Source: Candidatus Heimdallarchaeota archaeon | Lineage (GTDB): Archaea; Asgardarchaeota; Heimdallarchaeia; Heimdallarchaeales; Heimdallarchaeaceae | DNA length: 64,000 nt | Direction: 5' to 3' | Assembly (NCBI GenBank): GCA_021399395.1 | Contig: JAAFKJ010000043.1 | Coordinates: 18,545-82,544 of the forward strand | In this document: positions 1 through 64,000 of the stretch, in pieces | Position numbering within the stretch: the first letter of the stretch is position 1 | Layout: the number at the start of each line of letters is the position of its first letter | The notes under the pieces: model-generated | Databases searched by the model: none | Seen by the model: the letters and a program-made list of their open reading frames with translations, nothing else | Told to the model about the DNA's origin: nothing | Position numbers and translations under genes: made by a program

Positions 1-448
1 AATTGAAGATCACGTGGTAGATGGCAAAAAGAAGAAATTGATGGTTCATCGAAAAGGAGCTACTAGGGGTTTTCCACCAAATCATCCTGAAATTCCAGAG
101 GAGTATAAAGCACTGGGTCAACCTGTTCTTTTGGGAGGATCCATGGAAACTGGATCTTATCTGCTTACTGGAACTCAAAGAGCAATGGAAGTAAGTTTCG
201 GTTCTACTGCACATGGAGCTGGTAGAACAATGAGTAGAAGCAAAGCTAAGAGACAAATTAGAGGTGATTTCCTTCAACAAAAAATGAGGGAAAAAGGTAT
301 CTATGTTAAAGGAGCATCAATGCCAGGTTTGGCTGAAGAAGCAGGTTTTGCTTACAAAGATATTGATGAAGTAGTAAATGCTTTGAAAATTTCAGGAATT
401 AGTCATCCTATCGCAAGAGTAAAACCTCTTGGAAATGTAAAAGGATAA
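1..448 (+). CDS. rtcB: RNA-splicing ligase RtcB, C-terminal fragment (5' end lies outside the window)
   Basis: The HGAGR motif and the conserved C-terminal RtcB block (KGATRGF, SHPIARVKPLGNV) are present; the ORF runs into the window start. Confidence 0.8.
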   Translation, partial: IEDHVVDGKKKKLMVHRKGATRGFPPNHPEIPEEYKALGQPVLLGGSMETGSYLLTGTQRAMEVSFGSTAHGAGRTMSRSKAKRQIRGDFLQQKMREKGIYVKGASMPGLAEEAGFAYKDIDEVVNALKISGISHPIARVKPLGNVKG

Positions 449-460
449 ACAATCCTTTTT

Positions 461-1492
461 CTACTTTTGTCTCAAATCAACAATTTCAGTTTCAAGAACT
501 TTTTCTTTGGTCCATTCAATTATTTCTTCCAAGGATGGTTCAAGACTTTCCATTTCTGCTCCAGATGCGCCTTTATGACCTCCACCATCCATCTTTTTTG
601 CTAAGAGATCAACTCGATACTTCTCGACAGTTTGAGGTTTTAGAGATCTGCTCAATCTGAGACTTATTTTTACTTCATCTGGATAAACTGTAATATATGC
701 AACTCCTGTAGCACCTTTTTTCATAACTTCACTTGCAATAAAGGCAGTATTGTAGTGTAATGGAGAGTCAATAATTATGATGAAATCCTTAATATCTATT
801 TCTTCAGCTCGGTCAAAAGCATCCTTTCTTGACTGTCGAACAGCTTTTACACGTTCTAATATTTCCTCTTTCCAAAGACCCTTTAAACCGTTGATGGAAA
901 GAATTTCAATGAGCTGATCATGTTCTTCTATAGTATAAGTCGATTTACAGACATCTTGTAAGAACCAGATTTTGTCATCCCAATCATTTTCTTCAAAATT
1001 CTCTTTGAGAGCTAAGGGAGCTGGAGTTTTATAACTTGCAGTATCAGTTATTTCAGTAATATCTGCGAGTTCTTTCATGTAGTTCGATACCTTATCGGAA
1101 AAATAAAGTGCTATAAGAGCTGCTGCACTTGGTGCTTTGGGATCAAAAACATGTTCAGTTGCGTTGATTTTCTTCCCTACATTAGAAATATGGTGGTCGA
1201 AGAAATAATCAATTTCTTTAGAGTTAAAGGGACTTAAATCAACAATTGCGAACCAATCTGTTAAAGTAAAACTCTCCATAACTTCTTTATCTTTCAACAT
1301 AGGATAATCAATAGGTATAAATTGTAGATTCAAAGAAGGAAAAACATGTTTTAGAAGTGCTGCAGATACAACACCATCAGGACAGTTGAAATGATATCCA
1401 ACCTTTTTAGTGGTTGTTTTTGCACGCTCTAGAACCTTTGAACGATAATGCTCTTTTTGATCTATTAGATCTTTCATTGACTTTGTTGTCAT
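461..1492 (-). CDS. DHH/DHHA1 family phosphoesterase (NrnA-like nanoRNase/pAp phosphatase)
   Basis: The DHH motif (FDHHISN) and the C-terminal DHHA1 GGGH motif (DGGGHKGASG) are present; the 343-aa size fits. Confidence 0.7.
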   Translation of the reverse strand: MTTKSMKDLIDQKEHYRSKVLERAKTTTKKVGYHFNCPDGVVSAALLKHVFPSLNLQFIPIDYPMLKDKEVMESFTLTDWFAIVDLSPFNSKEIDYFFDHHISNVGKKINATEHVFDPKAPSAAALIALYFSDKVSNYMKELADITEITDTASYKTPAPLALKENFEENDWDDKIWFLQDVCKSTYTIEEHDQLIEILSINGLKGLWKEEILERVKAVRQSRKDAFDRAEEIDIKDFIIIIDSPLHYNTAFIASEVMKKGATGVAYITVYPDEVKISLRLSRSLKPQTVEKYRVDLLAKKMDGGGHKGASGAEMESLEPSLEEIIEWTKEKVLETEIVDLRQK

Positions 1493-1500
1493 AATGGTTA

Positions 1501-2280
1501 CTATCCAATATTTGTGTAGTTTCTCAAATTATCATAGAGAATTTTGGAAATTTCATCTAAATCATAAGGTGTAATTTCTATAATTTTATTCATTACTTTA
1601 GGGATAATTCCAGGTGATCCTATAACTCTCTCATTATTTATTGTATATTTAACGTTTCCATCCGATTCAGTTAATATTCGATTTATTGAAACTTCCTTGA
1701 GGACTTCAATATGGGGGGAACCTGTTAGAATTGAAGGATTAATTGTAAAGAAATAATCTCTTTCTATGAATTTTTTCAATGTTTGAGTCGGACCTGAGTA
1801 CCAGTGTATTAACACGTTAGAGGATTTAATTCTATAAGTTGAAAGTATACTCGCTACATCTTCTTCTGCTCCCTTAAGGTGAATATTTACTGGAAGATTG
1901 TTTTTTTCTGCAATTTGCAAAAAAAAGCGAAAATATTGTTCTTGGTATGGATAACGTTCTTCATTTTTGATAAAGTGATAATCTAATCCTATTTCACCAA
2001 CAACTACTTGTTTACTCTCCGAAAAGAGATGAAAGAAACTTTCTTTTATCTCATCCGTTATCGGTTTTTTTGCACTCCAGGGGTGTACACCAATACCCGG
2101 GATAATTTTTTCATATTCTTTGCTTAAATCCAAGATTTTTTTTGATTCTGAATATTTTGTTGAAACTCCAATTACATAATCCAATCCCATATCAATCCAT
2201 TTTCTCATTGAGGATTCTAACTCAAAGTCTTTCTGAAAGCTTTTGCTAGCAATATGGCAATGTGCATCATGAAATCTCAT
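1501..2280 (-). CDS. tatD: TatD family metal-dependent hydrolase/DNase
   Basis: The N-terminal HxH motif (FHDAHCH) and conserved TatD His/Glu/Asp residues (EIGLDY, NIHL, SDG) are present. The likely start is the internal Met (MRFHDAHCH), not the track start. Confidence 0.75.
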   Translation of the reverse strand: MRFHDAHCHIASKSFQKDFELESSMRKWIDMGLDYVIGVSTKYSESKKILDLSKEYEKIIPGIGVHPWSAKKPITDEIKESFFHLFSESKQVVVGEIGLDYHFIKNEERYPYQEQYFRFFLQIAEKNNLPVNIHLKGAEEDVASILSTYRIKSSNVLIHWYSGPTQTLKKFIERDYFFTINPSILTGSPHIEVLKEVSINRILTESDGNVKYTINNERVIGSPGIIPKVMNKIIEITPYDLDEISKILYDNLRNYTNIG

Positions 2281-2331
2281 TATTTGAACTTCAATCACAT
2301 CTTTTATATCTTTTCACTTTTCTGTACTAAT

Positions 2332-2508
2332 ATGGATAGTGAATTATTACCTCTAGAACAGAGAGTGAAAAAACTCGAACAAGAGGTTGAAACGTTGCGC
2401 AGATTGCTAGAATCTCATGTAAGAGATCATGGTGTTCCACCACCAGTTCATCCAGATCGTCCATTTCAACCAAAACATCCTGATGTTGGACCTCCTAAGA
2501 AATATTAA
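2332..2508 (+). CDS. small hypothetical protein (coiled-coil N-terminus, Pro-rich C-terminus)
   Basis: The ORF sits in a 230-bp gap between divergent genes. It has a heptad-like LEQRVKKLEQEVETLRRL segment; no recognised family. Confidence 0.25.
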   Translation: MDSELLPLEQRVKKLEQEVETLRRLLESHVRDHGVPPPVHPDRPFQPKHPDVGPPKKY

Positions 2509-2526
2509 CTCCATAAAAAATATACA

Positions 2527-3369
2527 GTGAAAAACATGCCAAGGAAAGACGACTATGATACTATGGTATATAAGATGATTAAGGGCAGTGATGTAATAAT
2601 CGAAGTAGTTGATGCTAGATTTCCTAGTTTATCACGAACCAAAAAATATGAAAATATGGTTCTGAGAAACTCCTCTAAAACACTTCTGATTGCCATGAAC
2701 AAAGTTGATCTTGTACCAAATCATATAGTATCAAAATGGAAAAAGATTCTTGAAAAAGAGAAAATTACAATTATTCCTACATCTGCACGAGAACGATTGA
2801 GCACAGCTGTACTTAGAAATAAGATTTTATCTTCTGTTAATAAGGAATTTTTTTACATTACTTCTTGTTTTATAGGATTACCAAATACAGGTAAGAGCTC
2901 TCTTATCAATATTCTCAAAGGAAGATCAAGTGCTCCTGTTGCTCCAATTCCTGGATATACAAAAGCATTGCAAGTACTACGAATCACAACAAGGTTAAGA
3001 ATTTTTGATACTCCTGGAGTTATTCCCTTTAAAATGTCAATGGCCGATCAAATATTACTGGGTATAGCACGACCAGAGAGACTTTCTGATCCTGTAAAAG
3101 CAGCATGGTCTCTCATACATAGAATAAATGAAATTGATCCTGATACGATTTCAAAAACTTATGAGATAGAATATGAATCTCCTCCTGAATTTCTGGAAAA
3201 ATTTGCTGAAAAAAGACACAAGATAAGGAAAGGTGGAGAACTAGATTTAGAAACTGCTGCAAGAGTTTTTCTAACAGAACACAATAATAAAGCTAAAATC
3301 CCTATTTGGGAAGATCCTGATCAATATTTGATTGAAAAACGTGAAAAAGAACGTTCTAGTAAGAAATAA
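2527..3369 (+). CDS. circularly permuted ribosome-biogenesis GTPase (YlqF/RbgA/Nog2-like)
   Basis: G4 (NKVDL) precedes G1 (GLPNTGKSSLIN) and G3 (DTPGV), which is the permuted G4-G1-G3 order typical of the YlqF/RbgA family. Confidence 0.7.
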   Translation: MKNMPRKDDYDTMVYKMIKGSDVIIEVVDARFPSLSRTKKYENMVLRNSSKTLLIAMNKVDLVPNHIVSKWKKILEKEKITIIPTSARERLSTAVLRNKILSSVNKEFFYITSCFIGLPNTGKSSLINILKGRSSAPVAPIPGYTKALQVLRITTRLRIFDTPGVIPFKMSMADQILLGIARPERLSDPVKAAWSLIHRINEIDPDTISKTYEIEYESPPEFLEKFAEKRHKIRKGGELDLETAARVFLTEHNNKAKIPIWEDPDQYLIEKREKERSSKK

Positions 3370-3400
3370 GCACCTAAAGTGGTTTTTTTCTTCTTAATAT
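3370..3400 (+). terminator. archaeal-type oligo-T terminator candidate downstream of the GTPase gene
   Basis: A run of seven T residues lies immediately 3' of the stop codon. Confidence 0.3.
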
Positions 3401-3516
3401 TACAGTTACTGAAATAATTATTATGTCACTATCGTTAATAGTTTTAAAAATCCATAAACACTTATAATAAATGCTCAAAACGTAAAAGAAAAATAAAAAA
3501 AGAAGGGGAGAAACTT

Positions 3517-4677
3517 TTATTCTCGTTTCCAACCAAACTTAGTAGTATCATAAAATGGCATTTTTACTACTTTTGCTTTAACTTGGTTTTTACGGATTTG
3601 GACTAATACTTCAGTTTCTGGTTCAGAATATTCGATATCAACAAAACCCATACCAACACCAATATTGCCAATTACGGGGGAGCGAACACCATTTACCATG
3701 TAACCTATTTTCTCTCCAGCTGTATTGAGGATCTCATAATCTGCTCTAGGAATTCCTTTATCAAGTAACTTAATTCCAACATGCTTGATCTTTACACCTT
3801 CATTCTTAGCTTTTAATAATGCTTCTTTGCCAAAGTAGAATGGTTCTTTGTCATGTTTGCAGAAGATTTTGAAATCATATCCAGTTTCTACTGGAGTAAC
3901 TTCTTCGTGAATATCCTCACCATAAAGTGGTAATCCAGCTTCTATTCTTAATGCATCACGAGCACCAAGACCACAAAGTGCTATACCTACTTCTTTGCCA
4001 GCTTCAAGAATAGCATTCCATACCTTAATACCTTTTTCAGGATTTGCTAAATCAGAATCAAAAACGACTACCTCAAAACCCATCTCGCCTGTATAGCCGG
4101 TACCGGTGAATAGACACTTACATCCTTCAATTTCAGTTTCAACCATTTTCCATCTACCAGTATCAGTAACACCTAAATTCTCTAATATTACATTTGTATT
4201 TGGTCCTTGAACTGCAAACATGGTTGTCTCTAATGTCCAATCCTTAAACTCAAGAGGTTCTCCTGTAAGTTCTTCAAAGATTTTAACAAATTGACCTATC
4301 CAAGCTAAAACTTTTACAGTTTGGCTTCCAGCGTTACATACATTGAAGTAATCTGTTTCACTCTTTTTACCAATAATTGTGTCGTCTCGGTAACCACCAT
4401 TCTCATTGAGATAATAGGTGTAACCACACTTCATATCATTCATGGCTGCAATATCTCGTGGTGTGAGTAATTCCAATAATTTTGTTGCATGCTTTCCTTT
4501 CAGAGAATAACGACCCATATCTGTTACTTCTACAATTGAAACATTTTCTCTTGTAGCCATGATTTCTTCATCAATACCAGTGTAGGAAACTGGAAGATAA
4601 TAGCCAGCAAAATCGGTCATTCTAGCGCCAGCATCTTCATGAACTTTCCACATAGGAGTTTTAACTAATTTACCCAT
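3517..4677 (-). CDS. gcvT: aminomethyltransferase, glycine cleavage system T protein
   Basis: 386 aa with GcvT N-terminal signature (TPMWKVHEDAGARMTDFAGYYLPVSY) and folate-binding fold motifs. Confidence 0.75.
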   Translation of the reverse strand: MGKLVKTPMWKVHEDAGARMTDFAGYYLPVSYTGIDEEIMATRENVSIVEVTDMGRYSLKGKHATKLLELLTPRDIAAMNDMKCGYTYYLNENGGYRDDTIIGKKSETDYFNVCNAGSQTVKVLAWIGQFVKIFEELTGEPLEFKDWTLETTMFAVQGPNTNVILENLGVTDTGRWKMVETEIEGCKCLFTGTGYTGEMGFEVVVFDSDLANPEKGIKVWNAILEAGKEVGIALCGLGARDALRIEAGLPLYGEDIHEEVTPVETGYDFKIFCKHDKEPFYFGKEALLKAKNEGVKIKHVGIKLLDKGIPRADYEILNTAGEKIGYMVNGVRSPVIGNIGVGMGFVDIEYSEPETEVLVQIRKNQVKAKVVKMPFYDTTKFGWKRE

Positions 4678-4773
4678 AATAATATCGCCTTTTAGCGTTT
4701 AATATCGGTTTTTCTTTATAGATAAAAATGTTATCCATTGTAGATAAATAAAAAAGTTGAAGGGAAGCTCGTT

Positions 4774-6159
4774 CTAATATTCTAAATGATATTTCTTAGC
4801 TTTACCCTTATGACTATCGATGAAAATCTTATCTCCTTCTGGACCATCTGGACCATCAATGAATTCTACGGGTTGTCCTGGCGATGCAAAAGCTGGTTCT
4901 TTAGGAGCTATAAATCTATATCCCTTATCATGTTTGAAGATTTGTAAAAACTCTGTTGGGTCATCATCTCTAGGACCAGTAACAACAAGTTTTGGTCCAA
5001 TCTGACTGAATAAAGATGTCCCCCAATCTGATTTGTAAATGCCTAATAAATCTTTGAAATCCTGTTGAGTTTCCTCTGGTTTAAGTTTATACTTCTCTTT
5101 GTCCTTTTCAATCTTAGCAAGAATTTTAATTATTCCAGTTGCTAGAACTAGCGCTGGCCCATTTACAGCATTTGTTAGTACAACCACTATTACCTTTTTA
5201 TCCTGAATAAGCCCAGATCTAGTAATAAACCCAGGGTACCCTCCACCATGACCAACGATTTTTATTCCAGGAAGCTCGGTGATACCAAAACCTAATCCCC
5301 AATTAATTTTCTCTGATTTAAACTGAATACGTTGCATTTCACGTTTGATGTAGTCTGGGAAGAGTGTATTATTACCAAATATGTGCGCTTTATAAAATTT
5401 GATTAAATCTTCTACAGTACTACTTAATCCTGTTGCTGAATGCATAACTTTAGCAGGGACATGCTCGAACTTTTCTCTATCTTGATTTGGATACTTAATT
5501 TTGTAACCTGTTGCATGTCTTGAAAGATTAGTCTCATCAACATCAATGATTGTGTTTTGCATATCGAGAGGATTAAGAATCTCATTTTGAATAAAATCAG
5601 GATAGCTTTGACCTGATACTGTTTCGATGATTTGTCCCAAGAGAGTAAAACCATAATTCGAGTACTTGAATACCTCACTTGTCTCGAAGAAACTAATCCC
5701 TTGCTCCACTTGAGCTTTTATTTCATCAATGGATGGAAATTCATGATTATACCAATGTGCAGTGGTGCCATCACGTGTCATTCCACTTGAGTGAGTAAGT
5801 AAATGTCTTATACGGATTTGTTTGATAGTTTCCTCTTTTTCTGAAGTGAACCAAGGTAGAAATTTGGATACTTTATCATCTAAAGAGAGTTTTTCTTCAT
5901 GATAGAGTTTCATGATTGCAGTCGCAGTAAAAAGTTTAGAATGTGATGCTATACGAAATAGATGTTGATTTGTTAGTTTAACTTTGTTTTCTAAATTTGC
6001 ATAACCATATTCTTTCTTGAAGATTATTTCATCTTCAACAAAAATTCCAACAGTGATACCAGGTATTTCTTTGATATATGTTTGGAAATCAAGCCAATTA
6101 TCAATAAGATGGAGACACTGCTTTGCAATACCTTTCTTTAACATAAAGCGAAAAAGCAA
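4774..6159 (-). CDS. beta-lactamase-family serine hydrolase (class C/PBP-like esterase or D-aminopeptidase family) with a C-terminal extra domain
   Basis: SxxK (ASHSK), YxN (YSNYG) and HGG (GHGGGYPG) motifs occur in canonical order. Confidence 0.7.
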   Translation of the reverse strand: MLFRFMLKKGIAKQCLHLIDNWLDFQTYIKEIPGITVGIFVEDEIIFKKEYGYANLENKVKLTNQHLFRIASHSKLFTATAIMKLYHEEKLSLDDKVSKFLPWFTSEKEETIKQIRIRHLLTHSSGMTRDGTTAHWYNHEFPSIDEIKAQVEQGISFFETSEVFKYSNYGFTLLGQIIETVSGQSYPDFIQNEILNPLDMQNTIIDVDETNLSRHATGYKIKYPNQDREKFEHVPAKVMHSATGLSSTVEDLIKFYKAHIFGNNTLFPDYIKREMQRIQFKSEKINWGLGFGITELPGIKIVGHGGGYPGFITRSGLIQDKKVIVVVLTNAVNGPALVLATGIIKILAKIEKDKEKYKLKPEETQQDFKDLLGIYKSDWGTSLFSQIGPKLVVTGPRDDDPTEFLQIFKHDKGYRFIAPKEPAFASPGQPVEFIDGPDGPEGDKIFIDSHKGKAKKYHLEY

Positions 6160-6192
6160 TGGGCATTAAAAACAATTTCTATCCCACTGAAC

Positions 6193-7176
6193 TTAAAAAA
6201 TCCCATCTCTCTTATTTATTGAAAGAAGTGAGATGAATTCATAAATTATGTTAGAGGCTAGTAACGAAGTAATCTCTGATGGATCAAATGAAGGTAATAC
6301 TTCAACTAAATCAAAACCCACGAAATTTAATCCTTCTAAGCCTCTTACAAGCTTCAACGTTTCTGTGCTGTTAAATCCTCCTACCTCAGGTGTCCCCGTA
6401 CCAGGTGCATATGCAGGGTCAACAAAGTCAATATCAAAACTTACAAAGACCTTAGTTCCTTCTACACGCTCTTTTATTGCATTAATAGTTTCTTCTAATC
6501 CCATCCCCTTAATATCAGAAGTTGTTAACACTTCTAATCCTAATTTTCGAGGTATTTCTAAATGTTCTGAGCTATATACGGAACCTCTTAAACCAACTTG
6601 AATAGAACTATCTACTAGAAGTAATTTTTCTTCTATAGCTCTACTGAAAGGTGTTCCATGATTGTATGGCATTCCAAAATATTCATCGATAGTATCGCTA
6701 TGAGAATCAAAGTGAATTAATGAAACAGGGCCATGTTTCTTTGCAATTGCTCTTAATTCGGGGAGAGAAATTGCATGGTCACCACCTAGGAGAATGGGAA
6801 TGATTCCATTATCTACTATAGGAAAAAGAGATTCTTCAATTCGTTTATACCCTTCTTCGATATATCCTGGAACAACTGGTAAATCACCATAATCAATACC
6901 AGAAAGATACTCAAATGGACTTATTTTTAGAATTGGGTTGTGATGTCTTAATAGAGCAGAAGTTCTTCTTATTGCGGATGGTCCTTCCCTTTGTCCAGTT
7001 CTAAAGGAAGCTCCGGCATCAGAAGGAACTCCAATTATCGCAAAGTCGACATTTTCAAGTTTTTGTGTGTGAGGTAGACGCATGAATGTTCGTATACCTG
7101 AAAATCTTGGAGATTTGATTGGATCTACTGGTTTGTACTTAGTCATATTGGTCTCACTTCTTTCTCTAATTTCCAA
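6193..7176 (-). CDS. speB: agmatinase (ureohydrolase/arginase family)
   Basis: The agmatinase-type N-terminal block (PRFSGIRTFMRLP) and the Mn-binding motifs (HFDSHSDT, SFDIDFVDP, GGDHAIS) are present. Confidence 0.75.
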   Translation of the reverse strand: MEIRERSETNMTKYKPVDPIKSPRFSGIRTFMRLPHTQKLENVDFAIIGVPSDAGASFRTGQREGPSAIRRTSALLRHHNPILKISPFEYLSGIDYGDLPVVPGYIEEGYKRIEESLFPIVDNGIIPILLGGDHAISLPELRAIAKKHGPVSLIHFDSHSDTIDEYFGMPYNHGTPFSRAIEEKLLLVDSSIQVGLRGSVYSSEHLEIPRKLGLEVLTTSDIKGMGLEETINAIKERVEGTKVFVSFDIDFVDPAYAPGTGTPEVGGFNSTETLKLVRGLEGLNFVGFDLVEVLPSFDPSEITSLLASNIIYEFISLLSINKRDGIF

Positions 7177-7211
7177 TATCAGTAATTGAATATAGAAGTA
7201 CTTCCAAATTA

Positions 7212-8951
7212 ATGTTTTCCAGAATTATAAACGTTCAAACTCCAATAAAACTTAATAGATTGATTGATATTATTAATAACTTGATAAACTTGAACCCCCT
7301 CAAAAAACAAATATTAGCCCTTCCAGTTTTGCTGATTTTTGCCTTTTCTACTCTTCATTTACAAGTAATAACTAATATTTCTGCAATTTCGGATACTGAA
7401 TCTTCAGAAAACCCTACTATTTCCTCTTTTTCGGAAACACAAAGTGCTTGGATAGTTATGGCTGGAGATGTAAAATATCACAATGATACTGAAGCTATGA
7501 AATATGGTTGTAATAAGACATATGAGATTCTGAGATCTTTTGGTCTTCCAGCGGAGAAAATTTTCTATATGGGACCAGAAGTAGATGCATTAACTCAACC
7601 TTATGTTAATACTTCTTCAACAAAAATCAATATGCAATGGGCAATTGAGGAATGGGCACCTCAGCATGTCAATTCAACACAAAGTCTAGGGTTATATCTC
7701 CTTTCTCATGGTGATATCAATGCACTTGGGGTTATGGTCGATGATGCTTTGAGGGATTATCATCTAAATTCATACTTGAATAATTTTGAAGCAACTACAG
7801 GATGTAAAAGAATTATAGTTGTAATTGAAGGATGCCATTCAGGATCATTTATTGACACCTTAAGTAAGGATAATAGAATAATTGTAACATCAACTAGCAC
7901 ATACCAAGGAGCAGCTTTCAATACTGAAAGAAACTGGGGTGCTTTTTCAGAAGCATTCTGGTCATCCATTGCTTCATGTAGATCAATAGGAGTGTCATTT
8001 GATGATGGCGTAGATCACATTAGAGCTCTTGGGAAAAATCAATCACCTAAACTTGATGATAATCATGATGGATATGGAACCACTCCTTATCCGAATGACT
8101 ATTTACCTACGGGTGGAGAAGGGTTTGATGCCTTAGACACGTGGATTCACGCTAAGCCAAGAATATGCCTTCCTAAAATCGAAATAATGAGAGTACCTCT
8201 TCATATATACGAGGTTTACGATCCTTTTACTTGCTCTGCAATTATTGAAGTTGAAATTGAAAGTTCAACAGATATAAGTAAAGTCTATGCCAGATTTGTA
8301 CCTATAGGCTGGGAGCCATATGATCCACTCGATGGTTTTATGTATCCAATAAATGATGATGAAATCCAAATGGTTGAACTGGAAAATCCTTTGATAGACA
8401 ATGTCTATATGGGAGATGTAACATTTGATGGACTAAATTTGGGTGATTCATTCAAGATTAATATATTAGCATATGATTCTTATGGGTATGTTGCTGATAT
8501 CGTATCAACCTACCTTTCTTTCAATGCACTAGGAGCAGCTCCTACTGATATAGTTCCCCCATCAGTATTTATTATTAGACCAGATTCTGATGAAGTAGTC
8601 GAAGCTAGTATTGATGTGACAGTAAAGGGTGATGATAATCAAAGATTAGAAAATATCGATCTCTATTTGGATGGAACTTTGATTGAGAGTATCTCAATGC
8701 CTGATTACTATCCATATCCTGAGTTGAGCTATATTTGTGATACTACTGAATATGAAGATGGTATTCATAATTTCACTGCTGTTGCAATTGATCATCAAGG
8801 ATTAACAAACCAAACTTCAGTATTAATTACTTTCAGAAATACAGAACCTCAAACAACACAAGGTTACTCCATTCTTATTGGGAGTGGGGCTATAATGCTA
8901 TTTGCAATAGTAGTAAAAGTTAACAAAAGAAAGAAAAGGAAATATGAATGA
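7212..8951 (+). CDS. secreted, membrane-anchored caspase-fold cysteine peptidase (C13 legumain/GPI8-like) with C-terminal beta-rich domains and a TM anchor
   Basis: An N-terminal hydrophobic signal is followed by a His...Cys dyad in legumain-like context (LLSHGD ... ~45 aa ... VVIEGCHSGSF). The C-terminus has a TM helix plus a KRKKRKYE tail. Confidence 0.45.
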   Translation: MFSRIINVQTPIKLNRLIDIINNLINLNPLKKQILALPVLLIFAFSTLHLQVITNISAISDTESSENPTISSFSETQSAWIVMAGDVKYHNDTEAMKYGCNKTYEILRSFGLPAEKIFYMGPEVDALTQPYVNTSSTKINMQWAIEEWAPQHVNSTQSLGLYLLSHGDINALGVMVDDALRDYHLNSYLNNFEATTGCKRIIVVIEGCHSGSFIDTLSKDNRIIVTSTSTYQGAAFNTERNWGAFSEAFWSSIASCRSIGVSFDDGVDHIRALGKNQSPKLDDNHDGYGTTPYPNDYLPTGGEGFDALDTWIHAKPRICLPKIEIMRVPLHIYEVYDPFTCSAIIEVEIESSTDISKVYARFVPIGWEPYDPLDGFMYPINDDEIQMVELENPLIDNVYMGDVTFDGLNLGDSFKINILAYDSYGYVADIVSTYLSFNALGAAPTDIVPPSVFIIRPDSDEVVEASIDVTVKGDDNQRLENIDLYLDGTLIESISMPDYYPYPELSYICDTTEYEDGIHNFTAVAIDHQGLTNQTSVLITFRNTEPQTTQGYSILIGSGAIMLFAIVVKVNKRKKRKYE

Positions 8952-8973
8952 GCTAAATACTCATCTCTTCTTA

Positions 8974-10329
8974 TTATTTTCTTCGGAGCATTTTTCTTGA
9001 GATCATCTCTAAAGCTTGTGTGACTGGATATATTGTCTCATTTACTGCTGGAGCATAACATAAATCAGATTGCAATAATTCTAGAAATGTCATTTCGTTT
9101 TGCATTCCTAATGAAATTATATTTAGATTGTCAGTTATGGAATCTGGACCAACTGCTTGAGCTCCTAGTATCTTTCCAGTATTCTTATCTGCAAGTATTT
9201 TGAAGAATAATTCTTCAGCATCTGGCATATAAGTGGGTTTATTGTGTGTTTTAATTTTAGCCATAACAACCTCGAATCCTGCATCTTCTGCTGCTTTCTT
9301 GATTAGTCCTACAGAACCTACTCGAAGATCCATAAATGGTACTATGAAATTGTTCATTGTACCTGGGAACTTCAAAGTTCCAGGTTTTGCAATTGTCATA
9401 GCTGCTACTCTTGCCATTCTTACACAGCAAGTTGCTATAGCTGAGTTAATAGGTTGTTTTGAAACTAAATGTATTGTTTCGGCACAATCACCTACTGCAA
9501 GTATATTGGGGTCTGAGGTTTTCAATTCATCATCAGTTACAATTGCACCTGATTCACCAATTTCTAATCCTGCTTCTTGTGCTAAGGTTACTTCAGGTCT
9601 AATACCTGTAGCTGCAACAACAAAATCACATTCAAAATCTCCTTGATCAGTTGTAACTTTTGTTGCCATACCATTATCATCTAGAACAATTTCATTTATC
9701 CCAACACCAATAACAAATTTTAACTTGGGGAGTTTCGCTTCAAGTTGTTTAACTGTTTCATCAGCATAATCTGGATCTATTAGTAGACGCATAAGTCTTG
9801 ATCTTGCAAGAACAACAGTTTCAATACCTCTGTGAGCGAGTTCTGTAGCAACTTCGAGTCCTATCGCAGAAGCACCTAAAACAACAGCTTTTGAGGCTTT
9901 TGCTGCAGCTTCTCGTATTTTTGCTGAATCTTCAATCCATTTCAAAGCATGAACATTTTTTCCATCGGCTCCAGGAATCGGAGGATATTTAGCTTTAGAA
10001 CCAATACAAACAACAAGGTAATCATATTCAACTTCGAAAACCTCATCATTTTCAAGATTTTTAACGCTGACTTTCTTGTTTTGACGATCAATTTTGAGAG
10101 CTTCATGACGACGTAAAAAGTTTATTTTCATCATTTTATAATTCAAAGTTTCAATTAGAAGACTCTCATCTTCCCATAATCCGCCTATTGCATATGGCAT
10201 AGCACAAGGATGATATGCATCATGATTTTTTTTATCAATTATTGTGATTTCTGCGTTTCTATCCCATGCACGGAGGGTGGAAGCTGATGTCCAACCAGAG
10301 GACCCATGTCCAATATATACAACCTTCAT
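8974..10329 (-). CDS. CoA-disulfide reductase / NADH oxidase family FAD-dependent pyridine nucleotide-disulfide oxidoreductase
   Basis: The N-terminal FAD-binding fold, a single active-site Cys in YHPCAMPY context (Cys43-type), an NAD(P)-binding GxGxxG (VVLGASAIGLE) and a C-terminal dimerisation domain are present. Confidence 0.75.
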   Translation of the reverse strand: MKVVYIGHGSSGWTSASTLRAWDRNAEITIIDKKNHDAYHPCAMPYAIGGLWEDESLLIETLNYKMMKINFLRRHEALKIDRQNKKVSVKNLENDEVFEVEYDYLVVCIGSKAKYPPIPGADGKNVHALKWIEDSAKIREAAAKASKAVVLGASAIGLEVATELAHRGIETVVLARSRLMRLLIDPDYADETVKQLEAKLPKLKFVIGVGINEIVLDDNGMATKVTTDQGDFECDFVVAATGIRPEVTLAQEAGLEIGESGAIVTDDELKTSDPNILAVGDCAETIHLVSKQPINSAIATCCVRMARVAAMTIAKPGTLKFPGTMNNFIVPFMDLRVGSVGLIKKAAEDAGFEVVMAKIKTHNKPTYMPDAEELFFKILADKNTGKILGAQAVGPDSITDNLNIISLGMQNEMTFLELLQSDLCYAPAVNETIYPVTQALEMISRKMLRRK

Positions 10330-10495
10330 AGTCGAAAACTTGAATATGTGTTTATTAAAGTTACTAATCGTTCATTACATTTTTTTGAAAGAGAACCCAT
10401 TTCCTTTTTGCTTATGATGTGTTAGAATTTCCTCGGGTAATCGATACCTCCAGAGGGTAAAATTTTTGACTTCGTGATTCAATTCCTAAATATAC

Positions 10496-12403
10496 TTGTT
10501 AAAAGGCGATTATATGAACTATCGAAATAGAATGGAAGAAATAATGAGTGGAAAACACCGTTTGTCTGAGGAGGATAGATTGAAAATGGATTATAAACCT
10601 GATCAAATTCCTCCTCTTCCTAAAGGTGAAGAAGCTCTAAGACCTTCAACAAAAGCTGGATGGGAAACAGAAGCAGTCATCCGAGCAATGATTTCTAATC
10701 TACATAATGGCAGAGATTGGGAAAAACTGTACATTTATGGTGGGTCAGGCAAGGTGGCAAGAGATTGGAAAGCATTTTTTGAAACAGTAGATTTATTAAA
10801 AACACTTGAACCAAACGAAACTTTGTTTCTTCAATCAGGAGTTCCATATGGTAAAATGCAAACAACCAAATGGGCACCAAGATGTGTTATTACAAATAGT
10901 GTAATTGTTCCTCATTGGACACCACATTTTGAAGAATTTGTTGCATCAGGTCTCTCAGTTTATGGACAGATGACAGCTGGTTCATTCATCTTCATCGGAT
11001 TACAAGGTATTATTCAAGGCACATATGAAACCATAGTAGCAGCGATTAAAGCAGCTGAGAAGAAGACTGCCTACAATGGACTAGATGATTTTGAGAAAAA
11101 TCTTATTGTCAGTGCAGGGTTAGGTTTAATGAGTGGAGCCCAACCTCTAGCCATCAAAATGTGTGGGAAAGTAGGAATAATCGCAGAAGTCAATCCACAT
11201 CTGATTGATAGAATGTATAATACTGGAAGAGATCAAGGTGCTCCTTATTTAGACTATAAGACAGAATCAATTGAAGAAGCTATCCTTATAGCTAAAGATG
11301 CTGTTGAAAAAGGAGATGCTGTTTCAATAGGTGTTCTATGTAACGCAGTAGATTTACTACATCATTTGGTTGAAAAGAGTATTACCCCCCTTGTCTTAAC
11401 AGATCAAACTTCAGCACACGATTTGTTGAATGGTTATTATCCGATGGGGATTGGTTACGATGAAGCTGATATATTGAGGGCGGAAAGTCCTGAAGAATAT
11501 CTAGAAAGGTCTAAGAAAACTGTAGTTAAACATGTTAGTCTGATGGTTGAACTAAGCAAGAGAGGTGCAGAAACTTTTGATTATGGAAATAATATTAGGC
11601 AACAAGCTTATGAAATGGGTATTGACGATGCTTTTGATTATTCAGGTTTTGTTTTAGAATATGTTCGTCCTCTCTTCTGTGAAGGTAAAGGTCCTTTCCG
11701 TTGGATGGCTCTTAGTAATGATCCAGAGGACATCAGAAAAACTGACGAATATGCAAAGAAATTATTCTTTGATGATGAACAACTTGTGAACTGGTTAGAA
11801 TTAGCAGACAAATATATTCCATTTGAAGGAGGTTTACCTGCAAGAGTATTTTGGGCTGGATTTGTGGGAAGGGCAGCTTTTGGAATGCTAATGAACAAAC
11901 TTGTTTCGGAAGGGATTTTGAAAGCCCCAGTAGTAATAGGTCGAGATCATTTAGATGGAGGAAGTGTCGCGTCTCCTAATAGAGAAACAGAAGGGATGAA
12001 GGATGGAAGTGATGCAATTGGTGATTATCCTGTAATCAATCTAATGGGGAATGCTCTTAGTGGTGCAACCTGGGTTTCATACCATGGTGGAGGAGGTGTA
12101 GGAGTAGGATATTCTCTTCATGCTGGTCAAGTAATTGTTGCTGATGGTACGCGCTTATCTCAAGAACGACTTTTCCGTGTTCTTACTTGGGATCCTATGA
12201 GTGCAATATTACGTCATGCAACTGCAGGATACGCCAAAGCCATTGATGTGGGAAATGAACATAAATTAGTTATGCCTGGACGTAACAACATCAAAGACTT
12301 TGATTATGAAGAACTTTACAATCGCATAATTAAACTGGTCAAAGAAAGAACAGGTGTAGACTTGTTTTCTCCATTACAAGACCTTGAAATTTCTCTTAAG
12401 TAA
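10496..12403 (+). CDS. hutU: urocanate hydratase (urocanase)
   Basis: Long conserved urocanase blocks are present (LQSGVPYGKM, SAGLGLMSGAQPLA, GRDHLDGGSVASPNRETE, NALSGATWVSYHGGGGVGVGYS). At 635 aa it has a possible N-terminal extension. Confidence 0.85.
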   Translation: MLKGDYMNYRNRMEEIMSGKHRLSEEDRLKMDYKPDQIPPLPKGEEALRPSTKAGWETEAVIRAMISNLHNGRDWEKLYIYGGSGKVARDWKAFFETVDLLKTLEPNETLFLQSGVPYGKMQTTKWAPRCVITNSVIVPHWTPHFEEFVASGLSVYGQMTAGSFIFIGLQGIIQGTYETIVAAIKAAEKKTAYNGLDDFEKNLIVSAGLGLMSGAQPLAIKMCGKVGIIAEVNPHLIDRMYNTGRDQGAPYLDYKTESIEEAILIAKDAVEKGDAVSIGVLCNAVDLLHHLVEKSITPLVLTDQTSAHDLLNGYYPMGIGYDEADILRAESPEEYLERSKKTVVKHVSLMVELSKRGAETFDYGNNIRQQAYEMGIDDAFDYSGFVLEYVRPLFCEGKGPFRWMALSNDPEDIRKTDEYAKKLFFDDEQLVNWLELADKYIPFEGGLPARVFWAGFVGRAAFGMLMNKLVSEGILKAPVVIGRDHLDGGSVASPNRETEGMKDGSDAIGDYPVINLMGNALSGATWVSYHGGGGVGVGYSLHAGQVIVADGTRLSQERLFRVLTWDPMSAILRHATAGYAKAIDVGNEHKLVMPGRNNIKDFDYEELYNRIIKLVKERTGVDLFSPLQDLEISLK

Positions 12404-12496
12404 TTTTCTCGCATTTTTTATTTCTTTTTCTTCAATCCTATAGTAAATCTTTAAATTGTAAGTTTATCTTAGGAATATGTCAATTTAGTGATTTAG

Positions 12497-13192
12497 ATGA
12501 ATGATGAAATTACTAAGGTTCTAGAATTATGTGCATCTCAAGGAAGAACCGTACTTTCCTACGAGGAATCTAGAAATGTATTGTCTTTTGCTGGTTTTCC
12601 ATTAAACAAGATGGCATTTGCGAAAAATCTGGAAGAATGCTTAAACAAAGCTCACGAAATAGGTTACCCCATTGTTCTGAAGGTTGTTTCTGAAGATGTG
12701 TTACATAAATCTGATTCAGGTGGTGTCAAGATCAATATTGGTTCAGATGAAGAATTGAAGAAAGCACACGAAGAAATGGTTGAGAGTGTCAAGAATTTCT
12801 ATCCCTCAGCTAAAATTACTGGGTTTAGTATTGAAGAAATGGTAGAAGGTGTAGAATTACTTATCGGAACCAATACAGATGAGCAATTTGGAAAAATGAT
12901 TGCATTCGGTATTGGTGGGATTTTTGTTGAAGTTTACAAAGATGTATCATTCCGTCTGATTCCTGTAAACGAAGATGATATTTTAGAAATGATTGCTGAG
13001 ATAAAAGGTAAAAAGATGTTAGATGGTTACCGAGGGCAACCTAAAGTTGATCAATCTGAATTAATTTCATTTGTTTTAGGTATTTCTAATCTTATCGAAA
13101 CTTATCCTCAAATAAAGGAAATGGATCTAAATCCGGTTGTAGCAACTTTAGAGGGACTAAAGGCCATTGATGCGAGAATAATTCTTGAATAA
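12497..13192 (+). CDS. ADP-forming acetyl-CoA synthetase beta-subunit-like ATP-grasp protein (standalone paralog)
   Basis: 231 aa; similar to the AcdB at 27064-27750 (YPIVLKVVSEDVLHKSDSGGVKI, GFRG..P, MDLNPV). Confidence 0.65.
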   Translation: MNDEITKVLELCASQGRTVLSYEESRNVLSFAGFPLNKMAFAKNLEECLNKAHEIGYPIVLKVVSEDVLHKSDSGGVKINIGSDEELKKAHEEMVESVKNFYPSAKITGFSIEEMVEGVELLIGTNTDEQFGKMIAFGIGGIFVEVYKDVSFRLIPVNEDDILEMIAEIKGKKMLDGYRGQPKVDQSELISFVLGISNLIETYPQIKEMDLNPVVATLEGLKAIDARIILE

Positions 13193-13260
13193 TTATACTT
13201 TTTCTTAATACAAAATGAAATACTTATTAATATCATAAAATTATGAAACATGGTGATATA

Positions 13261-13533
13261 ATGTCTAAAGTTAAAGCAAGTCATATTCTTGTCAAAAAAA
13301 GATCACAAGCAGTAGCTATTCTTGAAGAATTACACGGTGGAGCTAATTTTGCAGAATTAGCTAAGAAACATTCAACATGCCCCTCAGCGAAGAAAGGTGG
13401 AGATTTAGGTTTCTTTACAAGAGGTCAAATGGTAAAGGCATTCGAAAAAACTGCTTTCTCATTAGGTAAAGGAGAAATTTCAGGTTTAGTTAAGACTGAA
13501 TTTGGCTATCATATTATTAAAAGAACCAGTTAG
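13261..13533 (+). CDS. parvulin-type peptidyl-prolyl cis-trans isomerase
   Basis: Parvulin motifs are present ([41 protein letters not shown]). The start is assigned to [11 protein letters not shown]. Confidence 0.8.
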
Positions 13534-13620
13534 GTTTTCTCTTTTTTTATTTCTGTAAGAGAGAAATATTTATATTTGATTGAGTGTGTGTGAATTCAGC
13601 ACACACGATAGTGATGAATT

Positions 13621-14280
13621 ATGTCAGTAGATGTCGATGATAATATCAAAAGACAGGTAAAAGAGATTTTCAAACATATGGAAAATGAAGTATCTGTTAA
13701 GTTATTTGTAGATAAAGATAAATGTTTGACATGCGCTCAAACAAAAGAAATTCTAGAATTGTTGGTAGAACTAGCACCAGAGAATAAGCTTGTTCTTACA
13801 ATTTTCAACAAAGAAGATAATCCTCCAGAGATCGATAAGTATGGAGTGAAACGATTTCCTACAATTTTACTACATGGGGATGAAGAATACAAAGTTGTTT
13901 TCACTGGTATTCCAAGTGGTTATGAATTCGGTTCTCTTGTTGAAGATATCTTGGATATATCAGCTAGAAAAGTTACCTTGAAACCTGAAAATCTTGAAAA
14001 AATTAAGAAAATTGATAAACCAATGCACATTCAAGTATTTGTTACTCCAACCTGTCCTTATTGTCCAGCTGCAGTCCGAATGGCTCACAAACTGGCTATG
14101 GCAAATCCTAACATTACAGGAGAAGCCGTTGAAGCAACAGAATTTCCACTCCTTTCGCAGAAATATTATGTAATGGGAGTTCCAAAAACAGTTATTAATG
14201 AGGGAAAAGTTTCATTTGAAGGAGCTTATCCTGAAGATGGTTTTGTAGAAAAAGTACTTGAAGCTTATAAAGAAGCATAG
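13621..14280 (+). CDS. protein disulfide oxidoreductase (archaeal PDO, two thioredoxin-like units)
   Basis: Two CxxC motifs (CLTCAQ and CPYCP) sit in tandem thioredoxin/glutaredoxin-like halves; the ~220 aa size is typical of Pyrococcus-type PDO. Confidence 0.75.
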   Translation: MSVDVDDNIKRQVKEIFKHMENEVSVKLFVDKDKCLTCAQTKEILELLVELAPENKLVLTIFNKEDNPPEIDKYGVKRFPTILLHGDEEYKVVFTGIPSGYEFGSLVEDILDISARKVTLKPENLEKIKKIDKPMHIQVFVTPTCPYCPAAVRMAHKLAMANPNITGEAVEATEFPLLSQKYYVMGVPKTVINEGKVSFEGAYPEDGFVEKVLEAYKEA

Positions 14281-14299
14281 TTGCTCCTATAAGTATTTC

Positions 14300-15364
14300 T
14301 TATTTTTCTTCACTCAGATCCTCTTTTATGATTTCACTAGGGTCTTGTAGTTCTTCCTCTTTCTCCTCATCAATTTGATCTTCAGGGGAGACTTCAGGTT
14401 CTATTTCTGCTTTTTCTTCACTTATTGAATCTTCTTTAACTTCTTCTATAGTTTCTTCAACAATTTCTTCTTCTACAGTTTCTTCCTCTTCTTCAATCTC
14501 TTCGTCTGGGTCCAATTCAAACTCTTTCTTTTCGTTATACAACTTCTTTATATTTTGCTTTACTAAGTCAACAGCTGTTTTCTTTTGCATCTCTACTTCC
14601 TTTAATTTGAGTTTAACATCTTCTTCTGTCAGGATTTTCTTTGTTTCTTTATCATCTTCAAGGGATATTGATTCAATATAATCTTTCATCATGGTTAATC
14701 TCATATTTAGGGCTTTGAATGATTTATAATCTTCAACCTCATTGATTTGTTTAGGTAAACCTTGAAGTTCTAAGAGATATTGTTGTATTTGAAATGCAAA
14801 ATTATCAAGTTCATCCATGGTTTGAAACACTTTTTTCTCAAGTTCTTTCTCTTCAATATCTGCTTTTGATAATCTAGCACTCTTAGTTTCTTTATCTGTA
14901 AATAGAAGGACGTGAACTTTACCGTAACCATAGAGGAGGATTGGCATAACAAAAATCATGATGAAAACTGGAATAAAACAGATAAGAGGAATGGCGATGA
15001 TAGGTCGTAATCCTTGGAAACTATTAAATAAACTCTCTAATGTTGCTTGAAAATTATCTATAGTCTCATGAAGTATAACAATGATCATGCTGTAGAACAA
15101 GACAACTGGAATTGAAATTCCAAGTGATTTCAATAGTGATTTCAGCATATTAAATGTTGTATCTAGAGAAACCTCATCCTTATAGTGATATACACACTCT
15201 GTTACAGTTATCAAAGCCACAAGAAACGCGAGTGGTACTTCAAATATTGCTAATATTAGAACATCAGTTGAAAATATTGGTATGAGTAGTAAACTGAAAA
15301 TTGTTGCAATTATAAACGAAAAAACACTTTGATTAAGATTTCTAGACATACTTGCGTGAGGCAT
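14300..15364 (-). CDS. hypothetical multi-pass membrane protein with an acidic coiled-coil C-terminal tail
   Basis: Four or five hydrophobic helices in the N-terminal half are followed by a long Glu/Lys-rich tail (EEEEETVEEEIVEET...). Confidence 0.5.
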   Translation of the reverse strand: MPHASMSRNLNQSVFSFIIATIFSLLLIPIFSTDVLILAIFEVPLAFLVALITVTECVYHYKDEVSLDTTFNMLKSLLKSLGISIPVVLFYSMIIVILHETIDNFQATLESLFNSFQGLRPIIAIPLICFIPVFIMIFVMPILLYGYGKVHVLLFTDKETKSARLSKADIEEKELEKKVFQTMDELDNFAFQIQQYLLELQGLPKQINEVEDYKSFKALNMRLTMMKDYIESISLEDDKETKKILTEEDVKLKLKEVEMQKKTAVDLVKQNIKKLYNEKKEFELDPDEEIEEEEETVEEEIVEETIEEVKEDSISEEKAEIEPEVSPEDQIDEEKEEELQDPSEIIKEDLSEEK

Positions 15365-15485
15365 AGTTATTACTTGGTTGGGATTCTAAAAAAAGGTTTT
15401 CCATGAAGGAAACCAGAGTTGCATAATATAGGTTCCAATTCGTTTAGTCGCAATATTTATGAAGAAATAACCAATATTAATATTA

Positions 15486-16796
15486 ATGAGAAATAAAAAT
15501 TTAACGTTCATCTTTGTGTTATTTCTTACATTAACAGTGTTGACTAGTAACAATACCTCTTATTCTTTAGATGGTTCTAATATACCTGTAAACACTGAAT
15601 TACCAACACTTGATGTTCAATATAACGCAACATCTCCTACAGACTTTTTCAATGAAACTACCTATCCAAGATATGCACTAGCTGCACGACCAATAGGTGA
15701 GATAAAGTATCCAAACAAAGTCAATCCATCTATTGTAACATATGGAAATGAAATAAAACTCATGGTTTCAGGATCGTCTTCAGCAGTAAATTGGAATTTC
15801 ACCTTGATAGATGCTAATATTTCATGCTCTCTTGATGTGGTTAGTTCTGAATATAAAGAAGATATGTGGTATTTTGATACTATACCCGAAATTCAAAGAG
15901 AAGGTCTTTACGATTTACAGCTTAATTTTAGTGAAGGAAATGATTATCAGACACATGCAATACAAGTTCTTGAGGAACAACATTATCCATTCACTTTCGC
16001 GCATGTATCAGATACACACTTTCCAGCTTACTATGAAGAATTCAATACTTCTGATGTCAATTTGCAGGAAATTGAAAAAATAAAGGCATTAGATCCTGAT
16101 TTTATCATTGTTACTGGTGATTTGATACACGGAGCAACACAATATTTTCTTAATCCAGAAACAGGGGAACCGATGAGTGCCGAAATGCAATATAAACTTG
16201 CAATCTGGGCTTTAGATCTTTTTGATAAACCAGTTTTTTACATCTATGGAAATCATGAATTTATAACTTCAACATTTCTTCCTGATGACCCTGGTACGCA
16301 ATACTACAAATATTTCGGTGACATTGTTTATCAGAATTTTACATATCTGGATTGGTCTTTTGTTGGTTATGGTGCTGAATGGGATGGATTATCTCAGAAA
16401 GATTATGATATAGTAGCCCAGATTCTTACTCAAAATTCTGACGATGCAACAGTACTATACTACCATTATGATTTTGCAGATCATGCATATAGTTTGCTGA
16501 AGAAATTTCCTATAGAAGTAGCATTGTATGGTCACCTTCACCACGAAGATTTGTATATGAAGAAGGATACACTTTATCACCAGCAAGCTCCATTGTTTGA
16601 TCAGGAATTTACTATAATATCAATATTAAATGAAACAAGTCTGAGCATCGATTCCCAGACATATAATTTCGAATTATTACCTTATGTGCCTCCAACACCA
16701 GTTGAAACAACACCAACGGACGAATCTATTTCATTTGGTCCTTTAATAATGATATTTGGATTAATGGTTTATTACTTTACAAGAAGAAAGAAGTAA
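15486..16796 (+). CDS. secreted calcineurin-like metallophosphoesterase with a C-terminal TM anchor
   Basis: The ORF has a signal peptide and the metallophosphatase motifs D-x-H (AHVSDTHF), GD (VTGDLIHG), GNHE (GNHEF) and GH-x-H (GHLHHE). A C-terminal hydrophobic helix is followed by RRKK. Confidence 0.7.
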   Translation: MRNKNLTFIFVLFLTLTVLTSNNTSYSLDGSNIPVNTELPTLDVQYNATSPTDFFNETTYPRYALAARPIGEIKYPNKVNPSIVTYGNEIKLMVSGSSSAVNWNFTLIDANISCSLDVVSSEYKEDMWYFDTIPEIQREGLYDLQLNFSEGNDYQTHAIQVLEEQHYPFTFAHVSDTHFPAYYEEFNTSDVNLQEIEKIKALDPDFIIVTGDLIHGATQYFLNPETGEPMSAEMQYKLAIWALDLFDKPVFYIYGNHEFITSTFLPDDPGTQYYKYFGDIVYQNFTYLDWSFVGYGAEWDGLSQKDYDIVAQILTQNSDDATVLYYHYDFADHAYSLLKKFPIEVALYGHLHHEDLYMKKDTLYHQQAPLFDQEFTIISILNETSLSIDSQTYNFELLPYVPPTPVETTPTDESISFGPLIMIFGLMVYYFTRRKK

Positions 16797-16882
16797 TTTC
16801 CTTTTTCCTTTTTCTTTTATCATCAAACATATTTATAATCTACATCGTATAAGTGTCTGTTGTTCATAGAAGAGGCATTAAA

Positions 16883-18172
16883 ATGCTAGAGATTGACAGA
16901 TACAAAACATCATTGAATGAAGTTTTTTCAGAAGAAAGAAAATTCGAGTTACAGCTTCTTGTAGAAAAAGAACTAGCAGAAGCAAATTTTCAGTTAGGGA
17001 AAATTCCAAAGGAGGCAAATGATGTTATTCAAGAGCGATGTACTACTAAATTCGTGAAATTAGAACGTGTTAAGGAGATTGAAAAGGAAGTACACCATGA
17101 TGTAATGAGTTTAGTTTTTGCAATTGCAGAACAATGCGGAGATTATGGGGAATATATTCATCTTGGAGCTACTTCATACGATATTCAAGATACAGTTAGA
17201 GGTTTACAATTAAAAGAATCAAAACAACAAATTCTCGAAGCGTTACAACAAACAATTGAATTTTCAAAAGAATTAACCTCAAAATACAAAGATTTAGCAT
17301 GTATTGGTAGGACTCATGGGATTCATGCCATTCCAACTACCTACGGTATGAAATTTGGTAATTTTCTCAATGAACTATTGCTTGCTAAAGAAACACTTGA
17401 ACAAGTTAAGGTAGATTTTGGTAAAATCTCTGGAGCTGTTGGTACATACGCTTCATATGGAACTCAAGAAATAGAGAATATAGTTCTGAACAAACTTAAG
17501 CTTAGCAATCAACCAGTAACAACTCAAGTGATTACAAGGGTTGTTCATGCAAAATACATTCAAGCTCTGTCCTTGATAGCATCTGTATTAGAGCACTTTG
17601 CTAAAGAGATTAGAAACCTTCATAGAACAGAAATTGATGAAGTGAGGGAATCTTTTGATGAAAAGCAAGTTGGTTCTTCTACAATGGCACAAAAAAGAAA
17701 TCCTGAAAAAAGTGAGAGAATATGTGGATTAGCTCGAGTAATTAGAAGTTATATACAGCCTTCATTAGAAAATATCAGCTTAGAACACGAGAGAGATTTG
17801 TCAAATTCAAGCACTGAACGAGTTATCCTCTCTCAAACATCAATTCTTACACACTATATAATCCTTCAAATGAACAAAATTCTTACTTCACTTCATTTAA
17901 ACAAGGAGAAGATACGATCCAATCTCTATCTCCGGGAAGGTGCACAATGTGCTGAAAATCTAATGATAAAACTAACTGATAAGATCGGCAGACAAAAAGC
18001 ACATGATTTACTTAAGAATCTAGCAAATGAAGACAACTTCACAGAAGCAGTTAAACAAAATGATATTATCTCCAGTCATTTTAATGATGAAGAAATAGAA
18101 CGAATACTTGATCCTATGAATTATCTGGGTTTATCAAAAGAAATAGTACAAAAATTACTTGATTCTCTTTGA
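16883..18172 (+). CDS. purB: adenylosuccinate lyase (fumarate-lyase superfamily)
   Basis: The fumarate-lyase signature GSSTMAQKRNP and the PurB-type TSYDIQDT and HLHR blocks are present. The start is assigned to the internal Met (MLEIDRYK). Confidence 0.75.
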   Translation: MLEIDRYKTSLNEVFSEERKFELQLLVEKELAEANFQLGKIPKEANDVIQERCTTKFVKLERVKEIEKEVHHDVMSLVFAIAEQCGDYGEYIHLGATSYDIQDTVRGLQLKESKQQILEALQQTIEFSKELTSKYKDLACIGRTHGIHAIPTTYGMKFGNFLNELLLAKETLEQVKVDFGKISGAVGTYASYGTQEIENIVLNKLKLSNQPVTTQVITRVVHAKYIQALSLIASVLEHFAKEIRNLHRTEIDEVRESFDEKQVGSSTMAQKRNPEKSERICGLARVIRSYIQPSLENISLEHERDLSNSSTERVILSQTSILTHYIILQMNKILTSLHLNKEKIRSNLYLREGAQCAENLMIKLTDKIGRQKAHDLLKNLANEDNFTEAVKQNDIISSHFNDEEIERILDPMNYLGLSKEIVQKLLDSL

Positions 18173-18189
18173 AAACCTTCTTCTTCTTC

Positions 18190-20718
18190 TTAATCTTCAT
18201 CTAAATCTTGAAGTTGCTGTAGAATATTCTTCTCCCCTGCAAGAATTTCTTCCACAAAAAGATTTTTACTGATTTTTCTCAAAATCTCTAGAAGAACAGT
18301 TTCAGGAGAATCATAGGTCTTAGGTGCCCCTAGAATGCTTCTAATCGTTGTTGCTTTATTCCCCTCCCACTCACTAATGTTGTATTGAATCGTCAAAAGG
18401 AAACTTCCAAATTCCTCAATACCTGTACTTGCAAAATATTCAGATGCCTGCACAACTATTTCATTATAATCTTTTTCTCCTTTTACAATAAATTGCCAGA
18501 GTAAATCAATTAAAAACAATACTCCTCTCAAATAGTAATGTCTAGCTTCAATTACAAGACCACTGATTAAACCGATGTAGTTGTCAACCTCTTGTGCTAC
18601 AAATGGATCTCGGAGATTGTCCTTATTTATCTCAATTACAAGAAGTATCAGATTAAATAAAATACCCGAAGATATCAGTTTATCAGTTTCCAGTGTTTTT
18701 TGAATTGTTGTAGCTAAACTTGTATAAGCCTCAACATATTCTTCATTGTACATTTTCTTTAAAGCTTCAAGATATACAATCCAATTATCTAACTCACTTA
18801 TCTCACTTTGTGATTCTTTGAGCTGAGAAAGAACTTCTTCAAAGAGTTCATCATTCTTTTCAACTATATATAACAAACCCTTTTCCACATACATTTTGTT
18901 TAACATTAGTTTAAGATTATTATCAATTAAGTATCTTTCAACATATTTGTAATTCTCTTTGGAATCCTCAAATTTATTCAAATATAGATTGACTTTGGCT
19001 TTGTTCATGTTGATTATAACATTTTCAACGTAATCTTCTTCTTCGCTTAGTAATCCAAGTACTTTGTTATATCTTGCAAGACTTTCTTTGAAATCACCTT
19101 TAATAGCAAGAATATCAGCTATTTTTCTTAAACATCGTATTCTTTTATTTTTATCAAACACATCTGAGTAGTGACTGTAAGAAGATCTTAGTTTTACTAA
19201 AGCTTCATCAAATTTACCTTGCTGAATATCGAAGGAAGCTTGAAGTTCTTTAATTTCGGCAATTTTCATGCTATCTGATATACGTAAAAAGAAATTCTTT
19301 GCTTTTTCAAGATGACCCTCAGCTTTCCTTATATCGCTAAGTTTTGTATAAGCTTCCGCGATAACAATATCACAGTTTGCTATACTATCTTCATCACCTA
19401 CCTCGTAATACAGGATTTGACATGCTAAAAGTGTGAATATTTGTTTTCTGATATCTTCACTTCGATCAATAGCAATCTGAGCTCGAATTCTTAAGGCATC
19501 TGTTTTTCCTTTTTGATATTGGATTTCTTCAGAAAGTGTTTCAATTTGATTAGTTCTTTTAATGGCTGAAACAAAATTCCCTTGTCGATAGTCTCCTACT
19601 GCTATTTGCACCAAAGCCTTAGCAAATTGCCTTTTATTGGCTATATTTACGACCTGACCGTATGCTTTGTCATATATTTCTTGAGCTTCTTCCTTATTAT
19701 TTGTAGTTGCATAGCTATCTGCTATGGCCAGCAATGTCATGAAAGTGTTGTTGTAATCATGATATTGTTTAAAGAGAGAATGTGCCTTATCCAGGCTGTT
19801 TCGTGCTAATTTGTGGTTTCCTAATTTGACCAAAATTTGACCTCTGATATAATGCCCTTTGGCTGCATAATATTGAGATATTCCTTGGAGTTTATCCACT
19901 GTTTGTGCTGCTAGGATGTTTCCATTTTTCAGCTCACCTTTCAAAAAGTGCACATGTGCTAGTCCAACATCAGATGCACCAATTAGAGGAATATTAGATA
20001 GATTTTCTGCTAACTGTTTTGCTTGAGTAAATATTTTTTCAGAAGCTATATAGTCTGTTGAGTCTAGTTGTTGATCTCCCAATATCTGTAATGCAATTAA
20101 TTGCCAATACTGGTCTTTTGCTACTTTCCTTTTTTCAGCAAATTCCTCTATTTTCTTTATTCCAGCGATATTGCTTGCTGACTGAAGATCTACGAGACCT
20201 TCAATGAAATCCTTTAATTCAATTAATTGTTGAGGAATTCTTCTTATATTTCTTGAATCAAAAATGCCTTCCAATTGATTTTTGTATCTGTCAATATTTT
20301 CTGTGTCACCAATTAGTTGCTTAAGATATGTTATCCAGAAAATTGCTTCTATAAGAGGGATATTATCGGATGTTTCATTTTCGATTACCTGCTGAAGCAA
20401 GGTTATGGCTTCATCTACTTCACCTATCTCAAAAAGAGCAACACTACCCCAGACCTTAGTACCAACAATGGTGTCGGTTATGGATTTTATAGCAAGATCA
20501 TATTGACCTGTTATTACACCTATTTTACTAGCTAAATATCTTAGTTCTTCATCAGTTTCATAGACTGGATCATCAATAATGTTCCATAAAATTCTCCCTA
20601 TTTGCTTTGAGGATTCAGCTGAAAATCTTCCTTCAAGCGTTTGAACAATAAAATCAGTTAATTCAGGACTTATACGATTTCTGTGAGCAACAATCTCGGG
20701 GGGTATAGAATCAGCCAT
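18190..20718 (-). CDS. large TPR-repeat protein (842 aa)
   Basis: The ORF has many 34-aa Ala/Tyr/Leu-patterned repeats (YYAAKGHYIRGQ, AIADSYATTNNKEEAQEIYDKA and others) and no catalytic motifs. Confidence 0.7.
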   Translation of the reverse strand: MADSIPPEIVAHRNRISPELTDFIVQTLEGRFSAESSKQIGRILWNIIDDPVYETDEELRYLASKIGVITGQYDLAIKSITDTIVGTKVWGSVALFEIGEVDEAITLLQQVIENETSDNIPLIEAIFWITYLKQLIGDTENIDRYKNQLEGIFDSRNIRRIPQQLIELKDFIEGLVDLQSASNIAGIKKIEEFAEKRKVAKDQYWQLIALQILGDQQLDSTDYIASEKIFTQAKQLAENLSNIPLIGASDVGLAHVHFLKGELKNGNILAAQTVDKLQGISQYYAAKGHYIRGQILVKLGNHKLARNSLDKAHSLFKQYHDYNNTFMTLLAIADSYATTNNKEEAQEIYDKAYGQVVNIANKRQFAKALVQIAVGDYRQGNFVSAIKRTNQIETLSEEIQYQKGKTDALRIRAQIAIDRSEDIRKQIFTLLACQILYYEVGDEDSIANCDIVIAEAYTKLSDIRKAEGHLEKAKNFFLRISDSMKIAEIKELQASFDIQQGKFDEALVKLRSSYSHYSDVFDKNKRIRCLRKIADILAIKGDFKESLARYNKVLGLLSEEEDYVENVIINMNKAKVNLYLNKFEDSKENYKYVERYLIDNNLKLMLNKMYVEKGLLYIVEKNDELFEEVLSQLKESQSEISELDNWIVYLEALKKMYNEEYVEAYTSLATTIQKTLETDKLISSGILFNLILLVIEINKDNLRDPFVAQEVDNYIGLISGLVIEARHYYLRGVLFLIDLLWQFIVKGEKDYNEIVVQASEYFASTGIEEFGSFLLTIQYNISEWEGNKATTIRSILGAPKTYDSPETVLLEILRKISKNLFVEEILAGEKNILQQLQDLDED

Positions 20719-20789
20719 TAGTTAATCCTTCTATAAGCAATGATTATAAAATAAGGAGAGTTAACAATAAAAAAACTTTATGTAACTGA

Positions 20790-21083
20790 TTAATCCATCT
20801 TTAGTGCTTCAAGATTAACATTTACTACCTGTTCAATTCCAGGAATTCTTTCCTTTAGAATTCGTTCAACATATCCAGTTAATGTTAATTGACTATATGG
20901 ACATCCTCTGCATGCGCCTTGTAATTCTACTCTCACAATTCCAGTGTCCTCGTTTACATCAACAAGTTCTATGTCCCCTCCATCTTGTTGAAGAGCAACA
21001 CGAATTTCATTAAGTGTATCTTGAACTTTATCCTTCATAATTATCACAAATTTATTTGATTGTGAAAGCGTAGAGAGATTCAT
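20790..21083 (-). CDS. Nfu/NifU C-terminal-domain Fe-S cluster scaffold protein
   Basis: The Nfu block DGGDIELVDV...VELQGACRGCPYSQLTL is present. The true start is probably the internal Met at about 21038. Confidence 0.7.
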   Translation of the reverse strand: MNLSTLSQSNKFVIIMKDKVQDTLNEIRVALQQDGGDIELVDVNEDTGIVRVELQGACRGCPYSQLTLTGYVERILKERIPGIEQVVNVNLEALKMD

Positions 21084-21160
21084 TTAAAGATGTTTCTCTC
21101 ATACAAATTTTCAGAATTTGAATAGCTCATTCTCTTAAATTCAGAATAAACCTTGCTGCT

Positions 21161-21712
21161 CTAAAATATACCCTTGTCAAGTTTCATATACATACTACTC
21201 GTAAATGGAATGAGAGCCATAAATAATGCCCTCTTGAAAACTTCCTTTCTCATAACACGATTCCCAGTAAAAATTGCTGTACTTCCTCCTTTTTGTTTCA
21301 CATTTTCCTCGTTTGTTATTCTATCCATAATTTCCCCCAGCTCAATTTCTTTATTTTCTTTAAGTTCCTTGTAAATAGCTCTAGGGAGTGGCATTCTACC
21401 GCCACCGGCAATTGATTTTTCTCTTTTTCGATTTGCAATGCAAACATACCAAGTAAGAAAGGAACCAAAATGATCCTCTTCCATTCCCCCCTCCATGCTA
21501 ACATAATAATCAGCTTTTTCAAGATTTTGAGCAACTTCTATACGTTTCACAGCTGAATTAAGGGTTTCATCAGAGGACATTGGTTGCTTCATAACACCAA
21601 GTTTTTGAGAAAGATCTATTGTTTTAACTTCAACATTCTTAAAATGGGATTTAAACGCTTCTTCGGCAGCTGAAATCTTTACTGGGTTTTTTGAACAGAC
21701 AATTATTTTCAT
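21161..21712 (-). CDS. non-canonical purine NTP phosphatase (inosine/xanthosine triphosphatase, YjjX-like)
   Basis: The N-terminal block MKIIVCSKNPVKISAAEEAF and the YjjX family SMEGG/E motif are present; 183 aa. Confidence 0.7.
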   Translation of the reverse strand: MKIIVCSKNPVKISAAEEAFKSHFKNVEVKTIDLSQKLGVMKQPMSSDETLNSAVKRIEVAQNLEKADYYVSMEGGMEEDHFGSFLTWYVCIANRKREKSIAGGGRMPLPRAIYKELKENKEIELGEIMDRITNEENVKQKGGSTAIFTGNRVMRKEVFKRALFMALIPFTSSMYMKLDKGIF

Positions 21713-21771
21713 TATTTTCAGTCTCTAAATAATGATATCTTTTTTAAGCATGATGTACAATCATATTTTAG

Positions 21772-22608
21772 GTGTTTAGGATGAATGAGTGCCACTATTG
21801 TAGAAACCCGGTACAATCTCATTGGAACTTTTGTCGAAAATGTGGAGCAAGGCAGGTTCATAGAGAAGAACCAGAACTGGTTATAAAATCAGAAGAAGTC
21901 ATCGAAATAGCTAAAGAAGATCCAGAATCCCCAACAGGTATGATATATGAACCTCTTGAAGTAGAAGAGATCAAAGTTGAGGAAAAAGAAGAAAAGAAAG
22001 ATCTCACTGATGATGAGCTTGTTGAAAGAATTGCTGAAGTTATTATTAAGCGAGAGCAGTTTAATACACTCCTGAAAAAGAAAGCAGAACTTGATGATGA
22101 AATAAATAAACTTCTAGATCGAGTAAAAAACAAATTAATTCCTAGAGATGAAGCTTTACCAAAAATCAAGAAATTAAAAGAAGAAGTTGAATATATTACT
22201 TCCCAAGAAGATGAGTTTGAGGACTTTTCAGCTATTTTGCCAATCGAGGAGATTATAGAGGATAGAGAAAATGAACGTCAAAAACTCAAAAAACTATCCG
22301 GTTTAAAGGGAGACAAAGCTGTTAGTAGAGCTACGTTGGAAGAAATGGAAACTAAGTTTAAGAAAAACATCGATAATCTCAAAACAAAATTGAATATTGA
22401 GTTAGCAAAGATGCGAAAAACCTTTGATGCATTAGAAAGGAAAATGAAATCTCTTCAGAGAGATTTAGAAGTTCTGTATGTTAACTCACAAACTGGAGAG
22501 ATTACAGCTAAAAAATACGAGCAACATAAACAAGAGAAATCTAAAGAAATAGATAAAATGAAGAAAGTTAGTAAAACTGTTGCAAGTATTTTAGCAGAAG
22601 CAAGGTAA
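21772..22608 (+). CDS. hypothetical protein: N-terminal zinc ribbon plus a long charged coiled-coil
   Basis: CHYC...CRKC zinc-ribbon at the N-terminus, then Glu/Lys-rich heptad repeats. Confidence 0.5.
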   Translation: MFRMNECHYCRNPVQSHWNFCRKCGARQVHREEPELVIKSEEVIEIAKEDPESPTGMIYEPLEVEEIKVEEKEEKKDLTDDELVERIAEVIIKREQFNTLLKKKAELDDEINKLLDRVKNKLIPRDEALPKIKKLKEEVEYITSQEDEFEDFSAILPIEEIIEDRENERQKLKKLSGLKGDKAVSRATLEEMETKFKKNIDNLKTKLNIELAKMRKTFDALERKMKSLQRDLEVLYVNSQTGEITAKKYEQHKQEKSKEIDKMKKVSKTVASILAEAR

Positions 22609-22620
22609 GTGGGTGTAAAA

Positions 22621-23607
22621 ATGATATCAGATCCAATTCATACAATTAATGATAAATTAACTATTATAGATGGACCTTCTGGTGATGGAGGAGAACGTAA
22701 TAGAGGATATTTACTTGGTAAAGACTCTTTTACTATCATAAATACTGGAAGGAAGGGAAGTATAGAGAATACATTTCTTGAGGCTATTCATAATAAGGGA
22801 AAGGACACAAAGGATGTAAAATATATTTTCATAACTCATCCTTATCCAGATGTAATAGGTGGAGTTTATCGTTTAAAGAAAATATTTCCAAAAGCTCAAG
22901 TAGCTATCCATGAAAAATGCGAAGAAATAATGAAAGATCCGAATGCAATTAGAGACGATAATTTTAAATTTACTCGAAAAGAAAAATTGTATTTTGCTAT
23001 AAAGAAGGATCCTTTTGACGATTTGGAGAAATTCAAACCAGATATATATTTCAAAGATGGAGATAAGTTCGAATTGGATAACACAAAACTGATGGTGATA
23101 AACTTTGACAGTGTATGTAAAGGTCATAGTATGTTCTTCGCAACAAAAGAAAGAGCTATGTTCACAGGCGATGCCCTTAATCTCTATCCTGCATTACCCA
23201 GCAGTTATCTGATTGATTTTTCAGGATCATACAAGGACTGGTTAAAGAATCTTTCATTTCTTGAAAAAGCACAGAACATATCAATGATATGTCCAGCTCA
23301 TGATGGATATCAAGAAGATAGACATGTCATTCCATACATCTCTGATGTAAAAGAAGCTTTCAACCAATTCGAAAATCAACTCGAAATGGCAATGACTGAG
23401 CAGAAGTATTTGACTATGAATGAACTGATTGAAAGAGTTCACAATTCCCAAGGAATTGTCTGGTATCATCCATATTCTATTCTTGCGCCAAAAGCAAACA
23501 TGACTGCACATCTAGCAAAATTGGTGGATGAACAAAAAGTCCAAAGAAACGAAAAAACAGATCCAGTTACTTATACTTACATCGCTCCAAAAGATGAATT
23601 TTTCTAA
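22621..23607 (+). CDS. divergent metallo-beta-lactamase-fold protein
   Basis: ITHPYPDVIGG sits at the position of the HxHxDHxGG motif and later His residues (KGHSMFF, CPAHDG) are present, but the motif is degenerate. The start is moved to the ATG (MISDPIH) rather than the GTG in the track. Confidence 0.45.
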   Translation: MISDPIHTINDKLTIIDGPSGDGGERNRGYLLGKDSFTIINTGRKGSIENTFLEAIHNKGKDTKDVKYIFITHPYPDVIGGVYRLKKIFPKAQVAIHEKCEEIMKDPNAIRDDNFKFTRKEKLYFAIKKDPFDDLEKFKPDIYFKDGDKFELDNTKLMVINFDSVCKGHSMFFATKERAMFTGDALNLYPALPSSYLIDFSGSYKDWLKNLSFLEKAQNISMICPAHDGYQEDRHVIPYISDVKEAFNQFENQLEMAMTEQKYLTMNELIERVHNSQGIVWYHPYSILAPKANMTAHLAKLVDEQKVQRNEKTDPVTYTYIAPKDEFF

Positions 23608-23617
23608 GCGTCTTTGC

Positions 23618-24802
23618 TTAGAATTCTTTTATTATTTCTTTCAAAACTGAGAATGGATTTTCTATGTTTTTTACAGAAACTTGTGCGAATGCTTTGCTTC
23701 CTCCTCCTTTTGCATCAGTTTTAGAACCAAAAGCACTTACAACTTCATTTGCCGGTAAAGACTCGATAGTTGAGAGGAGATATAAAATATCGTTACTCCC
23801 CAATAAACCAAGAAAAGCGTTGTTCTCAAGCTCCTTAGCAGATGATTGTATGATTTGTCTATCTAATTGTTCTAATTCAAGAAGAGTTACTTGCTTACCA
23901 TTAATTTCCTCACTCCAGATTTTAGTATTTTCAAAAATCATTTTTAATAGTTTAACATTTCCTTGAATTAGGGTTTCAGCGTTTTTTAGTTTGTTTGAAA
24001 TCAATTCAATAAGTTTCTTATCTTTCTTTTCGGTAATTTCTTCTAAATTGATCATCAACTCTCGCTGTTGATTAGCGAAGTCGAATGCAAGTTCATCGAC
24101 AAAATATTTGATAAGATTTCCTTTGACAGTATCCAATACAATCCCTTTAATCTCTGAAAGATTTTTGACATGAATACCACCACAACCTACTAGATCATAC
24201 CCTTCTTCAGAGCCGAGTTGAATTAAACGGATGGTTTTTTCATCAGAAGTCTTTCCTCTTATTTTTGATTTATATTCACTAGAATAAGTTTCTTGATTAA
24301 CTATGATGGATACAACTTCATCTCCTTGATGTAACATTCGGTTTACTTCTCTGAAAGCATCAACAATCTCAGAAAGTTTAAGCCTTTTATCAACTTCAAT
24401 CTCTACTCTCCCAATTTCAAAATTAGCTTTAGTTGTTTGGCACCTGTATCTCTTTATTAAAACATGAGTGAGTAGATGTTGAGAAGAGTGTGCCCTCATA
24501 AAACTATATCTCCTTTCCCAGTCAAGTTTAAGCAGAACTTCTTCACCAATTTTAAGAGGAATTTTTTTATCCATCTTAATCTTATGCCAGTATCCATCAT
24601 CTTCTTTGAAAACTTCACTAACAGGAAACTCAGTTGTTTGATATATTATGTATCCTCTATCATGTAACTGTCCTCCCCCTCCTGGATAGAAAATTGTTTG
24701 ATCAAACTGTAGCTTAGAATCTCTAATATTTGTTATTTTAGCTTTAATCTCTTTTTGATAGGGTGAATCCCAATATATGGGGTTAGAAGTTTCCTGATTC
24801 AT
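23618..24802 (-). CDS. alaX: AlaX-type alanyl-tRNA editing protein (AlaRS editing-domain homolog)
   Basis: The zinc-binding HxxxH (HSSQHLLTH) and CxxxH (CGGIHV) editing-site motifs are present; the 394-aa size fits AlaX-L. Confidence 0.8.
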   Translation of the reverse strand: MNQETSNPIYWDSPYQKEIKAKITNIRDSKLQFDQTIFYPGGGGQLHDRGYIIYQTTEFPVSEVFKEDDGYWHKIKMDKKIPLKIGEEVLLKLDWERRYSFMRAHSSQHLLTHVLIKRYRCQTTKANFEIGRVEIEVDKRLKLSEIVDAFREVNRMLHQGDEVVSIIVNQETYSSEYKSKIRGKTSDEKTIRLIQLGSEEGYDLVGCGGIHVKNLSEIKGIVLDTVKGNLIKYFVDELAFDFANQQRELMINLEEITEKKDKKLIELISNKLKNAETLIQGNVKLLKMIFENTKIWSEEINGKQVTLLELEQLDRQIIQSSAKELENNAFLGLLGSNDILYLLSTIESLPANEVVSAFGSKTDAKGGGSKAFAQVSVKNIENPFSVLKEIIKEF

Positions 24803-24872
24803 TGATGGGAATACTTTGTTTTAATAAAAAAAGTTGTGATAGAATAGAGGAAATAAGAAATAAAGGTAGGAA

Positions 24873-25517
24873 TTATTGCTTCTTCAGTTTCCCACCACAG
24901 CTTGTACAAAATTCATCAGCTGCATTATTGGTAGCTCCACAGTTAGTGCAGAAAACCTCCCCAGCTTGTTTTACTGGTTTCTCTACAGGTTGGTAAGTAG
25001 CTTGAGCTGGTTGAACAGGTTGGTAAGTAGCTTGAGCTGGTTGAACAGGTTGGTAAGGAGCTGATACATCTGTCTGTTCTCCTGCTTTATCTTTCCATAC
25101 AGCTTCACCTATGGCTGATCCAATAGCTGCTGTTCCAACAAAAATAAGTGATGCTACTATCATTACAACTATGAAAATTATCCCAATAACAACAAGCAAT
25201 ATGGCCCCTACTCCTCCTATTAAAGCACCGAAAATGTCATCAGCTAGGTCTTGAGCAAAAGTTTCTCCTGCAGCGAACATTATAACTCCAACTACTATTC
25301 CGAAAAGAGCCATTAACCCAGAAATAGCGCCTGCAATTTTAACTCCATCACTCTTATATGCCAAGAATCCTAAAACTAATCCACCTAGTATGACTCCTCC
25401 TGTTGTAAAACCTAGAGTGCCATAGTTTCCTGTATTTAGGAAAATTGCCATAGGAATCATTATTCCGAGTCCTGCTACAGTTCCTAATAAATCGAATAAT
25501 AATCTATTACGTGCCAT
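24873..25517 (-). CDS. membrane protein with a Gly-rich TM region, a tandem 10-aa Pro/Gln repeat linker and a C-terminal zinc ribbon
   Basis: Several glycine-zipper-like helices are followed by a 10-aa unit (ATYQPVQPAQ/QPVQPAQATY) in ~2.5 tandem copies, then CTNC...CTSC. Confidence 0.55.
   Translation of the reverse strand: MARNRLLFDLLGTVAGLGIMIPMAIFLNTGNYGTLGFTTGGVILGGLVLGFLAYKSDGVKIAGAISGLMALFGIVVGVIMFAAGETFAQDLADDIFGALIGGVGAILLVVIGIIFIVVMIVASLIFVGTAAIGSAIGEAVWKDKAGEQTDVSAPYQPVQPAQATYQPVQPAQATYQPVEKPVKQAGEVFCTNCGATNNAADEFCTSCGGKLKKQ
24988..25065. repeat. 30-bp tandem repeat, ~2.6 copies (ggttggtaagtagcttgagctggttgaaca), coding
   Basis: Perfect copies at 24988-25017 and 25018-25047, then a partial diverged copy. 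They encode the 10-aa repeat of the CDS on the minus strand. Confidence 0.8.
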
Positions 25518-25627
25518 GAATTATTACTATGCTTTTAACTATATATTTGTTTAGAAACCAGAAAATCCTCATTTTCTCTATTTAAAAAGTATTATTCCAA
25601 AAATTTTTAACAAAACACAAAGAGTGA

Positions 25628-27061
25628 TTGTTGAGAGCTATGACAGCACGACTAGAAAAATATTTCAACGCTAAATCATTCTGCGTTGTAGGGGCATCGA
25701 CAACACCAAATAAACCTGGAAATGTCGTAGCATACAATTTTGTTAATTATTTTCCGGGAAAAACATACTTGGTTAATCCAAGAGGTGGAGAATTATTCGA
25801 TAAGAAACTCTACAAATCAGTTCTGGAAATTGATGATCAGATTGATGCGGCTTGTATAATTGTTCCTGCTAAATATGCACCACTAACATTAGAACAATGT
25901 GGTCAGAAAGGTATAAAAAATGTGATAATTACTACTGGTGGTTTTAGTGAAGCAGGTGAAGAAGGTTTAGCATTACAAAAACAAATGCTTGACATTATGG
26001 ACAAATATCAAATAAACGTTATCGGTCCAAACTGTTTAGGATTATATTCTCCTGCACTAGGTTATGACACAATGTTTTTGCCAGCGAGCAAATTAAAGAG
26101 ACCAAAGAATGGGCCTGTATCGATATTTACACAAAGTGGAGCTTTTGGTGCTGCTTTTATTGATCAATTATCTAGATTGGGCTCTGGAAAATGGGTATCC
26201 AAGTTTGTATCCTATGGAAATGCCAGTGATATAAATGAAACAGATGCTCTGGAATATGTTGGTGGTGATCCTGATACTAAGATGGTTCTCATCTATCTTG
26301 AGGATTTCAAAGATGGACGAAGATTTATGGAAAAAGCGAGAGAGATTTCTTTAACGAAACCTATTATGGGGATTAAAGCAAATAGAACCGAAACAGGCGC
26401 AAAGGCAGGGGCCTCTCATACAGCTGCTCTATCCTCAGATGATGCAATTGTTGATGATCTATTGAGTGATGCGGGTGTCATAAGAGTAATAACATGGGAT
26501 CAACTAGAAGATTGTGTTCTGGTATTTGGTACACAACCTCTTCCTCTAGGTGATCGAGTAGCAATAGTAACTGATGGTGGAGGAGCAGGAGTAATGGCCT
26601 CTGATATGGTTTCTGATTGTAATCTGAAATTAGCAGAATTTTCTGTAGATGTCCAAACTAAATTGGATGAGATTTTCCCATCATTTTATTCTACAGGAAA
26701 CCCCATTGATATTACAGGAAGTGCGACAGCTGAAGATTATAGGATAGCCTTAGAAGCAGCTTATAACGATCCAAATGTTGATTCAGTTGTTAATATTTGT
26801 GTCCCCGTAATCCCTGACTTAGATATTAATGAATATATAGCTATTACAAAGGAAATTGCGAAGAGAAAGGAAAAGCCATTCGTTACTTCTCTTGTAGGTG
26901 GTGAAGAAGCAGATTTCGCAACTGCTGAATTACTAAAAGAAGATATTCCTGTTTTTACTAGTCCTGGAAGAGCTGTTAAGGCTTTAGGAATGTTAACTGA
27001 TTATACGAAATATTTGAAGAAAAGAGGAGTGGATCCTCGTTCAATTTTGGCGGAGGAGTAG
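25628..27061 (+). CDS. acdA: acetyl-CoA synthetase (ADP-forming), alpha subunit
   Basis: A CoA-binding Rossmann N-terminus and a succinyl-CoA-synthetase-like domain with the catalytic His context (GASHTAAL) are present; 477 aa. Confidence 0.85.
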   Translation: MLRAMTARLEKYFNAKSFCVVGASTTPNKPGNVVAYNFVNYFPGKTYLVNPRGGELFDKKLYKSVLEIDDQIDAACIIVPAKYAPLTLEQCGQKGIKNVIITTGGFSEAGEEGLALQKQMLDIMDKYQINVIGPNCLGLYSPALGYDTMFLPASKLKRPKNGPVSIFTQSGAFGAAFIDQLSRLGSGKWVSKFVSYGNASDINETDALEYVGGDPDTKMVLIYLEDFKDGRRFMEKAREISLTKPIMGIKANRTETGAKAGASHTAALSSDDAIVDDLLSDAGVIRVITWDQLEDCVLVFGTQPLPLGDRVAIVTDGGGAGVMASDMVSDCNLKLAEFSVDVQTKLDEIFPSFYSTGNPIDITGSATAEDYRIALEAAYNDPNVDSVVNICVPVIPDLDINEYIAITKEIAKRKEKPFVTSLVGGEEADFATAELLKEDIPVFTSPGRAVKALGMLTDYTKYLKKRGVDPRSILAEE

Positions 27062-27063
27062 AA

Positions 27064-27750
27064 ATGAGCGATATTAACCATATTATACAAAAAGTAAAAA
27101 TAGAAAATCGTGATGCACTTCTAGAACATGAGGCTAAAGAAGTTCTGAAAGCAATTGGAATTCATATTCCCCCTTCTATACTTGCTAATAATGAACAAGA
27201 AGCAGTTGATGCAGCAGATTCTTTTGGCTATCCAGTTGTGATGAAATTAATGTCTCCAGACGTTCTTCATAAAACAGATGCTAAAGCTGTTATAATTGAT
27301 CTGAATTCCTCTGAAGCTGTTAGACATACTTTTCAAGATTTCATGAATCGATTTCAAGGGGTGAATGTTGCAGGAGTACTTGTCGAAAAAATGGTCGAGA
27401 AGGGTATTGAACTAATTATTGGAACTAATACTGATGATGATTTTGGACCTGTGATACTTTTTGGTGTTGGAGGTGTTTTAGTTGAGGCTATCAAAGATGT
27501 TGTATTCATGATGTGTCCAACAACAAAGGAACAAGCCACCGATGCTATAAATGAAATAAAGGCCAAAGTTATTTTAGAAGGATTTAGAGGACTCCCAGCA
27601 GTAAACAAAGATGAATTAGCAGATTTAATTGTTAAAATATCCTCACTTGCTTGGGAATATAGAGAAGATATACTTGAAATGGATATCAATCCAATAATAG
27701 CTAACAGCTCAGGACTTCATCCTGTTGATGCAAGAATCATTTTGAAATAA
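27064..27750 (+). CDS. acdB: acetyl-CoA synthetase (ADP-forming), beta subunit (ATP-grasp)
   Basis: Begins 2 nt after acdA. ATP-grasp blocks are present (YPVVMKLMSPDVLHKTDAKAV, GFRGLP, MDINP). Confidence 0.8.
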   Translation: MSDINHIIQKVKIENRDALLEHEAKEVLKAIGIHIPPSILANNEQEAVDAADSFGYPVVMKLMSPDVLHKTDAKAVIIDLNSSEAVRHTFQDFMNRFQGVNVAGVLVEKMVEKGIELIIGTNTDDDFGPVILFGVGGVLVEAIKDVVFMMCPTTKEQATDAINEIKAKVILEGFRGLPAVNKDELADLIVKISSLAWEYREDILEMDINPIIANSSGLHPVDARIILK

Positions 27751-27799
27751 CTACTTCTTTCTTTTCTTTTTCTTACTTAAAATAGAAAAGAATATTGTA

Positions 27800-30001
27800 C
27801 TAGATCTCTTCCCAGTCTTCTTCGAGTTCTATTATTTCTTCTTCCTCTTCTCTTGAAGCGAATTTCATATCAAGTTCTGATAGTGTTTTCTTGAGAGTTT
27901 CTAGTACTTTAGAATCATCTTCATAATGTTGTGAATCAATAACTCGTTTGTAAATATCTTCAGGAAGATTTTCAAAATACCTAATGCTGTATGCAATAGA
28001 ATTTCTGACTTTAGGATTTCGATCATTTTCTAATATATTGATTAATCTCTCAAGTGTCTCTTGGTTATTCAAATATAGAAGACACATTGCAGCTGTTGCT
28101 CTTTCTATTGGAAACTTACTATCCAACATTGAGATAAGACTCAAATTAGTTTGAACAGATTCATTTCTTTTAGTAAGTACCAAAGCCAACCAAATACGAA
28201 TGAATTCTGGAGATTGATCAAAACTTTCTTCAATTTTTGACATATCCAAATCTCTTCTTAGAATCAACTCTTTTATCGCAGTTTCTGTATTGTCTCCAGC
28301 CAAAGATAGAACTAAAGATCCGAGATTATCCCTTCTGAGATTGGGTAATATAATCATCGGTACATAGAAAACTGCTATTAATGGATAATATCCAACAGTA
28401 TTATAAACAAGATAGTTGATCGCTACGAAGAAGTAGATTACTCCCCCTATTAATCCAATAACTTTCAGAGGATATTGATATTTGAATCTACCTCGGGGGA
28501 TGGGGTTTTTGACAAAGAAGAAAGCTATAGCAAAGGCTATCGCCCCAATAGAAATAGGTAATGCAGTGTAAAGGAAGATCGCAGTTCCAACCAATGTCTG
28601 ACTCGTAATAGCTGTTGCTAGATACATGATAATGAAATAAATAACCACAGGTATTCCTGTAGAGAGTGCTAAAATTGTGATTCTTCTCCTACGTAATTTC
28701 TTTTCCAAAAGTGAGGATTGTTTTCTTAATGTTGGTACTACTGGATCTGTCATTTGAAGAGTAGCTTGTGTCATGCTTTTCATTAAACCAGTATAACTTT
28801 GCGCACCATATCTTTTGGTTATAAGTGAATTAACTAACCCTACTAATACAATGAATATTATCAACGAAAATAATATTCCAAGAAATTGGAAAATAAACTG
28901 CAAAACTATCTCAATTATCATTATTACAATAAAAAATAACAGAAGTGCTACACCTTGCTTCCTGAGAGTTTTCCAGGTTGTTTTAGCGAAACTAACTGTA
29001 TCTCTATAGAAAATGATAGGATAGAGCCCCATTCCAAAAAGTCCAGCAAGCTGGAGGTTTTTCATAACATCGATTAAGGTTGATGAAAGGTAAGAATCCT
29101 TGGGAAACCCCCATTTCAAGATTATAAGGAACTCAAAAATATTGGATGTTTCGTAACCAAATCCAAACCCTAGAAATAGAATGAGAATTGTTAACTCTAT
29201 TCTTCTACTTAGGTGATATACCAAGATCGTTACTAAAGACACGATCAAATAATAGAATAGATCCGTAAAAAATGGTATAAGCAAAGAGTAAGATTTTTCT
29301 TGGAAAGCAGGAATTAGATATTGTGGCATTGAAAATTGCGATAATAGATAGAACATCAATAGTATTGTAGCAGCAGCAACTGCAACACCATCCATTGTGT
29401 TTACTTTTTTATTTATGGAATACATAATTCCTGCATATAATAGTGCGAAAACTGCCGTTGCAAGAATTATTGATCCAAGTAGAAATATGTATTCATTTGT
29501 TGCTTTCCAATCTATTTCTACTACAGGAGTTGATGGATCAACTGGTTGATCAGGATCTGTTCGACTTATAATTCCCGCAATTTTGTTTGCTGCAGGTTGA
29601 AGATGAGAATTATAGAGATATGATAGACCAAGAATAAAAGACAAACCGAAGAATGCTATTTTTAATATATTAAGCTTCTTTCCAGCAATCTTTTTAGGGG
29701 AATTGATTCGTATTCCCAATTTTATAAAATAATAGACACACAATCCCACAACTGCAATCATCGTGCCAACATAAATCAGAATATATGACCCCGGATTAAT
29801 GGTCTCACTTTGACCAAATAAATCGTTGAAAACTTTTAGATTCATGGTAAAACCTAATAGAATAGCTAAAAGAATACCTAATAACTGTCCACCAAATTGA
29901 ACTGTCCAATCCATGAAAATGAGGTCTCGTGCAAGAATGACACTAAAACGTTCAAACTTCTCTTCTTCGGTTTTCTCTGTTTTAGTTTCCTTTTCTGACA
30001 T
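27800..30001 (-). CDS. polytopic membrane protein with C-terminal cytoplasmic HEAT repeats (last gene of the MoxR/DUF58 operon)
   Basis: About 15 TM helices are followed by HEAT/PBS-lyase-like repeats (ATAAMCLLYLNNQETLERLINILENDRNPKVRNSIAYSI). Confidence 0.55.
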   Translation of the reverse strand: MSEKETKTEKTEEEKFERFSVILARDLIFMDWTVQFGGQLLGILLAILLGFTMNLKVFNDLFGQSETINPGSYILIYVGTMIAVVGLCVYYFIKLGIRINSPKKIAGKKLNILKIAFFGLSFILGLSYLYNSHLQPAANKIAGIISRTDPDQPVDPSTPVVEIDWKATNEYIFLLGSIILATAVFALLYAGIMYSINKKVNTMDGVAVAAATILLMFYLLSQFSMPQYLIPAFQEKSYSLLIPFFTDLFYYLIVSLVTILVYHLSRRIELTILILFLGFGFGYETSNIFEFLIILKWGFPKDSYLSSTLIDVMKNLQLAGLFGMGLYPIIFYRDTVSFAKTTWKTLRKQGVALLLFFIVIMIIEIVLQFIFQFLGILFSLIIFIVLVGLVNSLITKRYGAQSYTGLMKSMTQATLQMTDPVVPTLRKQSSLLEKKLRRRRITILALSTGIPVVIYFIIMYLATAITSQTLVGTAIFLYTALPISIGAIAFAIAFFFVKNPIPRGRFKYQYPLKVIGLIGGVIYFFVAINYLVYNTVGYYPLIAVFYVPMIILPNLRRDNLGSLVLSLAGDNTETAIKELILRRDLDMSKIEESFDQSPEFIRIWLALVLTKRNESVQTNLSLISMLDSKFPIERATAAMCLLYLNNQETLERLINILENDRNPKVRNSIAYSIRYFENLPEDIYKRVIDSQHYEDDSKVLETLKKTLSELDMKFASREEEEEIIELEEDWEEI

Positions 30002-30003
30002 AT

Positions 30004-31872
30004 CTAAACCTCAATATCGCTAAGGATGACATCAAATCTCCTCTTTCTACTCTTAACATATTTCCTAATTCGTTTTGATACTATATAGAAGATTACTAGA
30101 ACAATACCAACGGCTATTGCTATTCCTGTATAAATTACATTCCAATTTCTACTTACAATGATGAAAATTTGATAGGTATTATCAAATTCATAAAGTTCAT
30201 AGATCTGACTTCCTGCATCAACAGTAATTGAGACATTCCAAACTCGTAACCCGAATCCTTGAAATTCATCGTATTGAAGATCAAATGTTTCATCAACATC
30301 TAAACTCTCAATTTGTCTAGTCAACTTGATAGTATCATTCAAAGCTAATGATACCCAGAATGGAGCTGAAAGAATTGTCCCATTGTTCTGAATCGTAAAG
30401 TCTATTTGTAGCCTTCTAAATTCCGTAGCATTTTCGGGACTTACAATAACATCTTTAACGTTTAGGTTTGGAAAACGATACCAAGAATAAATATCAGTCG
30501 AGTTTTCATCATATTCCGAAAAATAGGAAAATATATTCATGGGATAAAGAATATTTGCTGAACTGTTCCAATTTTCATTTTCTGGAGCAGATGTTATAGT
30601 ATTGCTAAAGGCCTGACCCATTGCTATTATTCCTAAAGAATCATTAGAATAATACGTTAGAATACTACCCTCACCTCTAGTTATCATACTTGCTAAGTCA
30701 TAGATTAATGTCCCATTATCCCCAACATACATGGGAACGATATCAGTCCCATCTTGCAAAACAATGACACCTAATCTTTGGTTAGAGTATGATATTGCCG
30801 TATAGAAAAATTCAGCATATTTCATATTGATTGGTGCAATGTACTGGATTCCTGATTTATGCGCTGTACCATTAATTGTATAATTGTAAAGTATTGATAA
30901 AGAGAAATTGGAATTGATAAAAGAAATATTATAAAAAGACTCACCCGGAGTTATAAGGTCATTTGTAAGAGTAGCAGTGCCATTATTGGGCAAAGTAATA
31001 AAACCAGTATCATCTAGATCAGTCTGATAAATAGCATTTCCTCCTTCTCCTAGTGTTGAGAGAGTTATCTCTGCATCTCCTTGAAGAAGAGGTATCAAAT
31101 CAGTATCAGGCGGTGGATAGATATAATATTGGGTTCCCCAGAGAAAATGGGGAATAGCAGTAAAAGCAAAAGAGCCTTCTTGAAGAGAAAGTGAATAGAA
31201 AACTACTCCTATTGGACCAGAACCTCTGATAATTGATCCTTCCATTACATCGACATCTATTGTTTGTCCAACAAAGTCTATGTCTTCAGTTTGGTCAGTT
31301 TCACCCGGAGTAATAATTGTTACCTCTGAATTGTTAAACCCAGCAACAATTTTAGCCTTCATATTATCATGCGGACTTTGATATTCATCACCCCACATAG
31401 ACATAACTAAGGGAGAATAGGAAAAAGTATCATCTGAATCATCGGTTTCAGATTGATGATAAACATTAATCTGTAATGGTACAAATGTCTGTATTAAAGA
31501 TCCGTTTTCCATATTTAATTCAGTTGCAGAATTTAGGATGAGTGTTTGATTTGCGTTAATATAAACTGTTGATTCGTATTCTACAGATTCAAAACCAAAG
31601 ATTATTGGAACTTCATCATAGAAGGATGTGATTTTTACAATAGTAGGACCGAAAGGACCGGATCTAAAGAGTAATGGTAATCTATAATTGAGATACAATC
31701 CTCCTGCAGAACTCCCACCTCCCGTGTCCTCTCCTCCACCGGGGGGAGGAATCTCTCCTGAACTGGGACTACCTGCGTAAGTATAACTAACTGAATATGA
31801 AGTTGTAATAGATAAAGGACTTACTACTAACATAAAGAAAATAAATACTGCTGAAATAACTTGTTTCTTCAT
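30004..31872 (-). CDS. large secreted beta-rich protein with a C-terminal TM anchor (MoxR/DUF58 operon)
   Basis: A signal peptide and a Gly/Pro-rich linker precede an Asn/Thr/Tyr-rich ~550-aa ectodomain, then a C-terminal TM helix and a basic tail. Its stop is adjacent to the next start. Confidence 0.5.
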   Translation of the reverse strand: MKKQVISAVFIFFMLVVSPLSITTSYSVSYTYAGSPSSGEIPPPGGGEDTGGGSSAGGLYLNYRLPLLFRSGPFGPTIVKITSFYDEVPIIFGFESVEYESTVYINANQTLILNSATELNMENGSLIQTFVPLQINVYHQSETDDSDDTFSYSPLVMSMWGDEYQSPHDNMKAKIVAGFNNSEVTIITPGETDQTEDIDFVGQTIDVDVMEGSIIRGSGPIGVVFYSLSLQEGSFAFTAIPHFLWGTQYYIYPPPDTDLIPLLQGDAEITLSTLGEGGNAIYQTDLDDTGFITLPNNGTATLTNDLITPGESFYNISFINSNFSLSILYNYTINGTAHKSGIQYIAPINMKYAEFFYTAISYSNQRLGVIVLQDGTDIVPMYVGDNGTLIYDLASMITRGEGSILTYYSNDSLGIIAMGQAFSNTITSAPENENWNSSANILYPMNIFSYFSEYDENSTDIYSWYRFPNLNVKDVIVSPENATEFRRLQIDFTIQNNGTILSAPFWVSLALNDTIKLTRQIESLDVDETFDLQYDEFQGFGLRVWNVSITVDAGSQIYELYEFDNTYQIFIIVSRNWNVIYTGIAIAVGIVLVIFYIVSKRIRKYVKSRKRRFDVILSDIEV

Positions 31873-32825
31873 CTTACAAGACCTCTTCTTTTGGAACCAA
31901 AATATGTGAGTAATAGTTTCTCCATTAAAACTGTTGTAGGGGCATCAATTACATCAATATTCAAACCAACTGCTTTTCTTTTGAATTCATTGATTTCCTT
32001 TATTTGTAATCCTAGCTCGTACATGAACATACCTCGCTCAAGTAGATTGCTGAAGTTAACTGCTAAAACTTCACCAGTCTCGGGGTCTTGAAATTTTACT
32101 TGTCTAGGATTTTTTGGAAATAGAAATTCTTCAGGATCATGTATGTGAATAAGTTTAACATCATGATGTTTTACGTTTGCAACTTTAAAACCATCCAATG
32201 CTTTCTCAAGATCACCATGAAGATCTGTAAGAATGATGATTATTGCTCTTCTTTTTTGTGCTAATGCTATATCTCGGATGCTTTCTCCAATGTCTGTATT
32301 TCCAAGTGGAGCAACCTTCAGCATCTCATTGAATATACTATAAAGGTGAGTTTTTCCTCCTCTTGGTGGTATATATTTGTGGATTTTATCTGAGAATGAT
32401 ACCCAACCAAAATTATCACGATTATTCATTACAGTATATGCTAAAGTAGCTATAGCTTCCACTGCCATTTTTATTCTAGGTGTTGGATCACCAAGCAACA
32501 TTGAATAACTTGTGTCAAGCATCAGGATAACATTGGTGTTTCTTTCTTGTTCATAATCTCTTACAATTAATTTATGTGGAACTCTTGAAGATGCATTCCA
32601 ATCTATAAATCTAAGATCATCTCCCTCAGTATACTCTCGTAAATCAGCATATTCTGTTCCTGGTCCTCGAAAGATAGAACGTCTGTGACCTTGTAAAAAG
32701 CTTGTAGATCTCTCTTTTGCAAGAATCTCTAACTTCTTGAGTTTCTTAAGAGGAATTTTTCCGCTTTCTCTCTTTTCTTTCACTGACTTAGGTCCTTCTG
32801 CTAGAGTCATACCCTTAACTTCCAT
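31869..32825 (-). CDS. DUF58 family protein with a vWA-like domain (MoxR partner)
   Basis: A MIDAS-like DxSxS motif (MLDTSYSM) is present in DUF58 architecture; the gene overlaps both neighbours by a few nt. Confidence 0.75.
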   Translation of the reverse strand: MEVKGMTLAEGPKSVKEKRESGKIPLKKLKKLEILAKERSTSFLQGHRRSIFRGPGTEYADLREYTEGDDLRFIDWNASSRVPHKLIVRDYEQERNTNVILMLDTSYSMLLGDPTPRIKMAVEAIATLAYTVMNNRDNFGWVSFSDKIHKYIPPRGGKTHLYSIFNEMLKVAPLGNTDIGESIRDIALAQKRRAIIIILTDLHGDLEKALDGFKVANVKHHDVKLIHIHDPEEFLFPKNPRQVKFQDPETGEVLAVNFSNLLERGMFMYELGLQIKEINEFKRKAVGLNIDVIDAPTTVLMEKLLLTYFGSKRRGLVR

Positions 32826-34407
32826 TTACTAATTTATCATGAACATTCTCAATTGATTTGAGTATTTTTTGACCTTCTTTCAAAATATATTTGTCATCCC
32901 AAAGTAAACTATCAACAACTTTGAAAACTTGCTTAGCTTCTTTGTGAATTTGTTTTTCATCCTTAATCATATCTAGAACAATATTGTTGATGTCTACTAA
33001 TATTCCAATATTAATTTCTCCTTTAACAATAAGAGATAGTATCTTTTGATAGGTATCGAGTATTTTGAGTGCTTCTTTACCTTTCTTTTTGATCTTACTG
33101 ATATCAATTATAAGAGGTTCTTTTACCTTTACTTTATCTTTCAAATCCTCTTCTAGAATCTCTTCAAGTTCTTTTTCTACTCCTCTGGCTAAACGTAAAC
33201 TTCTCTTCTTCATTGCTGCTAAATAAGCAAAAATTGGGAACAGGTTAAAATACCAACTTGGCTCTAAAATTCCTTTTTCAACCATTAGTTTCTCAAAATA
33301 TCTATTCAATGAGAGTCCTATTGAAACAAGTATTAGGAATAAATGACAGATAATCATCCAAGAGTATGAGGTGTCATTTGCATTGAGGAAAATCATCACC
33401 GCAACACTCAGTAAAAACCAAATTGCCATTGCTATGAAGATGTAACTTTCTTTTTGCCAATAAAGCCAAACTCCAATGAGACTCGCTACTATTGTTACTA
33501 AATAGAATATAATTACTTGAACAATTGTAATTCTGGACCAGAAAGTAAAGTAAAACATGGTTAACATAAGAGTTGAAAACATTGTTGCTCCTATTGCAGC
33601 TTGTACTAACTGTCTAACATTGCTCTCAAATCTGATATCTGACCTGAATTGATGTCTATCTAAAGTACCTCTGAACTTCTCATAACTTTGATAAAGTACA
33701 GCAAACATCATACCTCCCATTATTGCTACATCAATAACAGAAATTAGGGTTGTGGTACTTAGAAGGGATGCAGCATCTACTTCATAGACTCCAATGAACT
33801 TCGAGAAAATATCTTCATGAAAAATCATTGGGGCGAATATAATGATTAACACGGCATACAGTAGCCACAAAAGATTGTTTGCGGAGCTTATAAGGTCTAA
33901 TGCTATTGGAGGTTCAGAGACATTCCATTCAGCACCACTAAGGAATTTAGGCATTCTATCTTGAATATATCTTGAACGTATGACTCGTTCTAGAATTTCT
34001 GATCCTATAATTAGTCCTGCTATTATTGGTAAAGATATCCAAATACCCAAACCATTTGGATTTGGTCCAAGTATAAGCAAGAAGAGATTCACTCCTGTTG
34101 CATTTGCTATTGCAATACCTGCATTTGGGATTGTTGCTTGCAGAATAGAGAAAATTATTATCAAGAGGAATGGAATTAGTTTTAGGAAGGAGTACCACAG
34201 TTTTTCTAATCTTATTCGAATACCTACACCTCTCGCAGTTTCTACAAGAGTTGCATTTAATTCATATGGGTAGACTTTACGAGAACCTTTGACGATAGCT
34301 CTTGTTTGACTTTTGAACAATCGAGTTCTCATTCCAAAAGATCTCATGAGTACATCCATTTTCTTCAATGATCTTTCCAAAGGTGTTGTTGGTTCTTTTG
34401 AGCTCAT
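32815..34407 (-). CDS. polytopic membrane protein with a C-terminal coiled-coil domain (MoxR/DUF58 operon)
   Basis: About 10 TM helices. The start is reassigned to the internal Met (MSSKEP), which abuts the upstream gene's stop. Confidence 0.5.
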   Translation of the reverse strand: MSSKEPTTPLERSLKKMDVLMRSFGMRTRLFKSQTRAIVKGSRKVYPYELNATLVETARGVGIRIRLEKLWYSFLKLIPFLLIIIFSILQATIPNAGIAIANATGVNLFLLILGPNPNGLGIWISLPIIAGLIIGSEILERVIRSRYIQDRMPKFLSGAEWNVSEPPIALDLISSANNLLWLLYAVLIIIFAPMIFHEDIFSKFIGVYEVDAASLLSTTTLISVIDVAIMGGMMFAVLYQSYEKFRGTLDRHQFRSDIRFESNVRQLVQAAIGATMFSTLMLTMFYFTFWSRITIVQVIIFYLVTIVASLIGVWLYWQKESYIFIAMAIWFLLSVAVMIFLNANDTSYSWMIICHLFLILVSIGLSLNRYFEKLMVEKGILEPSWYFNLFPIFAYLAAMKKRSLRLARGVEKELEEILEEDLKDKVKVKEPLIIDISKIKKKGKEALKILDTYQKILSLIVKGEINIGILVDINNIVLDMIKDEKQIHKEAKQVFKVVDSLLWDDKYILKEGQKILKSIENVHDKLVNGS

Positions 34408-34408
34408 T

Positions 34409-35176
34409 CTAGTTTTCCTCCTCTTTCTTCGCTTTTTTTTGCAATTTCTTAAGCCGTCTTTCCTCCCGTTTTTGAGGAGCGTTTGCAATAGCTTCCTTTG
34501 TTTTCTTATACGCTATTTTCGATAATTCAACAGTTTTTGGAATTCCTATAAATAAAGCAGGAGTAATCATTACTAGAAATATAAAAACAAAAATGATAAT
34601 CCATCTAACGAATGTTTGTGGGTCTGGAAATCCTGGAAGATTGATTATAGGATTTGCATCTCCTCTTTCAACTTGGATATATGATTTGTCTCCAGGAAAT
34701 TGTGCGATGAAGAGAGAATCTAAAGGATGAGATGAGCTTTTTGCTATGATCTCAATGGAGATGTTGAATAGATTATAATCTGCTGGTGCAATTAATGTGG
34801 TGTTGATATTGTATGCTTGAATAGTTTCGTTTAACACAAAATCCTCTGCATGCAAATATCTTGCTTCAGTTTCATTATCTGGGTAGACATAAGTAATATC
34901 AACATAAGTTATGGAAATATTGTAACCAGATTGAATATTAGCTGCTCCAAAAGTAATACTAAAATTGACTCCAACATTTTCCTCCCAACTTAATGGAGCT
35001 CTTGAAACAACTGTGAAGTTTGAATTTTCATCAATTTCAAATCTATAGGTTGGGGAAGTATATACACTCTCTTGCCCTTTTACTTGATTAATGGGTAATA
35101 TTGTTAGTGCTAAAATTGTGATTAATATAAGATTAAGTGTTAGTTTTTTTAACTTCATTTTTGCTCTTTTCTCCAT
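34409..35176 (-). CDS. secreted protein with a C-terminal TM anchor (MoxR/DUF58 operon)
   Basis: Signal peptide, a ~190-aa ectodomain, then a TM helix and a basic tail (KKLQKKAKKEEEN). Confidence 0.5.
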   Translation of the reverse strand: MEKRAKMKLKKLTLNLILITILALTILPINQVKGQESVYTSPTYRFEIDENSNFTVVSRAPLSWEENVGVNFSITFGAANIQSGYNISITYVDITYVYPDNETEARYLHAEDFVLNETIQAYNINTTLIAPADYNLFNISIEIIAKSSSHPLDSLFIAQFPGDKSYIQVERGDANPIINLPGFPDPQTFVRWIIIFVFIFLVMITPALFIGIPKTVELSKIAYKKTKEAIANAPQKREERRLKKLQKKAKKEEEN

Positions 35177-37362
35177 TTTTCAAATTTCTGAATTAAACTC
35201 ATAACAGATTCCACATAATCTCTAGATTGAGGTTTGGTGTAGTAAACCTGTTCTTCATTCAACATACTATTTGAAATTCCTCTTCCCACAGAAAGGATTT
35301 CTAATGTTTCTGAAATTAAGAAAGAAGGAATATATTTACGAATAGTTTTCTCTTGCAAATCCTCATTAACTGCAAGTAGGTTGACAGGTACAGCTCTACT
35401 TAGATAACCAAGCAGTTCCCAATACTCTCCTAGCATTGCTTTCCAAGGTTCTTTAGAAACATCTATCTCTCTTGATCTTTTGATAGCATCAATCTGAATT
35501 TCTTCAACTGAAACAAGCATTTCATATTTCTGTTCCTCCTCTTGAATCTTCTTAATCATCCGTCTCCGAACGATGAAATAAGTTAGTAGAAATGCGAGTA
35601 TAGGTGCAATCAAACCTAAAAGACTTAGAAAGATGAGGTTGTTCATCAGAGAATTTTTTTGCTCTTCTGTAAGCTCTGTTTCTACTCTGAAATGCTCAAA
35701 TCTTGCAGATAGATCTTCTATTGCATCAATGACATCAATAAATGAATAAGTAATTTGTGCAGAAAATAAATCGTGATACGGGTCAATTTCTCTGTTTGGG
35801 TGAATGAATCTGATTTTTGTCCTTCCTTCAGGAGTTTTTTCTAGTTTTCCTTCACCATCAAGAGTAAGATAATCCTCGGGTGAAGCACTATAAACGATAG
35901 AATCTTCAGGCATTATGACGGTGTAATCTATATTTGCCTTTGAATAGTTATAATCTAATGTGGTATCGTTTTGTAAATCTGGATTAATGAATAAAAGCCA
36001 GAAATAATCAAGATATACTAGAATGTTACTATTATTATAATATACGTAGGGTCTAACAATTTCATAGTGAATATAACCTTGAACATTTCTGATAAGATAT
36101 CGGTCACTAAACTGTTGATAGGAAACAGGTGTGCCGAACTCGTTGTATGCTGAGAATTCAAGTACCTCGCTGGTATCAATCCAAATACTATAATTGTCGA
36201 TAAGAAACCCTATGTCAAACTTTACGGTTTCAAATGCAATACCATCTGCATCCAAATCAACTATAGTTTCGTAATCCATAACTTCATCCTGATTCAAGAT
36301 AGGTTCTGCACCTTCCATAGTGACCATTTTATTGTTTGTAATTGTTTGATAATTCACGTCATCCGTTGTTTGATCATTTATGTGCATGGTCTGTGATATC
36401 AATAGTAAGATGAAGAAAACATTGAATAGAGCAGATACCCGTTTTCTTGGATCTTGTTCTCCTTCTATGTCTCTCAACATTTTCTTAGGTAAGCTTCTTG
36501 CTTCATTTAAACGTGATTTGAATTTCCTTTTTGCCCTCAAATAACCATAAAGAGATGCCATTATACTGACCACTACAGCTAAAAATGCAATTAATCTGAA
36601 ATAAATTTGTAGTAAATCCAACAAACTTTCTATTTGTTCAAGTTCTTGTTCTTGGCTTTGGTTCTGATACATTTGTTCAGTAAACTGTAGATAAATCGGG
36701 TCATAATTGTAAGTTATCTCATATGTTAGCGGGTCATGAAATGGATCCATTGCTCTTTCTTCATAATCCCATGTTATACCAAATCTCTCTCCTTCCTTTA
36801 CAATGACTGCTTTATCCGTAGGCGCAAAACTCACTAAACCTGCACCCTTTGGTAATATCTGTTTGTTATGGTAAGTCACAGGAGCATATCTTTCTTCTCC
36901 TTCTGGAGTAAGGTAACTGAATTGTGCCCAAAAGGTGTCAAATATAACAATAAAGTTTGTATCAATGAAATAATCAGGCTCACTATAAACCTCTATTTTA
37001 TAGTACAATTCAATAGTCCTGGGGTAAATCCTAATCCTATCATCGTAAAGAGTGAAATCTACACCTTCTGTTAGATTTCCAATACCATCCCAAAAAGCAA
37101 TTAACTGCATAGCGGGAACATTTCCATAGATTGTGAGATAACCTCCTCCAGAGTTGAGGTCTACCCAACGAATATACCCGTTTGTTTCAGTAATATTGTT
37201 TTTGTCATAATATTGGTCTTTACTAATAATAACTGTAAAATCAGTCTCTTGAGCTTGAACATTGTTTGTTTTTGAATAGATTACAAAAGCACTACTACCC
37301 ACTAAAGCAACGACTTCTAGACTAATGATTATGAGCAAGATTAACTTACGTTCGATCTTCAT
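35155..37362 (-). CDS. 735-aa membrane protein with two extracytoplasmic domains separated by TM helices (MoxR/DUF58 operon)
   Basis: There is an N-terminal TM, a central TM pair and a TM near residue 600. The two ~250-aa Tyr/Asn-rich ectodomains look like paralogous repeats. It lies immediately downstream of MoxR. Confidence 0.5.
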   Translation of the reverse strand: MKIERKLILLIIISLEVVALVGSSAFVIYSKTNNVQAQETDFTVIISKDQYYDKNNITETNGYIRWVDLNSGGGYLTIYGNVPAMQLIAFWDGIGNLTEGVDFTLYDDRIRIYPRTIELYYKIEVYSEPDYFIDTNFIVIFDTFWAQFSYLTPEGEERYAPVTYHNKQILPKGAGLVSFAPTDKAVIVKEGERFGITWDYEERAMDPFHDPLTYEITYNYDPIYLQFTEQMYQNQSQEQELEQIESLLDLLQIYFRLIAFLAVVVSIMASLYGYLRAKRKFKSRLNEARSLPKKMLRDIEGEQDPRKRVSALFNVFFILLLISQTMHINDQTTDDVNYQTITNNKMVTMEGAEPILNQDEVMDYETIVDLDADGIAFETVKFDIGFLIDNYSIWIDTSEVLEFSAYNEFGTPVSYQQFSDRYLIRNVQGYIHYEIVRPYVYYNNSNILVYLDYFWLLFINPDLQNDTTLDYNYSKANIDYTVIMPEDSIVYSASPEDYLTLDGEGKLEKTPEGRTKIRFIHPNREIDPYHDLFSAQITYSFIDVIDAIEDLSARFEHFRVETELTEEQKNSLMNNLIFLSLLGLIAPILAFLLTYFIVRRRMIKKIQEEEQKYEMLVSVEEIQIDAIKRSREIDVSKEPWKAMLGEYWELLGYLSRAVPVNLLAVNEDLQEKTIRKYIPSFLISETLEILSVGRGISNSMLNEEQVYYTKPQSRDYVESVMSLIQKFEKWRKEQK

Positions 37363-37374
37363 TCACTTCAATCT

Positions 37375-38400
37375 CTATGCTTGTACACTTGGAGCTGGAG
37401 TATGCTTTAATATTCTATCAATAATAATTTCAGAAGTTGTTCCATCAAATTCGTATTCAGGTTTAATAAGCACTCTATGTCGTAATACGTTCTTAGCAAC
37501 CTTTTGAATATCTAATGGATTAACGTACTTTCTACCATCCAAAGCAGCTGTAGCTTTGGCAGCAATGGTCATCCACAAACTAGCTCGGGGACTAGCACCC
37601 ATGTAGACTTCTTCGCTCTCTCTAGTGAGATTAACGATCCTAACAATATATTTAGAAAGATCTTGAGAAATACTAACTTCCTTCCTGACAACTTTTTGTA
37701 ATTCTAAAACTTCGTCTCCTGTCATTACTGGGACGATGTCTTCTAATTTATCATAGGAATCATATTCGCCTGTAAAACGGTTAACTATCTCAACTTCGTT
37801 TGCTTCTTCAGGGTAGGTAACTAGAAGTTTGAAGGCAAAACGATCGATTTGAGCTTCAGGTAAAGGATACGTACCTTCGGTTTCTATGGGGTTCTGCGTG
37901 GCAAATACGATGAATGGGGCTGGTAATTCATATGTTTTCTTTTCAACTGACACCTGTTTTTCCTGCATGCTCTCTAGCATTGCTGCTTGAGTTTTTGGAG
38001 GTGCTCTGTTAATTTCATCCGCTAGTAAAAGATTTGTAAACACTGGTCCTTGCTTGAAGTAAAAGTCTCCTGTTTCTGGTCTAAATGCCATGACTCCTGT
38101 TACATCAGAAGGCATGAGATCTGGTGTAAATTGAATCCTTTTGAAATCTGCAGAGATTGCTCTTGCCAAGGCACGTGCCATGAGTGTTTTTGCAATACCT
38201 GGTACTCCTTCAAGTAGAACATGACCATCAGCTAGAACTGCAGCTATCATTGATTCTATTACTTCTTCTTGGCCTACTATTACTTTGCTGATGCTTTGTT
38301 TAATCTGCTTAACTTTTTTAGAAATATCTTTGATGCCAACTTTGGTAGATTGTGTTTTTTTCTTTGAAACTTTTTTCTCCTTAGAACTCATTATTGACAC
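37375..38400 (-). CDS. MoxR-family AAA+ ATPase
   Basis: Walker A in MoxR context (VLLEGVPGIAKTLMARALA), Walker B (LLADEINRAPPKTQ) and sensor regions are present; the 341-aa size fits. Confidence 0.85.
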   Translation of the reverse strand: MSIMSSKEKKVSKKKTQSTKVGIKDISKKVKQIKQSISKVIVGQEEVIESMIAAVLADGHVLLEGVPGIAKTLMARALARAISADFKRIQFTPDLMPSDVTGVMAFRPETGDFYFKQGPVFTNLLLADEINRAPPKTQAAMLESMQEKQVSVEKKTYELPAPFIVFATQNPIETEGTYPLPEAQIDRFAFKLLVTYPEEANEVEIVNRFTGEYDSYDKLEDIVPVMTGDEVLELQKVVRKEVSISQDLSKYIVRIVNLTRESEEVYMGASPRASLWMTIAAKATAALDGRKYVNPLDIQKVAKNVLRHRVLIKPEYEFDGTTSEIIIDRILKHTPAPSVQA

Positions 38401-38486
38401 TCCTTAAGTAGAAAAGTCTAATTCCCTTATAAACGTATTTTATTAAAAGAAATTAAAATTATCTGAAGAACAAAAAACTCTAGGAA

Positions 38487-39200
38487 TTATGTTTCTTCTT
38501 CTACAGCTTTCTGACTGGGTTCTGTAGCCACTTCTTCTTCCCACTCTTCATGAAAATCCCACTGTGAAAGCGATATGCTAAAAGAAGAATCTTCTTTCCC
38601 TGGACACTCGATTCTTATAGTGAGATGATCCTTAGAAATTTCTTCTACTTCTGGGTGTAAACAATTCTCTTCTAAAATATCCATAAGAGCTGCGACATAT
38701 GTGTTTGAGATTTGGTTAATACTTTCCTCTTGGATTTTAAGACCAACCTCTCCCAATTTATAGCAAGTTTTACGTCCTTCGCTGAACTTTTCAACTAAAT
38801 TTGCTTGAACCATTCTATCTGCATGATGTCTTACAGTGTCATGATGAATACCTATTTCTTTTGCAATTATTGTTTGATGAATACCTTCATTATTTACAAT
38901 ATAAGCAAAAATTTTCCTTGCAGTTAAATGTTTTAGAACCACAAATGCTTTTTCAACATCTTCATCTCTTAATGTTCTTGAAAAATAGACTCTCTTTCCC
39001 CCAAATTTCGTAGTCTTGATTAAATTAGCTTCTTCAAGTTTCCTTAGATGCCAGTTTACAGTACCATGCGGTGCAGTTAAAGTACTTGATAATTCAAAAA
39101 AATATGCACCAGGGGTCTCACAAACAAGACGGTAAATCTCACGGCGTAATGGATGGAGAAGCAAAGTGAGACGTTTTTCCTTTACTCTCCTTTGAACCAA
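38487..39200 (-). CDS. transcription regulator with two tandem winged-helix (ArsR/MarR-like) domains
   Basis: Two HTH-like segments (LRREIYRLV...HLRKLEEANLIK and IIAKEIGIHHDTVRHHADRMVQANLV). It lies directly upstream of the MoxR operon on the same strand. Confidence 0.6.
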   Translation of the reverse strand: MVQRRVKEKRLTLLLHPLRREIYRLVCETPGAYFFELSSTLTAPHGTVNWHLRKLEEANLIKTTKFGGKRVYFSRTLRDEDVEKAFVVLKHLTARKIFAYIVNNEGIHQTIIAKEIGIHHDTVRHHADRMVQANLVEKFSEGRKTCYKLGEVGLKIQEESINQISNTYVAALMDILEENCLHPEVEEISKDHLTIRIECPGKEDSSFSISLSQWDFHEEWEEEVATEPSQKAVEEET

Positions 39201-39215
39201 AAAAGGTTCACTCCT

Positions 39216-39644
39216 TTAAACTGTTAAAGTATCAACTTCGACGCTTGATACTCCTTCGATTCGCTCAAGTTCATCCTTGATTTGATCAATACTAACTTCC
39301 TTAAGCTCATCAGAGTCAATATAACCTTCATACACACAAGCACTTTGTGTGAAACACAAACCAGTACTGTACAGTGTTTTAATACCGAGTCTTATGAAAA
39401 TAGAACCCATTTTACGAAGGAAATCAGGAGATAATTTTCCGATATTGATATTGATTTTAGCTACTTCATTAGTGCTTGTAGGAATAATTCTAATGATTCT
39501 AGTATTTGGTGCAAGAATCAACACTGCAAAAGTTTTACCATCTGGTTTGAGAGCTGATAGGAATTCTTCTGGTAGTTCAATTGGCTTTTCGGCCTCTAAT
39601 TTCACCATCTTTGCGATCGTAACTGATTGTTTTTCGCTGCTCAT
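39216..39644 (-). CDS. hypothetical small protein (possible ACT/ligand-binding-like fold)
   Basis: 142 aa with no diagnostic motif, ending 15 nt upstream of the regulator gene. Confidence 0.4.
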   Translation of the reverse strand: MSSEKQSVTIAKMVKLEAEKPIELPEEFLSALKPDGKTFAVLILAPNTRIIRIIPTSTNEVAKININIGKLSPDFLRKMGSIFIRLGIKTLYSTGLCFTQSACVYEGYIDSDELKEVSIDQIKDELERIEGVSSVEVDTLTV

Positions 39645-39882
39645 TTTCTTTTTTCTCCATCTGTAACTATTATTGATTACTTTATGTAATTACATTTATA
39701 TAACTATTTTGCCTTTCTTAAATACTTTACGCTACTGCGGGGAATATTTAGCTATTTTTCTTTGTTGAATTAAGCTATTATTTAACTAAAGATTTACTTT
39801 AGATTTGAGCTAGTTCGAGAATTATTGCAATAAGTTTTAATAACACTCGGGCACTCTTAACTTCATACTTGAGGAAGTAATA

Positions 39883-41442
39883 ATGGGCGAATTAACTGCG
39901 AATAAAATTGACGATGAAGAGGAAGATCTCTACAAGATTCCTCATCCTAAACGATCTCTAATCGGTATTTTTATTTCAACATTCTTTCTAAGAGTAGCTT
40001 TTGGTAGCACAACTGTTCTTATGCCTATTTACATCTTTCAACATCTGGAAGGTTTGGATGGATGGATAGGACATCTTAGTATAGTTATTGTAGAGATAAC
40101 CTATGCAATCGCAGTAATTATAAGTTCTGGATATTTTGGTTTTAGATCTGATACTTCAAACTCAAAAAGATGGATACTGATTGGAACAGCTGCGGGAGGA
40201 ATGATATTAGCTGGATATGGAATTTGTGCCTTAAACTGGGATGGATGGATTGGCATCACTCCTTTGGTTAATGGTTTACTTATTTTTGGGATGAGTGTTT
40301 ATCATTTCTTACATGGTCTTGCGGGTTCATGTAAAGTAAACGCATCTTATGGGTACATCTCAAGATTTTCCGTTTATGAAAACAGAGCTACTCGTATAGG
40401 ATTTTATAATGCGTTTGTAACAGGTGGGAGAGCTGTTGGAGTAATACTTGCTGGTGTTTTGTATGATCGGATAGTAGGAGTTACAGAAACAAGTGAAACA
40501 AGTTGGCATCCAACGAATCCTAATCGTTTAATCTATCTTTATCTGATATTTGGTTTCGCAATCTTAATTTCGGCAGTCGTTGTATATTTCATGCTAGACA
40601 AAACTAAGTCTGTTGTAAAAGAAGAGAAATACAGTATAAAGAAAGAATTATTGACCTCTTGGAGATTAATTAAGGATAAAGGCAGAAGGGGAATTATTTT
40701 GCCACTTTTAGGAACAGCTTCAATTGTAGGTATTCTAAATAATTGGGGATTTCTTATTCTTTCTTTAGAATCAACTCCTGGTGCTGCTAGCTGGACAACA
40801 GTTCTCTTCACAGTAGCTATGGGAGCACCTATGGCCTTGTGGGGTTGGTTAGCCGATAAAATAGGCCGAAAGAAGACATTATGGATAGGTGTTGTAGGTT
40901 TACTCATTATGTCTGTGATGATTGGAATTGCTTTCTTTGGAAATTACTTGACAGGAGGAAATCCATGGTATGATCCCAATTCACAATTTGACTCTGGTGG
41001 TTTTATACAACCAGAAAATCTTTGGTTAACAATCATTCTCGTTATTTCTTTAATTATGGGTTCAGCATATTTTCCTGCAATTAGTGGAAGATTAGGTGAT
41101 AGTAGTTCAATTGGAGTTACTGAAGAATCTGTAGATGAGACACAAGAACTAGAAAGAACTGCAGAATTTCATGGTGCAACAATGAGTATTCAACAAACAA
41201 TCCTCTCAATAAGCGAAATTATAGGTATCGTTGTAGGGGGAGTTGCGTTAATAATTGTTTATGCGATTTCAAAAACAGCAACAAACTTTGCATATAATAT
41301 GATTGGGATGATTGTTCCAATACTTTTACTGCTCATCTTTACAACTATCGTATCCTTCTTGTGGCCAGCTGAAGATGATTTCATCAAAACTAGTAAAGTA
41401 AGAAGAAAAGATCAGAAAGAAAGTAGGAAATATAAGCTATAG
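39883..41442 (+). CDS. major facilitator superfamily transporter
   Basis: Twelve or more predicted TM helices in a 6+6 arrangement with a central cytoplasmic loop. Confidence 0.7.
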   Translation: MGELTANKIDDEEEDLYKIPHPKRSLIGIFISTFFLRVAFGSTTVLMPIYIFQHLEGLDGWIGHLSIVIVEITYAIAVIISSGYFGFRSDTSNSKRWILIGTAAGGMILAGYGICALNWDGWIGITPLVNGLLIFGMSVYHFLHGLAGSCKVNASYGYISRFSVYENRATRIGFYNAFVTGGRAVGVILAGVLYDRIVGVTETSETSWHPTNPNRLIYLYLIFGFAILISAVVVYFMLDKTKSVVKEEKYSIKKELLTSWRLIKDKGRRGIILPLLGTASIVGILNNWGFLILSLESTPGAASWTTVLFTVAMGAPMALWGWLADKIGRKKTLWIGVVGLLIMSVMIGIAFFGNYLTGGNPWYDPNSQFDSGGFIQPENLWLTIILVISLIMGSAYFPAISGRLGDSSSIGVTEESVDETQELERTAEFHGATMSIQQTILSISEIIGIVVGGVALIIVYAISKTATNFAYNMIGMIVPILLLLIFTTIVSFLWPAEDDFIKTSKVRRKDQKESRKYKL

Positions 41443-41548
41443 ATCAGAAATTTTCCTAATAAAATAAGAGCAAATTCAAGAGGACAAACCCCCATAAAAA
41501 ATGCTCTTACCCACAGTTTTTTAACCTAGTATTTCTGGCAATCTTTCA

Positions 41549-42427
41549 ATGAAAGACAATTGGCTGTTTCTAAATCAGATGTCATTTAATACTGATTTGA
41601 TAGATTCCAACACAACTGTAATTGTGGGCTTTTCAGGTTACGGTTCAGTTGGTACAACTGTCCTGAATCATATCATTGAGAGATTAGATGTAGAATCCAT
41701 TGGTTTTTGGGGAACACTTAGCTGGTTCCACAAAGGGGTTCTAGAAACACCAATAACAATCTATAGACTTGATGTAAAATCTAAAGATGATAAGGAAAAC
41801 TTTGTATTGGTCACTTCTAGGTTGCCAATACCCGTGGTGGGGTATAATGCTCTACCAGATGCTTTCTGGAAATGGCTTTCACAAGAAATTCTCTCGTGGA
41901 AAGCTAAGCGTTATATCGTTATAGGTGGGTTGAGAGAGGATGTTCGAAATTCTTCTGATGATTTATGGACAACTTTGCTACCAACTAAAAGATATACCGA
42001 AATTTATGGAACTCAAAGAACCTTCAAAGATGATTTAACAATTAAAGGACCTATAAGCTTCCTCCTAACAGAAGGAACAGCATATAATCTTCCCGTACTT
42101 GGTGTTCTTTCTTATTGTAACACATACGATGTAGATTTAGATGCAGCTTCGATGGCTTTGAAAGACTTAGAAAAACAACTAGAGTTAGATTTAAACTCAA
42201 AAGAAATTGAGGAGTTTGATTTCTCATTTTTGGAAAATCAAGTTGAACTTTTCCAAGATGAAACTGATTTTGAGGAAGAATTTGACTCAGAGTATGAAGA
42301 AGAATTTGACGAAGAATTCAAAAGCTTTGATGCAGAAGAGGATAGAGAAAAGAAATTCTCTGTTGATGAAAATTCTTCCTTTCACTTAGATCGAACACAT
42401 AAAGATGATTTGAATAAATATAGATAA
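41549..42427 (+). CDS. PAC2-family protein (proteasome assembly chaperone-like)
   Basis: The N-terminal PAC2 block (VIVGFSGYGSVGTTVLNHII) and a long acidic C-terminal tail are present. Confidence 0.55.
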   Translation: MKDNWLFLNQMSFNTDLIDSNTTVIVGFSGYGSVGTTVLNHIIERLDVESIGFWGTLSWFHKGVLETPITIYRLDVKSKDDKENFVLVTSRLPIPVVGYNALPDAFWKWLSQEILSWKAKRYIVIGGLREDVRNSSDDLWTTLLPTKRYTEIYGTQRTFKDDLTIKGPISFLLTEGTAYNLPVLGVLSYCNTYDVDLDAASMALKDLEKQLELDLNSKEIEEFDFSFLENQVELFQDETDFEEEFDSEYEEEFDEEFKSFDAEEDREKKFSVDENSSFHLDRTHKDDLNKYR

Positions 42428-43342
42428 TTACGAGATTATATCCTTGTAATTCTTTATTTCTTCTAAAGTTATTGCATTGACGGGGCAAACATTGATGCAT
42501 ATTCCACAAGCTTTACAATAAGTTTTGATGACTCTGACAGAATCTCCTTCTTTATGGATTGTTCCTTCTGGACAGTGAAAAAAGCATTGCAAACATTGAA
42601 TACACTTATCCTGATCAATGTGTGCCTTTTCATTACTCCAAGCCCCAGTTATTCTAGAAACGGCGGCCCCAGGACCTATTATCTGTCCAGATTCTAGTTT
42701 CATTTTTGGAATAATGGTCCCAATTGGTAATTCATCAACAGTTGGTAACCATGTTCGAATTTTAGTGTTATTTCCTCCTCCCTGAGTTTTTCCAAAAACT
42801 GTTTCATCATATGCTATTCTTGCTGCTTCAACATTCATTTTTGCCATTCGATTACCCAAACGTGTTCCAAAAACAGACATGATCCCCTTCTCTAAATCCT
42901 CAAAAGTGATAAATTCTGAACTTCTAATCAGAGCTCCTAGCATAGCGCTATTTACAACAGGTTGTACTAAAAATTCTTTTGCGATTTTCGTAGCATCAAC
43001 AGTTGCTACTTGTGTTGGACTAGACAGTTTGATTTGTTCTGGTTTTTTTGGTGAGTTCAAAACTCCAATCCCTTCTGGCTTTAAACCTTGAACCACATCC
43101 ACTAATTCAAGGAGAGAATCATCTAAAACAACAATTATGTCTGGTTCATAAATTTGTGTTCTCTTATAGATCTTCTTATCATCTATGCGTGCAAAAGCTA
43201 GAACCAATGCTCCTCTTCTCTCGGCTCCAAATGAAGGTATTGCAATTGCATGTTTTCCTGCATAAAAAACAGCTTTTGTTAGTGCTCTAGATGCTAAAAC
43301 GGAACCTGTCCCACCTCTACCATGGAATCGGATTTCTAACAT
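42428..43342 (-). CDS. 2-oxoacid:ferredoxin oxidoreductase gamma subunit fused to the delta (2x[4Fe-4S] ferredoxin) subunit
   Basis: The gamma-subunit signature (RFHGRGGTGSVLASR) is followed at the C-terminus by CIQCLQCFFHCP and CKACGICINVCP. No alpha or beta subunits are in the window. Confidence 0.75.
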   Translation of the reverse strand: MLEIRFHGRGGTGSVLASRALTKAVFYAGKHAIAIPSFGAERRGALVLAFARIDDKKIYKRTQIYEPDIIVVLDDSLLELVDVVQGLKPEGIGVLNSPKKPEQIKLSSPTQVATVDATKIAKEFLVQPVVNSAMLGALIRSSEFITFEDLEKGIMSVFGTRLGNRMAKMNVEAARIAYDETVFGKTQGGGNNTKIRTWLPTVDELPIGTIIPKMKLESGQIIGPGAAVSRITGAWSNEKAHIDQDKCIQCLQCFFHCPEGTIHKEGDSVRVIKTYCKACGICINVCPVNAITLEEIKNYKDIIS

Positions 43343-43397
43343 CTAGTATCACTATAGTTCATGACCTCTGGTACATTATAAAAGTGTTGGAAGAACA

Positions 43398-43961
43398 TTA
43401 CTCGGTCTTCTTAATTGACTCAATATCTGTCTCTGTTAACCATCTATTAAATTCAGTCGCTAAAGAAACTTCTTTATTTCTTCTCGGTTTCCTGAGTGTT
43501 CTTATTTTAGTTTCTAAGGTTAATTTTTCTTGAAATAAAGGTATAATTTTACTCATATCAATAGCATATAAATCGAAAAGAAATGCAATAGGTTTGAAAT
43601 ATACTTGTAAGAATTTTTCAAATTCATCGAAGTAAATCATGAGTTCTTTATGAGTCTCTCGTGAAACAACAAGATTGACAATGGTAACAGTTTTGCGCTT
43701 TAATCTAAAATCTTTAGCATCTAGATTCTTAAGATTCAAAGCAAAAGCGAAAAGAAAAAGATCATCATCGATTTTAGTAGAAGCTAAACCTTTGATATCT
43801 TGGTTTTGCATCATTCCCATCAAAGTAGGATATGTTGTAAGAACGATTTCGAGTTTCATATCCTCAATATCTGATGCAAAGATTTCAAAACCATTATCCG
43901 AAAAGTAAACAATAGCATATCCTTCGATTTTTTGTTTTTCAGTATCTAATAGAGTAGTCAA
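43398..43961 (-). CDS. hypothetical protein
   Basis: 187-aa ORF without recognisable motifs; its codon usage matches its neighbours. Confidence 0.4.
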   Translation of the reverse strand: MTTLLDTEKQKIEGYAIVYFSDNGFEIFASDIEDMKLEIVLTTYPTLMGMMQNQDIKGLASTKIDDDLFLFAFALNLKNLDAKDFRLKRKTVTIVNLVVSRETHKELMIYFDEFEKFLQVYFKPIAFLFDLYAIDMSKIIPLFQEKLTLETKIRTLRKPRRNKEVSLATEFNRWLTETDIESIKKTE

Positions 43962-44059
43962 TCTGCTTCAATGATTCTTCCTCAGTTTATTATAAAAACC
44001 CCAATTTGGTTTGTTCTTTTCGGCAAGTTAATTATAGGAGCGTGGCATAAATTAAAACA

Positions 44060-44779
44060 ATGGAAAAAAAACTTCTCAAACGAATGGAGAATTTCAAGAA
44101 TACTCCAGATCGCTTAAAATTCGAATTATTAAGAGAATTGTCCGAATTACCAGAAGAAGAACATATTACTAATTTTCTTCTCAATGTAGTTGAAAATGAG
44201 AAATATGATAGAATTCGAATAAATGCTATTCTTAATCTGAAAAAATATGAAAGTGATTTGATAGTTGAAAAACTCAAAATAATCTTCTCATTTGAGCGTG
44301 ATAAAAGTGTGAGACTTGTAATTGTTGAAACACTTGGAGAAAGAGACTCAGATGAAATTGAAGACTTTTTCCAACAAGTTGCTATTAAAGATCTTAATGA
44401 TATTGTACGTGCAACAGCTATTAGAAAACTCCATGAAAGGGAAAATATAGATCAAACCGTAATGCACGACTTACTATTAGATGTTATTCAGAATGATTCT
44501 TCTGTTTTTCCAAAACAAATTGCTCTAAGTGCTCTTCCATGTTACGCAACCTCAACCACTTATGACAAACTGAGAAATGTCTTCTTCAGAGAAGAAATGC
44601 TTCAAATGAAGAAACTTCTTTTTAAAACATTAGAAGAGATATCTACAAAATTTGAGTTGGATTTGGACGTAAAAGAACCAGGAGACCCTATATTTGAAGA
44701 CACTAAGAAAGCAAGAAGAAAAAGAAGAAAAGAACGTAAGAAGAAAAAATTGGATAAAGACGATTATCTTTATTTTTAA
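44060..44779 (+). CDS. HEAT-repeat protein with a C-terminal poly-basic tail
   Basis: Repeated xRxxAxxxL HEAT units (DRIRINAILNL, KSVRLVIVETLG, DIVRATAIRKL) and a KKARRKRRKERKKKK tail. Confidence 0.55.
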   Translation: MEKKLLKRMENFKNTPDRLKFELLRELSELPEEEHITNFLLNVVENEKYDRIRINAILNLKKYESDLIVEKLKIIFSFERDKSVRLVIVETLGERDSDEIEDFFQQVAIKDLNDIVRATAIRKLHERENIDQTVMHDLLLDVIQNDSSVFPKQIALSALPCYATSTTYDKLRNVFFREEMLQMKKLLFKTLEEISTKFELDLDVKEPGDPIFEDTKKARRKRRKERKKKKLDKDDYLYF

Positions 44780-44852
44780 TTATGAATCTGGTTTCTGAGC
44801 TACACACGTTATGAAACTTGGTTAAACTTGCCAGAGGCTTTTTAACCGTCGT

Positions 44853-46793
44853 CTAAGGTTGTCCCCTCACGTGTGTTGAGGGGAAGAGATCGTAAGGAAG
44901 AGGAGTACCCTTGAGGGAAGCGATGTTTAAAGCAGCATTCTCGTGAGAGTTGACCTGTTGACCACATTTTTTACAAGGGGCAACATCATGATGACCTTTA
45001 GCACGAGCAATCGTCCCTCCACAACCATAATGTCTGGTGCTGGTATGATAGGGGGGAACAGCTTCTAACTCTACATCATAGCTTAACTCTAGGGAAGCTA
45101 ACCAGACTGCTTTCTTGTAAATGTAAAGTTTATCAGGCATGTTATAGATGGCTTTAGCTAGCGCTCCTTTGGTACCGGTAGGGTCAGCGGTCAACTCCTC
45201 AATCTTCAGAGTCTGACACTGTTTCTTCACCATAACTGCAGCTAAGAAGTGAGGAAGACGACGAGTGATCTCACGGAGTAAACGGCTGCGACGCTGATAG
45301 ACTCGGTTGAGCTCACCCTTGAGCTTACACGAACCTCGAATATCGTAAACCTTGCGTTTGTTAAAGAACCCCTTATCTAATTCCTTGAGGACTTTATCTG
45401 TCAACTTCTGGTAACGTTTAGCTAACTTTAGCAAATCTGGAGGAAGTGGAACTGGAGTGTTAAATATCACCATATGCTGTCCCAAACGGTTGATATCTAC
45501 ACCTAACACTTTCTTCCTCCCTCTAGGAATGTAAGGGAGATAACTACGTAGGAGGGTAGAAGAGCGGAAAGAGGCATGGGATCCTTCTAGCACCACGTCT
45601 AAACTGGGTCTGAAACTAGGAGCTCTACCACTACTTACTTGGAACACTTTGAGTTCTGCACCATTCCGAATATACTCTAACACTTTTGGAGGAAACAGCA
45701 CTTGAGCAGAAAGCTTTTTCTTCCCTTTTAGAGGGAACCCTAAAGTGGTGGTTCCTTGCTTCTTGACTTGTCTGGTCAATTCACTTGCATTCCCTTCACG
45801 GGTAATAACATACTCTTTTTTCATTAATAGTTTGATTGATAATCTTCCTTGCTTTTTTCTTTTGAATGGGAGAGGAACAAGCTTGGCTACAGATAACCCT
45901 TGTAGTAACTGAGGGACACTCTGAATGATCTGGTCAAAGAGTGTGAAAACAACTATCTGCCTTACAGCAGAAAAGAGGTTTCGATTAGGGTTGCCTATTA
46001 TTGTTGCTAGTTCCTTAGCTAATTTCTTGAGACTTTTCCAACGAGATTTCTGATAACTGTTAATCCACGAAGTCACAAACGGTATGACTATCTGTTGCTC
46101 TTGTTTGAGGAGACGGAGTTTGTTCAGAAACGCTTGCTGGTTCTTTGAGAGAGAAGATAACTGGGCAAAGGTGTTGGTTTGGTAAGTTAGAGCGTCATCG
46201 ATTCCTTGTAAGACCTCCTGTTGAGTGTAAGAGGGTAAGGCTCCATTAAACACCAGATTGTTGGAGAAATAATGGTTCCTCTTTTTCTTTCTGCTATAAG
46301 AATCGAGTTGCATTCTTGAACTTGTCAACAGATTGATAATGTATCTTCGTTTTAGTTTCCAACGTTTCCCTAAACTACTTTCAGTGTAAGGGGAACGACC
46401 AAAGATTATCCACTCTACTTGTTGTTGAGGGTTCTTTTGCAGAAAGTTGAGTATGTTTTGCACTTTCTGTTCTTTATCCACTTTCCCTTTTACAGCTATC
46501 TGGAGCCAGTGGTAAGCACTTTCAGCGATGTTAGGGTTCTTACCTACAGCTTTCCCTACTTGGCGCACAAAGAAACGTTCTTTGGGATTGGCGCGATAGA
46601 TCTCAATTGCCTTTTTGACCACATCTTGAGGGAGGAGGTGGTATTGCCGTTCTTCTAACGTTCTGATTCGTTGATTAATTTCTTCTCGTTGGACTGATGA
46701 GTCACACTTTAGCGCTACCTGATAACTTCTCATCACTGTATCTAAGATAAGCGGGTGAGAGGTTTGAGAGGTGCTAACTGTTTGTGAGCTCAT
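44853..46793 (-). CDS. tnpB: TnpB/OrfB-like RuvC-fold nuclease with a C-terminal zinc finger (IS607/IS1341 type) and a ~200-aa N-terminal extension
   Basis: The C-terminal half has split RuvC-like motifs (LGVDINRLGQ...; LKIEELT; NSHENAALNIA) and a CxxC...CxxC finger (HYGCGG...CKKCGQQ). At 646 aa it is longer than typical TnpB. Confidence 0.75.
   Translation of the reverse strand: MSSQTVSTSQTSHPLILDTVMRSYQVALKCDSSVQREEINQRIRTLEERQYHLLPQDVVKKAIEIYRANPKERFFVRQVGKAVGKNPNIAESAYHWLQIAVKGKVDKEQKVQNILNFLQKNPQQQVEWIIFGRSPYTESSLGKRWKLKRRYIINLLTSSRMQLDSYSRKKKRNHYFSNNLVFNGALPSYTQQEVLQGIDDALTYQTNTFAQLSSLSKNQQAFLNKLRLLKQEQQIVIPFVTSWINSYQKSRWKSLKKLAKELATIIGNPNRNLFSAVRQIVVFTLFDQIIQSVPQLLQGLSVAKLVPLPFKRKKQGRLSIKLLMKKEYVITREGNASELTRQVKKQGTTTLGFPLKGKKKLSAQVLFPPKVLEYIRNGAELKVFQVSSGRAPSFRPSLDVVLEGSHASFRSSTLLRSYLPYIPRGRKKVLGVDINRLGQHMVIFNTPVPLPPDLLKLAKRYQKLTDKVLKELDKGFFNKRKVYDIRGSCKLKGELNRVYQRRSRLLREITRRLPHFLAAVMVKKQCQTLKIEELTADPTGTKGALAKAIYNMPDKLYIYKKAVWLASLELSYDVELEAVPPYHTSTRHYGCGGTIARAKGHHDVAPCKKCGQQVNSHENAALNIASLKGTPLPYDLFPSTHVRGQP
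44863..44883 (-). other. perfect 7-bp stem / 7-nt loop hairpin at the 3' end of tnpB (possible IS right-end or omega-RNA-associated structure)
   Basis: cccctca-cgtgtgt-tgagggg, read directly; it lies ~10 nt inside the 3' end of the TnpB reading frame. Confidence 0.5.
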
Positions 46794-46876
46794 CTTCTCT
46801 TCAACATATAATGAACAGATTAGTATTTAAGCTCGAGAAAACTCAACATTTTGGTGGTGCTTTTCCTCTCCGTTGT

Positions 46877-47110
46877 CTATGTAACCTTCCTGCGTTTTGT
46901 TCCACTCACTCTAGCGTATCCCAACACCACTTGGTTGTGTTGAAGATTGTTTTCCTCCTTCTCTTCTCCTATTATTTGTGCGAGTTTATATCTTCTATGT
47001 CCTCCCCTTGTTCTCCCGGAAGGGAGGAGTTTCTCTTCTCTTTCCCACCTTCTCAGTGTGCTAGCAGACACTCCTTGCATGGATGCTGCTATGCCAATTC
47101 TTACTAACAT
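46877..47110 (-). pseudogene. tnpA: truncated IS607-type tnpA (serine recombinase): MerR-like HTH plus the start of the catalytic domain only
   Basis: GVSASTLRRWEREEKLLPSGRTRGGHRRY is the IS607 TnpA HTH. The ORF stops right after VVLGYARVSG, the catalytic-Ser region, and the rest of the ~200-aa recombinase is absent. Confidence 0.6.
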
Positions 47111-47177
47111 ACCAGTTTTTTTGTTGTTCCTTTAGATAATGTTTGTGCTTTTTGGATAAGATTGAGTAAGTTTTCAC

Positions 47178-47819
47178 TCAGCAGTTGCTTACAGTCCAAA
47201 TGTATCCTCTTCTATCCTTTGGTCGGACCAACCTTACTTCTTTTGCAATAGAGTATAGTTCCCATCCTTTTAAAGCAGTTTTCAACTCAGTTGTTGTAAT
47301 AAATCTTAACGGAGGATCTGTTTTGAAATGAGGTTTTACATTACCTCCATAAAGAAGAAAACCTCCGGGTTTTACAGCTTCTATCAATTCTAACAATTTT
47401 GGTAAAGCTCCCTCATACAGATATTGCAGACATTGTATTGCTGAGATAACGTCATAACTTTCCGGTTGAAGTTCAAAAGTATCCATATCGGTCAGAAGAA
47501 TGTTCATCTTGTCGGTTACTCCCAAAGCTTCAGCTCTTTTTTCTGTGATTTCTATAGCTGAAGGGAGAATATCAACTGCGTCAACCTCAAATCCTAATTG
47601 AGCTAAGAAACAAGCATACCTGCCATCGCCAGTGCCGAATTCAAGAGCTTTTTTCCCCTCATGATCTTTCCCTTGAGTAAATAAGTAATATTCTTGTAAA
47701 GCATAATGGACATATTGTTGCGGCAACTCGTCAAGTTTGCCTTCCATCTGTTTTTTGTAAACATTGTCCCACCCGTCCATATATTTGTCAGGAACTAATG
47801 ACACGTATTTTTTCGACAT
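47178..47819 (-). CDS. class I SAM-dependent methyltransferase (TehB/TPMT-like small MTase)
   Basis: SAM-binding motif I (LEFGTGDGRYACFLAQLG) and post-I acidic residue (VDAVD) are present. Confidence 0.7.
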   Translation of the reverse strand: MSKKYVSLVPDKYMDGWDNVYKKQMEGKLDELPQQYVHYALQEYYLFTQGKDHEGKKALEFGTGDGRYACFLAQLGFEVDAVDILPSAIEITEKRAEALGVTDKMNILLTDMDTFELQPESYDVISAIQCLQYLYEGALPKLLELIEAVKPGGFLLYGGNVKPHFKTDPPLRFITTTELKTALKGWELYSIAKEVRLVRPKDRRGYIWTVSNC

Positions 47820-47952
47820 AAGATTAGAGAGTTTAGAACGCTTATAATCCTCTTGTATTATGCATGGAATGGGAGCAAGTAGTGGTTACTTAGATTTTTA
47901 AGCAAAAAAATTTAATTACATGTACAACCTTAAGGGAGAATAGGGAGATAAA

Positions 47953-49641
47953 ATGAACTATAAAAGAATCCTGATTGCAAGTGGTTTAATATTAATAGTA
48001 CTTAATTTAACACCTTCTTTTTCTGAAGCAAAAGAAAGTTCTCAAACCGATCCAAGCATAATTGTTAACCAAGACGTGGATTTCTATTTCAATGTTACAA
48101 CTATGCGTACAGATATTTCAATTCGAAGTGATGGTTCTATAGATATTTATTATCTAATTGAATTCTTTAATCATCCAAATTCTTCATATAGCGAGCCTAT
48201 ATGGGTTTTTGATATCGGTTTTCCAAACGTCTATTATGATCTCGATTCTGTAAGAGCAAAAATAAATGGTACAGAAGTTACGGAAATTAACAAAAGTCCT
48301 TATGTAGATATAGGCGTAGAAGTGATTTTCAATTCATTTGCTATTCCTTTGGGATACACTGGTGTTCTAGAAGTGTGGTGTCATAATCCAATAATGGTTT
48401 TTGAAGATGAAAATGAAGGCTTCGGATCCACTGTCTTTCTACAAACATGGTTTTATTGGGAATTTGTTTACAGTCAAACCTTTAGAACAGTTCGGTTTTA
48501 TTTCCCTGATGGCTTAGAAGACATAACTGTGGTGCAACCACGAGTTTATGAATACGGTGATTTTACAACATTTGTCCACCCCACAAATAGTTCTCTATCC
48601 TATGTTCAGTTTTATGACATAGGGTATCCTGATGATGGTTACTGGGTTGGCGTCGCCTTTCCTGAGGATTATGCAAGAATTTTCAGTTCATTTTGGCGAC
48701 TAAAAGTTTTCGGAAATATTCTCCAATATCCCATGTTTGCTGTTGTAATTTCTGTATTGATTCTTGGTTCCATTATTTTAATATTAAATAAAAGAAGAAA
48801 TAAAAGAAAATACCTTCCTCCATCAATCAGTTCTTTAGGCGGCGGAGTAAGAGAAAAACTAGACCCCTCTGACGTAGCGATTTTGCTTGAAAGACCCTTA
48901 ACGCAAGTTGCATCTCTGATGCTTTTTGAAATGATGGAGAAAGGGTATATCTCTGTGAAGAAAACTGAACCGGCCTTAAGGTTACAAGTAGTAATAGATT
49001 CCGAGAAAAAAGCACAGTTACTGAAACACGAAAAGGCAATTATTCGAGGTATTGAAAAACGCAATAAAGAAGATATAAAGTGGGAAAAAGGCGCATCACA
49101 TGGTGCTATACCTCCAGAACCAGTTCATCAAGATGAGATAAAAATAGCTATAGTTCATCAGATTAAATCGGTTACTAAGAAAATGAAAGGATTTTCAGCT
49201 AGAAAAACACGAGATTATTATGAAGCAATTATTGAAAGAGCTTGGCAAGAAATGAGTAAGTCAAACCCAGAACTGAAAAATGCGTTCTTATGGATAATGG
49301 TTGATGAAAAATATGAACAACAACTCGAAAAACAAGGAGCGGATTATTACTATCCTCGATGGTATGTAAGCAGTTATTATATCTACTTGGGACGTTCTTA
49401 TACACCATCAAGTAGAAGTCATTTTGTGAGGATTCCTAAGGGATCACGTATCCCTCATTCAAGACCTGCAAATACGTTTATGTCCGGTCTAATTCACAAA
49501 CCTCAATCTCTCCATAATTCAATTAGAAATGTAACCAGACCTCCATCAACATCAAGTGGAGGAAGATCTGGTGGTGGTAGCGGTGGTGGATGTGCATGCG
49601 CTTGTGCTTGTGCATGTGCTTGTGCAGGAGGCGGAAGATGA
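47953..49641 (+). CDS. signal-peptide/single-TM protein whose cytoplasmic C-terminus ends in a Gly/Ser linker plus a (Cys-Ala)6 tail; candidate substrate of the downstream radical SAM enzyme
   Basis: N-terminal signal (MNYKRILIASGLILIVLNL), a ~230-aa ectodomain, a TM near residue 260 followed by KRRNKRK, a ~280-aa cytoplasmic domain, then ...PPSTSSGGRSGGGSGGGCACACACACACAGGGR. The stop overlaps the next ATG (ATGA). Confidence 0.6.
   Translation: MNYKRILIASGLILIVLNLTPSFSEAKESSQTDPSIIVNQDVDFYFNVTTMRTDISIRSDGSIDIYYLIEFFNHPNSSYSEPIWVFDIGFPNVYYDLDSVRAKINGTEVTEINKSPYVDIGVEVIFNSFAIPLGYTGVLEVWCHNPIMVFEDENEGFGSTVFLQTWFYWEFVYSQTFRTVRFYFPDGLEDITVVQPRVYEYGDFTTFVHPTNSSLSYVQFYDIGYPDDGYWVGVAFPEDYARIFSSFWRLKVFGNILQYPMFAVVISVLILGSIILILNKRRNKRKYLPPSISSLGGGVREKLDPSDVAILLERPLTQVASLMLFEMMEKGYISVKKTEPALRLQVVIDSEKKAQLLKHEKAIIRGIEKRNKEDIKWEKGASHGAIPPEPVHQDEIKIAIVHQIKSVTKKMKGFSARKTRDYYEAIIERAWQEMSKSNPELKNAFLWIMVDEKYEQQLEKQGADYYYPRWYVSSYYIYLGRSYTPSSRSHFVRIPKGSRIPHSRPANTFMSGLIHKPQSLHNSIRNVTRPPSTSSGGRSGGGSGGGCACACACACACAGGGR
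49591..49626 (+). repeat. hexanucleotide microsatellite (TGYGCW)6 encoding the (Cys-Ala)6 tail
   Basis: The sequence tgtgca tgcgct tgtgct tgtgca tgtgct tgtgca is read directly from the window. Confidence 0.9.
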
Positions 49642-50981
49642 TGGATTTAACAGACATACTAAGCAGATTTGGAATAACAACAAAATCCAAAATGTCTCAT
49701 CAAAGAAATGTAGATACAACAGCGAGAATGCATTTGAGAAAAGAAAAGAAAGGAAAGAGTCTCTTGTTAGTAAATGCTACAATGATTTTCCACCTCAATA
49801 AGACAGCAACTGATTTTGCATCCCGAATAATCGATGGAAAAGATGATGCTGAAATCATCCGTGAGATGAAAAGAAAGTATCGTGTCTCAGAAGAACAACT
49901 GAAATCGGATTTGGATGATCTCAGAAACTCCATTACCAGGTTAATGGATGAACCCGATATCGATCCGGTTCAGCATTTGTCTCAAGATGTCAGTCCTCTT
50001 TTAGAAGCACCCTTCTCAGCTCCATTGCGAATGGATCTTGCTCTTACTTATAGGTGTAACAACAAATGCTCTAAGTGTTATGTTGAAAATTATAGGGATG
50101 TAAAGGAACTATCAACTATTGAATGGAAACAGGTTTTAGATACTCTTTGGGCGAGAGGGATTCCCCATGTTACTTTTACTGGTGGAGAACCTACAATGAG
50201 ACCTGATCTTCCAGAATTAGTCAAATATGCGGAGGACCTAGGAATCATAACTGGTCTGATATCCAACGGTAGAAAACTAAAAAACAAGAAATTAGTAAAC
50301 TCCCTCATAGAAGCAGGAATTGATCATTTTCAAATCACACTAGAAAGTCACGATGCTTCAGTTCACGACTCTTTAAGTGGAGAACGAGGTGCTTGGAAAG
50401 AAACAGTTGAAGGTATTAAGAACATCGTACCTACTCCAGTTTATATTATGACTAATACTACTCTAACTCCTTACAATGTAAAGGACATAGAAAAAACAGT
50501 CGAATTTTTACATTCTATAGGCATTGAACAATTTGCAGCAAATAGTATAATAAAATCTGGTGGAGGAAAACAGGAGGATATGGCACTCACTATAGAGGAA
50601 CTAGATGCGGCTATAACGAAGATTATGAATAAAGCAACTGAACTAGGGATGAAATTCATCTGGTATAGCCCAACAAGATATTGTGAATTTAATCCAATTG
50701 AGAAAGGATTGGGGATGAAACAATGCTCTGCTGCTCATATTGCCATGGCTATTGAACCAGATGGTGAAGTGATACCATGTCAAAGCTATTTCGAAACTCT
50801 AGGTAATATCCTTACAACAAGATGGAATAAAATCTGGAATCATAAAACTGCAAGGAAATTAAGGAATATGAAATATCTTCAAGAGGAATGCCTTGACTGC
50901 CCCGAAAGAGAAATTTGTGGTGGGGGATGTCCACTAAACTATGCCGCTCCAATGAATCTATGCAAAACTTCATTTTCTTAA
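49638..50981 (+). CDS. radical SAM/SPASM-domain maturase with an N-terminal PqqD-like RRE domain
   Basis: Residues ~40-105 match the PqqD/RRE pattern (LLLVNATMIFHLNKTATDFASRIIDGKDDAEIIREMKRKYRVSEEQL). The CxxxCxxC cluster (RCNNKCSKCY), the GGEP-type SAM motif (FTGGEPTMRPDL) and a C-terminal SPASM Cys cluster (CLDCPEREICGGGCP) are present. The start is reassigned to the ATG overlapping the upstream stop. Confidence 0.85.
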   Translation: MMDLTDILSRFGITTKSKMSHQRNVDTTARMHLRKEKKGKSLLLVNATMIFHLNKTATDFASRIIDGKDDAEIIREMKRKYRVSEEQLKSDLDDLRNSITRLMDEPDIDPVQHLSQDVSPLLEAPFSAPLRMDLALTYRCNNKCSKCYVENYRDVKELSTIEWKQVLDTLWARGIPHVTFTGGEPTMRPDLPELVKYAEDLGIITGLISNGRKLKNKKLVNSLIEAGIDHFQITLESHDASVHDSLSGERGAWKETVEGIKNIVPTPVYIMTNTTLTPYNVKDIEKTVEFLHSIGIEQFAANSIIKSGGGKQEDMALTIEELDAAITKIMNKATELGMKFIWYSPTRYCEFNPIEKGLGMKQCSAAHIAMAIEPDGEVIPCQSYFETLGNILTTRWNKIWNHKTARKLRNMKYLQEECLDCPEREICGGGCPLNYAAPMNLCKTSFS

Positions 50982-50990
50982 TTTTTCCTG

Positions 50991-51746
50991 GTGTCTGAGA
51001 TGTCTAAAGATGTTGACTGGGGTCCAAAAATCCATGAACAATTTAGAAGACAAGCAAAGTGGACAGAAGATTTTAGAAAACAAATCTATCGTCAAGTGAG
51101 CTTAAAAAGTGCTAAACGAGTTCTAGAAGTGGGGTGTGGAACAGGTGTAATTGCAGAGGAGTTGAAACAGAAATCTAATGCAAAGATAACCGCCATTGAT
51201 ATTGATGAAAGAATGATAAAAATTGCAGAAGAGAATGTGAAAGACGTTCAATTTTTGGTTGAGAACGCGGAAAAAATGTCAATGAAGGATAATTTCTTTG
51301 ATGTAATCTTTTGTCAGTATCTGTTTTTGTGGTTACCAAATCCCAAACAAGCTCTTAGGGAGATGGTAAGGGTGTGTAAGAAAGGAGGATATATTGTAGC
51401 TTTAGCAGAACCCGATTATGGAGCTTGGTTAGAATACCCTGAAATGGATTTAGGGAAAAAACATATTAAATATTTAGAAAAAGAAGGGGCTGATCCACTA
51501 ATGGGTCGTAAGTTGCTAAGTTTATTTGAAGAAGCAGGATTACAAACATACCTGGTAACTATAGCTCAAAGTTGGAACCAAGAGAATCTTCGAAACAATA
51601 TTGAAGAAGAATGGAAAAGAGTATTGGAAGCAGATTTGATATCAGAAGAGGAATATTCGAAAATAATAGAGAAAGAATTTGAGCTAATCGATAAAAACCA
51701 AAGAATGATTTTTATGCCAGTTTTTTGTGCAATAGGCAAGAAATAG
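50991..51746 (+). CDS. class I SAM-dependent methyltransferase
   Basis: Motif I (VLEVGCGTGVIAEEL), the post-I acidic residue (AIDIDE) and motif II/III spacing are present. It starts 10 nt after the rSAM stop. Confidence 0.75.
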   Translation: MSEMSKDVDWGPKIHEQFRRQAKWTEDFRKQIYRQVSLKSAKRVLEVGCGTGVIAEELKQKSNAKITAIDIDERMIKIAEENVKDVQFLVENAEKMSMKDNFFDVIFCQYLFLWLPNPKQALREMVRVCKKGGYIVALAEPDYGAWLEYPEMDLGKKHIKYLEKEGADPLMGRKLLSLFEEAGLQTYLVTIAQSWNQENLRNNIEEEWKRVLEADLISEEEYSKIIEKEFELIDKNQRMIFMPVFCAIGKK

Positions 51747-51765
51747 ATTAAAAATAGAAGAAAAA

Positions 51766-51890
51766 TGGTCGGGCCTCCGTGATTTGAACACGGGACCGCT
51801 CGGTAAATGCGACTGACAACTTGTTCACTGTTTCCTCACAAGTGCGATTTCTCTACAGCCGAGTGCTCTAAGCCACTGAGCTAAGGCCCG
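51766..51890 (-). tRNA. tRNA-Tyr(GUA) with a ~49-nt intron in the anticodon loop and an encoded 3' CCA
   Basis: Hand-folded from the reverse complement. Acceptor stem CGGGCCU/AGGCCCG, D-arm GCUC...GAGC, anticodon stem CUCGG/CCGAG with loop CUGUAGA, T-arm CCGUG-UUCAAAU-CACGG, discriminator A plus CCA. The intron lies between the anticodon loop and the 3' anticodon-stem strand. Confidence 0.7.
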
Positions 51891-52079
51891 GATTTTTGAT
51901 TCATCAACCTAAATTGATGCGTCTACTCTGTTTGCAATTTACTTTCTTCTTAAATTTTTCTTTTCTATTCCATATTCTAACTTAATCGATCTGGTTCTAT
52001 CTTTGAAAGAAAATGCTTTGGAATTACCCCATTTAAGTAAACTTAAAAACATGTTCTTGTATATTTTCACACGATAATT

Positions 52080-52571
52080 ATGAGTGAATCTAACGTGCAT
52101 TTGTATAAACTGCAAGAGCGTCAATATGATATTGAGGCAGATCTCTATAAAAGATTAGGCGAACTTCAGGACTTGAGAAAAAAGATAGCTGAACAAAATA
52201 AAGGAAAATCTAAGGACCATAGAGAAAAGGAACAACATCTTATAAAAAAGGCTGAGTTTGAGGAGAGGGGCTTACCTGATAAAGCATTAAAGAGTGAAGT
52301 TAAAGCAATGAACCAAGATACTCAGATAGCTAAGAAAGATGCTAAGATTAAGGAACTTGAACGTAGAATTCGTAATGTTGAGGAAGAAATTGAAGAAATT
52401 GAATCTGAGTTGAGTGAGGCTGAAGCTGATGTTAAGGCTCATGAGACCGGCGCTCCTGTTGATGAACCGGAAGACAACTATGAAGAATCCTATGAACCTG
52501 CTGTTCTTGATGATTCCGAAGAGGAAGAATCTGAATCTGATTCAGTTAATGATCTAAGTTATCAAGATTAG
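52080..52571 (+). CDS. hypothetical acidic coiled-coil protein
   Basis: 163 aa, Glu/Lys-rich heptads and an acidic Ser/Glu-rich tail. Confidence 0.45.
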   Translation: MSESNVHLYKLQERQYDIEADLYKRLGELQDLRKKIAEQNKGKSKDHREKEQHLIKKAEFEERGLPDKALKSEVKAMNQDTQIAKKDAKIKELERRIRNVEEEIEEIESELSEAEADVKAHETGAPVDEPEDNYEESYEPAVLDDSEEEESESDSVNDLSYQD

Positions 52572-52620
52572 AGTTTTTTTCTTCTTTTCATATTTATTTT
52601 CTTATTTTTGTCTTTCCAAG
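52572..52620 (+). terminator. oligo-T terminator candidate downstream of the coiled-coil gene
   Basis: A T7 run and further T-rich stretches directly follow the stop. Confidence 0.3.
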
Positions 52621-52665
52621 AAATTTATTTATAGCTAAAGTTTTTCTTTTTCCAGGTGACATTCT

Positions 52666-53049
52666 ATGGAACTATATGGAACAGCTGATTGGAAAACAGA
52701 AAAACATGTACCAGTAATTGAATCTCCTGATGTAGTTGGAATAGGTAAGAAGACTCCTATCACAGTGAGTGTTGGAAAAGAAATTGCTCATCCTAATAAG
52801 ACCGAGCATCATATCTCTTGGATCAAACTAATGTTTTGGCCAGTAGATGAAAAATATCCTTACCAAATAGGATTAGCAAATTTTGATGCACATGGCGCAT
52901 CTATTAAGGGTCCAGATACCAGTGGGATCTACTCTGAACCTTTTGCAGTCTTTCAACTAATTACAGACAAACCAGGAAAACTTATTGCAACTTCATATTG
53001 TAATATTCATGGTTTCTGGAAATTTGAAAAAGAAATCAAAGTAGAGTAA
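52666..53049 (+). CDS. sor: superoxide reductase (1Fe-SOR, neelaredoxin type)
   Basis: The iron-ligand motifs (EKHVPVIE, HPNKTEHHI, CNIHGFW) match 1Fe-SOR, e.g. the P. furiosus enzyme, almost block for block; 127 aa. Confidence 0.85.
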   Translation: MELYGTADWKTEKHVPVIESPDVVGIGKKTPITVSVGKEIAHPNKTEHHISWIKLMFWPVDEKYPYQIGLANFDAHGASIKGPDTSGIYSEPFAVFQLITDKPGKLIATSYCNIHGFWKFEKEIKVE

Positions 53050-53066
53050 TTTATTACTCTCTCTCT

Positions 53067-53987
53067 TTATTTTTTACCATTAGCATCTGTTAGTAATTTA
53101 GTTATAGTTTCTCCTAGATCTTCTGGTTGTTCATAATTCTGCTTAATAATATCATAATCTTCTCCTTTAACCTCCCTTTTTCTATATTTTAAAGGATCTA
53201 GGAAGTAAAGTGCAAAAATTATTGCGCCTATGACAGCAGCTGAAACACCAACGATTATAATTACTACATTGCTAGGAATTGTGCTACGAAGAACAATAGT
53301 AATTTCATGATTTCCTGGACTCAAGATATCAGTTACTAAATATAATTCTTGGTCTTCTAAATCGGTCAGTACCTTTTGGTTTTTGATAACGTACATACTT
53401 TCCAAATATTCATTCCAGTTTGATTCATAACTGGGGTGATAGAATGAAAACCAGAGAATGGCGCTAATATCTTCAAATGCTGAACTGAAATGTAAATTAT
53501 AATACCCTCTCTTCAGTGTTTCAATTGGAAACACTTTGTAATCAATAATACTCCCAGAATTAAAACTCCAACAAAAGATCTTATTCTTGTGTGAAAAACC
53601 GTTTATCTCATCATTAACTGTTAATGTGAAACTTTCTATGCTAATCGATATTTCCAGTGTTTGAGTATTTGGGTTATCTATCGTTAGTGCGAATGAGCCT
53701 GTGCCAATAAATGTCACAACAAGATTCTTTGTATAACTGGTTCGAGCAGCAACCAATCCGTCATATTGATCCTTTATATCTAGACTATAAGGTATCTCTG
53801 AGATAGAATTATCTACTTCAATAATGAATACGCTTCCAGTTTCTTCTGAAAATTCTATTATTAAATTCGAATTACCTTCAATTTGGTAACTTGCCTCTGC
53901 ATTTGCTTTATTTGATATAAAAGGTGAAAATAAAACAATAAAGATACAAAAAACAACAATTTTATTCCCTCGTAACATTGTACCCAA
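53067..53987 (-). CDS. hypothetical secreted protein with a C-terminal TM anchor
   Basis: Signal peptide, a beta-rich ectodomain, then a TM (IIIVGVSAAVIGAIIFALYFL) and a short cytoplasmic tail. Confidence 0.45.
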   Translation of the reverse strand: MGTMLRGNKIVVFCIFIVLFSPFISNKANAEASYQIEGNSNLIIEFSEETGSVFIIEVDNSISEIPYSLDIKDQYDGLVAARTSYTKNLVVTFIGTGSFALTIDNPNTQTLEISISIESFTLTVNDEINGFSHKNKIFCWSFNSGSIIDYKVFPIETLKRGYYNLHFSSAFEDISAILWFSFYHPSYESNWNEYLESMYVIKNQKVLTDLEDQELYLVTDILSPGNHEITIVLRSTIPSNVVIIIVGVSAAVIGAIIFALYFLDPLKYRKREVKGEDYDIIKQNYEQPEDLGETITKLLTDANGKK

Positions 53988-54078
53988 CAGGTAAACTACT
54001 CGTTCAAATATTTAAAACTTGATATTCAAATTGGTGTTTTCCAGTAAGATTAAAATTCATAGAAGATTATTTTGTATC

Positions 54079-54852
54079 ATGGAAGATTCAGATTTACTAG
54101 AATCTAAAGTATTATTTGAGTTGTTGTTGAAAGATGGTGATTCCCCCTTCTCCGGATGGGACTTCTCTCATATTGAAAATAGACGGGTAACAGCTCCATT
54201 AACTTGGAGCTATAGCACAGAGATACTCCCACATATCCGAATTGTTAACTCTATGCTCGATATGGGAACAGGTGGAGGAGAGTTTCTGTTACAACTTGCA
54301 CCTTTCCCACCTCATACTTGTGCGACAGAATCCTATGATCCAAATGTAATTATTGCTAAGAATCGTTTGAATCCTTTAGGTATAAACGTTGTAAAGATCG
54401 AGGGTGATGACACTCTTCCTTTCGAAGATGGGGAATTTGAGTTAGTAATAAATAGACATGAATCCTTCTCGATAGATGAAGTATATAGAATTCTTACTCC
54501 AGGTGGGTATTTTATTTCTCAGCAAGTAGGTGGAAAAAATGATCAACTTTTAAGAGAAATAATGGGGAGTAAAAAGAAAAGTGATTATGAACAATGGGAT
54601 TTAGATTATGAAATTAACGAATTAGAAGATAATGGATTTGTAGTATTAAAGAAAAAAGAAGCATTTCCGATAACCCGATTCTTTGACGTTGGTGCAATAG
54701 TTTTTTACTTCTTATCTATTCCTTGGGAATTACCTGGTTTTACTGTCGAGAAGTATCGTGAAAAACTCTGGGAAATTCATAATGTAATTGAAGATAATGG
54801 TTATATTGATGTTATCAGCCATCGATTTTTATTCAAAGCTCAAAGAAACTAA
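54079..54852 (+). CDS. class I SAM-dependent methyltransferase
   Basis: Motif I (LDMGTGGGEF) and a post-I acidic residue are present. The start is reassigned to the internal Met (MEDSDLL). Confidence 0.6.
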   Translation: MEDSDLLESKVLFELLLKDGDSPFSGWDFSHIENRRVTAPLTWSYSTEILPHIRIVNSMLDMGTGGGEFLLQLAPFPPHTCATESYDPNVIIAKNRLNPLGINVVKIEGDDTLPFEDGEFELVINRHESFSIDEVYRILTPGGYFISQQVGGKNDQLLREIMGSKKKSDYEQWDLDYEINELEDNGFVVLKKKEAFPITRFFDVGAIVFYFLSIPWELPGFTVEKYREKLWEIHNVIEDNGYIDVISHRFLFKAQRN

Positions 54853-54960
54853 TTCTCTCTTTTGTGTTACTTCAATTTTCTTCCTTATCCTAGATTGAAA
54901 CATAACGTTTAAATAATTGGACATCCCATGGGATGTTGAGTAACATCTGGTGAAATCTAT

Positions 54961-55422
54961 ATGAGTGAAAGAAATACAGAAGCTTCAGATAAAAATTATG
55001 AGAAAATAACAGTAAATTTGCCTTTAGTTGATATTGGTAAGATTGATTATTTAACTGACCAAGGACATTATAATTCACGTGCAGAATTTATACGAGTTGC
55101 AGTTAAAAACGAGATAAGTTCTCATAAGTATGAGTTCGATAAGATACAACAATCATTTGACAAAGAAGAACCGAAAGGAAAAAACGTTAGATCCTTTGTT
55201 GGTTTAGGTTCTCTTAACATTTCAAGAACTTATCTTGAGAAACTACTAAATGAGGGCAAGACAACAAGTATTTTTGTTATTGGACATTTACGAATTGGAA
55301 GAAACGTTGATGTAGAATTAGTAGAAAAGACTGTGCGGTCTTTTAGAGTGTATGGTATAAAACGTGGACCTCCTGGAGTGATTTCTTTCCTTGAAAGTTT
55401 GAAATACGTTAATGGAGATTAA
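54961..55422 (+). CDS. ribbon-helix-helix (CopG/Arc/MetJ-like) DNA-binding protein with a C-terminal extra domain
   Basis: An N-terminal beta-strand/helix pattern (KITVNLPLVDIGKIDYLTDQGHYNSRAEFIRVAVKNEI) typical of RHH is present. Confidence 0.5.
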   Translation: MSERNTEASDKNYEKITVNLPLVDIGKIDYLTDQGHYNSRAEFIRVAVKNEISSHKYEFDKIQQSFDKEEPKGKNVRSFVGLGSLNISRTYLEKLLNEGKTTSIFVIGHLRIGRNVDVELVEKTVRSFRVYGIKRGPPGVISFLESLKYVNGD

Positions 55423-55807
55423 ATTCTTCATTTCCATCTTTTTTGTTTAAACGATACGCATTCAAGAAAAGATCGAGAACAAAGCCTACAACTGAGCCAA
55501 TAAATGCACCAATCACTGCACCAGCTACAGATTGTAAAAGGGGTAATTTAGATGAGATATCTAGGTCCCAAATACCTGAAGTTGTTGGGAAAAGTAATTC
55601 AACTGGAATAGCAACAACAATTATTGCACCAATAATTGCACAGAACAAACTAAAGAAAATGAGAAACCTTTGATTATCCTTTCCTTCATCGATATGATCC
55701 TTGAATTTAATAAAAGGTAGTTTTTCACGTTCTGAGCTAATATCATCTAATAATTCTTCTAACTCAAAATCTTCTTCCCAAGTATCATCTTGTTGCATAA
55801 GTCTCAA
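55409..55807 (-). CDS. small hypothetical membrane protein
   Basis: Acidic N-terminus followed by two TM helices. Confidence 0.4.
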   Translation of the reverse strand: MRLMQQDDTWEEDFELEELLDDISSEREKLPFIKFKDHIDEGKDNQRFLIFFSLFCAIIGAIIVVAIPVELLFPTTSGIWDLDISSKLPLLQSVAGAVIGAFIGSVVGFVLDLFLNAYRLNKKDGNEEFNLH

Positions 55808-55865
55808 TTATATATTCACCATCTGAACAAATAAGTTTTTTTGCAAAGAAGTGGAATGTTTTGTT

Positions 55866-56414
55866 ATGAGCGAAGAAACAACAGATCAACTTCCATTTCC
55901 GAGACCTGGTTCGGCTGAATATGGCCTATTGTTAGAAACAGATGTTGAGAAGAAAAAAGCAATCTTAAAGCGATGGACACAAATGAATAAATTTTTCACA
56001 ATTCCATTGTATAAAGCAGGAATATTACCTATATTCGGTATGCACAAAATATTCTTACTTTTGTTCACTAAAGGAAGAAAGACTGGAAAGACAAGAGTTA
56101 CACCTCTTGAATATCGCAAAAAAGATGGTATAGTTCATGTGGTTGCTGGGAGAGGTAAGAAAGCTCATTGGTTTAAAAATCTGATTGCCAATCCTGATGA
56201 TGTAGTAGTTAAACTAGGATTCAAAAAAAGGAAAGTCTCTTTTGAGATACTTGAAACAATTGAAGAAAAGAATGACTTATTCACATGGTACGTGAAGAAA
56301 TATCCTAAAGCTGCTAAAATGCTATTCGGTTGGAATCCAAAAACAGATAATCCCGAAACAGCTGATTTCACCTCATTCTCAGAGTTGATTGAGATAGTAA
56401 AGTTCAATCTGTAG
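55866..56414 (+). CDS. DUF385 / nitroreductase-family deazaflavin-dependent oxidoreductase-like protein (PNPOx split-barrel)
   Basis: The family block LLFTKGRKTGKTRVTPLEY..DGIVHVVAGRGKKAHWFKNLIANPD.VVVKL is present. Confidence 0.65.
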   Translation: MSEETTDQLPFPRPGSAEYGLLLETDVEKKKAILKRWTQMNKFFTIPLYKAGILPIFGMHKIFLLLFTKGRKTGKTRVTPLEYRKKDGIVHVVAGRGKKAHWFKNLIANPDDVVVKLGFKKRKVSFEILETIEEKNDLFTWYVKKYPKAAKMLFGWNPKTDNPETADFTSFSELIEIVKFNL

Positions 56415-56477
56415 CTCCAATATTCTTTGCAATGTGATGTAAATCTTTATATTTTTTAAGAGAGTGTATATCTTACC

Positions 56478-58391
56478 TTGAATCCAAATCCCAGCAAGTT
56501 TTATGGTTATAGAGGACAAATATTAATAGTAGATTTAGAGGAATCTACTGTTCAAAAGGAAACCCTAGATCAAAAATATATTGAAGAGTTCCTTGGTGGA
56601 AGAGGGTGGGCAATAAAGTATCTTTTTGATAATTTGGAAAAAGATATTGACCCACTTGGACCTGAGAATATTCTAGTTATCAGTTTAGGTCCCTTAACCG
56701 GTACCTTGGCTCCTTCTTCCGCACGATATACGATAGCATCTAAATCACCTCTTACAGGAGGAATTGGATATGCGAACTCAGGTGGGCATTTTGCTCCTGA
56801 ACTTGCTTATGCTGGTTATGATGCCATCTTTATTCATGGTCGTGCAAAGTCCCCTGTATATCTTTACATCAAAGATGATGAGGTAGAAATTAAGGATGCC
56901 AAACATCTGTGGGGAAAGGACACTTGGGAGACTGATGAGATACTAAGAGCGGAATATTCAGAAGATTTCCAAGTACTAAGCATTGGGCAAGGAGGAGAAA
57001 ATCTTGTCAAATATGCTGCGATTCTAAACAATCTTTCTAGGGCTGCTGCAAGAACTGGAGTTGGGGCTGTAATGGGTTCAAAGAATCTAAAAGCGATTGC
57101 TGTTAAAGGATCTGGAGCAGTTGAAGTTGCAGAACCAAAAGCATTTGATAGTTTTATAGATGAAACTTTACAAAAAATCTATGATGATCCTGCATACCCA
57201 AGTCTTTCTTATTATGGTACAGCTTTCTTGGTAGATTTAGCTTACATTAGTGGTGGTTTAGCAACAAGAAATAACCAAACTGGAATATTTGAAGACTATG
57301 AATCACTCTCAGCAGAAACTTTTGATGAAGAATTCAAAGTAAAATCAGAAAGTTGTTTTGCATGTCCGATTCACTGTGGTAAGTACTCTAAAGTTGAATC
57401 TGGAAAATATGCTGGTACTAAAGGAGGAAGTCCAGAGTATGAAACAATAGTATGCTTTGGTTCAAAGTGTGGTATTGGGGATTTAGCTGTTATTATCAAA
57501 GCAAATGAATTGGCAAATAGATATGGATTGGATACTATCTCTCTAGGCGACACTATAGCATTTGTAATGGAAGCTTTCCAAAAAGGATTATTGACTAAGG
57601 AAGATACTGATGGTATTGAAGTAGTCTGGGGAAACGAAGAAGCTCTACTATCATTAATAACGAAAGTAGCTTATAGAGAAGGATTTGGGAACGATTTAGC
57701 AGAAGGAACTAAGAGGCTTTCAGAAAAAATAGGTAAAGGATCTGAAAAATTTGCTCATCATATAAAGGGCATGGAACCTCCAGCTTATGATGTTAGAACT
57801 GCTAAAGCTTTTGGTCTGGGATGGGCTACTGCAACTAGAGGTGCAGATCATTTAGCTGCTCTACCTAATTTTGAATTGTTAGGTTATGATCCTGAAAAAG
57901 GTCTTGAGTGGTTTGGATCAAAAGAATCTGTTGATCCCTTCTCGTGGAAAGGAAAACCAAGGATGGTTTATTGGCACGAAAACTTTGGCGCAATAGTAGA
58001 TTCTGCTGAGATGTGTAAATATACTTGTTTTTCAGCTTACGCTGTTAAACCCGAAGATATGTCAAAATTTCTAACCTATGCAACAGGATATGATTTTTCT
58101 CCAGACAAATTGATGTTAATTGGTGAAAGAATTTACAATCTTGAAAGGTTGTTTAATTTACGTGAAGGAATAGGGAGAGATGAAGATAAACTGCCCCCTA
58201 GATTCACAGATGAGCCCTTACCTGAAGGACCAGCAAAAGGCAACTATGTAGAACTGGATAAAATGCTTCCAGAGTATTATGAGTTGAGACAATGGGATTT
58301 TAAGTCAGGCTTACCAAGTGTTCTACTGTTAGAAAAGTTGAATCTTCTTGCTGAGGCAGAAAAGTATGATCTTAAATCTAAGGAGGAATGA
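56478..58391 (+). CDS. aor: tungsten-containing aldehyde:ferredoxin oxidoreductase
   Basis: The N-terminal AOR block (YGYRGQILIVDL...GGRGWAIKYL...SLGPLTGTLAPSSARYTIASKSPLTGG...YAGYDAIFIHG) and the cluster/pterin-binding regions (CFACPIHCGKY) are present; 637 aa. Confidence 0.9.
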   Translation: MNPNPSKFYGYRGQILIVDLEESTVQKETLDQKYIEEFLGGRGWAIKYLFDNLEKDIDPLGPENILVISLGPLTGTLAPSSARYTIASKSPLTGGIGYANSGGHFAPELAYAGYDAIFIHGRAKSPVYLYIKDDEVEIKDAKHLWGKDTWETDEILRAEYSEDFQVLSIGQGGENLVKYAAILNNLSRAAARTGVGAVMGSKNLKAIAVKGSGAVEVAEPKAFDSFIDETLQKIYDDPAYPSLSYYGTAFLVDLAYISGGLATRNNQTGIFEDYESLSAETFDEEFKVKSESCFACPIHCGKYSKVESGKYAGTKGGSPEYETIVCFGSKCGIGDLAVIIKANELANRYGLDTISLGDTIAFVMEAFQKGLLTKEDTDGIEVVWGNEEALLSLITKVAYREGFGNDLAEGTKRLSEKIGKGSEKFAHHIKGMEPPAYDVRTAKAFGLGWATATRGADHLAALPNFELLGYDPEKGLEWFGSKESVDPFSWKGKPRMVYWHENFGAIVDSAEMCKYTCFSAYAVKPEDMSKFLTYATGYDFSPDKLMLIGERIYNLERLFNLREGIGRDEDKLPPRFTDEPLPEGPAKGNYVELDKMLPEYYELRQWDFKSGLPSVLLLEKLNLLAEAEKYDLKSKEE

Positions 58392-58894
58392 TAATGGAAA
58401 AACAACAGACTAAGAGAATATTTGTTATGCAAGACAGATGTAACGGGTGTAGAATATGTGAACTCAGATGTTCATTCTATCATAACCAAGTATATTCCCC
58501 TACTCTGTCAAGGATATATGTTGTTAAAAGCGAACTTGAAGGGTTAACAGAACCGAAAACTTGTGTGATCTGTGGGAAATGTATTGATGCATGTCCTGAG
58601 AAAGCCATTTCAAAATCTACAACAACTGGTGCAATTTCTATCAACGGAGAGATATGCACTGGTTATATGGCATGCGTAGAGGTTTGTCCCTTTGAAGTGA
58701 TGCGCTTTGATCATACTAAAGGCGTGGCATTCACTTGCGATTTATGTGACGGGGATCCTCAATGTGTGAAATATTGTCCAGAAGAAGCTTTATTCTACAT
58801 GACTCCTAAAGAATTCTCTGATTTTAAGAAAAAAGAACAACAAACGAAATCTACTGGTGAACAAAAAAAACCCGATGTAATTCCCCAGGAATAA
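58388..58894 (+). CDS. 4Fe-4S ferredoxin-domain protein (two or more clusters), translationally coupled to aor
   Basis: CNGCRICELRC, CVICGKCIDACP, CTGYMACVEVCP and CDLCDGDPQCVKYCP are present. The start ATG overlaps the aor stop (AATGA). Confidence 0.8.
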   Translation: MIMEKQQTKRIFVMQDRCNGCRICELRCSFYHNQVYSPTLSRIYVVKSELEGLTEPKTCVICGKCIDACPEKAISKSTTTGAISINGEICTGYMACVEVCPFEVMRFDHTKGVAFTCDLCDGDPQCVKYCPEEALFYMTPKEFSDFKKKEQQTKSTGEQKKPDVIPQE

Positions 58895-58918
58895 GAGGCT
58901 TGATTAATTTTTTTAGGA

Positions 58919-60739
58919 CTACTTACCATTTTTCAAGTCTTCTTCAAAATCATGTAATATATCCATATCTTCTTGAAATATCTCATTATGTGCCCGAATA
59001 TCCTCTGCAAAACGAACTCTAATGTAAATATAAAAATTCGTAGCTACTCTCTTAATAACCTCTGCAATTGTTTTAATTTTTATTAAAACTAAAACTACAA
59101 TTCCAGTAAGAAAAAGCCACACTGGTAATAGATACACACCATAAAATAATGGCCAATTGTTGAATATTCTTGGATTGGTGAGACTGTAATACTCATCAAG
59201 ATTTGAGAAACCATCTCCGTCGGGATCTTGATTTGTACTAACTTCAAGTGGGTCTAATCTGTATTCTATCTCCCAGTAATCTGGTAATAAGTCGTTATCT
59301 GTATCATTTTTGTACATATCCGTATGATAGTAATTTGATTCAATCAAATCATCCAGAAAATCTCCATCACTGTCAGGCCTACCATGGTGCATATAACTAC
59401 CACCATAAGTCCACCAAGAACCTGTTGAATTTGTAGATTCTGTTAATTCAAAGCAGTAAACATCCTCCTGAACAGGTCTAGAAACAATCACCTCTAAATT
59501 GGAATCTAAATCAATATCAGTTATTAAGGGAGGTTCTTTACTCATACTACCAAGATCTCTAAAAAGCATGAGTTGCCCCAGAACGTTCAAAACAACAAAA
59601 TGACTTTCACCTTCACTAAACAAAGTTTCAAGTTTTCCATCATTATCGATATCTACTAAGGCGGGACTTCCTACTCGCAATGTTGAATTAAAATTCCAAA
59701 GATCTTTACCTGTTGAATCAATACAAAAAACCTGACCTCTACCTGTTTCCCAGTCATAACTACTAGATACAATTTCTAGCTTTCCATCATCATTCACATC
59801 TGCAATGCACGGGTCATAATACATTAGATTACTTCTGTTATTCGCATGTTTTTGTTGATAAATCCATTCAATATTACCTTCATGATCAAAACAGTATAGT
59901 TTGACAATGTTTCCAATACAAATTTCCAAAGAGTCGTCATTATCTAAATCAGCTATACTGAAAAGAGCATCTCCTCTTATTGTAGGACTAGCAATCCATT
60001 TTTGCTCTCCTTGTAGTGACATACAATGAAGTTTGTAATCATTTCCAATCATAATAATTTCAATCTCACCATCGTAATCTAAGTCGGCTACAGTTGGCGC
60101 TCCTCCAAGCATATCTGTCCAAAATCCAGAGTAGTCTAGTTCAATATTGAATTCTTTGATAAATTCTCCATCATGATTCAAAAGAAATGGTTGGCTAGTG
60201 GTTTTTGCAGTTGAAACAAGAATATCTAAATGGCTATCACCATCCATATCAAAAACACAGGGAGTAAAATCCTCTAGTTCATAATTAGCTGTATACTCCC
60301 ATAATTTCCATCCTAAGGAGTTTATACAGATGATTGAAGATCTCCCAGTTACAAGTACATCTGGAGCTCCATCCTCATTCAAATCCGCTATAACCATCTT
60401 ACCCGTTAATGTACTTGTTAGATGAGTTTCCCATCTTAGACTCCCATCGGAGTTTATACAATACAACTCGTGAGGTGTTGATATTAAGACCTCTTTGAAC
60501 CCGTCTCTGTCTAAATCTGCAAGAAGTGGTGGTCCAACAATCTCTTTACTAATGAGTCTTACCCAAGATGTTTCTAAATACTCCCTTCCAAAGAAGTCAT
60601 CATCAAAACCTTTACTAGAAACAGGTTGATAGAATGTCGATGATGATAGTACGAGTGCTAATAATAATGTAACTATAACGTTTAAACGTTTAAGATTTGA
60701 ATTGTGCACTCTAACAACCACAGGAATATGTTCGTTCAA
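58919..60739 (-). CDS. secreted FG-GAP/VCBS-repeat beta-propeller protein (integrin-alpha-like) with thrombospondin-type-3-like Ca-binding repeats and a C-terminal TM anchor
   Basis: Signal peptide; at least eight DxDxDG-type repeats with flanking hydrophobics (ADLDRDGFKEVL, ADLNEDGAPDVL, FDMDGDSHLDIL, ADLDYDGEIEII, ADVNDDGKLEIV, VDIDNDGKLETL and others). Asp-rich motifs (DSDGDFLDD, DTDNDLLPD, DPDGDGFSN) precede a TM helix. Confidence 0.6.
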   Translation of the reverse strand: MNEHIPVVVRVHNSNLKRLNVIVTLLLALVLSSSTFYQPVSSKGFDDDFFGREYLETSWVRLISKEIVGPPLLADLDRDGFKEVLISTPHELYCINSDGSLRWETHLTSTLTGKMVIADLNEDGAPDVLVTGRSSIICINSLGWKLWEYTANYELEDFTPCVFDMDGDSHLDILVSTAKTTSQPFLLNHDGEFIKEFNIELDYSGFWTDMLGGAPTVADLDYDGEIEIIMIGNDYKLHCMSLQGEQKWIASPTIRGDALFSIADLDNDDSLEICIGNIVKLYCFDHEGNIEWIYQQKHANNRSNLMYYDPCIADVNDDGKLEIVSSSYDWETGRGQVFCIDSTGKDLWNFNSTLRVGSPALVDIDNDGKLETLFSEGESHFVVLNVLGQLMLFRDLGSMSKEPPLITDIDLDSNLEVIVSRPVQEDVYCFELTESTNSTGSWWTYGGSYMHHGRPDSDGDFLDDLIESNYYHTDMYKNDTDNDLLPDYWEIEYRLDPLEVSTNQDPDGDGFSNLDEYYSLTNPRIFNNWPLFYGVYLLPVWLFLTGIVVLVLIKIKTIAEVIKRVATNFYIYIRVRFAEDIRAHNEIFQEDMDILHDFEEDLKNGK

Positions 60740-60782
60740 ACAGTTAAAAATTTACTTAAAAGAACATGAATTTTATCTCTGC

Positions 60783-61070
60783 TTACCCCCCAGCTATCGC
60801 TGGCATTAAAACAACCATGTCATCTTCACATAATTTTGTATTAAGACCATCTAGTAAGTTAATATTACGTGCATTAACAATGATTCTGTAAATCTTACGA
60901 ATTTCACCTTTATCATTAAATAACTCTTGTTCAAGTTCAAGGCCAAATTCTTTGATAAGTTTAGATATCAGATCCTTGACTAAAGTGGCTTCATAAGAAA
61001 ATTGTTTCTTTCCTATAATCTTTTTTAATCTAGCAAAAGTAACAACGTTTACTCTAACCATTTGGATCAC
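60783..61070 (-). CDS. MoaD/ThiS/SAMP-like ubiquitin-fold small protein ending in Gly-Gly
   Basis: 95 aa with a beta-grasp-like pattern and a C-terminal ...VVLMPAIAGG diglycine. Confidence 0.6.
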   Translation of the reverse strand: MIQMVRVNVVTFARLKKIIGKKQFSYEATLVKDLISKLIKEFGLELEQELFNDKGEIRKIYRIIVNARNINLLDGLNTKLCEDDMVVLMPAIAGG

Positions 61071-61128
61071 ATATTGATATTGTCTTTTTGTGTTCTTGAT
61101 ATTATCTACTAAACTAGAAATAAAAATA

Positions 61129-63072
61129 TTATCTTTTGCTTGGAAAAATCATTTTTGCAATATCTTCAATCATGATTTTTGAATCAGATACTAAAGCTTT
61201 AGAGCATTTCATTGCTTTTATCAGATTTTCCCATACTGAGGTAGAAGTTCCAATGATTTTTGCAAATGCTTCTAATTTTTGAGATGCAGCGTAAGTTTGT
61301 CCTTTTATTACATAACCAAAAAACATGGGTTTCTTTGGTTTGAGCAAGACTGTATATTCCTGATGCTTTATTCTTTCTACTGATCCTTTAGAAGAAAATG
61401 TTTCATTGCAAAAATTGATTATTGCTGCAAGAAACCCTCCCACTAAAACTCCATCTAACTCACTACCTTCCAGAAAATTCTTGGTGTATAATGGAGTTCC
61501 TGAATCTGCTAGTATGAGGAGCATAACAGGTTCTTCGTTAATTAATTGAGGAAATTCAATATCTCCCTTATTACTCAAACTTACCATTAATTCTCCAAAT
61601 CTTGTTAGTTCTAATCTGTCTTTTAAGCATGCATTTTTGTTGATTAGGTCTTCCCAATCACTGAGCTGCTCCAACATTACGTCATGTTCGTTCGAAATCT
61701 TCATTGCTAGATGTTTGAGATTTTTGTCCTCAGCTATTTGTTCAGCTTGTGTTAGTAAAATCCTAGCTTTTACTAAATCTAAGTCAATCAGAGCTAGTTG
61801 GCTTTGTAGTAAGTATGTTTTTGTGAGTAAAGTAAATGAATTTTGATGTTCTGCAATTTCTGATAGGCTTTCTATCATGTTTTTAATCAAATCTAGTAAT
61901 TCTTGATCTCCAGACATCTTGAGTTCTTCGAGAAGAAGTTCAATAAAATTGAGGAGTGCAGTAATTGTTAGAGAATGATCCAACACATCTTCTTCTAAAA
62001 TTCCTTGAAATAATTCTTGTGCTCGGACTTTATCTTTCATTCTGCTACTGCTTTTTAGATAATAAGCTTCTGCAACTCGACTAATCTGATCGATAAAATC
62101 ACTTTTATCTTCTCTTTGAATTTCCAAAATTCTGTCTAAGTATCTCTTTGCTCTTTCTTTCATCTGGGCATCTAAAGACACGGTAACTAAACCATACAAT
62201 GATAGGACAATATCTGCTTTATTGCCAATTTTTTCTCTTAGGTATAAACTCTCTTTATAGTATAATGTTGATGTTTCCCAATCTCCTCTCTGTTGATAAA
62301 TATCGCCGATATTACAGAGAACTAGTGCTGTATATTGGTTATTACCTGTACTTTCCCACAATCTGAGACATTGTTTGAAGTTGTCCAAAGCTTTGTCAAT
62401 TTCGCCTGTGTAAAGGTAGATATTTCCTATGTTGTTTACAATAGTGGCAATGTCATCTTCGTTACCAATCTCTTTGTAAATAGTCAAACTTTGGTCATAA
62501 TATTCCAATGCTTTATCTAATTCTCCTTTGGTTCTGTATAGCACTCCTATATTGTTTAATATTGTACTAATTTCTTTTTGATCGTTAAGTACATTCCAGA
62601 TTTTCAGGCTCTCCGAATACAATTCCAGTGCTTTTTCATGATTTCCTTTAGATTGATAGATTACTCCTTTCAATTTGATTGTACTAGCTTGTCGCTTTTT
62701 GACTTCTTTCTTCTCTTTTCTTTCAATACTAGAAAGGATTTCATCATTTTGTTTGAGAATTTCTAGTGCTTGATTAAGTCTCCCAAGTCTCCAAAGAGAA
62801 TAGGCTTTCTCAATAATTGCATCCATGTGAATAAAATAGAGATTGTTGGTTTTACTTCTCTGGGATGTTGATTCTAATAATTCAAGAGCTTGAGAGTATT
62901 TTCCTAATTTATTTAAAATCGTGCTCTTACATACTTGACAACTAAGCTGTTCCTTAGTAGGGAGTTTTTCGGATTTCTCAAGAGTCTCCACTAGGTGAAG
63001 CGCTTCTTCATACTTTCCTTTAACAATTAGTTGATCAGCTCTATCAAGCTGACTTGAATTTGAACCAACCAT
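61129..63072 (-). CDS. TPR-repeat protein with a C-terminal non-repeat domain
   Basis: About ten consecutive 34-aa TPR units in the N-terminal 300 aa (ALELYSESLKIWNVLNDQKEISTILNNIGVLY, ALEYYDQSLTIYKEIGNEDDIATIVNNIGNIY and others). Confidence 0.65.
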   Translation of the reverse strand: MVGSNSSQLDRADQLIVKGKYEEALHLVETLEKSEKLPTKEQLSCQVCKSTILNKLGKYSQALELLESTSQRSKTNNLYFIHMDAIIEKAYSLWRLGRLNQALEILKQNDEILSSIERKEKKEVKKRQASTIKLKGVIYQSKGNHEKALELYSESLKIWNVLNDQKEISTILNNIGVLYRTKGELDKALEYYDQSLTIYKEIGNEDDIATIVNNIGNIYLYTGEIDKALDNFKQCLRLWESTGNNQYTALVLCNIGDIYQQRGDWETSTLYYKESLYLREKIGNKADIVLSLYGLVTVSLDAQMKERAKRYLDRILEIQREDKSDFIDQISRVAEAYYLKSSSRMKDKVRAQELFQGILEEDVLDHSLTITALLNFIELLLEELKMSGDQELLDLIKNMIESLSEIAEHQNSFTLLTKTYLLQSQLALIDLDLVKARILLTQAEQIAEDKNLKHLAMKISNEHDVMLEQLSDWEDLINKNACLKDRLELTRFGELMVSLSNKGDIEFPQLINEEPVMLLILADSGTPLYTKNFLEGSELDGVLVGGFLAAIINFCNETFSSKGSVERIKHQEYTVLLKPKKPMFFGYVIKGQTYAASQKLEAFAKIIGTSTSVWENLIKAMKCSKALVSDSKIMIEDIAKMIFPSKR

Positions 63073-63153
63073 GGAACCCCTAATAAAATATATGTCATTT
63101 ACAATTAATAAACTTACGAAGAGGGTAATGTCAAATAAACGATTTCACAACTC

Positions 63154-63402
63154 TCATTTTTCGGAAAATTTCTCTCGCAGAATCTTCATGGCTTCAGTAC
63201 ACGATAACTCCTCAAGCTCTTTAGCAGACTTGAAGTGTTTTTCACAAAACCATTCAGCATATGGAGGGTGACCAACAGATCCTTTTCTTTCCATTTCCTC
63301 CTCCCACTCAATATCCCATTTAGTTTTCTTAAAATAGATTACATCACCTTCATCTGATGGAGTAAATCTTGTGTCACAAATAATACAAATTGGAGGTTTC
63401 AT
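63154..63402 (-). CDS. small hypothetical protein with a putative CxxC...CxxH zinc-binding site
   Basis: CIICD...CEKH spaced like a small zinc ribbon; 82 aa. Confidence 0.4.
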   Translation of the reverse strand: MKPPICIICDTRFTPSDEGDVIYFKKTKWDIEWEEEMERKGSVGHPPYAEWFCEKHFKSAKELEELSCTEAMKILREKFSEK

Positions 63403-63445
63403 TGTTCTTCAAATGGTACTTTATTATATAAAAATTTGGAAAACA

Positions 63446-63949
63446 TCACTCTAATCTTACACTTCTTCTAATGGCAGTCATAGTTTCAGTTGCCATTAAT
63501 CTATTATTTGGGTCCTCATCATTTCTTGCAATTTCACCAAGTATTCCAATCGCTTGAGGTTCCTTCAGAACCCCAATATTACTTATTGCCTCAAATCTTA
63601 CTCTAGAATGTGCATCATCCAATGCTCTCAAATTAATTTCGTACATATTTGGATCTTCTATTTCCCCAATATCAATTAATTTCCTTAACTCCTGAAGAGC
63701 AAGTAATCTTATTTCCCAATCTTCATCTTCATAGGCTTTTTCTAAATGAGGAATTGGATTACCTTCAACTCTATAAGTTAAGAATTCAACCACTACTTCT
63801 CTTACTAGTTTATTCATGTCTAAGATGAACCTAGCAACCAGAGAAGCCGGGACTTTAATGGGAAATTGCAGCAATGTAGTCTTGGATTCTTTCCTGACGG
63901 ATTCTGAGCCATCTTTTAAGGATTCAAATAATGGCTCAATCATAGCCAT
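63446..63949 (-). CDS. HEAT/PBS-lyase-repeat protein
   Basis: Repeated DxxxxVRxxAxxxLG units (DWEIRLLALQEL, DAHSRVRFEAISNIG, DPNNRLMATETM). Confidence 0.55.
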   Translation of the reverse strand: MAMIEPLFESLKDGSESVRKESKTTLLQFPIKVPASLVARFILDMNKLVREVVVEFLTYRVEGNPIPHLEKAYEDEDWEIRLLALQELRKLIDIGEIEDPNMYEINLRALDDAHSRVRFEAISNIGVLKEPQAIGILGEIARNDEDPNNRLMATETMTAIRRSVRLE

Positions 63950-64000
63950 ATCATTGAAATTCTTTAGTTCTTTAGCTGATGAATAACGAACCTGTGGGTG

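Follow-up and report, generated by a model that had tools for sequence, protein, structure and literature searches.

The minus strand of the window, the whole 64-kb stretch of a Candidatus Heimdallarchaeota MAG analysed here, carries a non-autonomous copy of an IS607-family element at the 3' end of a host gene for a SAM-dependent methyltransferase (Table 1). From left to right, the element consists of a non-coding region, a tnpA remnant, an intact tnpB gene and a conserved structured region which overlaps the 3' end of tnpB. No terminal inverted repeats were found in the element. The first-pass annotation had placed an IS607-like block at 44790–47170. The element is real, and its limits are corrected to 44802–47190, on which the left-end and right-end alignments and the comparison with a related MAG whose site is empty (locus L080) all concur. 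Sequence conservation among loci collapses at the right-end boundary. The ends are ambiguous by up to 3–4 nt because 'TGT(A)' occurs at both junctions, and TGTA is present at both junctions of the window copy. Further copies or solo right ends were searched for in the window by tblastn, blastn and a covariance model, and none was found; the same MAG encodes a second family member (P0037, locus tag GOP50_09695).

Table 1. Features of the IS607-family element and of its insertion site, in window coordinates.
Feature	Position	Strand	Remarks
Host SAM-dependent methyltransferase gene	47178..47819	-	3' end interrupted by the element
Target-site motif ACTGT, candidate TAM	47191..47195	-	Host DNA; abuts the left end on the 5' side
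Whole IS607-family element	44802..47190	-	2,389 bp; DNA homology to related loci begins and stops here
Left-end non-coding region	47111..47190	-	AAGCAACTGCTGAGTGAAAACTTACTCAATCTT...; conserved in >30 related loci (nhmmer)
tnpA remnant	46877..47110	-	77 aa; MerR-type HTH and first ~10 serine-recombinase residues, including the RVS serine
tnpA deletion junction	46885..46893	-	9 nt aligning to both sides of the deletion
tnpB	44853..46793	-	646 aa, intact; true start may be M1 or M21
Expanded all-helical REC-like domain	45879..46697	-	Residues ~33–305, inserted into WED (model secondary structure)
RuvC-I Asp433	45495..45497	-	Invariant motif LGxD[IV]NR; retained in distant relatives
RuvC-II Glu532	45198..45200	-	LKIExL, invariant; retained in distant relatives
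Zinc-finger (TNB) region	44964..45032	-	Ligands H588, C591, C607, C610; invariant columns
His617 at the canonical RuvC-III Asp position	44943..44945	-	VNTHxNAAxNI, invariant in family alignment A1
Conserved structured region, candidate omega-RNA (reRNA) scaffold	44802..44894	-	~85–93 nt; stops exactly at the right end
Hairpin H1, CCCCTCA/TGAGGGG	44863..44883	-	7 bp, N7 loop; within the last 10 tnpB codons
Hairpin H2, GGTTAAA...GCC-TCT-GGC...TTTAACC	44820..44847	-	Six pairs with compensatory changes
Pseudoknot 3' strand ACGTGTGT	44802..44809	-	Final 8 nt of the element; pairs with H1 loop 44870–44876
Right flank AGCTCAGAAACCAGATTCAT	44782..44801	-	Candidate guide and orphaned original methyltransferase tail (…AQKPDS*)

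The ACTGT motif lies in the methyltransferase codons W-T-V, and the open reading frame now closes with four codons and a stop (…V-SNC*) donated by the left end of the element. In L080 the orthologous site is empty and the uninterrupted methyltransferase gene contains ACTGT ('GGACTGT|TGCTCAAAAACC'). The reconstructed empty site translates as WTV|AQKPDS*, in agreement with all the methyltransferase homologues, every one of which has a C-terminus of the form ...W[TV]VAQKP... The insertion is a polymorphism, filled in the window and empty in L080. AC[CT]GT was present at the same position in 28 of the 33 left-end flanks, for an expected frequency of 0.0013, and that ACYGT is target rather than element DNA is shown by one empty site, L080. 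The sequence is ...AC-Y-GT at the left flank and ...G-Y-GT at the right end, the two Y being identical in most of the aligned loci.

The GC content was 42.5% within 44790–47170 as compared to 34.4% in the remainder of the window, which confirmed the contrast with the AT-rich flanks seen at first pass. The conclusion drawn from it, a recent horizontal arrival, was not borne out: GC was higher in the element than in the flank in 45 of 45 related loci (40.4% versus 33.6%), including copies at about 65% protein identity, so the excess is a trait of the family.

The tnpA remnant matched the MerR HTH model PF00376 at 48 bits and aligned to positions 3–69 of the 187 positions of the IS607 transposase model NF033518 (NCBIfam). 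Its reading frame stops right after 'GYARVSG'. This early stop is explained by an internal deletion of approximately 326 bp relative to the intact copy at locus L004 (by blastn, window position 46885 corresponds to L004 position 3583 and 46893 to 3901), which took out most of the catalytic domain; the first-pass description of a decayed tnpA, with an HTH and little more, was correct. Full-length TnpA homologues of 196–200 aa exist at six other loci (L004, L006, L016, L021, L035 and L071), and that of L004 has both the MerR and the Resolvase domains (PF00376 and PF00239). No intact tnpA was seen within the 64-kb window. The remnants vary among loci, many being reduced to a 3' tail, others being frameshifted and others absent. 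One tnpA-less derivative was present at two differently flanked sites of a single MAG, with 92.6% identity over the 1,088 nt compared, one of the two loci (L065) ending at its contig end. For this family, as for IS200/605/607 elements in general, it is usual to find an intact tnpB beside a tnpA that is dead or missing.

The TnpB protein is identical to GenBank GOP50_03700; its family numbers more than 120 members and is nearly confined to Heimdallarchaeota. The reading frame is full length, as first noted, and departs from 4 of 154 conserved columns, the median of the other members being 5. With a whole-protein dN/dS of 0.12–0.18, TnpB evolves under purifying selection, as judged from the sequence comparisons. 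The TNB domain PF07282 was detected at 28.3 bits (cut-off 26.3 bits), and the NCBIfam guided_TnpB model NF040570 scored 35.7 bits, far under its cut-off of 100 bits. The AlphaFold2 model had a mean pLDDT of 85, and its best PDB matches with Foldseek were Cas12f and TnpB proteins (E from 4e-10 to 3e-6), sharing the WED-REC-RuvC-TNB fold.

The combination of an intact TnpB and a dead tnpA had been put forward as the mark of a candidate for domestication, in which the host would have kept tnpB after the death of the transposase. This is very improbable for the window copy, as it has preserved both transposon ends as well as the predicted right-end RNA structure, its insertion cut short a host gene and forms no operon, and the orthologous site is empty in L080, so that the insertion has no conserved synteny. 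The purifying selection on TnpB, which together with the loss of tnpA would suit a domesticated gene, was observed between paralogous copies and so has acted on the lineage of the element instead of on the host. Public data hold no near-identical second copy, the next-best protein being 83% identical, and this also favours domestication; against it, the family is multi-copy, most of its copies are likewise tnpA-defective yet located at different sites, sibling copies hold an intact tnpA, and copies without tnpA seem to have multiplied, as in the case of the derivative found at two differently flanked sites.

The unusual length of TnpB had been described as an N-terminal extension of about 200 aa. 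Some 240 extra residues are indeed present, and they do not come from a mis-called start, given that the more than 120 homologues measure 620–650 aa and align from residue ~20 on. According to the structural model they are not an N-terminal addition: they form a REC insertion inside the WED domain, following the first WED strand (residues 20–29). Modelled alone, this domain of approximately 270 aa had a pLDDT of 87, and searched alone against the PDB it gave no match (best E 0.76). Its dN/dS was 0.05–0.13. The comparison with ISDra2 TnpB (8h1j), ISFba1 TnpB (8iaz) and Cas12f (8j3r, 8hr5) showed the common WED-REC-RuvC-TNB fold and the NAAxNI helix. The Heimdallarchaeota protein differs from them by its all-helical REC domain devoid of structural match, by a RuvC-I motif D[IV]NR instead of DxG, and by a His as the third catalytic residue.

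The third RuvC motif of the window TnpB is VNSHENAALNIA. In a sequence alignment, His617 falls on the catalytic Asp of 'NADYNAARNIA' in CnCas12f and AsCas12f, so that the D-E-D triad expected of a TnpB was not recovered and the site reads D433-E532-H617. The three residues are invariant among 29 family members at 39–83% identity (alignment A1), and distant relatives, the longest of 1,784 aa, likewise have His617. Glu618 was rejected as a shifted catalytic residue, its column being variable (E/K/N/S/A/F/D/I/H/T). Asp554 (in MPD) and Asp603 were weighed as relocated catalytic residues; by its position, Asp554 presumably corresponds to the Asp recurring in that segment of ordinary TnpBs. The zinc finger is of the H-C-C-C and not of the C4 type, the first Cys being replaced by a His in all members, and the TNB metal site probably persists in spite of this change.

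Since neither the family nor its distant relatives show any variation at D, E or H, we lean slightly towards a working, although altered, metal site rather than a dead one. There are other RNase-H-fold nucleases in which a His binds the metal or takes part in catalysis, as in the DEDH tetrad of the Argonaute PIWI domain and in the RuvC sites of Cas9 and of Thermus RuvC. In the literature searched, there was no report of an activity test of a TnpB with a RuvC-III His, and the clades with the Asp-to-His change have been argued to remain active (PMC10691335). It is possible, but rather doubtful, that TnpB is instead a nuclease-dead RNA-guided DNA binder, acting as a regulator or as a transposition targeting factor in the manner of Cas12k, Cas12m or TldR. 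The His in place of the canonical Asp would agree with this, exapted inactive TnpBs are known (PMC10691335), and some distant subclades of the family look immobilised beside tRNA genes with conserved guide-like flanks. However, in the dead TnpBs described so far, several of the catalytic residues are usually gone (PMC10691335), whereas Asp433, Glu532, His617 and Asn619 are invariant over a wide divergence which includes relatives of 1,200–1,780 aa. The altered RuvC site is a point in common with the exapted, nuclease-deficient TldR, Cas12k and Cas12m; in contrast to these, the window copy is transposon-borne with normal ends, occupies a polymorphic site and keeps the Asp and the Glu. Apparently immobilised subclades, beside tRNA-Cys or tRNA-Asn genes, were seen only at other loci, where they may be analogous to the exapted systems.

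Of the five major TnpB clades recognised in a 2023 census (PMC10691335), one is formed by variants with a RuvC-III His. By its features rather than by tree position, the family of the window TnpB fits the clade RIIIr-4 (Altae-Tran et al. 2023, PMC10691335), with which it shares the RuvC-III Asp-to-His change, the absence of the canonical C4 zinc finger and archaeal members. The RIIIr-4 members highlighted in that study are linked to RHH/MazE and thought to be immobile, whereas mobility and a link to a serine recombinase characterise the Heimdallarchaeota family; AbrB/MazE-like segments occur in distant relatives of the latter. The existence of RHH/MazE-linked TnpBs in RIIIr-4 (PMC10691335) raises the question of a two-gene, toxin-antitoxin-like module of the same type, formed here by the HTH-only TnpA remnant and TnpB. 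The 77-aa MerR-HTH frame persists upstream of tnpB, the tnpA of locus L005 is cut off at nearly the same residue, and weak AbrB/MazE-like matches were found in related large proteins. Such a module is nevertheless hardly credible: because the tnpA remnants are heterogeneous across loci, there is no conserved HTH-only partner, and the current data lean toward random decay as the origin of the HTH-only remnants.

The Fanzor proteins of eukaryotes and viruses resemble the window TnpB in size and in their descent from an IS607-type TnpB lineage. Their defining traits are a RuvC-II Glu at a relocated position and a DPG motif (PMC10711439). An affinity with them was rejected, as the RuvC-I motif is GVDINR without DPG and the Glu occupies its canonical position in LKIEEL; Fanzor2 ranked only 37 in the structure search, from which no special affinity can be drawn.

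The perfect hairpin noticed at first pass at the 3' end of tnpB (CCCCTCA-N7-TGAGGGG, 44863–44883) is part of a larger conserved structure. Besides hairpins H1 and H2, this structure contains a closing helix and a pseudoknot in which the terminal 7–8 nt of the element pair with the H1 loop, the 5' strand of the pseudoknot. In the alignment, 95.5% of the cells were paired. Double-sided changes were observed in 11 pairs as compared to 3.1±1.1 in shuffled alignments, and none of 500 shuffles reached 11. In distant clades H1 exists as CTCCT/AGGAG and TCCCT/AGGGA, and in locus L028 the GCC/GGC of H2 is fully swapped to ATT/AAT. The pseudoknot covaries as ACACACG/CGTGTGT, ACGCACG/CGTGCGT, ATGCACG/CGTGCAT, GCTCG/CGAGC, CGCATAC/GTATGCG and CACATAC/GTATGTG. 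Clades at about 40% protein identity preserve this architecture while differing by many compensatory changes. At the 3' end of tnpB, synonymous sites are frozen only in the region of the structure (third-position conservation of 0.77–0.95). The covariance model gave a single match in the window, at 108 bits. Since the minimum free energy of the 201-nt 3' region was ordinary (z = -0.46), the case for an RNA rests on covariation. G·U pairs were frequent on the tnpB-sense strand (e.g., GU:24, UG:15), and it is on this strand that the structure is to be read, because the opposite one would turn G·U pairs into A·C mismatches. An Rfam scan of 44600–47400 returned nothing real, with a lone sub-threshold match to mir-562.

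The structure at 44802–44894 is most likely the scaffold of an omega-RNA, at the place where the first-pass annotation had suggested that such an RNA or a right-end structure would be found. The RNAs of ISDra2 TnpB, ISFba1 TnpB and Cas12f also have a pseudoknotted scaffold adjoining the guide. The structure stops exactly at the transposon boundary and its last three nucleotides (YGT) tend to equal the left-flank motif, as would be expected if it were a DNA site of the TnpA recombinase at the right end and not an RNA. Because of this tendency, the structure certainly doubles in part as recombination-site DNA. As an explanation of the whole structure, a DNA site is unlikely: serine recombinases act on double-stranded DNA and have no need of intramolecular pairing, the compensatory changes in 11 pairs include those of a long-range pseudoknot, the G·U pairs are strand-specific, and pairing is kept with different sequences in distant clades without any tnpA.

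We consider it probable that, as a whole, the locus is a decayed IS607-family copy with a full-length TnpB and an omega-RNA scaffold, served by a TnpA acting in trans. The element inserted directly 3' of ACTGT within the final codons of the methyltransferase gene. In this model, the crossover would take place at the (Y)GT common to the left flank and the right end, in analogy to the GG core of IS607, and movement would depend on a TnpA supplied by intact sibling copies. The 3' structure would be the scaffold of the omega/right-end RNA, and the approximately 16–20 nt of host DNA past the right end (from 44801 to 44782) would be the guide. The RNA-bound TnpB would then recognise the vacant site as the TAM AC[CT]GT followed by a match to the guide. 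By analogy with experiments on other TnpBs, the cleavage of the vacant site would favour the re-copying or the retention of the element.

The organisation is close to that of IS607 of Helicobacter pylori and of ISXfa1 (PMC10711439). In all of them, tnpA encodes a MerR-HTH serine recombinase (in the sibling loci for the present family), tnpB comes after tnpA in the same orientation within a single element, terminal inverted repeats are absent, a short motif is common to the left flank and the right end, and the guide-RNA scaffold (a candidate one in the present family) overlaps the 3' end of tnpB and reaches the right end. IS607 uses matching dinucleotides and its reRNA runs past the right end (PMC10711439). 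The present family differs from IS607 by its core, (Y)GT instead of GG, by a 5-nt target motif AC[CT]GT, by a TnpB of approximately 645 instead of approximately 400 aa, with a D-E-H RuvC site, and by its host range, the Heimdallarchaeota.

The element type is known and ordinary, and the TnpB lineage of the window copy is little studied and uncharacterised. As a decayed insertion sequence of the routine kind, the window copy should not be presented as a domesticated nuclease. It provides for its lineage a testable list of parts, namely exact ends, the candidate TAM AC[CT]GT, a pseudoknotted scaffold and an invariant Asp-Glu-His site. Whether the RuvC-III His variants cut DNA bears on the flexibility of the RuvC site in the ancestors of Cas12. 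A tentative and rather speculative extension is that the Heimdallarchaeota family comprises active D-E-H RNA-guided nucleases, with a REC domain of approximately 270 aa, a scaffold of approximately 85–93 nt and an AC[CT]GT TAM, together with immobilised subclades adjacent to tRNA-Cys or tRNA-Asn genes in which a guide-like flank is conserved. If true, RNA-guided proteins would have been domesticated repeatedly among the archaea most closely related to eukaryotes.

The block of raised GC content proposed at 44790-47170 was confirmed (42.5% inside against 34.4% in the rest of the window). The same excess had been read as recent horizontal arrival, an argument that fails because the element was GC-richer than its flank in 45 out of 45 loci. 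The window TnpB matched GOP50_03700 exactly, a GenBank protein encoded on a 94.9-kb contig of a Candidatus Heimdallarchaeota MAG, and no second copy of either element protein or of the element DNA was found elsewhere in the window. The first-pass annotation was right that tnpA is dead: its early stop was explained by the loss of approximately 326 bp from the middle of the gene relative to L004, a related Heimdall locus. The neighboring 562-aa ORF, without Pfam annotation, ended with a Gly/Ser-rich tail followed by 'CACACACACACA', encoded by a TGTGCA-type microsatellite, and this C-terminus could be slippage-prone.

Features of the insertion and its surroundings (window coordinates)
Feature	Position	Strand	Description
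tnpA remnant	46877-47110	-	77-aa ORF, MerR HTH and first residues of IS607-type serine recombinase
tnpB	44853-46793	-	646-aa ORF
Target motif ACTGT	47195-47191		before the left end
Switched methyltransferase tail	47178-47195		VAQKPDS* to VSNC*
Orphaned methyltransferase tail	44780-44801		with its TAA stop
Candidate guide	44801→44782
Covariance model match	44802-44894		108 bits
Hairpin	44863-44883		CCCCTCA-N7-TGAGGGG
Frozen mid-tnpB stretch	45916-45944 (wider 45772-45996)	-	almost invariant synonymous sites
Neighboring ORF	47953-49641	+	562 aa

DNA homology to related loci extended rightward as far as 44802 and leftward to about 47190-47195. The motif AC[CT]GT directly preceded 28 of 33 left ends, against an expected frequency of 0.0013. 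After a hypothetical excision, the interrupted methyltransferase gene reads …W-T-V|A-Q-K-P-D-S*; homologous methyltransferases are all 215-218 aa long with the C-terminus …W[TV]VAQKP.., and at L080, the syntenic locus of a related MAG, the gene is uninterrupted ('GGACTGT|TGCTCAAAAACC') opposite the same convergent HEAT-repeat gene. For these three reasons AC[CT]GT is target and not element DNA, and the element therefore corresponds to 44802-47190. It inserted directly after ACTGT. The methyltransferase thereby lost its final seven codons and gained others, read from the left end of the element; the orphaned tail persists just past the right end, its stop abutting that of the HEAT-repeat gene. 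The YGT before the left end usually equals the final three bases of the right end, much as IS607 relies on GG dinucleotides that match (PMC10711439). On the model of other TnpB systems, AC[CT]GT would be a candidate target-adjacent motif, and the 20 nt past the right end a candidate guide.

A protein search with the window TnpB returned more than 120 homologues (39-83% identity), nearly all 620-650 aa long and, when named, nearly all from Heimdallarchaeota or Heimdallarchaeaceae. With one genome scanned per species, 79 loci were present in Heimdall MAGs, as many as eight diverged copies sharing a genome. When 1.84 billion cluster representatives were searched exhaustively with a profile, only 367 proteins were retained at E ≤ 0.001, so this TnpB lineage is small and well separated. 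An intact 196-200-aa gene lay directly upstream of tnpB in L004, L006, L016, L021, L035, and L071, encoding MerR and Resolvase domains in L004. In the remaining loci tnpA was frameshifted, truncated, cut to its last 45-60 codons, or missing; this is thus a true IS607-type family with mostly non-autonomous copies, as is typical of IS200/605/607. The last ~45-60 codons alone were kept beside tnpB in ten loci (L013, L014, L015, L020, L022, L025, L039, L040, L043, and L053), and the tnpB promoter or 5' UTR may lie within this tnpA 3' end. A tnpA-less derivative occurred twice in MAG HM4_B41, at L044 (3883-4970) and L065 (3883-4970), with 92.6% identity across 1,088 compared nt that begin at the ACCGT motif, L065 being truncated by the end of its contig. 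The left flanks differed, and the left end was joined ~115 bp upstream of tnpB in both. This pair points to mobilisation in trans of elements that lack tnpA.

The AlphaFold2 model built from the family alignment (mean pLDDT 85) had only Cas12f or TnpB complexes as best PDB matches (E 4e-10 to 3e-6), Fanzor2 ranking 37th. One WED strand (residues 20-29) is followed by a domain of ~270 residues (33-305) made up entirely of helices, and then by the other WED strands and RuvC. The unusual length attributed to this TnpB was real, but it is not an N-terminal extension, since the helical domain follows a WED strand, at the place that REC occupies in Cas12 and TnpB proteins. As a separate model (pLDDT 87), this domain had no PDB match (best E 0.76).

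In the family alignment D433 (LGxD[IV]NR), E532 (LKIExL), H617, N619, and N623 (VNTHxNAAxNI), and the zinc ligands H588, C591, C607, and C610 were invariant, and Glu618 fell in a variable column. H617 aligned to the catalytic Asp of 'NADYNAARNIA' in Cas12f (profile-to-PDB alignment). The RuvC-III Asp→His change and the missing C4 zinc finger match the description of the major clade RIIIr-4 in the census of TnpB and Cas12, whose enzymes were argued from conservation to be still active (PMC10691335). No experimental test of RuvC-III-His TnpB activity was found in the literature searched. We lean slightly towards a D-E-H site that would cut DNA, because all three residues are invariant in the family and in its distant relatives, some of them 1,200-1,784 aa long; a binding-only role is less probable. 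The D/E/H RuvC module occupied the C-terminus of the very large multi-domain relatives P0156, P0172, P0175, and P0184 (1,327-1,784 aa), as well as P0144, P0148, P0158, P0220, and P0224. P0172 gave a weak AbrB/MazE-like match, and several of these proteins end in proline-rich tails.

Of 154 highly conserved columns, the window TnpB departed from the family consensus at 4 (median of other members, 5), and dN/dS against six relatives was 0.12-0.18, equally low in the REC part. The tnpB gene is thus intact, as annotated, and has been under selection. In mid-tnpB, third-position conservation reached 0.88 (46 elements) around an invariant hairpin, ACACTCT-N15-AGAGTGT, without covariation because nothing varies there.

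The perfect hairpin reported at the 3' end was found inside the last ten tnpB codons. It proves little alone, the folding energy of the region being unremarkable (z = -0.46). Across 46 aligned elements, third-codon-position conservation rose from ~0.6 to 0.77-0.95 only over the last ~100 nt, and conservation fell to 0.24 right after 44802. The structure scored on 48 sequences has two hairpins, H1 and H2 (the latter containing a 3-bp inner stem), a helix AAAC/GTTT that closes it, and a pseudoknot in which the H1 loop pairs with the terminal ACGTGYGT. Paired cells amounted to 95.5%, against 22-41% with partners slid by 1-3 columns; double-sided changes affected 11 pairs versus 3.1±1.1 in shuffles (0/500 as high), and 4 of 7 pseudoknot pairs showed compensatory changes. 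G·U pairs, common on the tnpB-sense strand, point to an RNA read in that sense. The covariance model, with exactly one match in the window, also located the homologous site in clades ~40% identical in protein, the stems being rebuilt with other sequences (CTCCT/AGGAG, CGCATAC/GTATGCG, CACATAC/GTATGTG). Rfam held no matching family. We interpret this covarying structure, where an omega-RNA had been anticipated, as a candidate omega/right-end RNA scaffold with a predicted transcript.

A distant subclade without tnpA (L060, L062, L067, L068, L069, and L070, six different MAGs; e.g., L069 3965-6072), with ~37-40% identity to the window TnpB, had a partly conserved neighborhood. A tRNA-Cys(gca) lay on the opposite strand ~45-60 nt beyond the right end, and L062 and L069 had an 850-907-aa membrane protein upstream. 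The first ~20 nt past the right end ('CGCATAGCCGCTTTGCTAA') were conserved between MAGs, unlike the sequence beyond. These nucleotides are similar to the D-arm region in the tRNA-Cys gene next to them (14-16 of 17-22 nt), and ACCGT precedes the matching stretch in L069. This subclade resembles a TnpB that has been immobilised and whose guide is conserved. In a second distant subclade (L055, L057, L058, and L059), a tRNA-Asn(gtt) was always ~80-180 nt upstream of tnpB, which suggests a fixed genomic position.

Domestication of the window copy, previously raised, is not supported, given its intact ends, the empty orthologous site in a relative, the damaged host gene, the intact tnpA of sibling copies, and the tnpA-less derivative at two differently flanked sites of one MAG. 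Most likely, the window element is a standard OMEGA element of the IS607 type that was caught while non-autonomous. The kind is already known, both as IS607 with TnpB and through catalogued RuvC-III-His TnpBs. The family is uncharacterised, and three features are its own: the unusually large, structurally unmatched REC, the (Y)GT core together with a target motif of 5 nt, and the short scaffold with its pseudoknot.

Follow-up and report, generated by a model that had tools for sequence, protein, structure and literature searches.

A Cys-Ala tail on a membrane protein and a linked RRE/radical SAM/SPASM enzyme: a putative protein-maturation cassette of anaerobic archaea and bacteria

The window analysed here, a 64,000-nucleotide stretch of Candidatus Heimdallarchaeota contig JAAFKJ010000043.1, encodes a membrane protein that ends in a Cys-Ala repeat and, directly downstream, a radical SAM enzyme and a methyltransferase. 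Does the enzyme modify the end of the protein encoded next to it? We favour, with a probability of roughly 0.6, a conserved protein-maturation cassette in which the cytoplasmic tail, still part of its protein, is modified by the enzyme through a chemistry that is only inferred. The locus has the following features.

47178-47819, minus strand: divergent TehB-like methyltransferase gene, 213 aa (Pfam)
47953-51746, plus strand: three-gene cassette (tail protein, RRE/radical SAM/SPASM enzyme, class I methyltransferase)
47953-49641, plus strand: CA-tail membrane protein gene, 562 aa (open reading frame; AlphaFold2 model)
47953-48027, plus strand: N-terminal signal or anchor helix, residues 1-25, MNYKRILIASGLILIVLNLTPSFSE (sequence; AlphaFold2)
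48088-48663, plus strand: extracellular beta-sandwich domain, residues 46-237
48730-48807, plus strand: single transmembrane helix, residues 260-285 (AlphaFold2), then basic residues (NKRRNKRK) and an invariant motif, KYLPP
48808-49500, plus strand: cytoplasmic folded domain, residues 286-516 (AlphaFold2), with a winged-helix-like start; the helical bundle after it contains the MKGFS motif
49501-49545, plus strand: leader-like conserved motif, residues 517-531, ending in SIRNVTRPP (conservation, 67 sequences)
49546-49590, plus strand: Ser/Gly/Arg-rich flexible linker, residues 532-546 (sequence; pLDDT below 50)
49591-49626, plus strand: (Cys-Ala)6 core, residues 547-558 (Cys and Ala columns invariant across the family)
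49627-49641, plus strand: C-terminal GGGR (49627-49638) and TGA stop, which overlaps the enzyme start codon
49638-50981, plus strand: RRE/radical SAM/SPASM enzyme, 447 aa (Pfam), the proposed tail maturase
49692-49946, plus strand: N-terminal RRE/PqqD-like domain, residues about 19-103 (Pfam PqqD; AlphaFold2)
50055-50078, plus strand: CxxxCxxC cluster motif, C140, C144 and C147 (invariant in 60 aligned orthologues)
50682-50963, plus strand: SPASM auxiliary-cluster region, C349, C363, C381, C418, C421, C427, C431 and C442
50991-51746, plus strand: class I SAM-dependent methyltransferase, 251 aa (Pfam Methyltransf_11, 94 bits), the third cassette gene

All three genes lie where a preliminary description, made from the sequence alone, had placed them. 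The ATGA overlap it reported between the tail-protein stop (TGA, 49639-49641) and the enzyme start (ATG at 49638) was also confirmed in the window sequence, and only the distance from the radical SAM stop to the methyltransferase start (GTG at 50991) was slightly off, at 9 nt rather than 10. The TehB-like methyltransferase adjoins the tail protein elsewhere only in one Heimdall locus (L005, 66% identity), and its membership in the cassette is doubtful.

The translated C-terminus reads PPSTSSGGRSGGGSGGG-CACACACACACA-GGGR, so that the protein ends in GGG-(CA)6-GGGR. Across the family the tails follow the consensus (CA)n[G/S](CA)nGGGR with G559, G560, G561 and R562 invariant, despite protein bodies that are only 25–30% identical. 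The number of Cys-Ala units varies, being 5–6 contiguous units in Heimdall and 3+3, 4+3, 3+4 or 5+3 in other lineages, so that a tail carries from 5 to 8 or more cysteines without obvious pairing of donors and acceptors. The residue before every tail cysteine is small (Gly, Ser or Ala), and the alanine after it is near-invariant. The end CACACAGGGR is shared by 81 genes that spell it in 80 different ways at the nucleotide level; every synonymous codon occurs among them, and each of the six Arg codons and of the three stop codons is represented. Because identical ends on such divergent bodies are coded by so many different DNA sequences, the tail is under extreme protein-level selection, far beyond chance, and is not low-complexity noise. 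In one Bathyarchaeota member, an in-frame TGA falls precisely at a tail cysteine position; it could possibly encode selenocysteine, or else reflect a sequencing error or a pseudogene mutation. Upstream of the core by 15–30 residues lies the conserved leader-like motif, in which P530 is invariant and F520, T525, T528 and P531 are kept in at least 90% of 67 sequences. We propose residues 517–531 as the docking site of the RRE, an inference without binding data.

The AlphaFold2 model of the tail protein (mean pLDDT 81.5) comprises a hydrophobic helix (3–19), a beta-sandwich ectodomain (46–237), a transmembrane helix (260–285), a cytoplasmic fold (about 300–530) and a disordered tail (534–562, pLDDT below 50). 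It agrees with the previously described signal peptide, single transmembrane segment, cytoplasmic domain and flexible end. The protein would thus be bitopic, its N-terminus exposed on the outside and its C-terminus facing the cytoplasm, and the model predicts a tail that is accessible, being disordered and cytoplasmic. Y287, P289 and P290 of the KYLPP motif are invariant in the family alignments, as are M411, G413 and S415 of the MKGFS motif among 67 sequences. We regard the protein as a distant DUF2207-like membrane protein. It shares with DUF2207 and TIGR04222 a beta-sandwich ectodomain, a transmembrane helix, a cytoplasmic winged-helix-like module and a Gly-rich C-terminal end, with a weak DUF2207_C match at residues 308–379. 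Such matches remain below the curated cut-offs (DUF2207_C, best E-value 1e-4, in 6 of 67 members; TIGR04222, E-value 0.006); the Cys-Ala-GGGR tail and the linkage to a radical SAM enzyme are features of the tail-protein subfamily.

The tail protein has 78 homologues, and the family comprises 1271 representative clusters, with members in Heimdall-, Hod-, Loki- and Bathyarchaeia and about ten bacterial phyla. The tail is kept in at least 306 species genomes of Archaea and Bacteria. Among 145 new representatives, gathered without a word index, 127 carry it, and the others are truncated or frameshifted. Frameshifted copies of the tail protein occur in metagenomes. A search for the tail pattern gave 127 matches, none of them on another protein family or a stand-alone small precursor; 114 have the family body, and the 13 others are incomplete, either running into a contig end or carrying a frameshift. 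The preliminary description had assigned the tail to a large protein instead of a small precursor and had made its reading depend on homologues that carry the tail and are linked to radical SAM genes; all of this held. Of 65 genome loci, 58 have an active radical SAM gene and one more has a frameshifted copy; in 49 the gene follows the tail gene directly. In an independent set of 73 metagenome loci, 66 have the active gene, which comes right after the tail gene in 54, so that the share is about 90% in both samples. In the reverse direction, six of six look-ups starting from the enzyme, including Bathy- and Lokiarchaeia, found a tail protein within 4 kb. About 10% of the loci have no active radical SAM gene nearby, which could sit elsewhere in those genomes; among the 65, L017, L035 and L074 contain none, L053 keeps only the methyltransferase, and L019 and L065 keep only a pseudo-enzyme. 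A methyltransferase orthologue occurs in 48 of 65 loci and is missing from about a quarter; the cassette methyltransferase has no NCBIfam equivalog. Neighbouring LigA, RlmI-like, ABC ATPase and PhoU genes represent lineage synteny only.

Pfam domains, conserved cluster cysteines and structural matches together show an enzyme with every element expected of a peptide maturase. The PqqD-like RRE (residues 48–95, 27.7 bits against a cut-off of 23.4), Radical_SAM (136–291, 87.7 bits) and SPASM (363–422, 42.8 bits) domains all exceed the Pfam cut-offs, in line with the earlier domain assignment. The AlphaFold2 model (pTM 0.87) shows strands at residues 19–53 and then helices at 55–103 in the RRE region. 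CxxxCxxC is found in 64 of 65 locus orthologues, and the SPASM-region cysteines are invariant or kept in at least 90% of the 60 aligned sequences. The enzyme has more than 5000 homologues, which are about 50% identical across phyla. A referee might ask whether it belongs to a clade acting on something other than peptides. None of the NCBIfam equivalog cut-offs, including those of NirJ, AhbD, PqqE, MoaA, SkfB and AlbA, was reached, and the best full-length structural neighbours in Foldseek are the RRE-bearing peptide maturases SkfB, SuiB and CteB, so this check came out in favour of the preliminary description. The lipid-modifying GDGT-MAS is also among the structural matches. HMM scores are roughly equidistant between tetrapyrrole enzymes (NirJ2, AhbD) and peptide maturases; the enzyme sequence by itself therefore does not fix the type of reaction.

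The closest known systems might indicate what that reaction is. The thioether synthases SkfB, AlbA and CteB (RRE-rSAM-SPASM/twitch) share the N-terminal RRE, CxxxCxxC core and C-terminal auxiliary clusters, and SkfB is the best match both in sequence among solved structures (E-value 2.5e-24) and in fold (E-value 9e-20, TM-score 0.65/0.75). As in sactipeptide systems, a Cys-rich substrate would be encoded directly upstream of the enzyme. However, the enzyme falls far below the sactipeptide cut-offs (SkfB, 106 against 300; AlbA, 87.5 against 850; StsB, 79 against 625), the proposed substrate is the C-terminus of a 562-residue membrane protein rather than a precursor of 30–60 residues, and the cassette differs in lacking a protease or exporter, in a core that is invariant across phyla and in its occurrence in both archaea and bacteria. 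QhpD, a radical SAM/SPASM enzyme, sets Cys thioethers in QhpC, which stays a functional protein (PMC7876137), as we propose for the tail protein. QhpC is the small periplasmic gamma subunit of quinohemoprotein amine dehydrogenase, with Cys-Asp/Glu links and a CTQ cofactor, whereas the target here would be a repeat tail on the cytoplasmic extension of a membrane protein; among the annotated genes of the window, none was recognised as one of the other genes of a qhp operon. SCIFF/ranthipeptide (six-Cys-in-forty-five) targets are Cys-rich, highly conserved, housekeeping-like and widespread in anaerobes without an obvious antibiotic role. They resemble the tail as conserved Cys-rich targets of a SPASM maturase in anaerobes, but SCIFF peptides are free, about 45 residues long and mostly confined to Clostridia, and they have no Cys-Ala repeat, GGGR end or membrane protein body; the enzyme scores 78 against the cut-off of 340 of PapB-type models.

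On this basis we suggest the following mechanism, for which there is no chemical evidence that the tail is modified at all. The disordered cytoplasmic end would consist of the leader-like motif (...VT[R/K/N]PxP), a Ser/Gly linker, the (Cys-Ala)n core and the invariant GGGR-COOH. The translationally coupled enzyme would dock the tail through its N-terminal RRE, and its radical SAM cluster and two SPASM auxiliary clusters would modify the core at the cysteines. Thioethers are the usual outcome of RRE-rSAM-SPASM enzymes acting on Cys-rich cores (AlbA, SkfB, CteB, PapB, QhpD), and the reaction we favour is the formation of intramolecular thioethers, each joining a Cys sulfur to a carbon of a neighbouring residue in the manner of sactipeptides, ranthipeptides and QhpD products. 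The adjacent methyltransferase might then methylate the product, for example, a leftover thiol or the C-terminal carboxylate. Because the motif occurs only on the tail-protein family and no conserved protease or exporter was found in 80 genome loci, the modified tail probably remains attached to the membrane protein, where it would have a structural or prosthetic role, without release of a natural product. The computational checks support the RiPP-like maturation originally proposed for the locus, while its sactionine-type thioethers and methylation remain inference only. No Pfam or NCBIfam model covers the system, and no description of it was found in the literature searched. Since these three genes, so far undescribed as a group, occur together in hundreds of anaerobes from both Archaea and Bacteria, their product is probably a protein modification that is new.

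Radical SAM/SPASM enzymes are also known to act on cysteine in other ways: SbtM forms a thiooxazole and anSME formylglycine. The same substrate might undergo a different reaction, with each X-Cys oxidised to a 5-thiooxazole or another oxidised form, so that the tail becomes a conjugated metal-chelating element at the inner membrane face with methylation as tailoring. SbtM, which turns Gly-Cys/Sec into thio(seleno)oxazole (PMC9204691), provides the precedent; the small residue before every cysteine, the unpaired cysteine counts and the possible Sec tail in one Bathyarchaeota genome would fit such chemistry. We consider it unlikely: the enzyme scores 76.8 bits against the SbtM cut-off of 350, taxa and precursor differ, the reaction is not known to us beyond one radical SAM enzyme family, the TGA may be an error or a mutation, and the near-invariant alanine is no better explained.

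It is also improbable that the tail is not a substrate, serving as an unmodified metal- or Fe-S-binding element, or as a docking handle by which the enzyme is recruited to or serviced at the membrane, with the true target of the enzyme being, for example, a lipid or a cofactor. In support, CxC repeats bind Cu(I) and Zn unmodified, as in the C-terminal motif of CopY (PMC12648655), the radical SAM core does not discriminate between NirJ2/AhbD and peptide maturases, GDGT-MAS is a structural match, and some genomes keep the tail protein without an active enzyme nearby. However, an enzyme-fused RRE is a hallmark of peptide substrates, the best full-length matches are peptide maturases, the exact C-terminal spacing, invariant Ala and GGGR exceed the needs of metal binding, and the operon contains no other conserved candidate substrate gene.

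A classical RiPP with a giant leader, in which the crosslinked tail would be cleaved at the Ser/Gly linker and leave the cell as a small bioactive peptide, is very unlikely. The order of leader-like motif, linker and core does resemble a RiPP precursor, and RiPP gene clusters often pair a radical SAM enzyme with methyltransferase tailoring. Against this stand the missing protease and transporter, the absence of the motif from stand-alone small precursors, the conservation of the body of about 500 residues, including ectodomain and transmembrane helix, across two domains of life, and a core that is invariant where those of secreted RiPPs are typically hypervariable. Finally, a functionless low-complexity or microsatellite artefact of (TGYGCN)n slippage, to which the varying copy number and frameshifted metagenome copies might point, is all but excluded, being ruled out by 80 distinct DNA sequences for the same 10 residues and by retention of the tail across so many species.

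Returning to the maturation cassette, two more genes commonly accompany it in bacteria: one for a pseudo-radical-SAM paralogue that has lost its cluster, and one for a small zinc-ribbon protein with two transmembrane helices. Both are absent from this archaeal window and were for that reason missing from the preliminary description. The paralogue lacks CxxxCxxC in 42 of 45 cases, the three exceptions being a truncated open reading frame and two unrelated radical SAM genes in one locus (L045). The haloarchaeal TIGR04347 pseudo-SAM/SPASM family is a precedent for such a protein without cluster cysteines, but the scores are below its cut-off (40.6–122 bits against 525), and taxa and context differ. 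In most bacteria, the paralogue, which retains its RRE, would probably chaperone the tail, and the zinc-ribbon protein might be a further partner. One natural fusion (P0319, 948 aa) joins the pseudo-radical-SAM/RRE module to the tail protein.

The ORFs and Pfam domains of the cassette support the preliminary description in every material point, and its parts are arranged as follows:

47953-49641, + strand: gene of the tail protein, an ORF of 562 residues with the C-terminus ...PPSTSSGGRSGGGSGGG-CACACACACACA-GGGR
49639-49641, + strand: TGA stop codon of the tail gene, overlapping the ATG at 49638 of the enzyme ORF
49638-50981, + strand: enzyme ORF of 447 residues with Pfam PqqD, Radical_SAM, and SPASM domains
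50991 (GTG start) to 51746, + strand: class I methyltransferase, 9 nt after the enzyme ORF

The claims that the 562-residue protein ends in a Cys-Ala stretch followed by GGGR, that its stop codon overlaps the start of the enzyme gene, and that the enzyme contains a PqqD-like RRE, a radical SAM, and a SPASM domain all held; the methyltransferase had been placed 10 nt downstream, and the measured gap is 9 nt. The GC content of the window is 33-39%, and homologue searches identified the nearest relatives of all three cassette proteins in Heimdallarchaeia. The reading we favor, with a probability of roughly 0.6, is that the enzyme modifies the Cys-Ala tail in place on the tail protein, although the chemistry is inferred. 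The expected tryptic C-terminal peptide of the tail protein is SGGGSGGGCACACACACACAGGGR.

The Cys-Ala end is the hallmark of the tail-protein family. The first homologue search, with candidates pre-selected by shared 5-mers, returned 78 proteins from Heimdallarchaeota and Anaerolineales with 24-55% identity to the query, and all full-length members end in (CA)n[G/S](CA)nGGGR. Because such an index might favor tail-bearing matches, every protein was also searched with an index-free profile, which gave 1271 representative clusters with E no higher than 1e-3; at a limit of 1e-30, 468 remained. Of the 145 newly listed representatives, 127 have this tail or one close to it (e.g. CACACACVSCACACAGGGAR), and the other 18 were partial ORFs or frameshifted inside the repeat. 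The tail was thus still near-universal, word-index bias was rejected as its explanation, and the expectation that homologues carry the tail was met. Alignments of 21 and 67 sequences have a single invariant block, the C-terminal C-A-C-A-C-A-G-G-G-R, and few other conserved positions (KYLPP after the TM helix, MKGFS, and T-x-P-P directly before the linker). Among 81 genes with identical CACACAGGGR ends, the last 33 nt differ in 80, and they use every codon available for Cys (two), Ala (four), Gly (four), and Arg (six), as well as each of the three stops. This diversity of synonymous codons indicates purifying selection at the protein level and not a DNA microsatellite. Metagenome contigs scanned with a degenerate DNA pattern yielded 127 tail-type ends, and an HMM that excludes the tail assigned the family body to 114 of them; the remaining 13 were cut by contig ends or frameshifted, and the scan revealed no small stand-alone ORF with the motif. 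Members of the family are conserved membrane proteins of 520-600 residues, and a scan of one genome per species found a relative in at least 306 genomes.

The AlphaFold2 model of the tail protein (67 sequences, mean pLDDT 81.5) predicts the following layout:

residues 3-19: signal or anchor helix
residues 46-237: beta-sandwich ectodomain, modeled with confidence
residues 260-285: single TM helix, followed by a strongly basic stretch
residues 300-530: cytoplasmic domain with a winged-helix-like unit at its start
residues 534-562: disordered end

This topology is compatible with the layout of DUF2207 proteins (ectodomain, TM helix, cytoplasmic module, and Gly-rich C-terminus), without a direct structural comparison. 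The gathering scores of DUF2207 (PF09972/PF20990) were not met, with 13 bits for the window protein against a DUF2207_C cut-off of 33, and weak DUF2207_C matches occurred in six of the 67 family members (best E 1e-4). The system could offer a first functional handle on the large, uncharacterised DUF2207-like superfamily.

The enzyme has the complete build of an RRE-dependent radical SAM/SPASM peptide maturase; covalent modification by it is inferred. Pfam matches comprise PqqD at residues 48-95 (27.7 bits, cut-off 23.4), Radical_SAM at residues 136-291 (87.7 bits), and SPASM at residues 363-422 (42.8 bits, cut-off 21.5). In 60 aligned orthologues, the CxxxCxxC cysteines for the SAM-binding [4Fe-4S] cluster (C140, C144, and C147) are invariant, and eight cysteines of the SPASM region (C349, C363, C381, C418, C421, C427, C431, and C442) are invariant or at least 90% conserved. 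The auxiliary-cluster motif CX9-15GX4C ... CX2CX5CX3C ... C is found in 63 of the 65 locus orthologues, and this conservation suggests a full SPASM domain with two auxiliary clusters. The family is very large and unusually conserved, with ~45-50% identity between archaeal and bacterial members. None of the named NCBIfam radical SAM equivalogs (NirJ, AhbC/D, PqqE, MftC, SkfB, AlbA, StsB, PapB, SbtM, WgkB, GeoRSP, ScmE/F, and MoaA) reached its cut-off, the best being NirJ2 (144 bits against 500), followed by PqqE (139 against 381), SkfB (106 against 300), and AlbA (87.5 against 850). The orthologue from the bacterium Bellilinea likewise reached none, and membership in a named family was ruled out. 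The nearest sequences with solved structures are SkfB (E 2.5e-24) and PqqE. The AlphaFold2 model (pTM 0.87) has an N-terminal beta-sheet with helices at residues 19-103, as expected for an RRE, and its top full-length Foldseek matches are SkfB (E 9e-20, TM 0.65/0.75), SuiB, and CteB. Whereas the RRE-bearing SkfB and SuiB match over the full length, BlsE and PqqE match only the core, and anSME is only a mid-rank match. Because no equivalog cut-off was approached and the best full-length folds are SkfB, SuiB, and CteB, the enzyme likely stands outside the cofactor-biosynthesis and sulfatase-maturase clades; placement in a clade that does not modify peptides would have weakened the preliminary description, and the scores and folds favor it instead.

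The pairing of tail gene and enzyme gene is conserved well beyond Heimdallarchaeia. Eighty loci were retrieved from the species-level genome scan, covering Heimdall- and Hodarchaeota, Anaerolineae including the cultured Ornatilinea apprima, Levilinea saccharolytica, and Bellilinea caldifistulae, and also Acidobacteriota, Aminicenantes, Zixibacteria, Cloacimonadota, Fermentibacteria, Edwardsbacteria, Armatimonadota, and one deltaproteobacterium. In the 65 loci whose sequence extends 3 kb or more downstream of the tail gene, an active radical SAM orthologue (40-75% identity, CxxxCxxC present) was found in 58, in addition to one frameshifted copy, and it lay immediately downstream in 49; a methyltransferase orthologue was present in 48 and a second radical SAM paralogue in 38. 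Independent metagenome loci gave the enzyme in 66 of 73, directly downstream in 54, so that the anticipated linkage of tail-protein homologues to a radical SAM gene held in both sets. In the reverse direction, six enzyme homologues from different lineages were looked up, among them one on a Bathyarchaeota chromosome and others on Promethearchaeota (Loki) and Schekmanbacteria contigs; each of the six lies within 4 kb of a gene for a tail-bearing protein. About 10% of loci (L017, L035, L074, L053, L019, and L065) lack a nearby active enzyme, as judged from the nearby sequence and not from whole genomes. In one of these, the Edwardsbacteria locus L017 (9660-10698), the tail gene is followed by ORFs that resemble by eye cysteine synthase and serine acetyltransferase, and no radical SAM gene lies within 8 kb of it. 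In three other loci (L013, L031, and L060), the tail gene occurs in two tandem copies, both with the (CA)3G(CA)4GGGR variant, and the active and pseudo radical SAM genes are located upstream of the tail genes, not downstream.

Clustering of the ORFs at the 80 loci identified F2, a pseudo-radical-SAM gene, and the methyltransferase as the only further conserved genes, and no conserved protease or exporter family nearby. LigA, an RlmI-like methyltransferase, an ABC ATPase, and PhoU were rejected as system genes since they reflect only Anaerolineae synteny. F2, a membrane protein of ~120 residues, has two TM helices and a zinc ribbon (CxxC...CPYC), ends in a near-invariant EEPKW, and matches no Pfam or NCBIfam model. 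It lies directly upstream of the tail gene in 67 of 73 loci (L006-L080; e.g. L079 7531-7905), and an HMM search found it in neither the window nor the other Heimdall loci; both accessory genes, F2 and the pseudo-enzyme, occur outside the Heimdall clade. An EEPTW variant was noticed in the archaeal contig L087 (3050-3397). Among the second radical SAM paralogues, 42 of 45 lack both the CxxxCxxC and the SPASM cysteines; CxxxCxxC persists in only three, of which one is a truncated ORF and two are unrelated radical SAM genes of a single locus (L045). The pseudo-enzyme (the second radical SAM gene of L012-L080) retains a GGEP motif, and the only one scanned (L079, 10945-12210) keeps the PqqD-like N-terminus. 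In L019, L065, L015, and L047, no other radical-SAM-like gene adjoins the tail protein. Moreover, the metagenomic protein P0319 (948 residues) has a pseudo-radical-SAM/RRE module (~residues 20-330) fused to a complete tail protein with a CACACAGCACACACAGGGR end; this is a single predicted protein without genomic context. The pseudo-enzyme and the natural fusion might be a useful case for the reuse of RRE modules as chaperones. The cassette methyltransferase is a generic class I enzyme, for which neither NCBIfam nor the nearest solved relatives, plant phosphoethanolamine N-methyltransferases and LahSB, provided a specific assignment. LahSB is a methyltransferase acting in lanthipeptide biosynthesis.

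The tail is invariant, and the model predicts it to be cytoplasmic and disordered; it is translationally coupled to the enzyme, and the pairing has been conserved in both archaea and bacteria. In the favored reading, the RRE would dock a conserved motif at residues ~520-531, and the (Cys-Ala)n core would enter the active site, where 5'-deoxyadenosyl radical chemistry aided by the auxiliary clusters would modify the tail cysteines. No covalent modification has been demonstrated. Thioethers are the usual outcome for Cys-rich substrates of RRE-radical SAM-SPASM enzymes. We infer thioether crosslinking as the favored chemistry because it is usual for the class and because the near-invariant Ala residues could serve as carbon acceptors. 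The earlier proposal of sactionine-type crosslinks or methylation has the same standing, namely inference from the enzyme class without chemical evidence. The methyltransferase may cap a leftover thiol or the invariant C-terminal carboxylate, which would also explain the fixed GGGR-COOH spacing. The product likely stays on the tail protein, an inference drawn from the conserved body and the absence of linked processing or export genes.

Among the alternatives, thiooxazole formation on the tail cysteines, for which SbtM is a radical SAM precedent (PMC9204691), is consistent with a small residue preceding every Cys and with Cys numbers that vary. It would also fit a possible Sec codon in one Bathyarchaeota tail. 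This tail (L081 ~5917-5999, CP070659.1) reads ...KARCVCA[TGA]ASCACACACVSCACACAGGGAR*, with an in-frame TGA at precisely one of the Cys positions in the alternating pattern; the related archaeal contig L087 encodes Cys there, and the TGA may represent selenocysteine, a sequencing error, or a pseudogene. However, the enzyme scores only 76.8 bits against the SbtM model TIGR04082 (cut-off 350), and we consider this chemistry unlikely. Improbable as well is an unmodified tail that binds metal or serves in docking while the enzyme acts on another substrate. A RiPP released from the tail protein is very unlikely, given that there is no short precursor, no conserved protease or exporter at the 80 loci, and no small ORF with the motif. 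A low-complexity artefact is refuted by the 80 DNA sequences among 81 genes.

A bolder reading, which we consider slightly more likely than not and in which the chemistry is inferred, would be an undescribed post-translational modification system of Asgard archaea, Bathyarchaeia, and ~10 phyla of anaerobic bacteria. The enzyme and methyltransferase, together with a bacterial pseudo-enzyme chaperone, would turn the (Cys-Ala)n-GGGR tail into a protein-borne structure acting at the cytoplasmic membrane face, possibly a poly-thioether ladder or a poly-thiooxazole metal site. If true, this structure would be a new protein-derived prosthetic group and not a natural product.

The working principle resembles that of sactipeptide, ranthipeptide, and QhpD-type maturation, yet the cassette belongs to none of them. 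Sactipeptide and ranthipeptide pathways cleave and export a short precursor, whereas the cassette has a membrane-protein substrate of 520-600 residues and no conserved protease or transporter; their Cys-to-carbon thioethers are inferred for the cassette from the enzyme class alone. QhpC/QhpD had been cited as a precedent, but the qhp context was not found, as Pfam scans of ten ORFs across 44060-54852, two without a family match, detected none of QhpA, QhpB, QhpC, QhpE, and QhpG. Unlike anSME, which lacks an RRE and acts on sulfatase-type C/S-x-P-x-R, the cassette enzyme has an RRE, and CxPxR is absent from the tail. None of the cassette products (tail protein, enzyme subfamily, methyltransferase) or accessory proteins (F2, pseudo-enzyme) is covered by a Pfam or NCBIfam model (June 2026 release), and neither motif nor system is described in the full text searched, including one RiPP-radical SAM compendium paper. 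Within these limits, the view that the Cys-Ala core family is undescribed held; subscription journals were mostly outside the search, and therefore an earlier description is not fully excluded. The enzyme class is known; the substrate type, invariant core, accessory genes, and archaeal-plus-bacterial distribution are new within the literature and models searched.

Almost all that is known of radical SAM/SPASM maturases comes from small secreted peptides and a handful of cofactor precursors. In the cassette, this machinery is linked to a conserved membrane protein, at its cytoplasmic tail. The invariance of the core from Heimdallarchaeia to Chloroflexota suggests a housekeeping modification, its chemistry and function unknown, that would extend through much of the anaerobic and mostly uncultured biosphere. 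The last 30-60 residues of the tail protein make a short test substrate for the discovery of radical SAM chemistry, and the native product could be searched for in the three cultured Anaerolineae (B. caldifistulae, L. saccharolytica, and O. apprima).

The divergent TehB-like methyltransferase (47178-47819, - strand) is kept as a neighbor of the tail protein only in the Heimdall locus L005 and was therefore excluded from the core. Downstream, synteny with the cassette in Heimdall loci L001-L005 extends to a coiled-coil acidic protein (52080-52571), a desulfoferrodoxin/neelaredoxin (52666-53049), and a membrane protein (53067-53987, - strand); the genes of 52080-53987 likely reflect lineage synteny rather than membership in the system. 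Comparison with L005 places a TnpB-like element between a HEAT-repeat gene and the divergent methyltransferase. The element (44853-47110, - strand) comprises an ORF for an unusually long TnpB-like protein of 646 residues, with a Cas12f1-like TNB domain at residues 572-624, followed by a 77-residue fragment that resembles a MerR-type HTH and the start of an IS607-type serine recombinase.
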